A stretch of 62,808 nucleotides of DNA, counting the filler, from Globobulimina sp. (taxonomy: Eukaryota), in NCBI GenBank assembly GCA_003354225.1. It is 47 parts of 47 records of this genome, joined end to end, with 100 filler letters (N's around TTAATTAATTAA, not from the genome) between each part and the next. Parts side by side here need not be neighbours in the genome. Positions count along the whole stretch, not along the records: positions 30,801 to 32,039 come from PIVH01020336.1; 46 more parts are not named here. One strand, written 5' to 3'. The position numbers were made by a program, and so were the translations under genes. This document shows, piece after piece, positions 1-62,808 of this stretch (the first letter of the stretch is position 1; each line of letters opens with the position of its first letter). The notes under the pieces are model-generated. The model was given only the letters and a program-made list of their open reading frames with translations. It made no database searches and was not told the origin of the DNA.

Positions 1-1240
1 TACACTGCACAGCATGCACATCCTGTCAGTCCTTTGCAATGCTCTCGTCGTTCTGCAGTCGCGTTGTGTAAATCTTGCAGACCGAAACAACACTCGTTTG
101 CCATGGTACGCGCTGCAGATCAGCAATATATACCACATACCCATCACCAACGGAATAATTATAATTTCCAATGCGCCGCCTAACACCACCCAAATCAACG
201 CGATAATTACAATACGAGCTGTGACTGCAACTAAACGCCATATCACTCGAATCATATACCCATAGCTAATATTATTAGCATTGAAGCAAAAACAATTTCC
301 AACTAATATACGCACATCAGATTGATCAGTATCACTGCTATTATTTACAATTAAATATTTGGCCTCTTCCCTTACCATATACTCATCAATCCACACATAT
401 TGACTCGCTATGGATCCAATGGATGCCACAATTGAAAATGTCACCAAATAAACAATTTTCCCCGCTGCGTTTCTTAATATTGGGTCGTTATACGCTCGCA
501 TATAGAACACTGACTGCAAAATTACCTGTTTGTTGATTATAATCAGCATCAATAATATAAACTTTTTGACGTATATGTACCTCAGGTAATGATTCCAATA
601 TACCTTCGGTTGATTGAAATGCATACTGCGCTTCTTTAGAAGCAATCACTTGATGAGCTTTTTTGTTCTGTGCTGTGAAATCGATATACATTCCTACAAA
701 AACCATCAATTCCAAAGCACCACATATTAATCCCATCACTGCACATCCAAATGTAATGAAAAAGGCAACAAAAGTTGATTTATTGCGAGAAACCGATCTC
801 CCCAAAGCCATAAAGGTTATACAGCCTGCAATTGCTAATAACGATCTGTAAGCGATGAGAAACGCAACTCCAACCCAGAAGAATCCGATCATGTTCAACG
901 ATTCCAGATTAGCCACTTTCTTTTCATATTCAGCTAACTTATGCCATTCATATAAGACACCAATATCTGTACAAATTGAAAATAGTGGAATATAATTGAT
1001 ATTTGCTTGTAAGGTTAACCTGTGGCAGTGTCATAAATATGTATAACTATCGGTGAATAAAAACCTCTCTTTTCCCACAGCGCAGATAAAAATTGTTTTA
1101 ATGATAATTTGTTGCTTTCTTTTTGTGATACGTAAATGTGGATACTCAATACCAACAACAAAACAAGATAACAACTTGCATATGCAGTAGTTATCTTCAT
1201 TCCTGTGCTAATATCTACCATTACATTGCTACTTCAGTAA
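1..1240 (-). CDS. Multi-pass membrane protein (XK-related-like), partial, spliced
   Basis: GT-AG introns 967-1019 and 526-580 join HIYDTAT|DIGVLYEW and LESLPE|VILQSVF; several hydrophobic segments. Confidence 0.6.
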
Positions 1241-1340
1241 NNNNNNNNNNNNNNNNNNNNNNNNNNNNNNNNNNNNNNNNNNNNTTAATTAATTAANNNN
1301 NNNNNNNNNNNNNNNNNNNNNNNNNNNNNNNNNNNNNNNN
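1241..1340. other. Artificial contig spacer N44-TTAATTAATTAA-N44 (first of 46; recurs about every 1.34 kb)
   Basis: Identical 100-bp unit with stops in all six frames; contig lengths fall from 1240 to 1237 bp along the window. Confidence 0.98.
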
Positions 1341-1371
1341 CAGCCAAGTTCCTGATCATGACCCACGCTTT

Positions 1372-2282
1372 ATGCTATTTGTTAGTGTTAGCAATACACA
1401 TATAAACGCTAGTAAAATAGGCATTGACTGTATATCCGATTCGCATTGTTTTCCAAGTAATTGTAACAATGATGGTATATGTGGTGGTATAGGAGCCAAA
1501 TGTTGGTCAAATAATGAATGTGTTTCAAATCTAGAGTGTTATGATGGTTTATGTGGTGGCACCGGAGCTAAATGTTCCGCAAATACAGATTGCATAGAAA
1601 CAAATTGTTGCGAAGGTATATGCGCAACCATTATTGGCTGTACTCATTTGAAAGGTAATTGTTGTCCAGTTAGTAATGGCGCAAAATGTATTCGAAACGA
1701 AGGATGTTTGAACAACAATTGTTTTAATGCAGTTTGTGGCAATAACGGTGCAGTATGTCAATCAAATGAAGAATGCGTATCAAGCATATGTCATAATTTA
1801 TTTTGTGGCAAATCAAAGGGAGAAATATGTGTCGATGACAGACAATGTCGATATAAAAATTGTCACGATGAGAAATGTTAAGTGTTTAATACATAATTAA
1901 TTCTAATTTCAGAGTGTAATATGTTTGTATATATTTAGGTGGTAATACGGGAGCAATTTGTGTATCAAATGATGAATGCATTTATGAAAATTGTATCGAT
2001 GGGTTTTGCGGTAATATCGGTGCAAAATGTATAGGAAATAAGCAATGTAAGTTTGGAAATTGTAAAGATTTTATATGTTCATTGGACTGCGGAGAGAGTG
2101 ATGAAAGTATTGGCGATGGTAATATTAATAGATTGTTTTTAGTGATTCCATTTTCGTTGTTGTTTATTTTGGTGTTTGTAAATTATAAAATTTGTAATGG
2201 ATTGCCATTGCATAATCAAAAGAAAAATGTGCATCAATTCACTGGTGAAGTGAATGAACATATATTGAAGATATCATATTAA
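1372..2282 (+). CDS. Cys-rich repeat surface protein (Cx5Cx4Cx4C units) with C-terminal hydrophobic anchor
   Basis: Repeated GAKC-x2-N-x-EC-x4-C-x2-GxC units; intron 1877-1938 joins in frame to ORF 2082-2282, which has a TM segment. Confidence 0.75.
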
Positions 2283-2680
2283 AGTTATAAATGTTAAATA
2301 TGTTGAAATTATTTCTATTACTATATTGTTGTATGATTTCTATTACTATTTTTTCTTTCAAATTATTTTATTTCTATATTTTTCTTATTCTTATAAATCT
2401 TATTCTTGTTTTTCAATTTTATTTTTATTTTACAGATTTAGTTCATATTCATAAAACAAATTTTTCTGAAAGTGAAAATGGCATAAATAAAAGTCCACTT
2501 CGTGGTCGTTACACAATGAACCAAGAAAAATACCATTTTTCATGTATCCATATTTAACATCAATGGTCTGACAATTATGGNNNNNNNNNNNNNNNNNNNN
2601 NNNNNNNNNNNNNNNNNNNNNNNNTTAATTAATTAANNNNNNNNNNNNNNNNNNNNNNNNNNNNNNNNNNNNNNNNNNNN

Positions 2681-3765
2681 TTTTACTATGGATATATCCC
2701 TGAAGGTTTAGCGAACAAATCATCATTAAAAATACTAAAAACAATAACAACAAAGTTATCAAAATACCAACAAGAAATTTGGGATATCGTCGGTATGCTG
2801 CATAGTATCTCTCTGCTTTGCCTGTTTTACATTAAGTGCTGGCAATGAAAAATCATGAAATTTGCAAAATATATACCTGTAATGACACTGTTCCGTATTA
2901 CACCGCGAAATTGAGGGCGAACATCGGATTGAATGAGGAATTTTTGCTTTGAGAATGAAATTGTGTTCCATTCCAAAGCCAAATCTGATGCTCTTCGATT
3001 CCAATATTTCACCAAAAAATGCGACCAAATGCAAACAAATAATGCAAAAAACGGCATATATTTTGATTCGTCAATATCGAATTCATCAGAACGAGTGAAA
3101 AAAAACAGCAAGCCACAAATACTTGGGATACTTAACCATTTTGTATAATGTCGCATGAATGCGAAATAAAATGCGATTTCTTCACCAAAATAGTCACGGA
3201 TTTTGTTCAAATTATTGGTATGGGCAAAATGCGAAAAATAGGATGAAAAATTAAAAAATAAATTCCATTTTTTCATTTTATGTGTATCTGTGATATCATT
3301 CATTGGGAAAATGTCGACAATGATTTCTAAATTTTTATAGATTGTCATTACTTTATCCATCAAAACTAAATGTAAATTTTTATTGTTTTTGTTCAACATT
3401 TCAATTAATTCGCTATCAATATTGATATTTTGCAATGTTGTCTGAATAATATGGCACAGCAATGATGATGGCAAAATTGCAGATTTTGGTAACTTTTGAA
3501 ACGAATCGATTTGTTTTGAACGAGATTCTTCGTCTTTGTTTATTTTCACATTTATGGCTAAATATTCTTCTAAATGTTCTTCCGTGGATAGATAATTAAT
3601 TAGCCACTCTTTGGATGTATAAATTTTAAAGAAATCTAATGTATTCTCATGAGATACTAATTCAACCAATAATCCAGTGTCTTTAATGCGTCTCAGCAAG
3701 TAATCTGTGAGTTTGCTATCGACTTTCTCATGCAACGTAATGATATATTCTGCTGCTTTCGACAT
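2681..3765 (-). CDS. Anoctamin/TMEM16 (ANO10-like), 3' truncated
   Basis: IRDYFGEEIAFYFAF, FLVKYWNRR...LALEW, RPQFRG; intron 2822-2876 leads to SLNLQGYI. Confidence 0.92.
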
Positions 3766-4020
3766 TGCAACGCAAGCTGAAAATCTCTGAAGTGAAATTT
3801 AAAAGTTGAAATATATTTTCTCTGTACAAACAAAAAATAATTAATATTTAATATTTTAATATATTGACAGTATTCACGTTTTCAATGCGATTATTGAACC
3901 GAATTTTGGCATTTCTGATGNNNNNNNNNNNNNNNNNNNNNNNNNNNNNNNNNNNNNNNNNNNNTTAATTAATTAANNNNNNNNNNNNNNNNNNNNNNNN
4001 NNNNNNNNNNNNNNNNNNNN

Positions 4021-4897
4021 CTGGTGGCAATACAACATTTCTTATATTGTATTGTATGGCTCTCACAATCTGACTGGCCACATATTCTTGCTCTAAAAAA
4101 TAACAACCACACAATCTCGTAACCACTGATTTCGAAGCAACTGCGCCTTTAAACATTCCCGTATTCACTAAATATGGCATAATTATACTGCTTCCAATAT
4201 GCGTGTGTCCCATTTCTTGTATTTCCTGGAATAGTGACTCTGCCAAACCGCGCGATGCATATTTTGTAGCACAATAATCAGTTAACATCGGTACACCAAC
4301 TCTTCCCGCAGACGATGCGATTGTTACAATCTGACACCAATCTCGATTTGCAATCATCTTTGGTAGAAACGCTTTGATGGTAAAAAAATGTGAAATTACA
4401 TTCACATCAAAAGATTTCCGGATTTGTGATTCTTTTAAATCTAACATTGCTTTTCCAGTTAGAATGCCTGCATTATTTATTAAAATATCAATACCATTTT
4501 CATACTGTTTAAATACACATTGTGCTGCTTCTTCGACTTTTGATCTATTTGTAATGTCAACAAATAATGCCATGTCGACATTACTTCTCATTTCATCTAA
4601 ACCCGCTTTGTTTATATCCCATACAATAACAATGGCCTTCATTTGTTTTAATAATAACGCGGTTTCACGACCAATGCCACTGACTCCTCCGGTTATTAAT
4701 ACCACCTTATTGTTTAATGAGCGCTTACCTCGAATATACTTCTTATTACGATGATAGAGCCACATCATGGTTGCGATAATAACAAACATGGCAAGTTTAG
4801 GATTTTGTTGTCTCCATCGTATGAATTTGAATAATAATGAAAAAACTGCATTTTTAACAGCGGACATGATACAACCTAACCAATAAAAAGGATGCAA
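4021..4897 (-). CDS. Short-chain dehydrogenase/reductase (SDR16C/RDH10-like)
   Basis: TGGVSGIG, NNAG, YCATK catalytic motif, PYLVNTGMF. Confidence 0.93.
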
Positions 4898-5359
4898 AGC
4901 AGTTTCTGAAGATAATTTGGAACAAGTTTATAATATATATCTAATTTTAGGTGAATTATGAAATTATGAATGCAGATATATCTGTGATGAGATATAAATC
5001 CAATTCCCTGCATACAGTTAAATCATAGCTGGGTTTGTATACATAGGTAGACCTAATGGCTAATGTATAGCGCTGAATTTGAAATTAAACAAGTTTCAAA
5101 TTTGCTTGTTTGGATAGAATAAAATGCATACCTTTAAAGTTTAAAGCTTTTCATAAAAAGCAATCCATAAAAATGATATGCTTTACAGTTTCTTGACACA
5201 AAATAAGATTGGGTTTCATCAATAATTTTGGCCATATCACCTATACTTCCTTTTGTTTTNNNNNNNNNNNNNNNNNNNNNNNNNNNNNNNNNNNNNNNNN
5301 NNNTTAATTAATTAANNNNNNNNNNNNNNNNNNNNNNNNNNNNNNNNNNNNNNNNNNNN

Positions 5360-6598
5360 GACATCGATTTTACAGAGAATGAGACCAATACGTTCGAGTT
5401 GCGCGACGGCGGGAAAATAAGTTACGGCGATTATTTGAAGAAACAATATGGCATTAAAGTGGCGCGCAAAGAGATGTGCGTCATTAAGGACTTTCGAGGC
5501 AGCGCGTATTTGCCGCAGTTTGCGCATTTGACGTTGCGTAGTGACGAGACGGACGATTTGCATGTGACTGATTTTACCAATCCCGGCATTGGTGAGGAGT
5601 TATTGCGGGTTAATGCTTTGGTGCAACATTTGAATAACACACAAGTTAAGTCACAGTTTGTTTGTTTGCATATTGCAGTGTATCGGAAAAACCGTCTGAT
5701 TTTATTTTATATTCCAGGCCAAAGTGGTGAATAAAAGGAAGAGAGGCAATCGCGGCGATATCGATGATGAGAAAGAAAAAGCAGTGGTGCGGTATGGGTT
5801 GAATATGAATAATAAGCCTATTCGAACGTATTCGGTGATATTGCAATATCCCGATATTAGTATCATGGCATTTGGCAATCGTATCAAAACCACGCCATTG
5901 ACGGAGTTTACATGGGGTGGCCGCGAAGGGACCAAAGGCTTTCTATTGAACGTGAAACCAATCAGGAAATGGATTATTATCGGAAGCAGTCCAAGAATGA
6001 TCGATCGAGTGTTTGAAATCTATCACAAATACACCGGAATGCGCGGCTTTGATGCACAGAATGGACCGTTACAGAGCCCGCAAACGCAAGTGATTGACTT
6101 CAACGATTCAAGCAATTATAAAACGATTGCGAAGGGAAGATGGGAGTTAATATTTGCAATCATTCCCGACAACAAAGCCGGGTCGCAAATAAAGACGTTG
6201 TTTAGTAAACAATTGCAAGGTTTCAAAACCGCGCCGGTTATACAATGCATTAAAGAATCAACGGTGTTTAGCCGGAGCAGCAGGGATAGCATATTGGGTG
6301 CGATTGAACAGTCGATGGGCAAATTCGGCAATGTTTTATACCAAATTACACCCAAATTACAGCCACATTCGCCGTATAAATTGGATAAAATATGGACGAT
6401 TGGCATCGATATCAGTCATAATTTTCCGAATCCCTCTGTTGCTGCGCTGACATTGATAACCATGCCGTTCTATGGCACGCAGCGTGGGTTAAGCACCAAA
6501 ATATGGTTAAACACCCCACGAAAAGACACCATACCATACGCAGCGACGGCAACGTGTACGTATAAGGCATTGAAAGGTGAGATTGAACTAATTAAGAA
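5360..6598 (+). CDS. Divergent Piwi/Argonaute protein fragment (PAZ-L2-MID-start of PIWI)
   Basis: PAZ-like FELRDGGKISYGDYLKKQYGI...YLPQFAHLT; intron 5645-5717 joins in frame; MID-like VIQCIK; PIWI IGIDISH...PSVAA. Confidence 0.85.
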
Positions 6599-7109
6599 NN
6601 NNNNNNNNNNNNNNNNNNNNNNNNNNNNNNNNNNNNNNNNNNTTAATTAATTAANNNNNNNNNNNNNNNNNNNNNNNNNNNNNNNNNNNNNNNNNNNNAT
6701 CTCAGAATGTAAATTTTGTTATTCCATAAAATCTCCGTCTGTTTGTATGCATAAAACGAAAAGTTTTGATTCTGTACACACATTGCGTTGAGAAAGGGTA
6801 TCCGAGCGACCTGAGATTGAAATTTGATAGATTCGTCTGTGATTTTCATATTGCTGGATTTTGACTTTTGAAATGTGTTTTGTGTTCTTTAATGCCATTT
6901 GTTTGACCTTCCAAACGTTCAGCTATTATCGCAGGAAACTCCATGACATAGATGCGTTTGAATTTTGTACATAAATCCAAAATGCCATCGCAAATGCCAT
7001 CGTGATGTGTGTTTTTAAAAAGCTATTTGTTTTTACTTACTAACTCAAGCTTAATCCGGCTGCATTGTACTGCAAAGTTGAGATTATTTGGTAGAAATAC
7101 AGAATGAAT

Positions 7110-7880
7110 GTATTGTATCGATGTCAATTGGAAAGATTGGATGGGATGTTTCCCACGTTTGAGACTTATGGAAATAAAATATTGAGTCTGGATGGATTTT
7201 TGTGATATTAATTATTTGGAATGTTACAGTTGTTGCTATATTGCAATGTCATACACATTTTCAGATACAAACAATGAAAGATGATATTCAATTTTTATTA
7301 AAGGCAAAATTTACAAGCTGTGGTCGTTGGTACTGCTCGAGAAAGTGAAGGTGTTTGTTATGAAACATATTTATTTAAATATTTAATTTATATCGTATTT
7401 TTATTAATTAAATTGGTATTTGCGCATAAATGCCGCAATTTTCTTTTGATATTATTTCTTTGAAAACTGTCAACAGTTTCATTAGTTACTAAGGTGCAAG
7501 GATATATCAAAAAAAATTTGCAGCATTTTTGTGCAATTAATAGAACTTAAATTAATATTTTTCATCTAAACGATCCTTGCAATTAACAAGAGAACTTTAG
7601 TCATCTTTCAACAACTTGTTCTTTTCTCCTATTCCTCCATATTCCCATCACATATTCCTCATATATTCGTAAAACTAAAATATACATTATGCCCTATAGC
7701 GTTGCAAAATATTTATGCGAAAATGCGTATGACATTGCTATATGTCAACATCACAAATAATTAATATCCATCCATACAAAAATACACACAGTTAATTAAT
7801 ACATATTCAATATTTCATATTTACATAAGTTTCAAATCTGCGATAAATCCCATCCACATTTTCCAATTGATACACTGATA
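7110..7880. repeat. Diverged inverted duplication: convergent 3' ends of two paralogs (about 7110-7260 and 7720-7880)
   Basis: + strand DVNWKDWMGCFPRLRLMEIKY* vs - strand CINWKMWMGFIADLKLM*; downstream sequence also aligns (ggatgga...tattaattatttg...gcaatgtcatac). Confidence 0.7.
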
Positions 7881-8387
7881 TTGCCATGAGATGTCCTTAC
7901 GATTCCAGTTCATGCGTGCTAGCTTGACATGTCAAAGNNNNNNNNNNNNNNNNNNNNNNNNNNNNNNNNNNNNNNNNNNNNTTAATTAATTAANNNNNNN
8001 NNNNNNNNNNNNNNNNNNNNNNNNNNNNNNNNNNNNNTGTATTGAATCATATAAAAATAAAATTGTTAACCCTGAGTGGGATAAAGCGAGAGTAAGATAT
8101 TTTCGACGCCATCGATCTCAAGGAGTACCACCTGAGCTTTTGCCTGAGATTGAAACGTTGTGACTTTTGTTAACATTTTCTGTGTTCAACAAATGTTTTT
8201 TTAGATGAAAATGAAAGTATAAAACATATAAGAAAACGCATCGTTACTATGATATTAAAATCTGACAATTATAAATTCAGAATCGATGCATGGTTTGTGC
8301 CAGAGTGACGTTGTGATTCTGTTAGATACAGTCATATTTTGATCATAATTCAACTATTATTTAACATCAAAGTAAGAATTCACAGCT

Positions 8388-9276
8388 ATGGATGGCCCTC
8401 AATTACTGGGCGAAGCAGTATCAGGAGAACGTGTACCATCTCGCAATGCTATGCTTGATGATGACATACCAATACAAGAAAACGATGAGAAAGTCATGAT
8501 TGAGGATAAAGTGAAACTGGAACAAGAGAGTTACGATAAATTTACTGCAATCGCCAGGATGCAAAATGAGAGATTATCTGCCTGGGAAAATAGAGAAGTT
8601 AAATATTTGCGAAAAAACCGGTTGAAGATATTAAATAAATGGAGAGGTTATCAGAGAGAAATAAAATGCGAAGAATTAAAGAAACAAATCGAAATTATAT
8701 CGTCAACACATTACAGAGAGGTCGATCATCAAATGTATAAACTAAAAAATGTAAACAATGACATTGATAAACTAAATGATGAATTTTCAGCAACAGAAAA
8801 GTCACATTTTCGCAAAATGGGACAATTAAATGGTACGCACAAAGAAAGAATGGTCGAATTACAGTGTGAGTTTGACAGAGATTTAGAAATTCTAAAATCT
8901 GAATTTAATTCGGAAAAAGAATATATTTTAAATTATCACAAACAACAAAAAGAGATTACGGAATCTGTGCTAAATGAGATTGACAAACGAGAATTGAATG
9001 AAATGGATGAAAGCAAACAAATGCATGAGACGCAACGAGAGGAGCTAAGAAATAAGAATTTGGAACATTTGAATGTATTGAAAATATCATTAGAAGCAGA
9101 GATTGAAGAATATGAGAAACAGTTCGATGAAACGCATGATCGATACATTGAATCTACGCAAGATAAAAACAGTGAATTTGCACAATTAAAAGAAAAAGAT
9201 GAAAAATTGAGTTTAGAGATTGAAAATTTAATGAAACGCATTGAAACATTACAGCAACAATTATCGTTTTGGAAAA
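8388..9276 (+). CDS. DRC2: Dynein regulatory complex subunit 2 (CCDC65)-like coiled-coil protein, 3' truncated
   Basis: NRLKILNKWRGYQREIKCEELKKQIEIISSTHYREVD resembles the DRC2 N-terminal motif; long coiled coil. Confidence 0.75.
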
Positions 9277-9376
9277 NNNNNNNNNNNNNNNNNNNNNNNN
9301 NNNNNNNNNNNNNNNNNNNNTTAATTAATTAANNNNNNNNNNNNNNNNNNNNNNNNNNNNNNNNNNNNNNNNNNNN

Positions 9377-9462
9377 GAATTCGGGATTGTCGTTGGCTGA
9401 TTGTAGTCATCCCAGAAAGTCAAATGCGTCACGGAATTCGGGATCGTCGTTGGCTGATTATA
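9377..9462 (-). repeat. FNIP repeat coding segment
   Basis: YNQPTTIPNSVTHLTFWDDYNQPTTIPN matches the FNQP..IPNSVTHLTFG FNIP consensus. Confidence 0.8.
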
Positions 9463-10615
9463 TTTCTCCATCATTATTTTGAACAATCTGATCACTTCCT
9501 TCTCGCCGTGCCGATCCTTATAATTATGCATTGATACCACATACGGCGAACAACAGTGCTCTATTTTGATATTTTATAATGTCAATATTGCTACATTCAA
9601 ATCATAGATCGACATAACTTCCTTCAGCAACTCCATGAGCTCTATACTTCCAATACCACGTATCCTCTCTGTACATAATCACATGATCTGTGTCGCGAAA
9701 GATTAAAAAACCTAAATATTATATTTCCACATCAATGTGACAAACAGTATGAAAAATATTATCCCACATAGCGCCTACATACGTTCCCTCAGTTCGTGAT
9801 CCAAAGTGTTGCCGGGTCTGACCCCAATGCCTCCCAAACAACATCCCATTTGAGGGTCTTCTCCGGCTCCTTCCCGGTCGACGCAATGCTCCGTGGATGG
9901 CGGCGGGTGCACTGTCGGCAGATATTGCAAGTATTTGCCAATATTTTTGATTGTTTGTCGACTGATCGCATAACAAGTGCCTGAATTGAATATGACATTA
10001 TCTTTCTGCCATCGTGCTCTTAGTGCATGTCCTAAGTAATGCGGATATGACGAGTCATAATATTGCAAAAAACCAAATAGATTCTCAGTAACCACAAATG
10101 TATCATCGTCTGCCTTGATAAACCATTCAAAATTATCCAGCAATGACGGCGTGGAATAGATGGCCGTCCACATTCGGTGCACTTTCTCCCAGATGTTTCT
10201 ATAACACATTTCAACAAAGTGACTGTCACTGACTGTGACAAATAGCGAATTCAGCACATACCGGACATGTTTGGTGTGATTCTGATGTCGGGAAAGTTGC
10301 AAGATTAGAAAATCAAATCCTGCGTAGGATTTTGGCGCATCACTTACATCGTCAACAACCCACATTAATTTGCTGCAGTGAGGGCCATATGTGTCTCGTA
10401 TAAGATCCATTTTCCATTTGCGGGTCGGCCATAACGTAGGGATTAGGCATAAAATTCTCGTTGGAGTATATATGTGACCCCAAGGTTTGTTCAGTGGAAC
10501 GTAGATTGGATCGGATTGGTTTGGATTTGAATTGATTGGGTATTTCGGATTATTTTCCACAAAGCGCCAAGTTTCTATTTCTGATGTCGGTGACGCTGAT
10601 TCTTTGTTTGTGGAT
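9377..10615 (-). CDS. GT31 core-1 beta-1,3-galactosyltransferase/Fringe-like protein, spliced, running into FNIP-like repeats
   Basis: WFIKADDDTF, NSGTCYAISR, EDPQMGCCL; introns at about 9712-9783 and 9561-9618 give RFLIF...WYWKY...CCSPYVVSMHNYK. Confidence 0.88.
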
Positions 10616-10763
10616 NNNNNNNNNNNNNNNNNNNNNNNNNNNNNNNNNNNNNNNNNNNNTTAATTAATTAANNNNNNNNNNNNNNNNNNNNNNNNNNNNN
10701 NNNNNNNNNNNNNNNTATTCTATTGCTATTGTATTCTGTTGTAGCAATAATGAAGGTGGTATA

Positions 10764-11954
10764 TTAGGGCTTGTACATTATAATAATAATAATAATAATA
10801 TATGAGCCTAGGTTGAAAAAGAAAATATATGAAACAGACACCAATCTACTGTAAAAAACAAAATGTCCGATCAATATCAAACATCCATCTGATTCCGAAC
10901 AACCATTGATTTTACACTCTTTCTTTGTTATCACAATAAAATGAAAGGTATCATCGCCAGATGTAAACTCAGTTTTGAATCTAAGAAGAAACATAAATTC
11001 ATTTACATTTGATAATTGTGATAATATATTTATAATTCGCGCAATATGTAAAATTAAATTTGATCCGGATTGTTTTTCCAAACTGGCACCAGATAATTTT
11101 AGTGAAATTTTAAAACGTTCCCTATTCATTTTTTTTGTGTTAAATAAACCAGATTCAATTCCTGCGAACACAGCTTCACATTTAAACTTTCCATCGTAAC
11201 ACTCATCGCCAATATGAATATATTCTAATAATGGTTGACTTGATATTATTTTTTCAATTGTATTCCTATCACTTGATGTTACGCTAACTTTTCTTAATTG
11301 CTTTGCTGTTTTAAGAATATCGTTAATAACATTGGTCCCAATTGATTCTATTCCCATAAAACACTATGATTCAAACACAAATATTGCAATTTATTCCCAT
11401 AAACACGAAGGAATTTATTTCTTAGGTTTGCGAATATCAGCATCTGAAACAAAATGTTTTCTAGAAACACCAAATAAAAATAAATGTTGCACCATCGGAA
11501 ATTTTAATAATATTTTTCTCCACAACGTAGCATCACCGCTATTTACATAAACGAGGGATAGTGATTTAATATTATCCAAATTAATGAAATTCTGATTCAT
11601 AAATCCCTGCGTATTGTTTACATCGGCACCATAACAGTATAAATGTAAATGTTGTAAATTATTTGCAACCGATTTTTCTGGCAATCGGAATTTATCAAAT
11701 TGCTTCAAAGAAACATATAGTCGATTTATTGATGGATATCTTTGTAAATCAAATGATGCATTTTCCTGAACAAATAGAGGTTTATCATAAACTATATCAA
11801 GACAGCGTAATGTATTTGGAGTGTTGCAATGTATCATTGCCGCACGGTTTACTTTACTGAAACATATATAATCATTATGCTCTAAATACGATGCAAGTTC
11901 ACCGATTAAATTGCCAGAGAGTGAATTGAATGTTGGAGTGCTAATTGTTTTTTG
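10764..11954 (-). CDS. LRR-like protein of an expanded family, possibly spliced or disrupted
   Basis: ORFs with LQHLHL, IKSLSL, VQHLFL, LRKVSV, LEYIHI spacing. Confidence 0.45.
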
Positions 11955-12230
11955 NNNNNNNNNNNNNNNNNNNNNNNNNNNNNNNNNNNNNNNNNNNNTT
12001 AATTAATTAANNNNNNNNNNNNNNNNNNNNNNNNNNNNNNNNNNNNNNNNNNNNTTGGTGGAAAAAGTATCGTAGAATTGGATTCGTGTTGCAATAATAA
12101 TTCAACTTCTGAACCTCTCAACTTCTCAACGCCTAAACTTCCGAACCTCTCAACCTCTCAAACCTCTGACTTAAATGCATTCCTTTCAATGACCCGGCAG
12201 ATGGAAAAGGCGCATTTTGTTTCTGAACCC

Positions 12231-12330
12231 AAGAAATGGATCAACTGTTTCAACCAAGTGACTGCCATAATTTTCGTGGCCAGTTTGTTACGATGAAGTG
12301 TTATATGAAGATTACAGCACAAACAGTATG
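12231..12330 (+). pseudogene. Heterotrimeric G-protein alpha subunit fragment, frameshifted
   Basis: KKWINCFNQVTAIIFVASL, frameshift, then YDEVLYEDYSTNSM; flanks are not G-alpha. Confidence 0.8.
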
Positions 12331-12686
12331 ACGGCTTTTTATGGGTGTTTATGAGTGTAATAATGTTATGCAAGAGGTAATTTTGAAATGAATTTTTGGA
12401 TATATATATATCTTGATAGATGTTCCAAAGGGACAAGAATCACTTTTTGGAACGCTTGCAGCTATAGTAAACAAAAAAGTTTTGGAACATGTTATGTTAG
12501 CTAACTTAATTGGTTTTAGTCTAATAGAGCTTTCCGATAAGTACTGATAATTTCTGCTGTTCAAAAACGTTTTCAGTTCTTTTGCATGTTTTCGTCAAAA
12601 GTTATGAACAGTTGCTCTTTTGCTTTTACATCTATGTAGCATCCTATAATATTAATTTAATTCGTGGTGCATTTCATGTGCATAAA

Positions 12687-12756
12687 TCCCACGTAGCTCA
12701 ATTGATAGAGCGCTGCCTTTATGCAGAAGATCCAGGTTCAAATTCTGGCGTGGGAC
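12687..12756 (+). tRNA. tRNA-like element or pseudo-tRNA with shortened anticodon arm
   Basis: Acceptor TCCCACG/CGTGGGA, D arm GCTC/GAGC, T arm CCAGG-TTCAAAT-TCTGG; anticodon arm is only CTGC-CTTTAT-GCAG. Confidence 0.7.
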
Positions 12757-13230
12757 TGTGACTGTGACAGGATAGCGTTCTCAATCCAGGTGTGTTTGTT
12801 TTTATAATAATAATACAATATTTAAAATAGCAGAATAAATTTAATGGTGAGAAATCAGATATTTTCTCGTTGTGTGTGATAATTTCATGTTATTGACTAT
12901 TTACGTCGTACGAGAACGACCCCATTCACATTCACATTCACACTCAAACTATCATTCAACAGATGGTCATAAAAAAGAAGATTGATTAATAGATAAAGGA
13001 ATTTGTATATTTATAATTTAATTGTGTAATTTTGGATGAATGTATAAGGGAAAAAAAGAGGTTCAACACCGCGGTCGCATCGACACAGAGTGAGTTTTAA
13101 AGAGAGTTGGAAATGAATTGATACGATTAAATGACAAATATGATACGATTAAATATTTTCCTTCCTATAATTTACAATTGACTTTTTAGGCTTAAACTTC
13201 TAAACACTTCTTTTGTGATCGGCAAGGTTT

Positions 13231-13287
13231 TTGGGTTAGCTAGAGTGGTTTTCAACTTTGAATACTAGGTTCGAATCCTAGGTCAAC
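13231..13287 (+). pseudogene. Degenerate tRNA remnant
   Basis: A-box-like TAGCTAGAGTGG and a perfect T arm CTAGG-TTCGAAT-CCTAG; middle deleted. Confidence 0.45.
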
Positions 13288-13393
13288 TTCGAANNNNNNN
13301 NNNNNNNNNNNNNNNNNNNNNNNNNNNNNNNNNNNNNTTAATTAATTAANNNNNNNNNNNNNNNNNNNNNNNNNNNNNNNNNNNNNNNNNNNN

Positions 13394-14208
13394 TACACTC
13401 AATGTTACATTTACACTCTTAGCAACACCAACAAATACTCGTTGAAAATCAAATAATTTAATTAGTGTCGCATCTGAATCATTTTCCGATGAAATAAATC
13501 CTAAAACCACACAATCTGATGCTACTTTACCTGTATTCCTTACCTCAACCACAAATGACGTTGCTTGTGATTTATAAAAATAATATCCATTTCGATAAAA
13601 ATCTGCTAACATTTTTGTATTTACATTCTTTGAAATTGATGAATTATAATATTTATAGGTAAAATACAATCCAAATCCAAATGGATATACTGGTGTTCCC
13701 GTATAATATCTATACGTAATCCCACCATTATGTCTTATATAATTAACGTAAGCTTAGCACAAAGAATATATAGTTATCCATCACATATAACTGTCCTTAA
13801 TGATTTATCATAAATAGTGTATGGCAATTTTCCCGCAGGAGCTGAGCCAAAAACAATGTTCGATATAGCAACACCACCAAACTCGCCCGGATAAAATGCC
13901 TCAACAATGACTGGAATATTTGCTTTCGGCCAAGAAATATCAATGGAACCGCCATTAATTAATACCAATATCGTATTTTTATTGGCAGCATAAACCTGCT
14001 GTAATAATAACAACTGATTGCCAGGGAATGCAATAGTATTTCTGTCACATCTTTCACTCTCAAATGCTGGGCCAGAGCCACCATCAGGATGCAACCCTAA
14101 AAATACAATGGCATATTGTGCTTTTGATGCGGCAGACACAGCATTTGCAAAACGATTCGTATTTGTACATTGATAGTCGCAGCCGAGGCTATAACTGATC
14201 TCAACAAA
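13394..14208 (-). CDS. GH3 beta-xylosidase/glucosidase, C-terminal part
   Basis: ESERCDRNTIAFPGNQ, VLINGG, EAFYPGEFGG, PAGKLPYT, TYRYYTGTPVYPFGFGL, Fn3-like VRNTG...LFDFQRV. Confidence 0.92.
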
Positions 14209-14214
14209 CCATCA

Positions 14215-14218
14215 GGAA

Positions 14219-14254
<36 letters not shown>

Positions 14255-14398
14255 TTACCGATGGACTTCTCTGTGAGTTTGAGGGACTGGTATATGATTC
14301 GGTTGAGTTCGCTCCCCAATCGACACTATAGAAACTTAAACGAACAGTGGGGTCTAAAGGAAAGAGAAGTCGTAACAAGGCATCAGTAGGTGAACCTG
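14215..14398 (+). rRNA. 18S rRNA 3'-terminal fragment, foraminiferal type
   Basis: CCCTGCCCTTTGTACACACCGCCCGTCGCTCTTACCGATGG...AAAGGAAAGAGAAGTCGTAACAAGGCATCAGTAGGTGAACCTG; terminal GGATCA missing. Confidence 0.95.
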
Positions 14399-14793
14399 GA
14401 ATTTCCTTAAGGTTTTGTATAGGACTTATGACAAAAATTAAAAAATCGTCAAAGTCTTTAACTTTTTTTTTAAGTTGAATAATCGCGGTGCAATTTTTGA
14501 CTGGAAAAATGACACTTTCATCAGGGGATTAACTTGGTTCAAATTTGACTGCTGGTCACGAGGTAAAAAAACATAAAAAAACCTGGTGCATTTTTTGTTG
14601 GAAAATGTTTCTAATTTTACAGTTATACATAANNNNNNNNNNNNNNNNNNNNNNNNNNNNNNNNNNNNNNNNNNNNTTAATTAATTAANNNNNNNNNNNN
14701 NNNNNNNNNNNNNNNNNNNNNNNNNNNNNNNNATAATTGTAAAAAAACTCCAGAGATCAGGGTTTATGGACGCTGTCAATTGCCTTAAATAAA

Positions 14794-15971
14794 TTAAAGT
14801 TGAACAAGTGATTTATTATAAACATTATTCAAACAGTCAATAAATTCATTCGGCTCATAAATTGCATTTTGATCAGCAATGAGTGTAAATGTTATATGAT
14901 CGACATAACTCATAATACCACATGAAAGAGGCGTATGTGTTGGATTTGTAGCATTAAACATATTGCAAACATAATCATTATTTGTTTCCAGACCAGAGAG
15001 CAATGGCTTTTTTGGTCCAACCAAATTTGATAACGCAAATGTACATTTTGACGCAACCAATTCACCTAATATCATATTAACAAATTTTAATCCAAATAAA
15101 AAATGTCCAATTTGTAACATGAATGTGAGGTAAATCGCCATCGGACTATTTTTTAATTTATAAAATAAGTTATGTATTTCATTAAATCTGTCAACAAATG
15201 GAATGTCACCACACGGTAATCGTATTGGAACAATTGATATTTTATTTGCATCCACACCTTCGGAATAAATCGCTGATAATTTCTCTAAATCTTTCTCAAT
15301 TAATGATCGCATATTAAACACAGTAAAAAATCGTAAATATAATTTATTTCCATGTTTGTTTGTAATTTTCTCATATTCATATTTCTCATTTTTACAAACA
15401 TATTTAAATATATATCTATAGACAGATTCACAAAATACAGTTAATACGAAATCATTTATTGTATAATTATCACCATATGTTTTACATAATTTTTTAATGT
15501 CTTTCAATAAGAATTTATTTGAAATACCAATGTTAAATTTACGTTGGATCATGTTTGCTTGCAATGTATTTTTCCCATTGTAATAATCGCAGTGAATACC
15601 ACAATCAGATGGTGCTGATTCAAATAACACCAATGATATTAAATCATAAATAAAAAAGGGTGTATATTTCATTAAATTGTATATTATAAATAGTACATTG
15701 CGAAAACTTTTTTTGTTTTTAATATTAATTTTTTTTACTTTTGCCGTTTGTTTTTCCGATTTGTTTTTATTTGTACTCCATAAAACATCATGCTCCATTT
15801 CACAAATTCTATTTAATAATACCCCATCACCAATTGAATGATTCACACGACCATAAGCATAAACCTTTAATATTATAAATTTATCATTTGTTATACTGCA
15901 TATTTGTATACAACAAATACCTTATTTGAATCATCAAATTTAATGTAATATGCTTCCCAATGAGGTTTATT
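14794..15971 (-). CDS. Wax ester synthase/diacylglycerol acyltransferase (WS/DGAT)-like
   Basis: NHSIGDG (HHxxxDG variant), TINDFVL, SNLVGP, IMSYVDHITFTLIAD. Confidence 0.85.
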
Positions 15972-16283
15972 NNNNNNNNNNNNNNNNNNNNNNNNNNNNN
16001 NNNNNNNNNNNNNNNTTAATTAATTAANNNNNNNNNNNNNNNNNNNNNNNNNNNNNNNNNNNNNNNNNNNNGCTAGAAAATTACAAATTTTAACCTATCG
16101 TTGTCATATTATTTTTAATACCTGACCGCCCAACCACGAACGCATTTTTTTTACAGAAACAAACAATAGCCTTAAAATCAGCAACTGATCCCCTCCCCCC
16201 TCAGGATGAATAATTAATAACAAATTGCTACGGCCCGGCAACCGCTGTGTCGTATAATTGTCCTGAAGGATTCACATTTTCAG

Positions 16284-17310
16284 ACTGAACAAATGTTGCC
16301 ACTTACTGACACAACATTGGTCCAAGATTTCAAAACTGCTTTTGAAAGGAATTTGAGCAAAAAATTGTTACATGATCATTTGTGGTTCTCCATTGTTGCA
16401 TTACCAAAAGTGGCTATATTCACCAGATGCCAAAGAATCACATGTTGTTTCTGTGTTGTACTCACTTCTATGTTGGCTTCTGCTATGTGGTATGGAAAAA
16501 AGGATCAAGCATCACATCGAGCTGATGTTCAACTTGGACCATTTACTGTAAGCTGGAATGAAGTAAGTTCTCTCTTGAATTCAATCATTCTTGAAAACAT
16601 CCATTACTGTCTTAGATGTTCATTGGCTTTGCCACCAGTCTTGTAGTTTTCCCTGTAAATTTCCTGATTGCTCAAATTTTCAAAAGATCGAGACCGAAAG
16701 AGAATAATTTGGAAAAATTACAAAAGAAAACTGAATTGCCATGGTGGTTTGTGTACATTGGTTGGCTTATTGCATTCATAACAATTTCTGTGTCAATCAT
16801 ATTTATCCTCTTCTATGCCATACAAATGGGAGATTCTGAGACGAGGAAATGGTTGGCAAGTATTTTCATGAGTCTCATTGCATCAATATTCTTTGCACAA
16901 CCACTAAAAGTATGAAAACTAAGAAATGGTTGGTGCTCGACATTGTCAAAGTGAATATTTTAGGTTTTTATTGTTGTCATTATAATATCAGCTATTTGGC
17001 ACAAAATCGATGTGGATTCTGAAGAAAGAGCAATTCGGTTGATGACACCATCTGCAGAGATCATAAAAGACCAAATACATGTTGGAATTTCCAAAACTGA
17101 TGATCAACACAAGGTAGGTAGATGCATTGCCTTACTATTTTGCTATAATTGCATGTTTTACAGGAATTTGTAATGAAATCACTTAGTCGTGAAATTGTGA
17201 TAACAATTACATTTATCATCATTACATTTCTACTGATTCATGGAAACCGGGACCAAAATGCATATCATCTGCAACATCAAGTGACACAAACTTTGACAGG
17301 AACATTGGCA
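16284..17310 (+). CDS. Polycystin-1-like (PKD1L) transmembrane region, spliced, metazoan-like
   Basis: HLWFSI...FTRCQRITCCFCVV, PVNFLIAQIFKRSRP, LPWWFVYIGW, FAQPLKV; introns 16563-16615, 16910-16963, 17114-17163. Confidence 0.88.
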
Positions 17311-17465
17311 NNNNNNNNNNNNNNNNNNNNNNNNNNNNNNNNNNNNNNNNNNNNTTAATTAATTAANNNNNNNNNNNNNNNNNNNNNNNNNNNNNNNNNN
17401 NNNNNNNNNNTTCAAATTCACATTCACATTCATATAGACAGAAGAACCGAAAGAAAGGAAAAACA

Positions 17466-18518
17466 ATGAAAAGAAGTTTAAATAAATGTTTAATGACAAG
17501 AAGTGCTGCAATGCCAAAAAGTGGAATGAAAATGAAGCAGAAAAAAAAAATGAAGTCCAGTTCCAGGAAAATGGAGAGCCGTGCTCCAAAATTGGGGTTT
17601 AAAGTTGGCGGAGCTACGGATATTGTATCGTTTCGGCAACATATCAAATCCAAAAAATTCCCAAAACTCGATGATGTAAATTATGAAGGAATATTTAATG
17701 ATTATTATTTTGATACAGAATCCAATGAAAAGGGCACTGATTTTAAACAAGATGAGGAAGACAACACTTTGCTGCAAAGCGAAGGCGATGTTGAGAGCGA
17801 AGAGGAGCAAGAACCTGACCAACATTTACAAGATGAGGATAAGCAGTTATTTTACCCAAGTTATTGCTATGCAAAATCGCGGAAACCGTACGCTTTGTGG
17901 TGTGCTGAGTCGATAGAGCCTGATATTAAAAAGAAAGAGGACGAAAATAAAACAGATGACGGGATCAAAAAGAAAACAAAAGTTGGCAAAGATGTGTTGA
18001 TCGAGAGCATGGTGACGATGATCGAAGAGGATATTGATGACATTACGTTTAATATCAATGACAGAGAGATTGCAAAAAGAGAGATTTTTATGACTGTGGG
18101 GTTAAACAGCAATATTTCAGAGAAAGACTTTTCGAGAAAGAAATTAAATTTGGTGATTTTGTTGGATATTTCAGGTTCAATGAATGCTGCATTCGATTTA
18201 AAACCGGGATATAATCGGTGGGGATATAATAATGAAAGCAAATTAGTGATTGCTTTGAAGAGTATTATAGCTTTGTTGAGCCACTTAAAATGTGATGATC
18301 GTTTTGGATTTGTTTTATTTAATAAAGAGGCTCGCATTTATTATGAGTTAAATTATGTTGCGAGTTATTCAATGGCGCAGTTGCGAGCTATATTAAGTGT
18401 CCACGCCAATGGCGGCACCAATTTCGAAGCGGGATATAAAAGTTGTATTGATTTGTTTCGTGGCTTATTTAAAAGAATTAAGGTATACAGTACAGCCATT
18501 AAACAGTGGCATTTATAA
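17466..18518 (+). CDS. vWA domain protein of the prokaryote-type YfbK-like group
   Basis: GFKVGGATDI...YEGIFNDYYFDT, FYPSY, VGLNS, KLNLVILLDISGSM (MIDAS), GGTNFEAG; probable intron near 18483. Confidence 0.8.
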   Translation: MKRSLNKCLMTRSAAMPKSGMKMKQKKKMKSSSRKMESRAPKLGFKVGGATDIVSFRQHIKSKKFPKLDDVNYEGIFNDYYFDTESNEKGTDFKQDEEDNTLLQSEGDVESEEEQEPDQHLQDEDKQLFYPSYCYAKSRKPYALWCAESIEPDIKKKEDENKTDDGIKKKTKVGKDVLIESMVTMIEEDIDDITFNINDREIAKREIFMTVGLNSNISEKDFSRKKLNLVILLDISGSMNAAFDLKPGYNRWGYNNESKLVIALKSIIALLSHLKCDDRFGFVLFNKEARIYYELNYVASYSMAQLRAILSVHANGGTNFEAGYKSCIDLFRGLFKRIKVYSTAIKQWHL

Positions 18519-18749
18519 TTATAATATGTGTGTTTGTACATAATACAGTTTATAGTTTCTGCTGTATATATTCAGAAACAGATAATCTGTGTTTTTATAT
18601 AGGAACAACATAAAATATACCATGTACAAACATGGTTGAAATATTATATNNNNNNNNNNNNNNNNNNNNNNNNNNNNNNNNNNNNNNNNNNNNTTAATTA
18701 ATTAANNNNNNNNNNNNNNNNNNNNNNNNNNNNNNNNNNNNNNNNNNNN

Positions 18750-19988
18750 ACTGGAATGTTCACTGACAGCTTGCTGAGGAACGTCAATGTTTTTTGAGAC
18801 TGTAGAGGCTTCACCATTCAACCCCTTTTCGATCTGATTGACTGTGAGCTGAGCAATGGCACCAACTTTGACTGGTCCATCTGGCTGACTATTAGAGTCC
18901 GGTCGACTGCCCAAACCAGGGCTGGAGCTCCGCTGAAACGTAGGACCTAAATTCTTATCAGCATTTTCTAACAACAGCTCACCGTATCGAGTGCCACCCG
19001 ACTCCAGGGGCTTTTGGCACAATATGATCGACTGATTGGAGCCTTCTGAACATTGACCAAACTGTTCAGTACCAAAATCTGGCTGACCACTGACAACCTT
19101 TGAATCCAAACACCCACTGAATGCAAATGTTGATTTATTGACCAATTCACGGTCTGACGAGAATAATAAATCCAGGCAATCACTGTGGGAACTGTTTGGT
19201 GATTCACAAATGTCCTTCTCGACTTGACATTGAAGTAATAGATTGTCCTTATTGTCCAATGACTGACCCCCACCATCAAATAACCCGGTGGTGTCACATG
19301 GACCAAACTGGTCACAAAATGAGGTGCTACTGTGTGCACGGGGCGTGAATTTATAGCCACTGGCACTGTCACGATGACCTAAAAATGATGCATGAGCAAT
19401 GACCGATGACACACCATCGCATTGACTTTCATGCACACGCGAATCGCTGACATTGTCACTACAATAACTAGTGACTGGCTGATTGGCGAGTTCTCCTGAA
19501 AATATAGCACCCGATACCTTATCAGGATGAACGAATGTCTCACCGATCCTGGGGGCTGTACTGCTCTCAATTGTGGCAGCCCCCACCATCTTTGCTTGTT
19601 TGAGAGACTTTTTCTGGTGACTTGAGCTGACAGACTGACTGGTGAATCCTTTCATCACACTGGAGTTTATTTTACATCCATCAGGGATGCGTGCACGCTT
19701 GCCTCCCTCTGTCACTCGATACTGATCAGTTCCATTTGCAGTTGAGCTTGATACATTTCCGGCCGGACTGTTAGCTCCTTCTTTCTCTGAAAGCATCTGC
19801 AAATTATCAGTTAAAAACGAAACATTGTCACCTAAACCTGTAGCTTTTGAATGCCCATTTGAAGCCAAGCTACCAAACTTCGTCGCAAAAGAGTTATGTC
19901 CAAGTTCACCACCCGAACTGGACTTGGCAGGATACACGACCATTGCATCCGCTTGATAAACACCATTGACCTTGTAGCCACTCAAAAT
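18750..19988 (-). CDS. Ser-rich, probably disordered protein exon; unknown function
   Basis: Open frame of more than 400 codons; GC content higher than neighbouring contigs. Confidence 0.55.
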
Positions 19989-20088
19989 NNNNNNNNNNNN
20001 NNNNNNNNNNNNNNNNNNNNNNNNNNNNNNNNTTAATTAATTAANNNNNNNNNNNNNNNNNNNNNNNNNNNNNNNNNNNNNNNNNNNN

Positions 20089-20218
20089 ATCAGCAAAAAT
20101 CGCAGATCACATTGGTGTACTGGATGGAATTTATCCATATAAATGTCCACATTGCAATCGTAAAACGAAGCAAAAAGGAAATATGATGACTCACATGAAA
20201 ACACACAATAAAATATGA
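20089..20218 (+). CDS. C2H2 zinc-finger protein, 3' end
   Basis: YPYKCPHCNRKTKQKGNMMTHMKTH*. Confidence 0.85.
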
Positions 20219-20339
20219 ACTGTGGTTATTCTTATTAAAACATATAAAAATCTGTAAATGCACGTAAGTCCGACTCCACACTGCTTTTAAGTCCCGTTTC
20301 AAAAACATATAAAAAATTTTTCTTTTCACAGACCGAGCA

Positions 20340-21327
20340 ATGGCAGATCATGACACACTCATTGAATCGCCTGTAGCTCTTAAATCATTTGCAAGAACTA
20401 AATCTAAGACAGTTGCAAAGAAAAACAAAAATAGGAATTGTCACTCTGATCCAATCCCAGTGATAACAATCAATCTCAACAAAAGAAAATTAGATGAATG
20501 TAATAACAATGAGCCAGGTCGAAAAAAAAGGAAATTTAATAAAAATGATATCGCTACAAAACTACATATATTGCTGGAATCAAATCGATTATTCACAAAA
20601 CAAAATGATGCATTGCAACAACAAAACTCTCAATTAACAAAACTAACCAGTTATTACAAGGGAGGAATGGATATTTATAAGGAAGAAGCTAAGAAATGGA
20701 AATCGCAGTATTCCAAATTACTGTTAAATACATGTATTTTTATGCAAATGAAATATATACATAACATATTATATTGTACATGTTTACACAGCGCCACGTT
20801 GCACCAAATAACAAACCATAATATCGATGATCACCACACCAATACAAATGAGACTGAGTATGATAATGAGCGTGAGATAGAAATTGAAATTACAGCAAAT
20901 AATACCGAATTAACACCATCCCCAACACCTCCACCATCGCAATATTTCCATAAACCTACAAATACATCAAATATCAATTACAGACACGTTAATTATGTCC
21001 ATTCTATTTAATATTATATTTTATGAATACAATTATTATTAACATCAATTCAGATCGAATCAGATAAAATAAACCGACGTAATACTCGCAGGCACATCAC
21101 ACCATTGTCCCATCCTAACAATACAGAATATGTTGCATTCGAAGACAGTTATTATGTATCTGTGCATTGCCATATTTGTCGTACACATTTTACTGATTTT
21201 AATAAATATGAAGAACACTTGGAAACACATTATAATAACAATAGCAGCAAAACATGGAAACAATGTGATTTAGGATGTGATTCTCAAAAACCATTATTTG
21301 GAGATAGTGCCGATTTTATTTCACATA
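20340..21327 (+). CDS. Basic/coiled-coil protein with C2H2 zinc finger, spliced
   Basis: NLS-like RKKRK and coiled coil; later exon CHICRTHFTDFNKYEEHLETH. Confidence 0.65.
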
Positions 21328-21427
21328 NNNNNNNNNNNNNNNNNNNNNNNNNNNNNNNNNNNNNNNNNNNNTTAATTAATTAANNNNNNNNNNNNNNNNN
21401 NNNNNNNNNNNNNNNNNNNNNNNNNNN

Positions 21428-22666
21428 GTAAAATCCATCATATATATCCTTGGTACGGTCTGTATTGAATATTCAATCAATTTATAAAAATCTGCCTTTT
21501 GCTCCTTGCTGATCTTGGTTAATAATGCATTATTCCTCAAATTAAACACATGCATCTTGACATATTCCTTGCTGTTGCTTTTTTTCGCAGCGTTTAAATC
21601 ATCTCTGTCCTCCTCCTTTATGTCTTCTTTATGTATGATTTTATCTAATTTTGAGCGTATATCCCAGCGTTGATATTCATTGATTGGCACATAAACTCCA
21701 AACAGTAAACCCATTTCGCGCATCTTTTCCATGCAATTCTTTTTTGTCACATTCTTCAAACTTTTATTCAATAAATTTATATCCTGACTGTGTGCTGCAG
21801 CTTGCGTCTATATACATATATATTGTATATTGAATTAATTCAATTGTTGAAACTTAACGGCATAGGTTTGGATGGCAATGGTTGCGCGCCGCTTAGATTC
21901 ATGATCCTGTTTCATATCTTTGTCATGCTCTTTTCTCTCATTTTTCAATTTATCGATTTTGTCATCAGACATTCCCGCTGCGTTATTTTTAAAAATTGAT
22001 AATCTGTTTTGAAACGAATCTGCAGTGTTTCTTCTGTCGATTTGTGGAACATTCCTCTTTTTAATTTCCTTCATGATCACTTTTGTTTTCTTGATATCGT
22101 TCAAACTTTTTCTTTTATTGAGCTCTAACTTTGGTACATCATTATTATTTTGATTATGGTTCTCGTTTTGATTCTTTTTATCATTTTGAATCCAGACATT
22201 ACTGCTGATATTATTTTTATTTTTATATCCTAACTTAGAGGTATCACCGTTGTTATTTTTGGTTTCCTTTGGAATGTCCGAGTTACTGCGGATGTTTTTA
22301 GATTTATTGTTTTCATCAATTTTAGGATCTGCTGCTAACTCAACAACGATACTCAGCTGTTTCTCCATTGGCAGTGCCTGTTCTTCAGATTTATTTATTT
22401 CATGGCTATGATAATCTGAGTTTGCGCTCATTTTAAAGTGTAATCTTTGTGCATTTTTTAATTGCATCCAAGGTGATGGTAGAAAACAACATTTTGCTCC
22501 AAATTTTGGGTTTGAGATAATTGCGATTAACAAATATAAAAAAGCAATGCCAACTACATAATGTGCTGTGTAATAACCATAATCATATATTGATACTGAT
22601 GGTGTCGATAAGGTGTCGTCATTTGAAATCGATGCAATTAAAAGCATTAAATTTCCTAAAAATAGG
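21428..22666 (-). CDS. Hypothetical membrane-anchored protein, probably spliced
   Basis: ORFs 21835-22647 (TM segment plus Asn/Lys-rich region) and 21428-21771 on the same strand. Confidence 0.5.
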
Positions 22667-22766
22667 NNNNNNNNNNNNNNNNNNNNNNNNNNNNNNNNNN
22701 NNNNNNNNNNTTAATTAATTAANNNNNNNNNNNNNNNNNNNNNNNNNNNNNNNNNNNNNNNNNNNN

Positions 22767-22933
22767 TTGTCATTATTGCTATTCTTATCAGTGTTATTTA
22801 GTTGTATTTCTATATTTTGCTGGCTGTTTTCGTTCGATTCCACAGCTGTATGTGTGGCTGTGGTGTCGCCAGCTGGCACTACTTTATCAGTGCTTGGCGA
22901 CGACTCCTTCGCGTCAATGTCATCTGCCATAAT
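22767..22933 (-). CDS. Hypothetical protein, 5' end
   Basis: MADDIDAKESS... open to the contig edge; divergent from the next gene. Confidence 0.45.
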
Positions 22934-23040
22934 GTTGTATTTAATATTCTCAATGGTTTGTCTTGATTTTCTACTGCCCAATTAATTATAGTATATAAAA
23001 GATTTTTAATCTTACTTTTTTTTTTAAAGCAAAAAGTCAA

Positions 23041-23862
23041 ATGGAAGAAATAAACAACACAGAACAAGATGCAAACGTGTTAGCACTGTATCAATCCTTG
23101 ATTTATGGCAACGAGCAATTATTGATGAGAAAAGCACGAAAAAGTATCGATATTACAAAGGAAACCAAATTATCCAGTTCCAAAAAATTAATATTAGTGC
23201 ATGGATATATCAAAGATGAATACAAATATTTTTCAGTACTCAGCAATGACATTGTTTTATTAATTTACTATTTCTATGACACCACATTACAAAGATCATA
23301 TTTATCACCATATTATTACCGCGTGTTTTATCTCACTCGTCCTTTCGGAATCGCTGTGTGCCGCAAATTGGAGAAAAAATATCTTTGTATAGCAATGCCA
23401 AACAGTCCCGCTGGGAAATTGGGATTAAGAGCAGGCTCAAAACTTATTGCGTATAACAATTACGTATTTGATAAAGATGATATTGCGATTTTGAACGAAC
23501 AGTTTATAGAAACAAAGCATAGACAATTTGCAGTGAATTGCGATGTGCAAAGTATTTTAATGAGTGATAGTTGTTTGCCGTTAACTTTATATTTGAAATA
23601 TGACCCAATTGATTTATTAGAAAAAATGGATGAAAGTATCAGTAGTAATAATACTGATAATTGCAATTTTTTCCCTGTGTTGCACACTGATACATTGCGG
23701 TGGGCGATTGATGGGAAAGTAGAATGTTACAAAATTACTCACATAAATGGCTGTGATGTTTTTTCTGCACTGCCAATACAATCACATATTATACAAAATA
23801 ATTTACAGAAAAAAATCCATGGTACGATTGAATGTCAATTATATTTTTTATTTTACGTTTAA
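23041..23862 (+). CDS. Hypothetical protein with PDZ-like segment
   Basis: RPFGI...NSPAGKLGLRAGSKLIAYN. Confidence 0.6.
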   Translation: MEEINNTEQDANVLALYQSLIYGNEQLLMRKARKSIDITKETKLSSSKKLILVHGYIKDEYKYFSVLSNDIVLLIYYFYDTTLQRSYLSPYYYRVFYLTRPFGIAVCRKLEKKYLCIAMPNSPAGKLGLRAGSKLIAYNNYVFDKDDIAILNEQFIETKHRQFAVNCDVQSILMSDSCLPLTLYLKYDPIDLLEKMDESISSNNTDNCNFFPVLHTDTLRWAIDGKVECYKITHINGCDVFSALPIQSHIIQNNLQKKIHGTIECQLYFLFYV

Positions 23863-24142
23863 CGTTTACATGCACAGGAAATCAAATAACTTTTTTTTTG
23901 GATCTTTAAACAGAAAAAAAAAGCTTATTTGGATTTAATTTGTGTGTAAATATATCCATTTCATTATAGATTTGCATATTAATGACATGAATAAGAACAA
24001 ATGGGNNNNNNNNNNNNNNNNNNNNNNNNNNNNNNNNNNNNNNNNNNNNTTAATTAATTAANNNNNNNNNNNNNNNNNNNNNNNNNNNNNNNNNNNNNNN
24101 NNNNNTTTGGGTGGTGGTGGCTCAGTGTACTCAAACTCACAA

Positions 24143-24565
24143 AATGTATCCTGCACTCAATGGACCATTGATTGCGATATTCAACGCACCGCGATGATTA
24201 TTATTAAGATCATTTATTTGGTGGTTGCAGTAACTGGATGTTATTAAAAATATCCTTGCACTCAAATGGAGGAATGAGGAATGAATAATAGTGAATGTTG
24301 GTGAGTACTATGGATGCAATGACGGCCCACAGTCTCACAAAAATATATCCTTGCACTCAAATGTATCCTTGCACTCAATGCACTGAATCGAATGTATTGG
24401 ACAATTCGCGATGGATGAAAATATTAATTGTATTTCACAAAGATTTGGCCAAAAATAAGTGCATGGATATGTTGGTCAGTACAATGAGGCGAAATATACA
24501 TTGCACTGAATTCAATGTATTGGACATGGATGGAATATTATATAATTTGGCCAAAAATGATAAGT
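24143..24565 (+). repeat. Degenerate repeat cluster with TATCCTTGCACTCAA motif
   Basis: Motif at about 24146, 24251, 24346, 24363; larger diverged duplicate about 24294-24460 vs 24468-24565; reverse copies at about 25496-25522 in the next contig. Confidence 0.7.
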
Positions 24566-24711
24566 AGTTTGTTCATGACAAGTACTTGTCTCGTGGTCTA
24601 ATTGGTTTGTTGTGAATTATAATTTAAATCATATGGATACATTCCCTAATTTCCCTTATACTTTTAGAAAAGTATACCTTTTCCTAGAAAAGTAAGCTAG
24701 TCAGCTAGATA

Positions 24712-24900
24712 ATGAGTATCACTTTCTCAGTCTTTTTCTTCCAATTGACTATACTGATCATGATGGATAGATGGAATTCCATTAACTGTCGGGGTATATC
24801 CTCATGTGCTTGCACCGGCATTTGCGAAATCAATTGCCAAGGCAGTGACAACTGTTTACAGTCAACATTAACATGTACTGCAAACTCAATATGTACTGTA
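24712..24900 (+). CDS. Secreted Cys-rich protein, first exon
   Basis: Signal-like N terminus, then CEINCQGSDNCLQSTLTCTANSICTV. Confidence 0.5.
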
Positions 24901-24934
24901 ATATTTAATAATCATAGCACGATTCTATAATGTG

Positions 24935-25344
24935 TCAGTTTTTAAAATTGAGCTGCTTTGAAACGAATAATTCCTCCAATAACAAAGTATTGACTGCCCA
25001 GCCATGACTCTGCGATACCTTTTTATATGGAGCTGTGTCATGTTGCTCAATTTCAAACTGATCACAATATATTTTTCGTGATATAATCAGCCTCTTCCAG
25101 CTCGATGGCATTGATAACAATTTTACCCTGTAATTGCAAATAAAAAGTGTACGTAAGGAATATGCATTATAAAAAGTGTACGTAATAAAAAGTGTAATTG
25201 CAAATAAAAAGTTTACCCTGTAATTGTACGTAAGGAATATGCATTTAATTACTTTACCTTAAACTAAATGAACCGATTTGTTTTGGCGAATAACCATTAG
25301 GGTATGCTTTGAGGATCCATTTAGTATCTTTAATTTCAAACGGT
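24935..25344 (-). CDS. MATH-like domain protein, spliced fragment
   Basis: FEIKDTKWILKAYPNG...SFSLR|VKLLSMPSSWK...HGW; intron 25128-25257. Confidence 0.6.
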
Positions 25345-25658
25345 NNNNNNNNNNNNNNNNNNNNNNNNNNNNNNNNNNNNNNNNNNNNTTAATTAATTAA
25401 NNNNNNNNNNNNNNNNNNNNNNNNNNNNNNNNNNNNNNNNNNNNAATATATGTTTCTTTTTTTTTAGTTTGATGAAAATATTCAATATCTATCAGTGTGC
25501 AAGGATATGAGTGCAAGGATATTTTAGCATGTTGCGATGTTTAATTACTAATTTTAAATTTGCTCCGGCCAGTATGGGACCATTTTAATCCTAACTCATT
25601 TAAAATGGTCCTACTCTAAAGATGACTAGCTCACTTTAAGAAAACTTCGATATCCAAC

Positions 25659-26683
25659 ATGTCACAGCAACATAAGTCAATGATTGCCAGTGTATTGCTG
25701 TTGTTGAGCATTAGATTTTTCGTCTGTTTCGCAACCGTATGGACTTGGAATTGGACACGAGGAGATCCGCCAACATTACCCAGGCCAGCCAGCATAATGG
25801 CTGTTGGCTATGATTCCGTCAATGATCGCATTATGTTAGTTGGCGGCAACGGTGGGTATAGAAGCCAATTGGTAATATTTCAAAGAAACCACAGTTTCAG
25901 TGATTATTGCTTGGATTGCCTCAACGATATGATGTGGGGATGGGGCCAATATTACTCCCAATTAAATAATATTCTATACATCAATTCATATAAACGTAAT
26001 TATATCACCATATTTGATCTTGCAACGAATCAGCTCACCAATACACTTTCGAAAACTGACATCCATGCAACCAATATATTTTCTTCTTGTGTGACCTCGT
26101 TCGCACACAACAATTATGATTATTTAATGCTTATTGGTGGCAAATTTGAGCTATATTACTTTGGCTCATCTGCACTTTTCAATATTTCAAGATACGAATG
26201 GCTGGCACCTGATTCCATTCCTGTATTAAATCAAAACAGATCTGAATTTGCCTGTGCTTTTTGCGCAAATAAAATATTTGCTATCGCTGGCGATCCGTCT
26301 TTAAATTCTATTGAAATGTTAAATATTGCCAATGGTATCGCAGAGATTGGAAATCAAGAATGGACAGTAATTGATCCTTTGCCAGTTGTCATGTTAAAGC
26401 GGCCCTTAACTGTTGTTTATGGGCAACATATTGCGATCATCGGTGGCTATGTTAAGTCATTGGATACATATTTAAACCAAATCATAGAAATTGATGCCAC
26501 ATCAAATATAGTACAGATGACAGGCTCATTAGCGTATAAAGTGGCTGACGCTGCGGCAGTTGTTGTGTATCCATATGTGTATGCGTTTGCAGGTGCTAAT
26601 AATGGCGATAACAATCATGATTTCTGGCAATACAGCATTGTGGGTACAGTAAATATCACTGCAACTCCAACTGCAATCACTTC
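25659..26683 (+). CDS. Secreted kelch-repeat beta-propeller protein
   Basis: Signal peptide; repeated IMLVGG, LMLIGG, IFAIAG, IAIIGG, VYAFAG with W anchors. Confidence 0.85.
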
Positions 26684-27033
26684 NNNNNNNNNNNNNNNNN
26701 NNNNNNNNNNNNNNNNNNNNNNNNNNNTTAATTAATTAANNNNNNNNNNNNNNNNNNNNNNNNNNNNNNNNNNNNNNNNNNNNTTGGTCCTATATATTTG
26801 TAACTTTCAAAAAATGATAATGGGTATATTTGCCCGACCTGTGTACTGCTACGAGGTTCTAGAACAGTCTGGAAGCTGGTATACGATACCCATGATAAAA
26901 TTGTCTACCTCCAGTTACCTCCAGTTTTCCTGTTTTTCTTTTTACCACCATGGCACAGCTTCGACGGTAAACGTAGCATAGGCAGATCATTATGAGTATT
27001 ACGGTGGATTTGTACCAATTGGTACCAGATATT

Positions 27034-27385
27034 AATGAGATTTCATGGCTATGGATGAGATATCATGGCTATGGATGAGATTTCATCGACCAGATTATGG
27101 CCGGATGAGATTTATTGCATATGAATGAGATTTATGGCCGGATGAGATTTATATCATATGCAACATGGACTAAGCCACCACTGTGGTCATAACCACCGTT
27201 GGCAAAGCAACCGTTGACACAACCACAGCGACATACCACTGTGGACATAACCGCTGTGGTCTGTGAACATACAGGTGAACGACCACGTGGACACTGCATA
27301 ACCACCGTGGACAAAGCAACTTGGGCATAACACCGTTGATAAAGCAGCTGTGGACAAAGCAACCTAACATAACCACCGTTGACAC
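27034..27385 (+). repeat. Two adjacent degenerate minisatellites
   Basis: GATGAGATTTCATGGCTATG-type units 27034-27150; ACCACCGTTG/GTGGACAAAGCAAC-type units 27165-27385. Confidence 0.8.
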
Positions 27386-27413
27386 AGTTTAGCATCCCAC
27401 GCGTGTAATTTAT

Positions 27414-27478
27414 TGTGATGAGAGCTCAATGAGAGCATCTAATTAAAGGAGATTTGGGTTCAAATCCCATCATCACAT
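27414..27478 (+). tRNA. tRNA-like element with reduced anticodon arm
   Basis: TGTGATGA/TCATCACA terminal stem, GCTC-AATGA-GAGC D arm, TGGG-TTCAAAT-CCCA T arm, followed by a T-run. Confidence 0.55.
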
Positions 27479-27910
27479 TTTTGTTTTCATCATAATTTAA
27501 AAAAACTATAATTTTTTGTTTGTGTTTCGGTTGTGTATGTTTTATGGCTGTGAACAAGGTGATAAACATCACAACTTTTCCTTTTGAATACAGAAATCAA
27601 CAAAACACATCCTTAGACATAACATATTAAATATCCAATATATTTGGTACGGCAGATTTTTTTTTATGGTAGCATTTAACTATATATGCATGCATTTAAA
27701 TGCAGAATTCAATTATATACATTTTGCACCCCAAAGAATTTGAATAGCATCAGTATTGCAGAAGTTACAAGCATTTTGATTTTGGCGATTAGTCATCTAT
27801 ACTGACAAAATCTCAAACAAGTTCCATGTGAGTGCCAATACTCGCCACAATGACACCGAATGCCATAACACTGCCAATGGCCAATAAAAATATAATCCGT
27901 TCATGTCTCG

Positions 27911-28022
27911 AGCACCTTCGCGGATCTCCAAACTGGGCAAATGTGGCAGGAAATCATTGCCCACAAAGAAGCACAAAAAGACAAAATCGTCGATGACGCT
28001 CCAAATCCCACCATTCGCAGTC
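27911..28022 (-). pseudogene. XRN1/XRN2 5'-3' exoribonuclease fragment
   Basis: WDLER / frameshift / [29 protein letters not shown], then unrelated sequence. Confidence 0.85.
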
Positions 28023-28122
28023 NNNNNNNNNNNNNNNNNNNNNNNNNNNNNNNNNNNNNNNNNNNNTTAATTAATTAANNNNNNNNNNNNNNNNNNNNNN
28101 NNNNNNNNNNNNNNNNNNNNNN

Positions 28123-28811
28123 AACATGGCTCGCAATAAAATACGAGTATGCGCACGAATATGATTTCGGATTGGTTGCATTTCATTTATTATCTTTTCA
28201 GTCAAATCATATAATAAATCATAATTAATGCCAATTTGGTGGTCGATTTCAATTTCTATGGCTTCCTCTATTTTAAGACATTGTGGCCATAAATCCATCG
28301 GAATCTCTTCAAATATTAATGGAATTATATATTTATTGTATTTATCTGCTAAATTTAATTGTTGTCTGCATGTTTTTGAATGTACAAAGTACGGACTTAT
28401 AATTACTATAAAAATATCAGCGGTCGCTATACATTCTTCATAATGTTCGTATCTTCGTTTTGAATTAATATCATTCGATATCACACTTCTCCAATTTCGG
28501 TCTATCCATACTTTTTGTAAATGTGTTGCCATTTCTTTATCAATGATGCTGTGACAAATAAACACACCATTTCCATGCTCGTTTGTGTTGGAAATGATGG
28601 CTCCATCTAATCCAATATCTGGCTCGTTTAGGTTTTCTAAATAGTTTTTCCAAAAATGAACTCGTTCTTCTTGATAGGATGCTTGTACTCGATTCTGTGG
28701 TAAACAGCAGGAACAAAACACTTCGAGAAATGGATGCGCTCTCTCGTATGGATTGTATGCATAAAACTCTTCCTTTTTGTCATTCATAACTATGTACAGC
28801 AAGTGTCTCAA
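28123..28811 (-). CDS. TIR (TIR_2-like) domain protein
   Basis: VFICHS, VWID, ADIFIVIISPYFVHSKTCRQQLNLA, IIPLIFE. Confidence 0.82.
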
Positions 28812-29751
28812 TTGAATATAAAATTAGAATAATATCTTCACAATATTGCTAAAATTAGAATAATCATAATCAACGTAACTAAAAACATGCTTTGTAGATG
28901 AAAAATGTTTCTTAAATAAATGCTACAGCTTAAGTTTTCAGACTCGTTCAGTAGATTAAAGAAATCTTGATTTAATTGTAAAGTTGTAAATAAATCTTTT
29001 AGTTGGTTGAACAATTAAGATTTCGTGTGTAGATGAAATTAAAACTTTCAAAAACATTAATAATGGGCATGGACAATGGCACTTTGACTCGGCATTATCA
29101 TTTTGAAAATAATAAATTAGCAATATTTGCGATGTGTGCAAGTCTACGAACATTATTTTAGACTTTATTAAATTCAAACCATTGTGTTTCAAATTGCATT
29201 GCAACAAACGGTATCATTTCGTTTGGATCAGGTCGTGTTTGCGTTGTTGGATTAATATAACATCTATGAACCATAAACCATTTCTGTGCCGCAGAATAAT
29301 TGAAATCATTATTATCAAAACAAAACTTTGGTATACTTTTCAACTGCGGATATTGCACATTNNNNNNNNNNNNNNNNNNNNNNNNNNNNNNNNNNNNNNN
29401 NNNNNTTAATTAATTAANNNNNNNNNNNNNNNNNNNNNNNNNNNNNNNNNNNNNNNNNNNNAAATGGCAGTATTCACAAATTTAATACTAGTCACCTACC
29501 TTACAACCCCTACCACCCTTACCACCGCTACCACCCGCTACCACCCACACAACCACACCCAGCCGTCTTGCAAACTAACATCCGATATCAAACAGTGTTT
29601 TTTGCAAAAAAAATAATTAAGAAATCTGAATGTCCCCAGTTATACTAAGAAATCATTTGTTATCACTACAAAGCCAAAAAATCTAAATTTACAAAAGAAA
29701 ACGCAATATAATAAAATCAAAAGTGCAAACAAACAAAACGGACTTTTATAA

Positions 29752-30660
29752 TTAATAATTTTCCAAATGCAACACAAATCGGGTGTCATTTTCCAAATCG
29801 CTATATTTGCCGCAATTTATTTGCAAATCTTTGGCGATCACGTTTGGCCCACAAAACATGACTCCGATTTTCTGCCCGCAATGCTGTTTTTGAATTGGCT
29901 CAAACAATTCTGGCCATTTCGGCCTCCCTCGATGTATAATTATGTCGCCAATCACATTCGCTTCCTCTTCGTCGGCCGGCGGCGCCTTCAACGCCTTCCA
30001 AATATCCATCTCATCAAAGGGCGCGTTCGTATTCCTTTGGACCTTTCCCGCTCCGACTCCGTCCTTCATGTCGTCGTGCAACATGTCATCAAAGTGCGTG
30101 CCCCAAATGGCCAAATCTGACGCCTCCTCGTCCTCTAATTCCAACTCGGACTCCAACTCATTTTCTTCCGGCACGGAGGTCACAAAAATATGGATTTGGA
30201 TGATTTTGTTCTCCATATTTTCTTTATTTTTGATGCGCATATCGAACAATTCATCCTCCACTTCCTTCAAAGTCCGACACATCCACCGATAGGCCGCCAA
30301 TTGTTTGTAATTCACAATCCAGCAACAATAGGCACAGTCGGGAAAGCAATGTCCGATGCCTCGCTTGAACCGGAAATACACAATGGACTGCAAAGCGGCT
30401 CTCATCGGCGTCACGCCAATGCCGGCTCCGATACACAAACAGGTCAGGTATTCGCCTAAATGCTGCATGGGCGCCGAGATGGGGCCGTCAATGCAAATCA
30501 ATGGTTTGCCATCCGGACCAATGCTCTGCGGTACCAAAGACTGTCCATCTCGATGGTACAATTCCGTATAACATTTATGTGGCGACATGGCCTCGAAAAA
30601 CTGTTGTAATCGATCAGACCAACTGCCTGGATGTCAGGATGTAAAGAAAACTTTGAAGTG
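29752..30660 (-). CDS. NADPH oxidase/ferric reductase, C-terminal NADPH-binding domain
   Basis: IDGPISAP, IGAGIGVTP, GRPKW, IGVMFCGP, LHLENY*. Confidence 0.93.
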
Positions 30661-30937
30661 AAGAGCATGGCAAGAAATTGTAAAAAAAGCGAAGTACCTG
30701 NNNNNNNNNNNNNNNNNNNNNNNNNNNNNNNNNNNNNNNNNNNNTTAATTAATTAANNNNNNNNNNNNNNNNNNNNNNNNNNNNNNNNNNNNNNNNNNNN
30801 GTTGTCAAGGTATATGGACATAGTGTACCCACACCAAGTTTCAAGTCTCTATCCCTTCGCTTCTTGGAGTTATACAACTTTTGACCAAGTGGCGCTGGGC
30901 ATATTTCAGTAAAATGGTCGCGTTACACTCCCCCTGA

Positions 30938-31246
30938 TATGGACAGGATATAGCTAACTTTCTGAATAACTTAGGTTCTGATATAGTCTCACCATTTAGA
31001 GTTCAAAGTGATGACTCAGTTGTTTGTGGCGCCTATGTTTGTTATATTGCACATTATTTGGTTTTGGGTTATTCTTTGGGTTCTATTTATGCTAAATTCA
31101 ATAATGGTAATTACTTGCACAATGATATGAATGTTTTGAAATGGCTTTACACTAACTTTGGTTTTATTATGGACTTGTATAAGTGTAATCCTGGTGATCA
31201 ATCATGTGCTAGTATGAATAATATTATAAAACAGAAAATAAAGTAA
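30938..31246 (+). CDS. Adenain-type cysteine protease (Polinton/adintovirus), C-terminal half
   Basis: Open frame from 30938: RVQSDDSVVCGAYVCY (Q...CG catalytic motif), later NDMNV and QSC; directly upstream of the ATPase. Confidence 0.75.
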   Translation, partial: YGQDIANFLNNLGSDIVSPFRVQSDDSVVCGAYVCYIAHYLVLGYSLGSIYAKFNNGNYLHNDMNVLKWLYTNFGFIMDLYKCNPGDQSCASMNNIIKQKIK

Positions 31247-31277
31247 AAAATTTTCATTTGCTTTCTATGCATTCACC

Positions 31278-32014
31278 ATGACAACACGTTTCAATGGTTT
31301 TTGGTTGCGTACACCATTTACATCATGTATAATTGGCCCATCCAAAAGCGGCAAGACTGTACTGACCGATAAATTGGTACAAAATTGGGACTGGATTAGC
31401 TGCAGTACGAAACTTGAACGATTTGTGTTGTTGTATGATTGTTGGCAGCCGATTTATGACCAGATACTTGGACAAGTACCTGAAGGAGTAGAAGTCATTT
31501 TGAAACAGGGCTTTCCAATGGAAGAACTGCGAAGTGATAAATTGTTCAAAACTGGTGGTAAAGCAACTTTGATAATCATCGATGACCTTAGCACCGTTAT
31601 GGAAAACAGTAAAGAAGTCAGACAAGCTGTATCTCGTCTATTTCGAGTATTGTCCCATCACAGGTACACAGTACGGCTGACATGCTAACTGCCAACATGT
31701 ACTACATTTTCAGGAATATAAGTTGTTTTCTAATTTTACAAGAGATTCCTACAAACAAAGACATGAGTTGCATAATCAGAAACACTGATTACTTTTTTGT
31801 GACACAAGGCAACGAAGACCAACTTGTTACCTTGCAGCGAAGGCTGTTTACTTATCGCAGAGGGTTGCTGATTGACGCGGCGAAATGGGCTTTCGAAAAC
31901 CACAAAAGTCTGTATCTTTGCATAGACAGGAAACCTGATACGCCCATTGAAATGAAATTGCGCATAGGAATGCTACCCAATGAAATTGGAAGGGTATTGC
32001 AACCTTTGACTTGA
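31278..32014 (+). CDS. A32/FtsK-like DNA packaging ATPase (Polinton type), one intron, 228 aa
   Basis: PFTSCIIGPSKSGKT Walker A, LIIIDDL Walker B; intron 31664-31713 restores SHHR|NISCFLILQ; RNTDY, YLCID, LRIG. Confidence 0.92.
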
Positions 32015-32566
32015 AACTGAACAGTTGTGTCACCATGAANNNNNNNNNNNNNNNNNNNNNNNNNNNNNNNNNNNNNNNNNNNNTTAATTAATTAANNNNN
32101 NNNNNNNNNNNNNNNNNNNNNNNNNNNNNNNNNNNNNNNCATCATTGCTTCCATGGCAATTAATTTTTATGATCCTTTATTAATTTATTGTGTGTGAGTT
32201 CAGTGCAAAATGATATGGTGTTGGTCTTATATTGCGCAACATACAGAAACGGTTTGCTAGAGCTTTGTGTGGAGTTTGCAAATCCAACACAAAGTTATAC
32301 AAATCTATCGTTTACCGACTCTAAATGACAAATTTGTAAAATCAAACGTCTATTTATATTGTAAGAAGACCAGTAAATTGATACTATGCTTTTCGCGATA
32401 AAGATGCAACATTCTACGGAGAGATAAAAAATATCAAGAATATTTTGTAAAACAAAAAAAACTAAAACACAAATATTCAATAAATAAATCAAAACACTTA
32501 CCATAATTAAATAAATAAAAGGTTAAAATAAATAGTTTGGTCGGAATAATTAACGGAATTGCAGAG

Positions 32567-33378
32567 TTACATAAAGTTAAACAGCAAATTGCGAGGTCTA
32601 AAATCATCGCAATCAACATTCTTGCTATCATTATTCTGCTTCTTTTTAACGACAGTTTTTCTTATTTTTGTTATTTTTTGCTTATGTTTGTTATCAAATG
32701 GAAATGGAGATTTTTGCATATTTTTGCTATTAAATAGAAGTGGAGATTTTTGGTTTTGTGCATTATCAAATGCAGAATTTAGATTTAATTGAAATTCATC
32801 GGTAATATTAACTATTGGCGACTGGGACGGATTAAAATGAAATAATGAGTTGTAACATTTCGGTGATTCTTGATAAAACCAATGCGTTTCTACTTTCTTA
32901 GTGCTATTACAGTGCGAAGCACCTCCGCTGTTATTAATGGTCTTATTATCACGAGTATTAATTATAGTTTTTGGTGGCAAAGCTAATGATTTTAATGGTT
33001 TGCATGTTTTAAAATGTTCAATGTAGCCTTCGTTGTTTAGGATTTCATGGATTTTATTTAATATTTGGCTGCAATCTGGGCGCAACTTTGAATTTTCAGA
33101 CAACATTATTTTGCATAAATGTTTAATTTCAATATCAATGTCTTCAATTATTTCATTATTGACGTCTTCAAAATTAATATTTTGGGATGTAAATTTAAAA
33201 GAAAATTTATTATTTTCCTTTTTTTCTTTATATTTTGGTTTTGTTTTAGTTTTTTTATATTTTTTGATCGGTGAAGGTTCCATAATATTAAAATCAATAA
33301 CGTTTCTTCGCAAATTATGAAATATATGTCCTTGTGATGGTGCTTTAATATCACATAACAATTCTAATAAAATTATAC
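32567..33378 (-). CDS. Protein kinase C-terminal end with low-complexity tail
   Basis: IKHLCKIMLSENSKLRPDCSQIL resembles kinase subdomain XI. Confidence 0.6.
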
Positions 33379-33478
33379 NNNNNNNNNNNNNNNNNNNNNN
33401 NNNNNNNNNNNNNNNNNNNNNNTTAATTAATTAANNNNNNNNNNNNNNNNNNNNNNNNNNNNNNNNNNNNNNNNNNNN

Positions 33479-34013
33479 GTGATAATAAATGCTCGCTGCG
33501 ACTTGGACTCCCAAAGTACTGTGCCGGTACCAACAGTGTTCATACTATAACCATGCTTAGTTTCTTTATAACACATTCGTAATTGGCCAATGTAATCAAT
33601 TATAGCTTCCTCATTGCACCAAGCTTCATATATCGGCTGCCATTGGTCAGTTCCGGTCACCATGAAGTCTCGAATTGCATCATCATCATCATCTGACGCT
33701 TTTTGTTTATATTTCATATGATTTATACATTACAACATAATATATACAAACCATCAGTATCAACCGCAGCAAATAACTTTTCATCATCATCATTTTGTTG
33801 CTTTGTTTCATTGTTGGGTTTGAAATTGGGTGATTTAGCAAATGATGCTTTTTCGTTGCATCGTTTATGTTGAATCTGTTGAGTTGGATTGATAATAAAA
33901 TTAGAGGTTGCAAAGTCTTTGTCGGTTATTAATTTATTGCATCTTATACAGTTATCGTCTTTTGTATGTGCTGTTTTATCATTTATCTGAGAGGTATTCT
34001 GCTCATTTCCCAT
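33479..34013 (-). CDS. Hypothetical protein with MG start and CxxC...HxxC knuckle, spliced
   Basis: MGNEQ...CIRC...HKRC; second ORF 33479-33717. Confidence 0.5.
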
Positions 34014-34192
34014 GTCTTAAAGTGAGTCACAACTCTGAGGTTTTTTGCTATCTGAAGAAGTATTTCAAAAACACAATAATCGTCATCAAAAACAAAATAC
34101 AGACATAGTATACAAGATATATTGTATTATTAGTATATAATGCAAAATCTCAATCTCAACCTCAAGGTCAATATATATATCAGAGCCTTAAA

Positions 34193-34716
34193 TTAAATGA
34201 TGTGACATCCACATTCAATTAATTCTCGTCTTGTTGCAAATAATATTTTGTTTTTACCTTTAAATGAAAGATAATCGCATTCCATATTGACATTTAGCTG
34301 CAGCAAATATTCAATAAATTGGGAATATGTTGTCACTTTTGCAATAACGCCGTGTCCATTATTACTTTTATAGAAACGTTGTGGAAAATCGGTAGCAAAG
34401 ACACAGCACGGTACCAATGCTACATTTTTATTAAATATTTTTGCATATTGTACAATACATTGAGTAGCTCCATCCGGATGCATTCCAACCATCAAATCAC
34501 ATTTCTTCATCAACTCTGCATATTTTATAACAAATCTCTCATCAAACCGTTGTTTAATATGTTGATAATATGTACCATTAAAATAATTGTTCATTTTTTT
34601 AATTTGCCATTTCCGAAATTGTTTGGGTGTAAATGGATCCACAACGATAACTTTATATCCTTTAATAGTTAAAAAGCACGCCACATCTCCAGCACCTCCT
34701 GCAATGTCCAATATTA
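34193..34716 (-). CDS. SAM-dependent methyltransferase-like protein, 3' part
   Basis: LDIAGGAG, VVDP, GMHPDGAT, VPCCVF, LSFKGKN. Confidence 0.8.
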
Positions 34717-35207
34717 NNNNNNNNNNNNNNNNNNNNNNNNNNNNNNNNNNNNNNNNNNNNTTAATTAATTAANNNNNNNNNNNNNNNNNNNNNNNNNNNN
34801 NNNNNNNNNNNNNNNNAAAAGAAAAATGATGGAATGGGTTGAAAATAAAAATGGAAATCATGCCCCAATTGATCATGAATTTTTGTTGCGAGAAATATGT
34901 TTATATTCATGGTCAGATACGTATCCTCACGCACCTTTATTTAAAAAAATACATTCAAAATCGCTCATTGCATCCAATATCTGTCATGAAACTATGAATA
35001 TGGATAAAATATGTGACTCCTTCAATGATGAGATACACTGTGATATAAATGTTGAACCTCTTAACGATAATTTAAATATTCATTATTTTGATTCGTTTGA
35101 ATGAAAAATAGTTATAAAATCTCGGAAAAAATATAACGTTTCTGTGTAAGGATAGTGTTTTTATTCAAGAAATCAATCTGATCTGTTGATGGCATGGTGT
35201 AGCAATT

Positions 35208-35999
35208 ATGTTTTTGTTAGTTTTCCTCCTTTGCATAATAGTACAAAGCATGTCGTCTGTTGTGACGAAGAAACAAGTCCAAGCAGAGGCAATTGAGATA
35301 TTAAAGGTATTTCAAGGCAACATTAAAAATGATGTATATATATCATTGCAAAAAGCAATAAGTAATGATTTAATTGTGAAAAATTATGCATTTATGGGTG
35401 TTGATGCATGGAATAGAGTTACTGCATTTAGTGTAGCCTCGGAATCATTATATCAACATTTCAAACGGTATCGTTATTTATTTGAGGAACAAAAAGTAGA
35501 AAGAAAAGAGGAAGAAAAAGGTAATATTAATACCAATATTAATGCAAATATGAAAGGATTTAAACCAGTTTATGTTACAACATTACCTGTTTATAAAGGA
35601 AGTGATGCGGAGCATCATCGCTATGCAACAAAACCGTTACATTTAAAAACAGATTGGGATGTAACAAAGACTCATTTAATGTATCACCTTGAATTTAGAG
35701 GACATCTTCATATTGCAAGTGAAATAATATTTGGTATTGGAGTTGGTTAATATATATATAATACAGAACAAAATTTACGAAATACAAATGTTAAACATCT
35801 TTGTGATGGCGCAATGATATCAAGTTATGTGTCAAGTGATAACAAAGTTACATTTAAATTGATCAGTAAGCATAATAGCAATTGGCACGCATCTGATTTA
35901 AGTATAAATATGATTGGATATGGTGATTGGTATCATCAACAAGCCTGGGATATTGGCCTTAAGATAATTGATTCGTGCCATTCTGATGACAATTTTTGA
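35208..35999 (+). CDS. Hypothetical protein, spliced
   Basis: ORFs 35208-35750 and 35814-35999 separated by an AT-rich intron-like segment. Confidence 0.45.
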
Positions 36000-37513
36000 C
36001 TGTTGTAAACTTGTAGTTGTGTCACTTGTGTGTGGCACTGTGGCTATTGACATANNNNNNNNNNNNNNNNNNNNNNNNNNNNNNNNNNNNNNNNNNNNTT
36101 AATTAATTAANNNNNNNNNNNNNNNNNNNNNNNNNNNNNNNNNNNNNNNNNNNNCATTAATAAGGACTACATCTAATAATAAGTGCGATGGAGAGCTCGA
36201 TAATGACGACAAAGAGAATGAGAAAATCAAAAATAGGAAAAGTGAGGTTAAATATAATAATACTCAGCGAACATTGACATTGATTTACGGTAAAAGGAAT
36301 GTTCATAATTTTTATGACTTTTTAATGAATAATATGCATAGATTGTGTCTATCGAACAAGAAATGCCATGATTTAGCATTGCTGTTTTGTGATGAAATGT
36401 TTTTGAATTCGAAATGTTGTTTGATTGAAATGACCAAAAATTTAAGCGGTTATACGGAAAGAAAGAAAGATAAAATGTATACCATGCAATTAAATGGATA
36501 TATTTTACCAAATGTGTATCATAAAATTGTTCATTTACTGCAGAAAACAAAACAAAATGCGTCGATTTCAAGTCAGTTAAATGATGAAATGTGTGTTGGA
36601 ATGAATTATTGTGCAAAGATAAAATTGTTTAGAAAATTAACAAATGATCAAAATGGAAACTTTACGGCAATCAATAAAATTGAAACCAATGCAAAGGATA
36701 AAACATTTGTTGTATATTTACAATGAAGTATGGCTCTTTCTTTTTTTTGTTTCTTTTTCACGCGATATACTTTGTAGACAAACTTCTATTTATTTAAATT
36801 CCGGCCTTCTTTTCAGTTGTGATGCATTTATTGAGTAATCAAATATATATTTGATAGCTTTAAAAAGCTCCATCTCAGTTTTCATTTGATGCATATATGT
36901 CCGATAATTAACAACAATATTTCCATTATAAAAAAACGAGTGTTTTCGGATTTTACACTATTCAGCCACAGCTTTTTAATTAAATCAGCAGCGCTTCCTA
37001 TGACTAATCTTGATTTCCAGATGGCCAAAATTTCACTAAATCCACCTCCCCCAATCTCTACAGTCATACAATACCATATTTATACACAAGATTATGATCA
37101 TTTTATTTGCCTTTACTTTGTTTTCACAGAAGCATGGCACTCTTGTTTGCTATAATTGTGATTCTGATGATTGTGAACAGTGATGTCTTGACATTTTAAC
37201 ATTTCATATTTTTTTTACTTTTACAACTTTTGATACAAAAAGAAAGGGTATCAATCACAGTGATTTCGTGGCCTTTTGTAAGCAAAATGTAATAAAATAC
37301 ATACAAATATTATTTTACCCATAAATGCAACAAAGTAATTATTGAGTCCTTTATATTTTTGCATGGATAATAACAGACAGAAAAGCAGTTTANNNNNNNN
37401 NNNNNNNNNNNNNNNNNNNNNNNNNNNNNNNNNNNNTTAATTAATTAANNNNNNNNNNNNNNNNNNNNNNNNNNNNNNNNNNNNNNNNNNNNTTTTCCAT
37501 GTACTTCTTAAAT

Positions 37514-38163
37514 TCATTCAAAGTGGTTGCATTCAAATTGTAAATGGTGCATCATTTTTTGCCGCGGCAGCTTTTCTGTGCAGCCCAGCTTGAAATAATC
37601 GCATTTGATTATGTAATTTGGACATTCTGTCTTTAAATGCTGGCTGATTTTCATGCGCAGCCATTTTCTCTTTGCATTGCACGAGAACGGACACGAAACT
37701 TTCAAGTAACTGCAGGTTTCGCGATGAATGGCAAATTCGCGACACACAAAGGATTTGTTGCAATGTTGGCAGGTTTGCTTTCGAAATAGGCATTGTTTGG
37801 ACAAATGAGTGGACAATAAACCAAAGGCACCCTTCCATTTACAGTCATTGTTTGGACATTTGCTCTCTAATTTGAATTGTTGTCCTTCTACAAAGCGGGA
37901 ACGTTTGATATCGATTACATCGACGCAATTGGCACAATTTGGACATTGTTTAATGGCCGTATTATTCCAACACGAAGCACAACATAGATGTCCTTTGTTG
38001 CACGACAATTCACGGATATCCGTACAAACGAGTTTGCATCTTATAAACAAATTGAATTATTTCATGTTTGCAAATCAGAAATGGACAAACAAAACTTGAT
38101 GCACATGAATGCTGAGGCAAAGCCTGGATTTGCAAATAAATTCTTGTCGAAACCTGTTGCCAT
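37514..38163 (-). CDS. RING plus TRAF-type zinc-finger protein
   Basis: Intron 38040-38095 gives CIK|CKLVC...CNKGHLCCASC...CPNC (RING); CPNNDCKWKG...HLSKQC, CPFSC...HLKTEC, CDYFKLGC...HHLQFEC. Confidence 0.88.
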
Positions 38164-38311
38164 GATGTTAAGGTTTTTTTTAATACACTTTAAAATTGTG
38201 AGCGACGATGATTTTGAAAATATTAGTTTAAAGAAGTTGGAAGTTCAAAGTTGAGATGTTACATTTTCAAAATTAAATCTGTTTGACCTTGAACATACGA
38301 ATCGTTTGTAT

Positions 38312-38730
38312 TCAATCTGAGATCGATGAGAATGTACATGTACTGATTGAAGATAATGGCGATAAAATGCAATTATTTTGTGATGTTGGTGTTGTTGTAC
38401 TGATTGCTGTTTCTGAATATGATGGTATAGAATGTACAGAACTCACTGCTGAATAATTTGGTGAATATATTGGACTGGTCACAGAATGTGGTGCTGAATA
38501 TGTTGATGTTGGCGAATAAATTGGTGATGTTGGTGAATAAATTTGTGGTGTTGGCGATGTTGGTGTCGGTGATGTTGGCGAATACATTGATCGCAATGAC
38601 TTATTTGACGATGACATATATGTAACATATGACGATGATGAATCATAAGATGATTCTGATAATTCTGGATTGGATGACGATGAAAAATAATTTCTCATTA
38701 AAATATCATCATTCAATGGGGAATATCCTC
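38312..38730 (-). CDS. Ser/Pro/Thr-rich protein end with YSPTSP heptad-like repeats
   Basis: YSPTSPTPTSPTPQIYSPTSPIYSPTSTYS. Confidence 0.55.
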
Positions 38731-38830
38731 NNNNNNNNNNNNNNNNNNNNNNNNNNNNNNNNNNNNNNNNNNNNTTAATTAATTAANNNNNNNNNNNNNN
38801 NNNNNNNNNNNNNNNNNNNNNNNNNNNNNN

Positions 38831-39319
38831 TCAGGTTTTTTGCCAAAAGTCCAAAAAACAATACAATTTCGACGCATGGAGGTAAAAAAGTTCTTGACAT
38901 ACTAAAATCTTATTAGTATTTCTGTTTAGGAAGTGAACGGATATCACATAAATGTTCTCGATCTTGATACAATGAAAACTTATGTTGATTATGTGCCTCA
39001 GTGTGAAGACCCCACTGTGTCGTCAGAGAAGATATGTACTGAGGGACCATGGCAATTTTTTACACCAAGAGCAAGGGACTGGTTTGTAAACCTGTTTATG
39101 GCAATGCATGTCAAATGTGAGCGTGTCCATAAATTAAAGGTCCCAAATATCATTAATCAATATCTTCGAAATCAACATCCTGGATTCCTGAGTGTGCATC
39201 ACCCCAAATGCACTTACACTTTTGAAGCAGAAGTCGGTGATTTCGATATTACTATAGTTGCAAATACTACTACCCCTGATATTGTTGTACATAAATTTCG
39301 TGTCAGAGCCAGAATGTAA
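38831..39319 (+). CDS. Orphan gene convergent with pPolB, intron-containing
   Basis: Intron 38882-38929 joins FRRME|EVNGYHINV in frame; stop at 39319. Confidence 0.6.
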
Positions 39320-39386
39320 ATGCTTTTATTGTAAACACTTTTTATTGTGAATGTATAAAACTTATAACAAAATCAATCAATTGTTA

Positions 39387-40068
39387 TCATTCTTGCCAAC
39401 CAATGGGTAAACTGGGGTGGTCCACACTTTCTCTCCATAACCGTTTGCTGAATGTAACTTTTAGTCGTTTGTCCATATGTTTTGAGACAATTGTGCCAGT
39501 TTTCTTATACCGTTTCATCAGTCTCTGCGGAACGGTCACAATGTCATTGTCTTTGATCAAAGTAATCAAGGAATGAGCTGTGACTTTTTTGCTGGCTTGC
39601 ACAGTCAAACGAATACCCTTGCATTTGATTATAGTATCAATTTCCTCGCCTAAAAACCATGCATTTATAGTAAAATCACACATCTTTTGTGAATATACTT
39701 GTTCTTTTGTCAGTTATTATCATGGCATAAGTTTTTGGTCCGGCTGCAGCAAATTCAGAAATGATGGCATTCTCTCCATACTTTTTCCCATATTTTTCAA
39801 ATATCTCATCTGTCAACTGACCAAGAAGGGGTCCAGTCACCAAATCCTGCTCTCCCGCTCGTTTAACCCAAACAACTGAATCTGAAAAACCATAAAATAG
39901 TGAAAAAGTCCTAAAGAAGTCTTATGTCTGACCTGTATCAAAATACAAAGTTCTTTTGCCAGTCTTCTCTAACTCATTATACAACTTCAATCTAGCCATG
40001 GCAGTGGTGAATGAAGCATGGACAACTGAAGTTTTTGGGTCGATTTTTTCATATTCCGGCTTGTCCTT
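39387..40068 (-). CDS. Protein-primed family B DNA polymerase (Polinton type), C-terminal part, two introns
   Basis: ASFTTAMARLKLY...LYFDT|DSVV (intron 39882-39932), LGQLTDE, GPKTYA, intron 39650-39698, KCKGI, TFSKR...SLPIGW*. Confidence 0.93.
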
Positions 40069-40168
40069 NNNNNNNNNNNNNNNNNNNNNNNNNNNNNNNN
40101 NNNNNNNNNNNNTTAATTAATTAANNNNNNNNNNNNNNNNNNNNNNNNNNNNNNNNNNNNNNNNNNNN

Positions 40169-40547
40169 TTCTGGTTTGTTTTTCACTTTTATTTATTTGT
40201 ATATTTCCATTATCAGTTATTATGGTTTCTGCTTTTTCTTCTTTTTCAAGTTTTGGTTCGATTGCTTTGACTTGTTGCGGTCCATCAAAATGCGAAATGC
40301 CATTTTTATTCAATGTCATGCATAAATTATCGATTGGTTCATCATTTACAGTGATACTCACATTTAAATTAAATGGCATGGCTGCCAAATATTTACCAAA
40401 TCTTACATGAAATGGTGTTGATTTAAATGTCTTATTATCGTGTTTAACAATAATAATATCAACAGCGCCACTAAAACTTGATGGATTGCTTGATTTTGAT
40501 GTCAATGCTTGGGTGGTTGCAGCTGCCATGTTCCACAAAGTACTCAT
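40169..40547 (-). CDS. Lipin/Pah1 phosphatidate phosphatase, N-LIP domain
   Basis: NPSSFSGAVDIIIVKH...FKSTPFHVRFGK. Confidence 0.93.
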
Positions 40548-40586
40548 AGTTTTTGGTGTTCAACTTTATGGTAATGGACAACAGTG

Positions 40587-41406
40587 ATGTCCAAATATTG
40601 GAATATAAAAATATTTTGTTTTGGTACAATCATTGGAATATGTATATCAATGTTGATAACCACATTTCTTATTATTTCAGATTATGAATCATATTCATTG
40701 CAAGCAATATATAAAAATGAAAATAAACGGATTGAGCAGCAGCACCATCTATCTCTGTTCAACAAAATAAAATCACCTTTGAATCAGGTGCCATTCCATT
40801 TAAATCGCACCACAAACAATGCACAACAGTTAAAATTGAAACGTAACAGATATGGAGGCAGTGATATTGACCCACAACATCTAGGTGGCTTTTTTCAAAA
40901 TGATACCAATTCCTATGAGACACAAATGTGGCAATGGGCAATACGTAAATTCAATATTAAATCAGTAATGGATGTTGGCTGTGGCATGGGATATTCGACT
41001 TTATTTTTTGCCAAACATCCAAAGATTGAGCGTGTATTATGCATTGAAGGCAGTTCTGATGCTATGAACAAATCATTAGTCCCAACTCTCACAGTCCAAC
41101 ATGATTATACATTGGGTCCGTATTGGCCATCGAATGTGTATGATATGGTTTGGTGTGTCGAATTTTTGGAACATGTGAATGAAACATATATGCCTCATTA
41201 TATGGCAACATTTAAAAAAGCCAAATATTTATTTGTAACTGGCGCTGTTTTGGGTGGATGGCATCATACAAATGTACAGAAACCACAATATTGGATTGAC
41301 GTATTTAGGTCCTATAATTTTATATATTTACCAGGTATTACAGATGAAGCGAGACGCAATTGTCTAAATCGTTCCTGGCAATTACAAGATTCATATCATG
41401 ATACAA
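40587..41406 (+). CDS. Type II membrane SAM-dependent methyltransferase
   Basis: N-terminal TM, HLGGF, MDVGCGMG, HDYTLGP, WCVEFLEHV, GGWHH. Confidence 0.85.
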
Positions 41407-41506
41407 NNNNNNNNNNNNNNNNNNNNNNNNNNNNNNNNNNNNNNNNNNNNTTAATTAATTAANNNNNNNNNNNNNNNNNNNNNNNNNNNNNNNNNNNNNN
41501 NNNNNN

Positions 41507-42744
41507 TGGCAATTCTTACCTCCTTTTTTCAATATCTCCTGCTGACAATTTTCAATCCCTTTCGAAATGCACTCAAAGGATTCAATATATTCAATTCCCA
41601 GCGGATTATCCACCATTTCCTGCGTCAAACCATTTGGCAAATTGCCACTAACCACAGCTGGTTTAGCCACTTTCTGTACAGTCGGCGCAGCAGAAACAAC
41701 TTTCTTTTTCGCAGACTGTTTCCTTTGTTGCTGCTTAACCTGAACCTGAACAGCCGCAGTTTGCTGAGGCTTCGTTTCCACTTTCTTTCGAACAGCAATT
41801 GCTTGTTTTTTCACCACTGGAAAATGAGTAATTTTAATCAACTGCTTAGTAATCACAGTATGCCCCTCAGTCAATACAGGTTTCCTTAGCTTAAAACAGC
41901 ACGCAATCAATGATGGAATCCATATATATATGTCATGCTATATTAATATGTATGGACTCCATTATTGAATTCACGAACTACCTTAAGTACAATCTGTAAA
42001 TCTGCCATTTTTTTACGTTCATTTTCTGGTTTAATAGTCACGGTTTCTTTGATCGAGGACTGTTCCAACAAAGGCTTCAATTTCAAAACGCCTTCGCCCA
42101 GCAACAGATCGCCTAAAAACTTCTTTTGATACAAACAAATATGCAATTTACCAAACTTCACCTTGCTTTTCAACCGTTTATTCCGTTCAATCTTACATCT
42201 TTTCTTAATGCCAAAATCAACGGAAAACTTGACCTTTTTCGAAGGCGTAGTAATATCGCATAAGTTTTCAATTTTCAGTGTTAAATACACATTCAACGAC
42301 CCCTTCGCTGCCAAATTTGATAGCTTCCCCACAATTACTCGCAATTCATTCTCTTCAATGTCGTTATTTACGTTCAAAGACTTCACTTTAATCGCAAACA
42401 TTTCATATGTTGGCGTTTCTAACTCCAACTTTTCACATTGCAGCACTTTCTGCAGCATCACATGTGATTCTTTTGCATATTTCAGTAACATTTGCGTCTG
42501 TTTATCGTCATCGGTTTGCAAAAAGGACGCGTCCGATTTACATTCTTCAATCTGCAGTTTCAACCGCTTGATAATCTTCGTATATTCGCCTTGTTCCGTC
42601 GCCGATAATCGCCTCGCTTTAGGCGCTGCTTTCTGTGCTGGAACCGCCTGTTTCTTATTTATATGAACATGGCCATCCCGGATCTCTGGCGGCAAGTCTT
42701 TCAATTTCGGTTTGATGGCACCGCTGCGCACAAAGGGTAGCATT
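41507..42744 (-). CDS. C2-domain coiled-coil protein (CC2D1/Lgd-like), spliced fragment
   Basis: ELRVIVGKLSNL...YQKKFLGDLLLGEGVLKLKPLLEQ; intron 41890-41981 gives IVLK|LRKPV. Confidence 0.6.
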
Positions 42745-43168
42745 NNNNNNNNNNNNNNNNNNNNNNNNNNNNNNNNNNNNNNNNNNNNTTAATTAATTAA
42801 NNNNNNNNNNNNNNNNNNNNNNNNNNNNNNNNNNNNNNNNNNNNAAAATCATACATTCTATAATGTAGGATCACATTTTGCCTGGGAAAGGTCGCCCAGA
42901 CTTCTGTAGTCCTACATTATGATCATTTGTATGATTCTTCCTCTTATAGGAGTTACCACTGTATAGAGGATTTCTCGCTGATGTTTATGTAAATATTTTA
43001 TCGGATTTTGTTTTCGGACTGTACGATGTTATTCTATATCATCGATTGTATTTCAAAATTAACAATTTTTTATTAGTTTTATCTTTGTTTTCACATGTTT
43101 TGATTTGTTTTAACCTTTGAAGATTTTATCATTAAAAATCTTGCTCTGAAATTTCACAAAAAAAAAAC

Positions 43169-43257
43169 TCATTTCCTGTGCCCAAAACACAAATTATAAG
43201 TCATTTCCTGTGCCGAAAACACAAATTATAAGTCATTTCCTGTGCCCAAAACACAAA
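43169..43257 (+). repeat. 32-bp tandem repeat, about 2.8 copies
   Basis: TCATTTCCTGTGCC(C/G)AAAACACAAATTATAAG at 43169, 43201, 43233. Confidence 0.92.
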
Positions 43258-44557
43258 TCAATTTTTTTATTAATTTATCTTTGATTTTAATTTTTCTTTT
43301 CACCAACCTCTTATTTGGATTATTAATATTTTTTTTACAAAATTCAGACATTTTGTCTGCATTAACTACGAATTTATCTTCATGTTGCAATATTGTAATG
43401 CCATCTACCCCTGTATACAAACCATTAACAAGTCTTTGTTTATTTGTTTGTTATATTTGGATTGTCACTTTTTAACATTTTCCATGAAAATTCAGGTTGT
43501 TTAATATTAGCTAAATATTTTATTCTCTCTCTAAATATTGTTTGAATGCATTGAACTGAATATAATGATTTATTTTCCTATGATTTTACTGTCGCAATTA
43601 TTTTTTTTTGTTAAGAGAACACCATGATTCACCTAGGATATCTTAGTACTCAAAAATTTTCCTAACAATATATATATTATTTATAATGTGTGTATATATA
43701 TATATATATTATTTATAATTTATATCAATTGATATACCTGGTGTATAATCTAATGAACTGGTGTATTAAAGAGACATGGTTGAATTCTTCTGATTCTGAA
43801 TTTAATATATAAATGTCACCAAATTCATTAAATTGAACATTAAATAATGTATTATTTTTCTTATCCACTGCAATTCCTTGCTGTTGTGATTTACATAAAT
43901 TAATTTATTTATCCACGGTTTATGTTCAATTATCGACCATTTATCTTGGCAGATAGATGGATATACAGTAGTGTTCCCGATAAGAGGTACGCATATTAGT
44001 ACTAATATATATATTAGTTGCACTAATATATTTATAGAATGGAGCACATGTCACGCATTTTTTTACTAATATATAATATATANNNNNNNNNNNNNNNNNN
44101 NNNNNNNNNNNNNNNNNNNNNNNNNNTTAATTAATTAANNNNNNNNNNNNNNNNNNNNNNNNNNNNNNNNNNNNNNNNNNNNAGATGTTACTGCGAGATG
44201 GAATGGATGTGGTCCGCAATTGTTGTTATTACCAAAAAATATGTTTCCAGTGATTGGACAAATGGGTGTCGGTGTCGGTGTCGTTGTGAGTGAAACTAAC
44301 GGTGATGAGATAACTGCAGTTGGTATTGATGGCCATGGAGATAAAACAATAATAAAGTTGGTCTGATTAGGCGGGATTTGTGGTTGTTGCTGGATTATTG
44401 CTTGGTTGATATTATGAGTTTGGCAAATCATGCCTAAACAGTCGCGTGCTCAACAAAGTTTCAACCAAATTATTTTCAAAAACATTTTAAAGCTTGACAA
44501 AATGTGCAGATAAATATAAATAGCAAACGTCAAACACAACAACCAATACCAAATGAA

Positions 44558-45420
44558 TCAATCATTTTTTTCATGCTCTAATTTTTTACACCATTTATTG
44601 CATTGCCAGACACAAAAAATAACGAGAACCAACATAGTAACTGTGACAATCGCAATAAACCATCTTTGTGAATTATCAAACTTTGAATTTAATGACTCGG
44701 GCATTACCCAATGGTCAATATCATAAAACCTTCGTTCCACATTAATTCTATGCTGTTGTTTATTATGTTCATCCATTTGCCACAACTGATATTCAATGTA
44801 AATCCTACCACCAATCTTATAGTCCTCATGCAACTCTTCCATCCATTTATTATGATAGATATACTTATCGCCACTCCAATGATTGATATCCAATGTAATC
44901 ACATATGTCTCATCGTCATTGAATATCCGCGCAAAATTAAATATTTTCAGTCTCAACGTACTTTTTGGCGGCGAGGAGCTCAGAGCAAATGAAGAGCTCT
45001 CATTTCCCAAACAATAATCAAAAGTAATATTCTCTGAATATATCTCATACGCTGTCAACTCTTCCCATACTTTACTATCACTGACCACATCACTAAAATA
45101 ACAATGTAACTGTACGACAGATGCAATCACACCGTCCTCAGCGATGAAAAAACACGGTTTATCCCCATCCAGTTCCACATCATAATCACTTCTGCCATGC
45201 GCATTGAGCTCTGCTTGGGTCATGAGCTCACACTGCGTCATATTTGCAGATAATATGTTCAATTTACAATTATAATCTCGATATTCTGCGCAATTTACGC
45301 CTTTCTTATCACGCGGACAGTAACAGGTACATAAGGAGGAGGTGTATGATAAACAAATGTCATAATACCCGCTGCTGCATTGCCCTCTAATCACATTACA
45401 AAATGTGGAATTAAAATACG
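44558..45420 (-). CDS. EGF-like domain single-pass membrane protein, 3' part
   Basis: CTCYCPRDKKGVNC; C-terminal TM WFIAIVTVTMLVLVIFCVW. Confidence 0.7.
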
Positions 45421-45520
45421 NNNNNNNNNNNNNNNNNNNNNNNNNNNNNNNNNNNNNNNNNNNNTTAATTAATTAANNNNNNNNNNNNNNNNNNNNNNNN
45501 NNNNNNNNNNNNNNNNNNNN

Positions 45521-46758
45521 GTTCTCGGTCGCAATTGATTGATATTAAGTACATACAGGCGTAGTTTTCGGCCGACTTTCCATGGCTGTTGTTGTCTTTT
45601 TAACTTTCTCTTTTTCTTGGTACATACTTGCTTTCGATTTTCGGCTTTCCATAGCCATTGGTCGACGTTTTCTTTCCTCTTTTTCGGTCGATTTTTAGTC
45701 TTTTTGTCGCCGGTTCTATGGAGTCGTTTCTGGACTGTTGATTTTCGAATTTTCAGCCGAATTTTTCTGTTTTCTTTCTTCTTTCGTATACCAGTTTTCT
45801 GTCGATTTTTGGTGATGAATAGTTGCCCTTCGTCCTCGTTTTCACAAGTTTTGTTTTCTTTGGAAAATTTGGGCATGACCCGTAGCCGATTTTCTACTAC
45901 TCCATTTTGAACTTGATTTTCGTCACTCCATGCACAAGTGTTGCTTATCGAAGAAAAATCGGGCATGACCCGTAGCCGTTTTGACAAAACTGCATCTCGA
46001 CCGACGATTTCTTCTTTACCCATTTGGGCGATGATGCTCTTTTGAGCGCCGCGAACGCCGATTTTCTTTTCGTTTTTTGTCTTTGTTGTGTTGATGCTCG
46101 TTTGAGCGCCGCGAACGCCGATTTTCTTTTCTTCTTGGGTCTTTGTTGTGATGAGTTTTTCTTCACCAATCTTTGTTGTGATGAGTTTTTCACTATTCTT
46201 TGTGGGACCTTTGTGGTTGTTTAGCCATTGACAGATGATATACATTCCTGTTGCTATTCCCATGATGATGAACCAATGGTTGTTTCCAAAATTTAGATGG
46301 CAAAATTTTGCACGTTTTTGCTCAAAAATCTTTTTCCTGTCCATCTCTATAACTGTTGTGTTGTCTAGAAAAGAGCAAAATGTAGATATTGGACATTCTT
46401 CAACTATCAGTTGTTTCTCTTTGAGTACCCTTTCTCTCATCTCCATTACTCTCTGAGTCGTCCCATTTGTTTGTACAGTACCTTCGACGCTTTGTAACAG
46501 TACCAATATCAATATGGCACTTGTACAGTACATACTTGGACACATAATTGAAACTTTTATACCGTTTTTATCCTTCCATTCTCGTTTCTGGATCGGTTTC
46601 TTTCCTTTGACTGATTTCTGTTGAATTCGTGATGGTTTCCCCACTTCAGTCTTCTTATTTGTCTTTTGTTGAGCCGTCCTTGGTGAATCCAAAATCCCAT
46701 TAGCTGCCACCATTGTTGTAGGATGATCGAGTGGATTCGTTGTTGTGAGGCTGTTGAG
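45521..46758 (-). mobile_element. Probable non-LTR retrotransposon ORF leading into an APE endonuclease start
   Basis: Intronless frame across the whole contig; basic tract ending LRLYVLNINQLR (APE motif I-like); internal direct repeats. Confidence 0.5.
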
Positions 46759-47276
46759 NNNNNNNNNNNNNNNNNNNNNNNNNNNNNNNNNNNNNNNNNN
46801 NNTTAATTAATTAANNNNNNNNNNNNNNNNNNNNNNNNNNNNNNNNNNNNNNNNNNNNTATAAATATTAAAAAATTAAAAACAACGCAATTATTTGCTGA
46901 CATTTCAGAAATGCACAATTTAAACGGAAACACACATGAACGCTCATTCGCGAATTGATTGAGTTTATGCTCTATGCCCTCTCCTTTCTTCTTTTTCTTT
47001 TGCGTTTTAATCTTCTCATTCTTTTTTTTTTCCATTTGGCTCTCACTATTTATTTATTTATTTATTTATTTGTGTTTGGTATTCATTTTAGAATTATAAT
47101 TAATCCATAAATTCCATACTGGAGTGTCTATGTGCTTTCATTTTAAACGAATATCTTTATACTCTTTAGACTTTGTAGTATGTCGTATGTCGTATTGGAT
47201 TAATTGGAATGAAAAGTGTTTTTCTACTCACTTCGACTTCGAACTGAAGCTGTACTAACTACTCAATCTCAGTGTA

Positions 47277-48096
47277 ATGACATACCAACCAAATCAAGGC
47301 TATAATGATTACAATGATATTAATAAAAGAAAAGAATTCGAATATGAAGAATATGATTATTTGGATGGTGAATATTTCGTCTCCATTGATGTTGAATGTG
47401 CAGCGATAGGTTATGGCCATTTTGACAGTGCGCCATGTCGTATAGCAATGGTAGATTTTTATGGTAATATATTATTTGATGAGATTACAAATGTTCCAAA
47501 TTTGGTGGATCCATTGTCTGAATTTACGGGTTTAACGGCGTGGCAAATTAATAGAAAAGGACAATTATTGCGCAATGTATTATGTATGTTTCATAAGAAA
47601 TTGTCGTATTTAAATAAATTGTACAAATATGGAGTGACTATTATTGGGCAGTCGATTGTGATGGATATAATATGGACGTCATTGCAAAATGGCGTGCATT
47701 ACAACCGCATCATTGACATTGCGCAATTATTTAAAACCTGCGGTACATACAATCGATATCAATATTATTCATTGCGGCAATGTTCGTGGGCCCTTTTGAG
47801 CCATCATATGAACGAAAAGTACCACGATCCCACGGAAGACGCACAAATTGCTATGAAATTATATCGCGAATTTTGTTTAAATGGCCAAAGTCTCAGTTAT
47901 GCCAAAGAAAAATTGAAATTATTAAAATCTAAATGCAGTTTTCCAAACTTTAAAGTGCATTGCAAATTTACTCAATGTTCCGGAATGTATTCGCCGTCAA
48001 AATGTTTTTGTAAACAAAAAAGTGCCTATCATTTGAATGGGATTCGCGATTTAGAAAAATTAAGGAAATTATATCAAGAACATCAAAGCAAACCGG
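47277..48096 (+). CDS. DEDDh 3'-5' exonuclease (REX4-like)
   Basis: SIDVECAA, SEFTGLT, IIGQS..MD, YSLRQ, HDPTEDA. Confidence 0.9.
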
Positions 48097-48476
48097 NNNN
48101 NNNNNNNNNNNNNNNNNNNNNNNNNNNNNNNNNNNNNNNNTTAATTAATTAANNNNNNNNNNNNNNNNNNNNNNNNNNNNNNNNNNNNNNNNNNNNAACA
48201 AATACAAACAAAAAAAGACACACATAGTCAATGCAAACACTACAAACAAAAAAATGCCCAAAAAACAAACACATATTATCAATGAAAATCCGGAGCTCGA
48301 TTTTAAACAAAACAAAAAAGCCAACTAGTAAATTAACAAAAAAAACCATAAAAATAAATATTCCTAATATTAAAACTGGAAACAACAAAAAAAAGGTCCA
48401 ATTGCAATAAAAGTCAAACAATATATAAAGCTATTTAATAATATCAATGATCGAATGTTTTGCTAAATATAATTTG

Positions 48477-49434
48477 TTAGTTATTTTCGCTTTGATTTGG
48501 AAATATTATTTCAGTCTCAACCTCCTCTTCGATTACAACCGGCGAGTCAACTTCTTGAATGCCAAACGAATCCCAGTCAAAATGCAAATCCTGTGTCGCC
48601 AATGCATTTGCTAACAATGCGAATTTATTGTCATCATAAACCGTATCAAAACCATTTATAAATCTATACGCAACGGGCTCCGCTGCGCCAGCGCGACCTA
48701 AACTGTCTGAGCCAGATCGCGATCTCGATCTTGATCCTGACCGTCCCCTTGTTTTTATATCTGTGAACGGTGTCACTGCCGCTGAATGATTTCCATTCGC
48801 ATTGACCGATGACAACGAAACACTGCGTCGATTCTCTCCATCCCCATCTCCATTTATATTGCTATTCGTATTGGTATTTGATTCAACCAAACTGTGTTTC
48901 TTTTTATTTTTAGTTTGAATCGGTGCTGGATTCCTCAATGTGGTGGTAAACGTTTCCGTTTTTGTATGATAATGTTCAGTAATTAACAAATCTGGTGATT
49001 GCACATTATTTTTTGGTGATTCTGCGATAGTTTCCAACCTATTTATACTTTCCAACCTATTCTCATCCAAAAACTCAACGTCTTCCTGTTGTTGTCGCGT
49101 ATATGACCGATAATTGCGGCAAAATTGGCACGATAAAAGATGTAGCAATGCAATGAAATAATCGCTAAATGCCATATCTGCCGATTTTCCAGCCACATAA
49201 TTGATAATAATCAGCACAGAAAAGCATAGAATAATCAATGGCTGCCATAGCAACAACGATTGAATCACGGTCAAACCTAATGATAATACAAAGCGTCGAG
49301 AATCAGTCACTTGATCACCAAAAGAACCATCGGCCTCACCCCGGAAATTGGGCTGTTTGTACTCTTCCACAGCGGTCTTATCCACCGAATATTGCATCAA
49401 TTGAGCCATAGAAATATCACTTAGATTGCTGGGA
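48477..49434 (-). CDS. Membrane protein C terminus with low-complexity tail (PKD/REJ-like)
   Basis: RFVLSLGLTVIQSLLLWQPLII TM segments. Confidence 0.5.
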
Positions 49435-49534
49435 NNNNNNNNNNNNNNNNNNNNNNNNNNNNNNNNNNNNNNNNNNNNTTAATTAATTAANNNNNNNNNN
49501 NNNNNNNNNNNNNNNNNNNNNNNNNNNNNNNNNN

Positions 49535-50323
49535 AAAAATTCAGAATTGCATTGCTTGATCTTTGGAATAGTTATATTTTGTTTAACGGTGGAAGGCACA
49601 TTATTTATTAAATTATTGTTTATTGAAGCAATAAAAGGCGCATTTTCAAGAGGCTCAGACACCTTAAAATGTTCAAGCAAAGCAATATGGAGCTTGAGGA
49701 TTTTGGTGATTATTCATTCAATTATAAATCATGGGCTAATTATTTATCGTTACAAATTTACCGCTGAACAATTAACGGATTCACAATCATTGTACGTATG
49801 CGCAAGATATAATATTCTTTCAGATACACTGTTGATGGTATCGATTATAATAGGCACACTAACTTACATCATTATTATGATTGTATTTTTGTGGAAAACA
49901 TACATACTGATTACGTCAACACCAGCGCATATGATAGCAACGTTGTCAACGCAATATTTAGAATCAATCATTTCTGTTGCTATAAAACAATCATTAATTA
50001 GTGTGGCAATTATAGCATCTGGGATGATAACACTTTGCATTGATTCAAAGTTTTTAAGAATAGTACCTCTATATGATTTAATCAGTGGTGGGTGTGTATT
50101 CATGTGGTTTAAATTTGGTGACAAATGTTATTCATGTGTGTTTGGAAAATGTCATTATCGTCTTTTGAATATGTGGATTAAAAACATTCGAAAGCCTGTG
50201 GAAGAAAAGTTGGAATCACACATAGAAAATATATATGAAACCGGTAGTGCCAAACACAGTATAACTGAAATAAATTTAGTGACATTGTCAGAAAAAAAGA
50301 AAAGGCAAGTCGCCAAGCAATAG
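49535..50323 (+). CDS. Multi-pass (7TM-like) membrane protein
   Basis: Series of hydrophobic helices; CYSCVFGKCH tail. Confidence 0.6.
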   Translation, partial: KNSELHCLIFGIVIFCLTVEGTLFIKLLFIEAIKGAFSRGSDTLKCSSKAIWSLRILVIIHSIINHGLIIYRYKFTAEQLTDSQSLYVCARYNILSDTLLMVSIIIGTLTYIIIMIVFLWKTYILITSTPAHMIATLSTQYLESIISVAIKQSLISVAIIASGMITLCIDSKFLRIVPLYDLISGGCVFMWFKFGDKCYSCVFGKCHYRLLNMWIKNIRKPVEEKLESHIENIYETGSAKHSITEINLVTLSEKKKRQVAKQ

Positions 50324-50875
50324 ATGAAAACTTTCTTAAATGTATGATTTCCATTTCACTTTTTTACAACTCGTTCCTCCATCAAGTTCAGATTGATGAT
50401 GAATTGTGTTTTTATTCTAGGTATACACAAATCAATTCAACTTTCAAATTTTATTGGAAATAGCAAATGATTAATAAGTGAAGAAAGATATGCATAATGA
50501 TATACTTCATCGATATTATTATTGAAAATTAACTTTTACAAATCACAACCATATGATCATTGAAAGCGAGATTTGAATGGTACAGTATAACATTCAACCA
50601 AATTATCAAAGATTGATGAGTGTTGATAACTGGTTGTACAGATCATTGTTACCTGAAGCAATTCACATCACAATACGGAACAATTGCGGCAATTATCAGT
50701 TCTTTATGCAGTCGTCGCTGTGCATCGAGGCTTTGAAGTTGATGACGATGTTATATTGCACCAAGTCGCAGCNNNNNNNNNNNNNNNNNNNNNNNNNNNN
50801 NNNNNNNNNNNNNNNNTTAATTAATTAANNNNNNNNNNNNNNNNNNNNNNNNNNNNNNNNNNNNNNNNNNNNGTT

Positions 50876-51673
50876 TTATTTGGTTTGTATTTCATCCGAT
50901 TGATTCCATAAATAATAACGAATCACAAGAACATAAAATAGGAGGGGAAGCATCCAACATGTCCACCAAAACAATTTATGATATTTTTTTTGGATATAAT
51001 GAATTTTCCAAAATTTAATACAGCGTGAAAACCAGATACAATCAGGAATCGCTAAGCACGACCATGCCGGAACAAAGGCATAATAAAATCTCGCATAAAG
51101 ATCAATTCTTTCCGAATAAAATCCATTTGAATGGTACGTAAATAATAATCGCAACGCATATTCAATAAATATAAGAACAACCACAATCCGATAAAAAATA
51201 AATGTTAATAATATACAGAGTGCGTTAACAAAACGAAATTTACGGATATATTCAGATTTTTTCGCTAAGTTTAATATTGAGATAATTTTATGTGAATTAA
51301 AAAATAAGCCACCAAATTGATTTGAAATCGCAAATAATATTCCAAATGCTTCATGATTATAACGGCAGAAACGAATAAAAAATGCTTCACAAAGATGATG
51401 CGCAATTGAGGTCAAATCCATTTTTTTAAATCCAAATTTCTGATATTTAACAAAAAGTTCTTCATAGAGTTCAAACACTAAATCTGCTACGCCGAGATGC
51501 ACCTGCTGCTGAATCAAATTATATGTGGCTGAATGACTATTTTGCACCATATCATAATGTCCAAAATGCTTATTTTGAACAATAAAATCAGCCATCGTTC
51601 GCAACCCCTTTATACTCAAATACATTTGCCACGGTGTCTTGAGACACAGCCACGTTAAACGTACCGACGACAT
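50876..51673 (-). CDS. TLC (TRAM/LAG1/CLN8) domain membrane protein
   Basis: IAHHL, TFIFYRIV, WFSRCIK; multiple TM segments. Confidence 0.7.
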   Translation of the reverse strand: MSSVRLTWLCLKTPWQMYLSIKGLRTMADFIVQNKHFGHYDMVQNSHSATYNLIQQQVHLGVADLVFELYEELFVKYQKFGFKKMDLTSIAHHLCEAFFIRFCRYNHEAFGILFAISNQFGGLFFNSHKIISILNLAKKSEYIRKFRFVNALCILLTFIFYRIVVVLIFIEYALRLLFTYHSNGFYSERIDLYARFYYAFVPAWSCLAIPDCIWFSRCIKFWKIHYIQKKYHKLFWWTCWMLPLLFYVLVIRYYLWNQSDEIQTK

Positions 51674-51810
51674 TGTTAGGTATCACTTATCAATTAAAAA
51701 TTGGTTGAAAATTCAAGAAAATTCAAAAAACAAAGCTGTACATAAAATTGATCCAAAATCCAATTACGTGGTAACTTGGAAGAAAAAAGAAATGATAAAA
51801 TATAAAAAAG

Positions 51811-52110
51811 TCAAGTAAAATATATTTGTTTGATGCAGTCTGTCCAAGTGATGTATAATTGGCTGTTTTCATCATAAACAATGTTAAACAAACAATGATA
51901 AATATCCTTGTAATTAATGACTTGTGTTTGTATCAATCGGTGATCAAATTGTTTCGTTTGATTTTTAACTTTATATTGCAATCTGTTTTGACGTATTGCA
52001 TGATAATAATGCTCCAACTCATAGCCCGGAATGCCAGTATCAAAATGGTGATGTGCATGATACTCAATCCCCATTGAAAATATTTTCAACAAAAACGGCA
52101 GTTTATGGCC
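51811..52110 (-). CDS. Fatty acid desaturase, C terminus
   Basis: MGIEYHAHHHF...IPGYEL third His box. Confidence 0.8.
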   Translation of the reverse strand, partial: GHKLPFLLKIFSMGIEYHAHHHFDTGIPGYELEHYYHAIRQNRLQYKVKNQTKQFDHRLIQTQVINYKDIYHCLFNIVYDENSQLYITWTDCIKQIYFT

Positions 52111-52352
52111 NNNNNNNNNNNNNNNNNNNNNNNNNNNNNNNNNNNNNNNNNNNNTTAATTAATTAANNNNNNNNNNNNNNNNNNNNNNNNNNNNNNNNNN
52201 NNNNNNNNNNGTGATTAACAATAACATGGTAAGCACGTTGTTATGTTACCTTGTTGATGTATTTGAGTGAAAAAGTTTTTTTAGTTTTTTTCATACGATA
52301 AAGCAAATAAGCGGGTTATACAACTTATATTATCTTATTTTATAAGTTATGC

Positions 52353-52407
52353 GCATGGTGTTGGCATGGTTGGCATGGTTGGCATGGTTGGCATCGTTGG
52401 CATGGTG
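52353..52407 (+). repeat. 9-bp microsatellite (TGGCATGGT)n
   Basis: About six near-perfect copies. Confidence 0.9.
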
Positions 52408-53548
52408 TTTCTGCTTTGCAGTATACAAATTGTAATTGGTGAGTTTGAGGCTTTGAGCACAGAATGATAAATCCGCCAAATAAGTAATGCACCATAAATT
52501 GTTGGATGTTTGTGAATGTGATTCATTTTTTTTACTCGCCAAGCACGCCAAGTTGATGATATTTTATTTGAATAATAATTTGTTTTACATGCAACAATAT
52601 TCATTTGTAATATGGGCAAACAGAAACAAATCAATAAAAGCTTAAAAATTATTTGAATGATTATATAATATTTATGGTATTATTCCATTCCATTTATTAT
52701 ATGATATGTATCACATCCATATTAAATTTGAAACGGCACATAATTAATTGAGATGAGATCTAATATGAAAATCAAAATCAAAATCAGAATCACTCGTTAG
52801 CATCAAAAGTATATTTGGTTTCTTGCAATTCAATCGTTTTAATATTTGTATTATTATATTCTTGTGCTTCTTCTTCAAATATTATCTCACAATCAGACCC
52901 TTCTTTTTTTTTCATTTAAATTAATATTTGTATTTTCAAATATTATTTCAATATTTAAATTATTCTCATCATTATAATAATAGTAATTTTCATACATTTG
53001 GATATTTTGCAGCTTCTTTTCGAATTCAGACTCGGTATACAATAAAAAGTCAGGAATCAGGATTGGTGTATGAGGTTTATGGACGTTGCCAAGTGTCAAG
53101 GAACAGAATTATAAATAGGTCCGACCACCACACGAGAAATCTTCATGATCACCAGGTGCGGTGCAATTTCGTTAAATAATTACATTTGTAGTTAAATATG
53201 GCTCAAAAAAAAAAAATAATTATTATTGGTTTTCTTGTTTTTCTGGTAATTTCGGATCTTTTTCCAACAATTGTCCATATTGGATGAGTGTATTTGTTGC
53301 AAAACATTTTTTAAATATAATCAAACTTGCGATGAGATCAATAATCCACATAATAGTTGAAGTAATTACGAAGTATTTGGTGGCGCCCTTATCATTTATT
53401 ATTTCTTTCACCATTAACAAGATTCCCGCAGAATTTAATTCTGTAAATNNNNNNNNNNNNNNNNNNNNNNNNNNNNNNNNNNNNNNNNNNNNTTAATTAA
53501 TTAANNNNNNNNNNNNNNNNNNNNNNNNNNNNNNNNNNNNNNNNNNNN

Positions 53549-54786
53549 GAACCTGCAAAAATAAAATTGTATATGTCCGATTTTTGGAATGATATTGTCG
53601 CTTTAGGGATTTGGCCTAAATCGGATGATAATATGAAACGACTAGGATTATGTGACATTATAAACGGCACCGATAAATTGGACTTAGAAAACGACATATC
53701 ATCAGCAGAAATGAAACAAGCTTTAGATAAACTGAAAAATAATACCTCATCAGGTACAACAAATATTCCTGCAGAATTTATGAAAAACTGGCCTACTGAA
53801 ATGATAGAAGCAGTACGAATCCTGTTTAATAACTGGTTCAATAGTGGGTTCTTTCCAGATATAGGGAAAACTCAGGAAGTCACATTACTACATAAAAAAG
53901 GATCAAAAAGTAATATAAAGAATTATAGAACACTAAGCCTGGGATGTAACTTATGCAAACTATATTTAATGATATTAACTAAAAGATTAGAATTGATATC
54001 CGAAAAGAAAAATTTACTTGGTTATATACAACACGGGTTCAGATCTAACAAAAGAATTGAGGATTGTATACTTACTATTCAACATACAGTACAAAAAGCA
54101 AAAAAAGGGAATAACTCAGCAACAATTGCCCTATTAGATATATGCAAAGCGTATGATAGAGTATGGAGACAAGGTTTATGGAAAAAACTTAAAGATTTAG
54201 GATTCCCGGATAAATTAATCAATGCAATTAAAAGTAGTTACAATGACCCAGGTGCAACAATAACTTTCCAAAACATAACAACTGAAAAATTATCAATGCC
54301 AGTTGGACTTAGACAAGGATGTACAATGTCACCATATTTATGGGCAATATTTATCTCGGACCTAGGTAAAGAAATTGAAAAATGTAACTATGGAATCAAT
54401 ATTGGAAACACTGAAAACAACAAAATTATATCAGGATTATTCTTTGCTGATGATATGCTCTTATTCGCTAAAAATGAGGAAAATATGGTAAAACTATTAA
54501 AAATAGTAGGGGATTACGCCCAAAAATGGAAAATTGAATTCTCAGGACCAAAAAGTTTAATAATACCCTTGAACAGAGAAACCGACAATGATAAAAAGTG
54601 GAAACTAGGAAAAAAATTCCTGAATGAAACGGACGAGACAGACATATATATTAAGGAAGAAAAAGAAGCAAAATACTTAGGAATAACACTTAGTAACAGC
54701 AATAAAGATATCACGAACCAACACAAATCTAAGTTAGGTGAACAAACAAAAAAAGAAGCATACAGATGTTTCAAACCAGCTCTGGC
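53549..54786 (+). mobile_element. Non-LTR (LINE) reverse transcriptase ORF fragment
   Basis: LHKKG...NYRTLSL, QHGFR, LDICKAYDRV, GLRQGCTMSP, FADD, KYLGI; frame intact. Confidence 0.96.
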
Positions 54787-55229
54787 NNNNNNNNNNNNNN
54801 NNNNNNNNNNNNNNNNNNNNNNNNNNNNNNTTAATTAATTAANNNNNNNNNNNNNNNNNNNNNNNNNNNNNNNNNNNNNNNNNNNNAAAGATAAACTATG
54901 GGGAAATAGATTGGTTATGGGGACATTGAATAATTTTGCATCTGGAGATGTGCAAAGTGGAGATGATGGTTTAGGACATGAGGATTTAGGATATGGGGAT
55001 TTAATGGGTGTGCACATAAACAATGAACAATAAACCGTAAACAATAAACAATTAAAGTATACAAATATAAATAATGATTGACCTTCTCCAATGTGATATT
55101 AGTGGCATATATATACTTATTATAATAAATCCAAACTTTAAAAAAGCTGAAATGCGATATCTGAAAAATAGCAAAATTGAAAATGATGCATATATAACAG
55201 TTCCCAAAATCCAAAATCAACGTGATGTG

Positions 55230-55425
55230 TCATGATCAACTTTTTTTAATCATTTGTGAATTGTTAGAGAAAAAGCTTAAGTAAATGTTCGTCTAATCCT
55301 TATCGTATCTATTAGAAACTGTAAATAAAGAAAGATCGTAATGTATTATAAATAAGGATTAGACGAACATTTACTTAAGCTTTTTCTCTAACAATTCGCA
55401 AATGATTAAAAAAAGTTGTTCATGA
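55230..55425. repeat. Inverted repeat: 74-bp arms, 48-bp spacer
   Basis: 55230-55303 is the reverse complement of 55352-55425 with 2 mismatches. Confidence 0.95.
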
Positions 55426-56223
55426 GCAAAACACAGTTACAAAGTTTTCTAATCTCGTTTACCTTGACATTATTGAATGCCATAATTAAATAAACAGCAT
55501 AAACAGCGCAGATCTGCAGTTTGGGCATATAGAAACTATAATTTACGATTAATAACACATTCGGAAAGGCAGAATCAAATGTATAATTTGAGGGTTAACA
55601 AATAGTATGTTCAACATATATAAACTTTCAGATAATATACAAAACTGACAGCATATCGTGGACTAAAAATGAAATAAAAGAAGCATATCTAATTTATGGT
55701 TCGCAATACAAAGTAAATATTATGAATATATTAAACCAGTTTTGGTATTAAATTGGATGATTTGGATGATTTGAAAGCATTGGTATTAAATTGGCAATTA
55801 TTCGGCAATCAGAACCCTTTGTTACTATTGATGAATGTAATAAAGCAAAAGAATCATTGAATAGTTTGCATCGTAATTGGTTGAATGCAAAGCAAACGCT
55901 AATGTTGAAGGAAAATATGCCGCCAAATAATATATTAGAATTGGCTGTGGATGGCCATGATGCGCTGGCAGAGGACAAAGGTTGATAATAATGATAATGT
56001 CTGTTGTCAGAGGTAGTGGGTACTGTCAATGTATTCGTATTGGAATATTTTGGGAAATACCCACTCGAATTATCAGTGCTGTTCGATGATAAAATCTGCG
56101 GATCCTTTGACATCATCATAGCCNNNNNNNNNNNNNNNNNNNNNNNNNNNNNNNNNNNNNNNNNNNNTTAATTAATTAANNNNNNNNNNNNNNNNNNNNN
56201 NNNNNNNNNNNNNNNNNNNNNNN

Positions 56224-56475
56224 TAGCTGTTGTTGTTGTTGTTTTTTTAGTTTAATTTTCTCGTTATTTTCTTTTATTTCTGTGAGTTCAAAATCTTGTA
56301 TCTGCTGTGATGTGTAATAGTGTTTGGGATTTGTTGTACATAAAGTGTTTAATAAGTTGTTTTGTTCTGAGTTGAGTACATTTTTACGTGCTAAATATCC
56401 GCGGATTTGAGACTGGATTACAATCGCAGAGTGTTCTTCATTTTGATTGTTTGAAATTTGTTGATCGTTATTCAT
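56224..56475 (-). CDS. IQ-motif protein, 5' end
   Basis: SAIVIQSQIRGYLARK. Confidence 0.8.
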
Positions 56476-56650
56476 TGTTTTTTTTTGTTATATTTTAATT
56501 AATCCATTATGAGCTTCAATATGAAAATTGACCCAATTAAAATGTGCCCATATATCAAGACAGGGAGATATATAATTAACGGCAACAAAAATAACCTTTT
56601 ATTTATCTTGAAGTTTTTCGCTTAGTGACACATTAAATCATTCCAACTCT

Positions 56651-57460
56651 ATGAACAGCCCACAAAGCGTTGTCTCACCAACTCAATTATTGCTTGAGTT
56701 AGTATGTAATCATGAAATGTATCAAACATTTCATATCTTATTACAGGATGAAAAAAGTGCAATTGAGGACTGCATCAAACAACAACCCAAACTATTCACA
56801 TCTTATCATATCATGCATATCAAATATTTTATGCATCAACATTGCAACAAACCAAATGCAAACTTATTATCTGATAATTTAGATGCAATATTACAGTCTC
56901 TTTGTCATTTAGTTCCAAATTATATACCCGACACATCCTACACATCAACTTTTTATCGCTTGCATCAAGAAATAAAAATTCAATCTATTTTGTTATGCAA
57001 CAAACCGCATCATATGATCAAAGATTTAGTAAATACAAATTTTAAACTGAATCCTGATCCATTTAATTTCCGTCATATCGATATCACCAAAGATATCAAC
57101 GCAAACCAAGACATTCAGTTTGATATTATTAATCTCATTGAAATCCTCGGCTGTATCAATAGAAAAAATAATAAAAATCATGACTCGCAGCAGAAAATTC
57201 AAGATTTCATGAAATTACATCCATTCCATACATTTAAATCGCAATTATTCGGCTTTTTAAATAACATTCAATCCGACGCCATGTTTTCTGATCCGTCCGC
57301 ATCGACAGATGTTTTCTATAACGTTGCACAAGAAATGTTATCAAAGCATAAACAAAATAAACCAACACAAACTAAACAGCAATATTTAGCTCAAATGCAG
57401 TATTTTTCCAAACCAAAAGCGCCAAAACCAATCAATGCAAATGAAGAGAAAAATGAGAAT
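56651..57460 (+). CDS. Hypothetical protein, 3' truncated
   Basis: 270-codon open frame from ATG. Confidence 0.6.
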
Positions 57461-57666
57461 NNNNNNNNNNNNNNNNNNNNNNNNNNNNNNNNNNNNNNNN
57501 NNNNTTAATTAATTAANNNNNNNNNNNNNNNNNNNNNNNNNNNNNNNNNNNNNNNNNNNNGGCAACCCGGTCGCCGTTTTGGATCTCGCCTGGGAGAGCG
57601 GACTCCAGGACCCCTCAGAGGCGCTTACTACTAGAACGGCCATGGGTGAAGGCCCCCAAGGCGACT

Positions 57667-58473
57667 TTACTGTCCACCAACATCACATTCCCAACAAATA
57701 ATTAAATCACATTCTTTTGCAGCACATTTATGGAAATTTATGCTTCTCAGATCTCTTAAATTACGAAAAAAATCGCATTCACAATTCTCATGTTTTAAAG
57801 AAATTTTATTATCACATTGTCCGCATTCAAATAATGAATTTTCTGTACAATAACAATTGGAACAAATTGAGCTGTCACATTCGGTGCATGTCCGCCCGCA
57901 TTCAAAATCAAAACAATAACAAAATCTTTTGCTACAAACAAAACATTGATTAAAATCTTCTATTACACAAACAGAACCACATTTTTTTCTCTTGTTATGA
58001 CAAACAGCACATTGAATGGTTCCGTATTTTGGTATAAATATTAATGATCCACACCGACAGTCTTCAGTATATATCATACATTCTGCACAGTAAAATTCAT
58101 CAAAACATACGGAATCATGTTTGTAATATTTATTATTCTGCATGAAATATTTTCCATTATTTTTATATTCCCAATCTTGAGCTAAATAAATAATTTTATT
58201 TGAGCATTTTTCATTTTTGCAATTCTCAACATTGCCAACTGAATATGCTGCAATTATTTCATTAATACATGCTGGAATTCGGAGTGTATTAATTAATTGA
58301 GTTGATTCAATACAATGTGCCAAGGAAGTGTATTGTTGTTGATCTTCCCAACAATGGAATTCAAACGCATTTTTTCTGGCTTTTTTGAGTGGTGGTTCAT
58401 ATTCAGCTATTTCAGCATTGTTACCATCTAGTGATGATTCAAATGTTCGCTTTTTTTGGGAACTGCCAGACAT
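57667..58473 (-). CDS. Cys-rich protein (multiple CxxC)
   Basis: NLS-like PPLKKARK; many CxxC pairs. Confidence 0.65.
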   Translation of the reverse strand: MSGSSQKKRTFESSLDGNNAEIAEYEPPLKKARKNAFEFHCWEDQQQYTSLAHCIESTQLINTLRIPACINEIIAAYSVGNVENCKNEKCSNKIIYLAQDWEYKNNGKYFMQNNKYYKHDSVCFDEFYCAECMIYTEDCRCGSLIFIPKYGTIQCAVCHNKRKKCGSVCVIEDFNQCFVCSKRFCYCFDFECGRTCTECDSSICSNCYCTENSLFECGQCDNKISLKHENCECDFFRNLRDLRSINFHKCAAKECDLIICWECDVGGQ

Positions 58474-58626
58474 TAGAACAGAAGATGACCAGATGAGATG
58501 AGTATTAGTGAGTACTGAACTTCAACAAACCATCAAAAACTTTTCAATCCTCCATTCTCCACTCACTTCAAAACACTCAACCTTTTATTTTATTCATTCG
58601 TTGAATCAAGCAATAAATTATTCATA

Positions 58627-58797
58627 ATGGCTATGCAAATCTTCGTGAAAACTTTAACCGGTAAAACAATTACATTGGATGTGGAACCAAACGACACCAT
58701 TCAAAATGTCAAAGCCAAGATCCAGGACAAAGAGGGAGTTATGTTTACCTGCTTACTTTACATAACAACACCAACAAATATTGAATTCCTAGATCCC
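58627..58797 (+). CDS. Ubiquitin (poly- or fusion), 5' part
   Basis: [37 protein letters not shown]; intron 58738-58792 then IP. Confidence 0.96.
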
Positions 58798-59141
58798 NNN
58801 NNNNNNNNNNNNNNNNNNNNNNNNNNNNNNNNNNNNNNNNNTTAATTAATTAANNNNNNNNNNNNNNNNNNNNNNNNNNNNNNNNNNNNNNNNNNNNGTG
58901 TTGGAGCAATGAAGACAAGTGATATTACAGCAAATATTGCCTCAATGCTTGAATTGTCACCTGTTAATTCAGTGAGTACTAATATGCAGAATGTAAAAGA
59001 TGTGGATACAAGTGCTTGGCCATAGATATTTGGATTTATGTTGATTTGATAATGTCTGATATATGTATTACTGTGTAGTATAATGTATACATATTTAAGT
59101 CATTTTTTTTTAACTAGAATCTGTAGTAGTATACAAAATTA

Positions 59142-60014
59142 ATGGCAGCTCCTTTACTAAACACTGACGAAGGACATCAGGAAAAGAATGATTATGAATG
59201 CAAACACAAAGAAAATCCATTGACAATATTTCTACATGAAAACAACTTGACTGATATGTGTCAAATATTTATATCTTCTAAATTAACATTAAACAATTTT
59301 AAAGAAATGGAATTATCTGATTTGAAATTATTGAGTGACTCATTCAATTTCAATATCACGCAACAAATTCGATTAAAACAAGCTGTGAAAAAATTACAAT
59401 TTAATGAGCAACCTGCAGCTGATAACAAGCAACAAATATCGAAAAAGTACAAACAAAAATTGACAAAATTTCAGTCTTTCTCATATAGAGCAGTTTGTAT
59501 CGGTGATTCGCGCGTTGGCAAAAGTTCAATATTAATAAAACTGGTAAAAAACGAGTTTGATCAATATAAATTCCCAACTATTGGAGCTCAGTTTTTTGTA
59601 CATAATATACCAATCGATGAGGAATTAAGAGCGGTGATTGAATGTTGGGACACTGCGGGACAAGAAAAATACAGAGATTTGGCGCCTTTATACTACAAAG
59701 GAGCCTATGCGTGTTTGGTTGTGTATGATATTACAAACAGAGAGAGTTTCGAGAATGGAAAAAAATGGGTTCAGGAAGTACATCACAGGGAAGGATTGCA
59801 TGTGAAAATATTATTGGTTGGTAATAAAACAGATTTATGTGAACACAGAGACGTTTCATTAGAGGAAGCTTTGAATTATGCCACTTCGAATTCAATTGGA
59901 TTTATTGAAACCAGTGCTAAAATGGGAACTAACTTTGATGCGTTGCGAGAATGGTTCAAGAAACAATCGAAATTGAAATGGAATCTTGATGGAGAAAATA
60001 TGGCAAGAAATTAG
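59142..60014 (+). CDS. Rab5-group GTPase with N-terminal SAM-like domain
   Basis: GDSRVGKSS, PTIGAQF, WDTAGQEKY..LAP.YY.GA, GNKTD, ETSAK. Confidence 0.9.
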   Translation: MAAPLLNTDEGHQEKNDYECKHKENPLTIFLHENNLTDMCQIFISSKLTLNNFKEMELSDLKLLSDSFNFNITQQIRLKQAVKKLQFNEQPAADNKQQISKKYKQKLTKFQSFSYRAVCIGDSRVGKSSILIKLVKNEFDQYKFPTIGAQFFVHNIPIDEELRAVIECWDTAGQEKYRDLAPLYYKGAYACLVVYDITNRESFENGKKWVQEVHHREGLHVKILLVGNKTDLCEHRDVSLEEALNYATSNSIGFIETSAKMGTNFDALREWFKKQSKLKWNLDGENMARN

Positions 60015-60234
60015 TAATACGTACGGCAAACCTTAAAGTAGAGCGTCTGTCTTTGTACCAATTGTGCTGTAAATACCATTAATTTGCAAACACAATATGG
60101 ACAAATAGAAACAATATACGGTCATATGACAACGNNNNNNNNNNNNNNNNNNNNNNNNNNNNNNNNNNNNNNNNNNNNTTAATTAATTAANNNNNNNNNN
60201 NNNNNNNNNNNNNNNNNNNNNNNNNNNNNNNNNN

Positions 60235-61299
60235 GATGATCGAGATGCTCTATCACCTTCACCCGAAAAGGCTAGCACGAATGTTCTAATTGTGCAATAT
60301 CAAATAGGGGTGATTAAAGGGTTAAAAACCAAAATGCAACGAATTGTAAATCAATATCCATTCAACGATAATAATATTGCCTTAAAAGTAAAGAAACAAT
60401 TAAAAGACATTCTGAGTATCGATTTATCCAAAACTGATAAAGAAGCATTGATTAACAATGAATACAGTCACTGTAATGCTTCTAAAGTGACATTGTGGTA
60501 TACACATACACAAAAAGGGCGTACCACACCTTTGGGATACTTTATATCCTCAATGGAGGTCACCTCAATCAAAGTGAATGCTATTTGGCAATGTATTAAA
60601 TTATTATTACAGAATGGAGCTATACTTGCGTCCCCGACCAATATAGCTCAACAATTTCATAAAAATATGATTCAACGCAGTATCGATCCACATATTATTG
60701 CTTCGCGCTTACATTTCTTTTTAAAATCAATCAATAATAACTCACAAGAACAGCAAACACATAATTTGTCCATTATAACGCACGATTTATCCGAACCGCC
60801 ACTATCGACGCACATATATCTCATACCATCACCAAGCACATTAGCGGTGTATTTGGAGCAACAGTATGAGATATTACATATAAAGGATAATAACAACGTA
60901 TCATTCTCAGAGAAGCAGAAAGAATGCATTGTAAACAATTTAATCAAAACTGATTTGCGAAATAAGGATTCCTTTATTAAATATTTATTTGCATTTCGAA
61001 TATTTAGTGAACAATTACGAGCGAGGAAAGCCAGGCAATTATGTCGTATATTAAGTGATATACAGTTTGAATATAATCGCGATGTCATCGATTTATTGCT
61101 TACCTTTGTCTATGATGGCATGTGTTACTTAAAATATTCCACACGAGATAAAGAGTTGGAATTTGTAAATCATTCATTGGAAATGTATGGATATCTAAGC
61201 CCAAAATGGAAAACATGGATTTATACTCATTATATCATGAAAGTTCCAAAACAGGAATTGGCAAAATTGCACACTTTTGCGTATTTGTGTTATTTGTAA
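60235..61299 (+). CDS. Hypothetical protein, 5' truncated
   Basis: Open frame of more than 335 codons. Confidence 0.6.
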   Translation, partial: DDRDALSPSPEKASTNVLIVQYQIGVIKGLKTKMQRIVNQYPFNDNNIALKVKKQLKDILSIDLSKTDKEALINNEYSHCNASKVTLWYTHTQKGRTTPLGYFISSMEVTSIKVNAIWQCIKLLLQNGAILASPTNIAQQFHKNMIQRSIDPHIIASRLHFFLKSINNNSQEQQTHNLSIITHDLSEPPLSTHIYLIPSPSTLAVYLEQQYEILHIKDNNNVSFSEKQKECIVNNLIKTDLRNKDSFIKYLFAFRIFSEQLRARKARQLCRILSDIQFEYNRDVIDLLLTFVYDGMCYLKYSTRDKELEFVNHSLEMYGYLSPKWKTWIYTHYIMKVPKQELAKLHTFAYLCYL

Positions 61300-61571
61300 T
61301 TATATAATTGTTATGTTCCATATTCCATGTGATTAATTGTCTCGTTTCTATTGTTTTCGTTTCTGACTGAAATAGATTTTACGCAATATATACAAAATAA
61401 ATAGTTTTACAAAAAGTATAAATCATTTTATCTATCCACTCAAAGTCACTGTAGCTATCACAAATGAATATNNNNNNNNNNNNNNNNNNNNNNNNNNNNN
61501 NNNNNNNNNNNNNNNTTAATTAATTAANNNNNNNNNNNNNNNNNNNNNNNNNNNNNNNNNNNNNNNNNNNN

Positions 61572-62808
61572 ATATCTTACTCTGTCATTGCATATTTATG
61601 CCAAGACATAAGTTTTGGAATTGGATATTCTATCCCTGCCATTGCTATTTTATTGGGATTAGTTATCTTCATATTACCAGCAAACATATATTATAAATTT
61701 AAACCGAAAGGAAGTATTTTGTTAAAATTTATTAGAATATTATTTTATATGTTATTCAATCAAAAACAGAAACTATCGCAATATCAACCAAATGAAATAC
61801 GCGATGTCAAGGTATGTGATATTTTTTTAATTTTGAACTGGTTACAAATACAAAAAACAAATTAAACAACATTTTATCGATATTTCCTTTTTGGATTTGT
61901 TACATTATTTATTACAGTGTCTGGTCGCAATTAAACACATTAATATATGCACAAGGATGCCAATTAAATTATAGACTGCCATCGCTTGATATGAATTTTC
62001 CAATTGCCGGATTGACACTATTTAGTATAATACCAATATTGACATTAATTCCGTTATTTGATAAATGTTTATTTCCACTGTTACGGAATAAGTATAATTT
62101 TAAAGTTACAATGTTACAAAAAATAGGTTGCGGATTTATATTTGCGAGTTTATCAATGATGGCGGTTGGCATTGTTGAAATTGTTCGAAGAGATTATAGT
62201 GATATAAACACAAATTATTTATCCATTTGTGATAATGGTGAAAGTGCGGATGTTTATATTTCAAATTTAAGGTAGTGTCAGCTCACATAATTGAATATAT
62301 ATAATGCTGTCATACAAGGCTGACAAAATTGTATTTATTGAATCGCATTTAATCGCATTTAATAGAAACGTTATATATATTATTAAATATACTCTTTGTT
62401 AGCCTTGTATTACCAGATTTATTTTATTTCAATTTTTAAGTATATTTTGGCAAATACCTGCTTTTGTACTGGAAGGAATATCGGAGGTTTTAGCATCAGT
62501 GACTGGTTACGAATTTTTTTTCAATGAAGCACCCAAATCTATGAAATCTGTCATGTCGGCTGCATTTACAATGAGCATAGGTTTGGGTTCGTGGATTACT
62601 GGAATTTATATTGTATTTGCAAATATTCATAAAGGAAATGAATGGATTACTCAGGATTTAAATAATGGACATTTGGATTGGTATTTCTTTTCCATTGCTT
62701 TATTTATGATTTGCGCGTGGATATTCTTTGTGTATCACGCAAAAAAATATAAATATAATAATTATAATTATTCACAACAAAATAATAATGAATCAAGCCC
62801 TGAATTAT
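61572..62808 (+). CDS. Proton-dependent oligopeptide transporter (POT/PTR2), spliced fragment
   Basis: IPLFDKCLFP, LQKIGCG, WQIPAFVL...SEVLASVTGYEFFFNEAPKSMKS, LNNGHLDWYF. Confidence 0.93.

Follow-up and report, generated by a model that had tools for sequence, protein, structure and literature searches.

On a 1239-bp contig from the Globobulimina sp. assembly GCA_003354225.1, a gene for a putative genome-packaging ATPase follows a truncated protease gene and is interrupted by a short intron that related copies carry at the same codon. The contig is very probably a fragment of a Polinton/Maverick-like (Preplasmiviricota-type) element residing in, or co-assembled with, an AT-rich eukaryote. 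It would carry part of a virion-morphogenesis module, namely the 3' part of the protease gene, a complete ATPase gene and the start of the next gene. With two genes of such a module matched, the contig probably acts like, and is, a Polinton-like element. The spacers between the genes (31 and 20 nt) are compact and virus-like. In the proposed scheme the host nuclear spliceosome would remove a 50-nt phase-2 intron to create the motif SHH-R-N-I-S and an ATPase of 228 amino acids; this protein, to go by its family, would power packaging of the genome into a capsid. Apart from the conserved intron, which is of modest interest, there is little unusual about the contig, a partly damaged fragment.

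The window, the whole stretch of 62,808 bases that was analysed, is made up of 47 separate contigs of 1237-1240 bp, ordered by length and joined by linkers consisting of 44 N, TTAATTAATTAA and another 44 N. Since the contigs are unlinked, no neighbour in the window is a physical neighbour. The gene pair is confined to a single contig, 30801-32039 (PIVH01020336.1), with a GC content of 0.381. The other window contigs code for eukaryotic proteins (Ras, PTR2, anoctamin, lipin, TRAF zinc finger, TIR, PAZ and ferric reductase) as well as a reverse transcriptase. None of them shares sequence with the ATPase contig or with L001, a public contig that holds a related copy. Among the 92 window ORFs of at least 95 aa there was no Pfam match to rve, DNA_pol_B_2 or capsid families. 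The features of the contig are collected in Table 1.

Table 1. Features of contig PIVH01020336.1, in window coordinates.
Feature	Position	Strand	Basis
Flank foreign to the protease gene; repeated sequence	30801..30937	.	tblastn and X1 contigs
Putative protease, 3' fragment, 102 codons + TAA	30938..31246	+	85% identity to P0158 residues 82-183
Spacer, protease stop to ATPase start, 31 nt	31247..31277	+	sequence reading
ATPase exon 1, 128 codons + first 2 bases of Arg codon	31278..31663	+	homologue mapping
Intron, 50 nt, phase 2, GT..AG, spliceosomal-type	31664..31713	+	exon mapping, relatives, profile score
ATPase exon 2, last base of Arg codon + 99 codons + TGA	31714..32014	+	homologue mapping
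Next gene, first 5 bases (ATGAA); contig end	32035..32039	+	alignment with L001

The ATPase reading frame opens with the ATG at 31278 and closes with a TGA at 32012-32014, the coding part of exon 2 being 31714-32011; 20 nt separate this stop from the ATG of the next gene. Walker A (GPSKSGKT) lies at 31335-31358 and Walker B (LIIIDD) at 31569-31586, and the K, D and D of these motifs are invariant in an alignment of 63 sequences. Exon 1 finishes with the codons for SHH (31653-31661) and an AG that ends at 31663. The intron begins with GTACAC and ends with TTTTCAG, and the predicted spliced product has 128 + 1 (AG|G = Arg) + 99 = 228 residues. All the coordinates and motifs of the original prediction, which had been made by reading the DNA, were found as stated: QSDDSVVCG, the 31-nt spacer, Walker A and B, and the intron.

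None of the gene pieces of this contig gives a significant match in Pfam, PHROGs or NCBIfam. Searched separately against Pfam, the two exons yield sub-threshold P-loop matches only, with PF04665 not among them. The family is seen in the homologues. For example, 27 of 63 full-length homologues match Pox_A32 (PF04665) at E <= 1e-3, with a best E of 8e-10, and nine of the 63 match Adeno_IVa2 (PF02456); in a first set of ten homologues, half (5/10) were at or above the PF04665 cut-off. The spliced window product scores 218 bits against a profile of the homologues. A search of PDB sequences with a profile of homologues finds only generic P-loop matches. A homologue with about 38% identity to each exon, P0006, gave an AlphaFold model with a pLDDT of 93.2 and a pTM of 0.91 (63-sequence alignment). 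The top PDB match of the model is the genome-packaging NTPase B204 of STIV2 (E 1.7e-6, TM 0.53/0.61), followed by HerA, EssC/EccC (FtsK-like) and RecA-fold ATPases. Walker A and B are common to the window protein and the STIV2 B204, poxvirus A32, adenovirus IVa2, Sputnik V3 and mavirus ATPases, and the fold of these proteins is shared by the modelled homologue, although identities in the fold alignments of P0006 are only 10-22%. None of the genes for these ATPases is known to be split by a spliceosomal intron at the SHH motif. Judged via its homologues, the window protein can be placed firmly as a predicted A32/IVa2-like packaging ATPase of the PRD1-adenovirus lineage, an assignment resting on homologues at 30-40% identity and on the fold model of one of them. 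An A32-like ATPase had been proposed at the outset, and the Pfam matches of the homologues, the fold of P0006 and its language-model neighbours all support it.

Genes for both an A32 ATPase and a protease of the adenain-like type are present in giant viruses (Nucleocytoviricota) too, and the contig might derive from an insertion of such a virus. This origin is very unlikely. The best BFVD matches of the P0006 model are indeed giant-virus A32-like ATPases, together with adenovirus IVa2, an adintovirus FtsK-like protein, Sputnik V3 and the mavirus FtsK-HerA ATPase; however, BFVD is dominated by giant-virus proteins, and the adintovirus, virophage and adenovirus ATPases score similarly. Among the language-model neighbours of P0006 (Atlas), 28 of 30 hits are clusters carrying Pox_A32, with the taxon labels Preplasmiviricota, Nucleocytoviricota, Nematoda and Arthropoda. 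One top cluster is mostly Nucleocytoviricota, but the first ATPase cluster and the Atlas neighbours of the protease relative are labelled Preplasmiviricota. The small size of the ATPase (228 aa) and its position 31 nt from the protease likewise speak against a giant virus.

The intron is documented by several kinds of comparison. An HMMER search with exon 1 of 1.84 billion representatives produced 238 matches at E <= 1e-3, with lengths of 220-240 aa in many cases. When exon 2 was compared by BLAST with 153 proteins, 50 were matched at E <= 10. Projected onto these 50 homologues, all matched by both exons, the two exons meet with a step of exactly one residue, as for a split codon, in 33 cases, and the projected gap is within 1-3 residues in 43. 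The other seven, with weak or gapped matches, show gaps of 19, -2, 7, -30, 37, 24 and -2. With exon-2 matches restricted to E <= 1e-3, the exact one-residue gap is seen in 21 of 29 homologues. In the alignment the family motif is SHH-x-N-[IL]-[ST], of which SHH comes from exon 1 and NIS from exon 2. The proposed splice was also scored against other possible ones, using donors at 31560-31719 and the profile of 63 homologues. Of the 21 GT..AG removals that keep the frame open and free of stops, it scores highest (218.0 bits, E 1.2e-67), the runner-up scoring 201.8. The earlier claim that an SHHR-NIS motif is regained by removing 31664-31713 is thus borne out by exon mapping, by the alignment and by the best splice score.

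Close relatives are interrupted at the same place. P0001, P0002, P0003, P0004/P0157 and P0154 are 69-91% identical to the window in exon 1. They are all recorded as short ORFs in which similarity is lost right after SHHR. The next residue is Tyr in the five that read further, while P0004 and P0157 end at SHHR itself. A Tyr at this position is the expected outcome of reading AG|GTA through, and the read-through tails align with the window intron and with wrong frames of exon 2. By arithmetic the tails imply introns of about 50 nt in P0001, 49 nt in P0154 and 56 nt in P0003. The public contig L001 (2907 bp; 94% amino-acid identity over ATPase residues 82-128) is split at the identical codon, by an intron of 46 nt that retains GTACA and ATTTTCAG at its ends. 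The same codon is therefore interrupted in the six close relatives and in L001, and intron sizes are about 46-56 nt.

The comparison with L001 also bears on whether the 50 nt could be an inactivating insertion that has left an ATPase pseudogene or, in a variant of this idea, whether the gene pair could be domesticated host genes. The protease of the window copy is broken, as a pseudogene would allow, but either account is scarcely credible. The two introns agree in only 32 of 51 aligned columns and differ by three indels. Over 147 codons that contain no internal stop, exon identity is 86.7% at the nucleotide level and 91.9% at the amino-acid level, and the Nei-Gojobori estimates are dS 0.80, dN 0.038 and dN/dS 0.048. 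Judging by these substitution rates, the ATPase exons are under strong purifying selection, which argues against a pseudogene. The GT..AG ends, the common codon in seven copies and lengths of 46-56 nt that are not multiples of 3 argue against it as well. Domestication is hard to reconcile with the spacers of 31 and 20 nt and with the conserved start of a downstream gene. Ends and codon position that are kept, an interior and length that drift, and flanks under purifying selection indicate an intron and no disabling insertion. On this comparative evidence, the 50-nt interruption is a genuine, evolutionarily conserved intron, one that would be removed by splicing. The GT..AG ends, the restored frame and the fixed position with a drifting interior are all as expected of a spliceosomal intron.

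One detail of the intron is less well conserved. A canonical branch site had been claimed, and CTAAC is present at 31685-31689 (GCTAAC at 31684-31689), its A lying 25 nt before the 3' splice site; the motif is not kept in L001. Matching contigs were sought in three runs of one sample and came from run X1 only; none contains the joint across the intron. The ATPase intron is not repeated elsewhere in the window. A naive scan for host introns in the other window contigs found 305 GT..AG candidates as opposed to 260-494 for control dinucleotides, and is uninformative.

The age of the intron can be bracketed from the wider family. Of 157 proteins examined, 98 have an SHH suitably spaced from Walker A. 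In 70 of these the single ORF runs on for more than 45 residues, typically as SHH-R-N-L-S-V. The remaining 28 are short-tailed; only the six close relatives diverge straight after SHHR, and the rest stay homologous before ending. A break at SHH is limited to relatives of at least 69% identity. Since more distant relatives are uninterrupted, the intron would have been gained within the element family, rather than being ancestral to the ATPase clade; each of the seven related copies observed retains it at one and the same codon.

Several variants of the element occur together. In addition to window-type sequence, run X1 has contigs with L001-type differences at 31942-31992, and one contig that matches only 31632-31666 and is flanked by sequence coding ENNKEVRNSI as in P0004. 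At least three diverged types (window, L001 and P0004) are thus present in one run. Purifying selection between copies at a dS of 0.8 suggests that the lineages were functional while diverging, and several diverged copies with purifying selection on the ATPase would mean that the lineage was active during the divergence of the copies. An intact relative may exist: P0158, the protease relative, and P0001 are each reported from a contig of 2163 nt, and an element carrying both may have both genes intact. L001 extends 2.4 kb past the ATPase, with a 133-codon ORF from the conserved ATG and further ORFs, one with a weak C2H2 finger, one of 120 aa, and one of 278 aa on the other strand. These 2.4 kb have no significant Pfam match and no recognisable hallmark or capsid gene. 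Scans of IMG/VR with ATPase exon 1, P0039 and P0158 found no relative. With P0007 the scan found only a distant (25%) virophage contig, L002, which has Sputnik-type capsid genes and merely illustrates that the wider ATPase family sits in morphogenesis modules.

The same genes and intron could belong to a free (episomal) Polinton-like or adintovirus-like virus in the sequenced material rather than to a chromosomal copy. The contig is unplaced, 1.2 kb long and without a host gene, and the relatives come from short contigs with Logan, ENA, NCBI and JGI/IMG source labels, all of which would suit an episome. A weaker point in its favour is that matching contigs come from one of the three runs only; the other two runs of the same sample have no contig matching the stretch, which is no proof of absence. 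Several diverged paralogous variants together in one run are less easily explained by a free virus, as is the cut in the protease at a junction with a repeat of other contexts, which resembles decayed genomic copies. A spliceosomal intron would point to nuclear expression, yet does not discriminate between the two lifestyles. A free virus is on the whole unlikely, and the contig more probably represents a copy integrated in a host genome.

The protease gene of the window is incomplete. Its frame of 102 codons contains FRVQSDDSVVCG and has its TAA stop at 31244-31246; within it, QSDDSVVCG places Gln at 31004-31006, Cys at 31025-31027 and Cys-Gly at 31025-31030. One close relative, P0158, is a protein of 183 aa with a Met start and is 85% identical across the whole fragment. 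Inspection of P0158 by eye shows GHW, VDSF, LQS and VCG, giving His, Asp, Gln and Cys in the order His, Asp/Glu, Gln, Cys known from adenain (MEROPS C5, PF00770). The window fragment has only the Gln and the Cys of these four catalytic residues. Gln is seven residues before Cys in both P0158 and the fragment. This equals the Gln115-Cys122 spacing of adenain.

Support for the protease family is otherwise uneven. The fragment has no Pfam match (E <= 1) and no PHROG match, and, in contrast to adenain itself, P0158 has no match to PF00770 or to any other Pfam or PDB sequence at E <= 10, nor to NCBIfam at E <= 1. The single-sequence AlphaFold model of P0158 has a pLDDT of 38.5. Its language-model neighbours in the Atlas (score 0.97) are virus clusters labelled Preplasmiviricota. 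Of 30 hits, 18 are in the family set of the rank-2 cluster, with Peptidase_C5 on 24% of members, and three are in the set of the rank-9 cluster, with Peptidase_C5 on 20% and Peptidase_C48 on 14%. The fragment is likely an adenain-like cysteine protease, a lead that comes from the motifs and the Preplasmiviricota neighbours. An adenain-like C terminus 31 bp upstream of the ATPase had been predicted; the position and the motif hold, the adenain identity is weaker in view of the Pfam result, and what is present is a 3' fragment only.

The left end of this fragment is a sharp junction. In tblastn the homology to P0158 begins exactly at 30938, which corresponds to residue 82 of P0158, and residues 1-81 find no match upstream of 30938 in the contig. 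As judged from P0158, the window protease is without its N-terminal 81 codons, which in P0158 hold the His and Asp motifs. The flank was also considered as an intron of the protease gene and was ruled out by an in-frame TGA before 30938 and the lack of an AG. One contig of run X1, 199 nt long, agrees with 30801-30938 except for 8 differences and runs on into unlike sequence, and another departs from the window at 30855. From these matches the left 137 nt are sequence found in other contexts, with a sharp breakpoint against the protease gene. Among the X1 contigs listed none covers 30939-30981 and none bridges 30938, so that the junction is possibly an assembly artefact. The breakpoint at 30937/30938 may have arisen in a decaying genomic copy, through a transposon insertion or a rearrangement, or else as a chimera of the assembly. 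The window copy would in any case be a damaged one, its protease gene cut by repeated, unrelated sequence. The suggestion that the element is virion-competent fails for this copy, in which the His/Asp part of the protease is missing and the remainder abuts that repeat.

A second contig of the window, 38831-40068, had been named in the original prediction as a pPolB contig possibly of the same family, in view of near-identical intron sizes. On its minus strand LYFDT is followed by a 51-nt GT..AG stretch (39932-39882; GTCAGA...TTTTTCAG) and then by DSVVWV...KTYA. This is likely a polymerase B motif C (YxDTDS) split by an intron. The pPolB-like pieces are not recognised by Pfam and have no relative in IMG/VR. 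Similar intron length reflects the host splicing machinery and hence is no evidence that this contig and the ATPase contig are linked. Composition gives a hint. A comparison of k-mer usage had been proposed with the original prediction. In trinucleotide composition none of the 46 other contigs lies closer to the ATPase contig than the pPolB-like one, at a distance of 0.0373 (median of all pairs 0.0615, 5th percentile 0.0364). This closeness is the only positive sign of a common origin and, as a hint, does not amount to linkage.

The defining genes of Polintons/Mavericks are those for pPolB and an rve integrase, accompanied by a morphogenesis module that encodes MCP and mCP, an adenain-like protease and a packaging ATPase (PMC10748475, PMC5718144). 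The window contig resembles them in having an adenain-like protease beside an A32-like FtsK-HerA ATPase of about 230 aa, in its compact spacing, and in the occurrence of several diverged copies per sample. It differs in that its 1239 bp include neither pPolB nor rve integrase, no double or single jelly-roll capsid gene, and no terminal inverted repeats with target-site duplication. The ORFs of intact vertebrate Mavericks are said to be intronless, 'in agreement with Kapitonov and Jurka (2006)' (PMC8097293); in contrast, the window ATPase has a conserved spliceosomal intron. Introns of other kinds are known from related elements. Polinton-like viruses (PLVs) of some protists carry group I introns (PMC12220804). 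Dinoflagellate Maverick-Polinton-like proviruses carry transposon-like introners (10.1101/2025.03.18.643946). Those proviruses are like the window element in having spliceosomal introns in or near genes and in keeping morphogenesis genes; unlike it, their introns are copies of introner families, while the window intron is 46-56 nt long across its relatives, occupies one codon and has a freely diverging interior. Full-text searches, supplements aside, turned up no account of a Polinton whose packaging ATPase gene has a short spliceosomal intron of conserved position.

With an intron at a conserved position in one of its core packaging genes, the lineage would depend on the nuclear spliceosome. 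A broader proposal, that the contig belongs to a still-active Polinton-like virus lineage whose morphogenesis genes contain selected spliceosomal introns, with the pPolB-like contig and its 51-nt intron included, is possible but doubtful. If it were true, an active intron-bearing lineage would necessarily rely on the host nucleus for transcription and splicing, intron gain could be followed in a tractable virus-like mobile element, and intron retention might act as a switch for production of the packaging ATPase. Independently of that proposal, the conserved intron, as a clean marker, could help to trace the family and to date when a virus-like element gained an intron. It also has a practical consequence. 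Polinton-like elements are usually annotated by ORF finders that are blind to introns. In public protein sets the close relatives all end just after SHHR, from which it follows that the ATPase of this family is mis-annotated wherever it is present.

The window consists of 47 unplaced contigs, 1237-1240 bp each, which are ordered by length, joined by linkers of the form N44-TTAATTAATTAA-N44, and range in GC from 0.26 to 0.46. The neighbouring position of contigs within it is therefore biologically meaningless.

The left flank of the contig carrying the packaging ATPase (30801-30937) is also found in other contexts in X1, a sequencing run of one sample. One matching X1 contig diverges at 30938 and another at 30855. 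In the same run, the summed contig depth of this flank is far greater than that of the genes on the ATPase contig. Most likely the protease gene is cut off here by a repeat or the end of a transposon.

A fragment resembling the gene for pPolB, the protein-primed family B DNA polymerase characteristic of Polintons, lies on the minus strand of contig 38831-40068. The two halves of polymerase B motif C, YFDT and DSVVWV, are split by a 51-nt GT..AG stretch (39932-39882), and KTYA occurs downstream of DSVVWV. Another short candidate intron may be present around 39680-39650. The pPolB-like pieces were unrecognised by Pfam. In trinucleotide composition this contig is the closest to the ATPase contig among 46 contigs.

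In L001, a related public contig of 2907 bp, the ATPase is followed by four ORFs (512-2821), none with a significant Pfam match. C2H2 fingers are fused to the ATPase in some distant relatives (P0013/P0156, 480 aa). A distant ATPase relative also occurs in L002, a virophage-type IMG/VR contig of 10325 bp.

Features of the two contigs carrying ATPase relatives
Contig	Feature	Coordinates	Remarks
L001	ORF, 133 codons		3' of ATPase; begins at conserved ATG
L001	Frame, 162 aa		3' of ATPase; weak C2H2 finger at its end
L001	Frame, 120 aa		3' of ATPase
L001	Frame, 278 aa		3' of ATPase; minus strand
L002	Sputnik-like minor capsid protein	3408-5054	
L002	Major capsid protein	5200-7227	
L002	Distant A32-like ATPase	9361-10323	At contig end

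Contig 53549-54784 of the window is open throughout, and its frame matches the reverse transcriptase domain RVT_1 (E 5.5e-34); this contig is a retroelement fragment with no relation to the ATPase and protease finding. Contigs 18750-19988 and 45523-46758 each form one uninterrupted frame of 412-413 aa without a Pfam match, and their GC (0.46 and 0.40, respectively) is above the window median of 0.33.

Follow-up and report, generated by a model that had tools for sequence, protein, structure and literature searches.

A probable Polinton/Maverick-type DNA polymerase gene with two putative spliceosomal introns, one of them within motif C, on a Globobulimina sp. contig

A short contig (PIVH01020342.1) of the Globobulimina sp. 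assembly GCA_003354225.1 carries, on its minus strand, the 3' end of a putative pPolB gene (for a DNA polymerase B of the protein-primed type), whose exons are parted by two segments of about 50 nt with the appearance of spliceosomal introns (Table 1). The contig was analysed as part of a stretch of 62,808 bases (the window), which consists of 47 contigs of 1,237-1,240 bp sorted by length, with spacers of N and TTAATTAATTAA between them. Since these 47 contigs are unrelated, the genuine context of the pPolB gene is confined to 1.2 kb. When 8 full-length polymerase queries were compared with the window, they matched positions 39414-40065 only, and no second pPolB-homologous contig was found there. 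On other contigs of the window, the 3' end of a eukaryotic 18S rRNA and two tRNAs were located. Among the 10 longest ORFs of the window, six contain a generic eukaryotic Pfam family (RVT_1, WS_DGAT_C, VWA_2, Kelch, Anoctamin and short-chain dehydrogenase); the nearest relatives of the anoctamin ORF share 69% and 54% identity with it.

The 5' part of the pPolB gene, where the exonuclease motifs, polymerase motifs A and B and the TPR1/TPR2 inserts typical of protein priming would be located, is cut off by the contig end at 40068, while the last ~193 codons are present and free of any further stop codon or frameshift. The product of exon 1 reads KDKPEY...TTAMARLKLY...LYFDT, that of exon 2 reads (D)SVVWVKR...LGQLTDEIFEKYG...AAGPKTYA...DKRT, where GPKTYA contains the KxY motif, and that of exon 3 reads EEIDTIIKCKGIRL...KVTFSKRLW...SLPIGWQE. 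Intron 1 divides the DTDS of motif C between DT and DS (written DT/DS below, the slash marking the exon junction). Exon 2 opens with AT TCA, and the split codon G/AT encodes Asp, which gives YFDTDS. On re-translation, the minus-strand peptides, the intron coordinates and the GT..AG ends listed in the original prediction were all found to be correct. The two AATAAA hexamers are located in a spacer of 19% GC and are candidate poly(A) signals, although in such an AT-rich region they amount to weak evidence.

Table 1. Features of the contig that carries the putative pPolB gene (positions are those of the window).
Feature	Position	Strand	Description
Contig	38831..40068		1,238 bp, GC 36.8%, artificial spacers on both sides (from the spacer map)
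Small ORF	38972..39319	+	~115 aa, conserved Cys, HHPKCTYTF...AEVGDYDITIVANTT; convergent with pPolB
Two AATAAA hexamers	39346-39341 and 39330-39325	-	41 and 57 nt beyond the pPolB stop
pPolB exon 3 (last)	39390..39649	-	starts EEIDTIIKCKGI, ends SLPIGWQE; stop TGA at 39389-39387
Intron 2 (putative)	39650..39698	-	49 nt, GTATAT...TTTTTAG, phase 1, frame shift of 1, GC 26.5%
pPolB exon 2	39699..39881	-	(D)SVVW...LGQLTDE...GPKTYAMIITDKRT
Intron 1 (putative)	39882..39932	-	51 nt, GTCAGA...TTTTTCAG, phase 1, in frame, TAA inside, GC 31%
pPolB exon 1	39933..40068	-	ends ...TAMARLKLYNELEKTGKRTLYFDT followed by G, with which the codon for the second Asp of motif C begins

The four polymerase pieces of the window (the last ~193 residues) have no match to PF03175 even at E<=10. 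Among 366 candidate proteins, 20 relatives were identified at E<=0.01, and PF03175 occurs in 14 of them; consequently, the assignment to the pPolB family is made through the domain carried by the homologs, not through a match in the window pieces. In a 1.84-billion representative library, 604 proteins were matched at E<=1e-3, 15 of those at E<=1e-10. After the removal of intron 1, motif C is present with both aspartates (LYFDT, then D from G/AT, then S), which we take to be the catalytic aspartates of YxDTDS, and aligns with the invariant D1190 T1191 D1192 S1193 of the family. Past motif C, the counterpart of the family's invariant P1236 K1237 Y1239 is found in GPKTYA, and the C-terminal LPxG(Y/F/W) ending of exon 3 is common to the full-length relatives, which are 1,250-1,400 aa in length. 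In addition, residues 15-45 of exon 1 weakly match PHROG 1907 'DNA polymerase' (E 1e-4).

A family profile was made from seven full-length relatives, and it is collinear with phi29 DNA polymerase (PDB 1xhx) at motifs A, B and C (E 2e-4). The YCDTDS of phi29 DNA polymerase is the counterpart of YFDT/DS in the window. However, phi29 DNA polymerase is a phage enzyme of 575 aa encoded by an uninterrupted gene, whereas the proteins of the eukaryotic family measure ~1,250-1,400 aa and have an N-terminal part rich in Cys as well as an insert that resembles Vsr. Taken on these alignments, the window gene is almost certainly a pPolB gene.

Two of the full-length relatives share a 90%-identity cluster with chromosomal genes of sea cucumbers, namely of Holothuria leucospilota and Apostichopus japonicus. 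The nearest relatives of exon 2 (P0027, P0045 and P0083) show 57-79% identity over the whole alignment and 71-80% over the matched stretches. A scan of IMG/VR with the C-terminal alignment gave 4 pattern matches and no relatives, and a metagenome scan with the narrow exon 2 alignment gave 595 pattern matches and no relatives; two metagenomic loci, L001 and L002, were retrieved with the single protein P0007. Could the gene instead belong to a mitochondrial or cytoplasmic linear plasmid? The name of PF03175 includes 'organellar and viral', and the contig is AT-rich. However, the closest relatives are found on animal chromosomes and in elements linked to an integrase, and introns of the spliceosomal type are at odds with expression in an organelle or in the cytoplasm, so that a plasmid polymerase seems extremely unlikely.

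Several lines of evidence bear on the nature of the two intervening segments. Both have GT...AG ends and a T-rich tract before the AG, their GC content (26-31%) is lower than that of the exons (38-41%), and their excision restores the frame and the protein collinearity. A spliced query, in which the three exon translations were joined with X at the two split codons, matches 20 of the 20 collected homologs (E 4e-52 to 2e-16). Its junctions are gapless against the uninterrupted P0006, P0008 and P0010, with the X aligned to the D of DTDS, in agreement with the earlier claim that splicing gives one stop-free frame. When GT..AG pairs were enumerated up to 24 nt from each end of the introns, six were obtained, and DTDS is restored by the proposed pair alone.

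A further observation comes from public run X1, in which 46% of the sampled words of the contig are present. Six pieces of the contig were recovered there, with both introns covered unspliced and no joints; it should be noted that the kind of run is not on record and the pieces are DNA-like. Runs X2 and X3 contained no pieces matching the pPolB contig. In run X1, a variant copy on a 227-bp contig departs from the window inside intron 1 alone: it has a 1-nt deletion at 39903, and at 39930 a change by which the donor becomes GTGAGA. Since the loss of one nucleotide would put a coding segment out of frame, this copy is an independent pointer to intron 1 being noncoding, albeit a small hint from a single low-depth contig.

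The donor of intron 1, GTCAGA, is a weak match to the usual donor consensus. Such a non-consensus donor would suit a decaying pseudogene in which the 'introns' are insertions flanked by GT and AG through mere chance, and Genewise indeed calls insertions in degraded vertebrate Mavericks 'introns', according to a passage in Barreat and Katzourakis (PMC8097293). However, both segments are ~50 nt with GT..AG ends and a T-rich acceptor tract, they restore the frame and the alignment with zero gap, and the 193 codons are otherwise free of stops and frameshifts. The family comparisons described below also speak against decay, since the insertions found at DT/DS in relatives carry the residues expected of introns in 10 of 10 cases and the sister gene has five textbook introns (GTAAGT, GTGAGT or GTATGT...YAG). 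The pseudogene reading is therefore very improbable. By contrast, it is highly probable that the two segments are true spliceosomal introns of the U2-type (GT-AG), which would be spliced out in the host.

Are the two introns copies of a mobile sequence? An introner, i.e. transposon-derived, origin was considered and rejected, as no multi-copy signature was found within ~58 kb: neither intron is matched elsewhere over more than 15 nt, whether in the window (~58 kb of DNA) or in L001-L002. The best matches elsewhere are chance words of 9-13 nt, or one 15-nt word with a mismatch, and the two introns are dissimilar to each other save for a 9-nt acceptor tract. In the other contigs of the window, our own scan listed 203 candidate introns of 30-150 nt, which are mostly false positives and from which no typical host length is derivable.

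Relatives with longer flanks place the family in the context of mobile elements. One of them, L003, is a 13.3 kb IMG/VR contig. Its intronless polymerase of 1,250 aa (PF03175, 171 bits) has an rve integrase (47 bits) as the very next gene, a packaging ATPase of the Pox_A32 family (43 bits) is encoded as well, and all three scores exceed the Pfam cut-offs. The window exons match the C-terminus of the L003 polymerase with 35% identity over 185 aa (E 9e-22). Together with the occurrence of PF03175 in the homologs, this match upholds the proposal that the gene is a pPolB of the Polinton, Maverick or adintovirus kind.

A second contig of the family classed as viral, L004, is likewise intronless. 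These viral-classed contigs raise the question of whether the pPolB contig derives from an adintovirus-like genome that occurred in the sample in free, non-integrated form, and the contig indeed has no demonstrable host flank. Adenoviruses, which are relatives of Polintons, use host splicing, and the genes of such a genome would be spliced in the same style. On the other side, L003 and L004 are intronless; in run X1, the only one with pieces of the contig, the variant copy is about as low in depth as the contig itself, in keeping with paralogs or alleles in a genome; and the GC content of the pPolB contig lies inside the range of 26-46% found per contig across the window. None of these three points is decisive; a free virus is a rather improbable source.

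The closest relative of the window gene is P0007, which is encoded by L001, a contig from a JGI metagenome (6.6 kb, GC 46%). A tree had been proposed as a check along with the original prediction, and in the one built here the window gene is sister to P0007 (SH-aLRT 97), with 52% identity over 182 tree columns. The upstream polymerase exon of L001 contains PF03175 (57 bits), and its polymerase blocks are parted by the canonical introns GTACGA...TAG (46 nt), GTGAGT...CAG (43 nt) and GTAAGT...CAG (46 nt). The apparent 'in-frame insertions' of this gene are introns too, namely GTATGT...ACAG (45 nt) and GTAAGT...TTCAG (57 nt), the removal of which restores TTAHARLKLY and LGQLSDEI. Note that the lengths of 46, 43 and 46 nt were obtained by script, and those of 45 and 57 nt were read from the same output.

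Downstream, on the opposite strand and therefore convergent with the polymerase, L001 has three integrase pieces, each in a frame of its own, that are collinear with the integrase of L003 (E 9e-13 and 3e-7). These pieces show sub-threshold matches to rve (E 2e-4) and a chromodomain (E 6e-4) in the expected order. With a split polymerase and a split collinear integrase, the sister locus is a module of these two genes, neither of which is continuous. Judged from their gene content, L001 and L003 support the Polinton reading for the family of the window gene.

The two sisters have no intron position in common. None of the five introns of L001 (43-57 nt) is located at a window site, and both window sites are uninterrupted in L001. 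The original prediction had offered two alternatives, an intron-rich virus or an element that acquired host-style introns; the first is less well matched by the data, and the second fits better because the five introns of the sister are at entirely different positions.

The DT/DS site was then compared among 168 relatives (P0006-P0173), with any residues allowed in an insertion. It is uninterrupted in 131 of them, which read DTD(S/G), while 10 have an in-frame insertion of 14-23 aa exactly between DT and DS, a count that detects solely introns of multiple-of-three length without stops and that may be enriched, since the query included the read-through intron. The remaining 27 fit neither pattern, among them P0121, which stops 19 aa after DT-GN. 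In all 10 insertions the first residue is G, as expected for G/GT, and the last is S, L or V (NYA codons), as expected for ...YAG/. A corresponding behaviour is seen at the site of intron 2, where P0027, P0045 and P0083 all leave the family alignment after ...RT-G(T/M).

The distribution of the DT/DS carriers was traced on a tree of 92 rows. A row was included if it spanned 150 or more of the 193 positions, and 77 rows were dropped for short coverage. The five detectable carriers on the tree need 5 changes, compared with a mean of 4.9 for shuffled labels. A single shared origin of the DT/DS intron is consequently unsupported, as the carriers are scattered and the changes are no fewer than for shuffled labels. 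Only 13 of the 89 inner branches are well supported, and these force 2 changes only; since the tree is thus poorly resolved, one old DT/DS intron with many losses could also give rise to the scatter. The scatter nevertheless suggests recurrent gain at a proto-splice site or a high turnover of introns. The site itself reads ...ACAG/AT... in the window and ACA GAC in L001, which is a CAG/A proto-splice-like context, and repeated intron gain at DT/DS is plausible on this pattern. The direction of change would then be gain rather than loss. As far as the alignments tell, intron-bearing members are not rare in the family of the window gene, and intron positions turn over.

How do these observations compare with the known systems? 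According to passages in PMC8097293, 10.1101/2022.07.12.499685, PMC10120064 and PMC9356565, the core genes of Polintons/Mavericks are intronless in vertebrates, nematodes and protists, which accords with the earlier statement that such genes are usually intron-poor. For nematode Mavericks, text in the preprint (10.1101/2022.07.12.499685) confines introns to cargo genes and calls the core genes 'intronless'. Polintons, Mavericks and adintoviruses combine pPolB with an rve integrase, an A32-type ATPase and capsid genes. The window gene resembles them in that it belongs to the same polymerase family, with collinear motif C, KxY and C-terminal regions, and its sister L001 ties the polymerase to a chromodomain-type integrase. 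Unlike the Polintons as described in those passages, however, the last 193 codons of the window polymerase are split by two introns, and the gene of L001 has at least five. In literature searches on Polintons, Mavericks and introns, no listed title or abstract reports an intron in a Polinton polymerase gene, and earlier descriptions may exist.

With its AT-richness and ~50-nt introns, the host here is unlike dinoflagellates. The exception among the described elements is found in the latter group, since introner insertions in Maverick-Polinton-like proviruses of dinoflagellates are mentioned in sections of PMC11957031 / PMC12166617. These proviruses are similar to the present case in being Polinton-like integrated elements with spliceosomal introns in an intron-active host. 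However, the introners of those sections are multi-copy and transposon-derived, whereas the window introns match nothing beyond chance words within ~58 kb. Another parallel is provided by cut-and-paste DNA transposons such as Ginger1, for which canonical introns are known (passages in PMC2836005). Here too, a mobile element copied as DNA can keep 1-4 canonical GT-AG introns in an enzyme gene, and the introns can persist into derived host genes; unlike the window gene, the enzyme is a DDE transposase rather than a self-replicating polymerase, and there is no viral module.

On the whole, the contig probably represents the 3' end of a nuclear Polinton/Maverick-type pPolB gene with two short U2-type introns, derived from a long-resident Polinton-like element. 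Most likely, such an element would have persisted for long, in DNA form, within an intron-rich host whose introns measure ~50 nt. Since Polinton-like elements replicate as DNA, introns that arise in them would be retained, and at the proto-splice-like ...ACAG/AT... of DT/DS introns seem to have been gained more than once in the family. The host spliceosome would process the nuclear transcript, and polyadenylation would follow before the polymerase is made. Since intron 1 lies inside the codon of the second catalytic Asp of YxDTDS, a functional polymerase would come solely from a host-spliced, polyadenylated nuclear transcript.

Whether the gene is still part of an element has to be considered separately. 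A pPolB captured from a Polinton could by now be a domesticated host gene, that is, an ordinary intron-bearing nuclear gene which is no longer mobile. Consistent with such a history, the exons are intact, the catalytic residues are conserved, candidate poly(A) signals are present, and the contig has no visible element gene, its only neighbour being a small ORF without a known family; intron gain would also be expected of long-resident genes. The 1,238-bp contig contains no integrase, no major or minor capsid gene, no A32/FtsK-type ATPase, no adenovirus-type protease and no terminal repeat, and a contig of this length is too short to show such features or a copy number. However, the sister L001 retains the polymerase beside an integrase, both interrupted, and the wholly different intron positions of L001 together with the many divergent intron-bearing relatives look like a diversifying element family. 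Domestication is thus unlikely, and the window copy is somewhat more probably still part of a mobile or viral element. A bolder version of the element reading, namely a functional lineage whose replication and integration genes are peppered with short introns of fast turnover, repeatedly gained at DTDS, is doubtful at present.

The findings bear on how such genes are searched for. Judging from the window gene, from L001 and from no fewer than 10 further relatives, part of this polymerase family appears to be interrupted by introns of ~45-57 nt, and the interrupted pPolB genes show up in databases only as fragments or read-through artefacts. It had been predicted that ORF-based screens would miss such genes, and this holds: prokaryote-style callers fragment them or read through the introns, and many relatives in the databases are pieces of this kind. 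When Polintons, Mavericks and polinton-like viruses are surveyed, genes are commonly called with such tools on the assumption that the insertions are intron-free, and passages in the protist surveys (PMC10120064, PMC9356565) describe prokaryote-style or ORF-based callers, on the ground that endogenous viruses 'do not contain introns'.

If the copies are active, the expression of the element's own replicase would depend on the host spliceosome, intron content could act as a clock for the residence time in a host lineage, and the repeated DT/DS intron would offer a clean case for weighing proto-splice-site gain against ancestral introns. If they are domesticated, they would be candidate host genes derived from a viral polymerase. 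Should a functional intron-peppered lineage exist, its dependence on host splicing would be obligate, ORF-based virus and transposon screens would be largely blind to such elements, and a natural system would be available in which to watch how a replicon that is copied as DNA, and that possibly moves horizontally, gains introns.

Finally, the small ORF that faces the polymerase has its stop 67 nt from the pPolB stop. Its family has no Pfam or PHROG match and no usable ESM Atlas match, its AlphaFold model is unusable (pLDDT 38), and no similarity to L001 or L002 was detected. The only relatives are P0174 and P0175, with 54% and 51% identity in the alignment, and both start at a Met aligned to 38972; a 48-nt GT..AG segment at 38882-38929 is therefore probably outside the ORF. 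P0175 and the exon 2 relative P0027 are each reported from a 2,443-bp ENA contig, and hence the polymerase tail and the small ORF may be linked in another organism too.

The window (1-62808) is composed of 47 unrelated contigs of 1,237-1,240 bp each, which are sorted by length and separated by spacers of the form N...TTAATTAATTAA...N. Adjacency in the window does not correspond to adjacency in the genome. Genes carried by contigs other than that of pPolB are listed in the table below, and the open frame with the reverse transcriptase domain, which lies on a separate contig, is a retroelement.

Genes located on separate contigs of the window
Feature	Position	Strand	Remark
Eukaryotic 18S rRNA, 3' end	14240-14402	+	contig other than the pPolB contig
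tRNA gene	12687-12756	+	contig other than the pPolB contig
tRNA gene	27415-27477	+	contig other than the pPolB contig
RVT_1 reverse transcriptase open frame, 412 aa	53549-54784	+	strong domain match, 118 bits

The small convergent ORF lies on the same contig as pPolB. For both P0027, which is the closest relative of pPolB exon 2 (79-80% identity), and P0175, which is related to the small ORF (51% identity), the reported source is an ENA contig with a length of 2,443 bp. These two proteins may be encoded on one and the same contig, and if so, the linkage between pPolB and the small ORF would be conserved. In the alignment, the C-terminus of the small ORF in the window extends a few residues past both its relatives. 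It is also observed that 15 nt are missing at the extreme end of this ORF (window 39315) in a variant contig from X1, a public sequencing run.

Within pPolB, the acceptor of intron 1 is a tandem one (minus strand, 39876-39882: ...TTTTTCAG ATTCAG). The second AG is located 6 nt further downstream, and its use would keep the frame, with the predicted removal of D and S from the DTDS of motif C.

In the relative P0031 (242 aa), a block of about 60 aa, from motif C to the downstream KxY motif (VEERAVYVDTDS...GGPKNYAYKYTTLSGEEQI), occurs twice in tandem, which is either a tandem duplication inside a pPolB gene or an assembly artefact. In L003, an otherwise intact-looking, Polinton-like IMG/VR contig, the integrase (5232-6367) is split over two ORFs. 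The frame changes near 5720-5735, within an A-rich run; the cause may be an error in the sequencing, a mutation that shifted the frame or programmed frameshifting.

As for the animal-type pPolB family of about 1,300 aa, its N-terminal part is rich in Cys/His. An internal stretch (positions 789-855 of the profile of A4, the alignment of full-length relatives) resembles the Vsr very-short-patch-repair endonuclease, matching PDB entries 1vsr, 1odg and 1cw0 with E values of about 1e-3 (A4 profile; P0008, P0013, P0014 and others).
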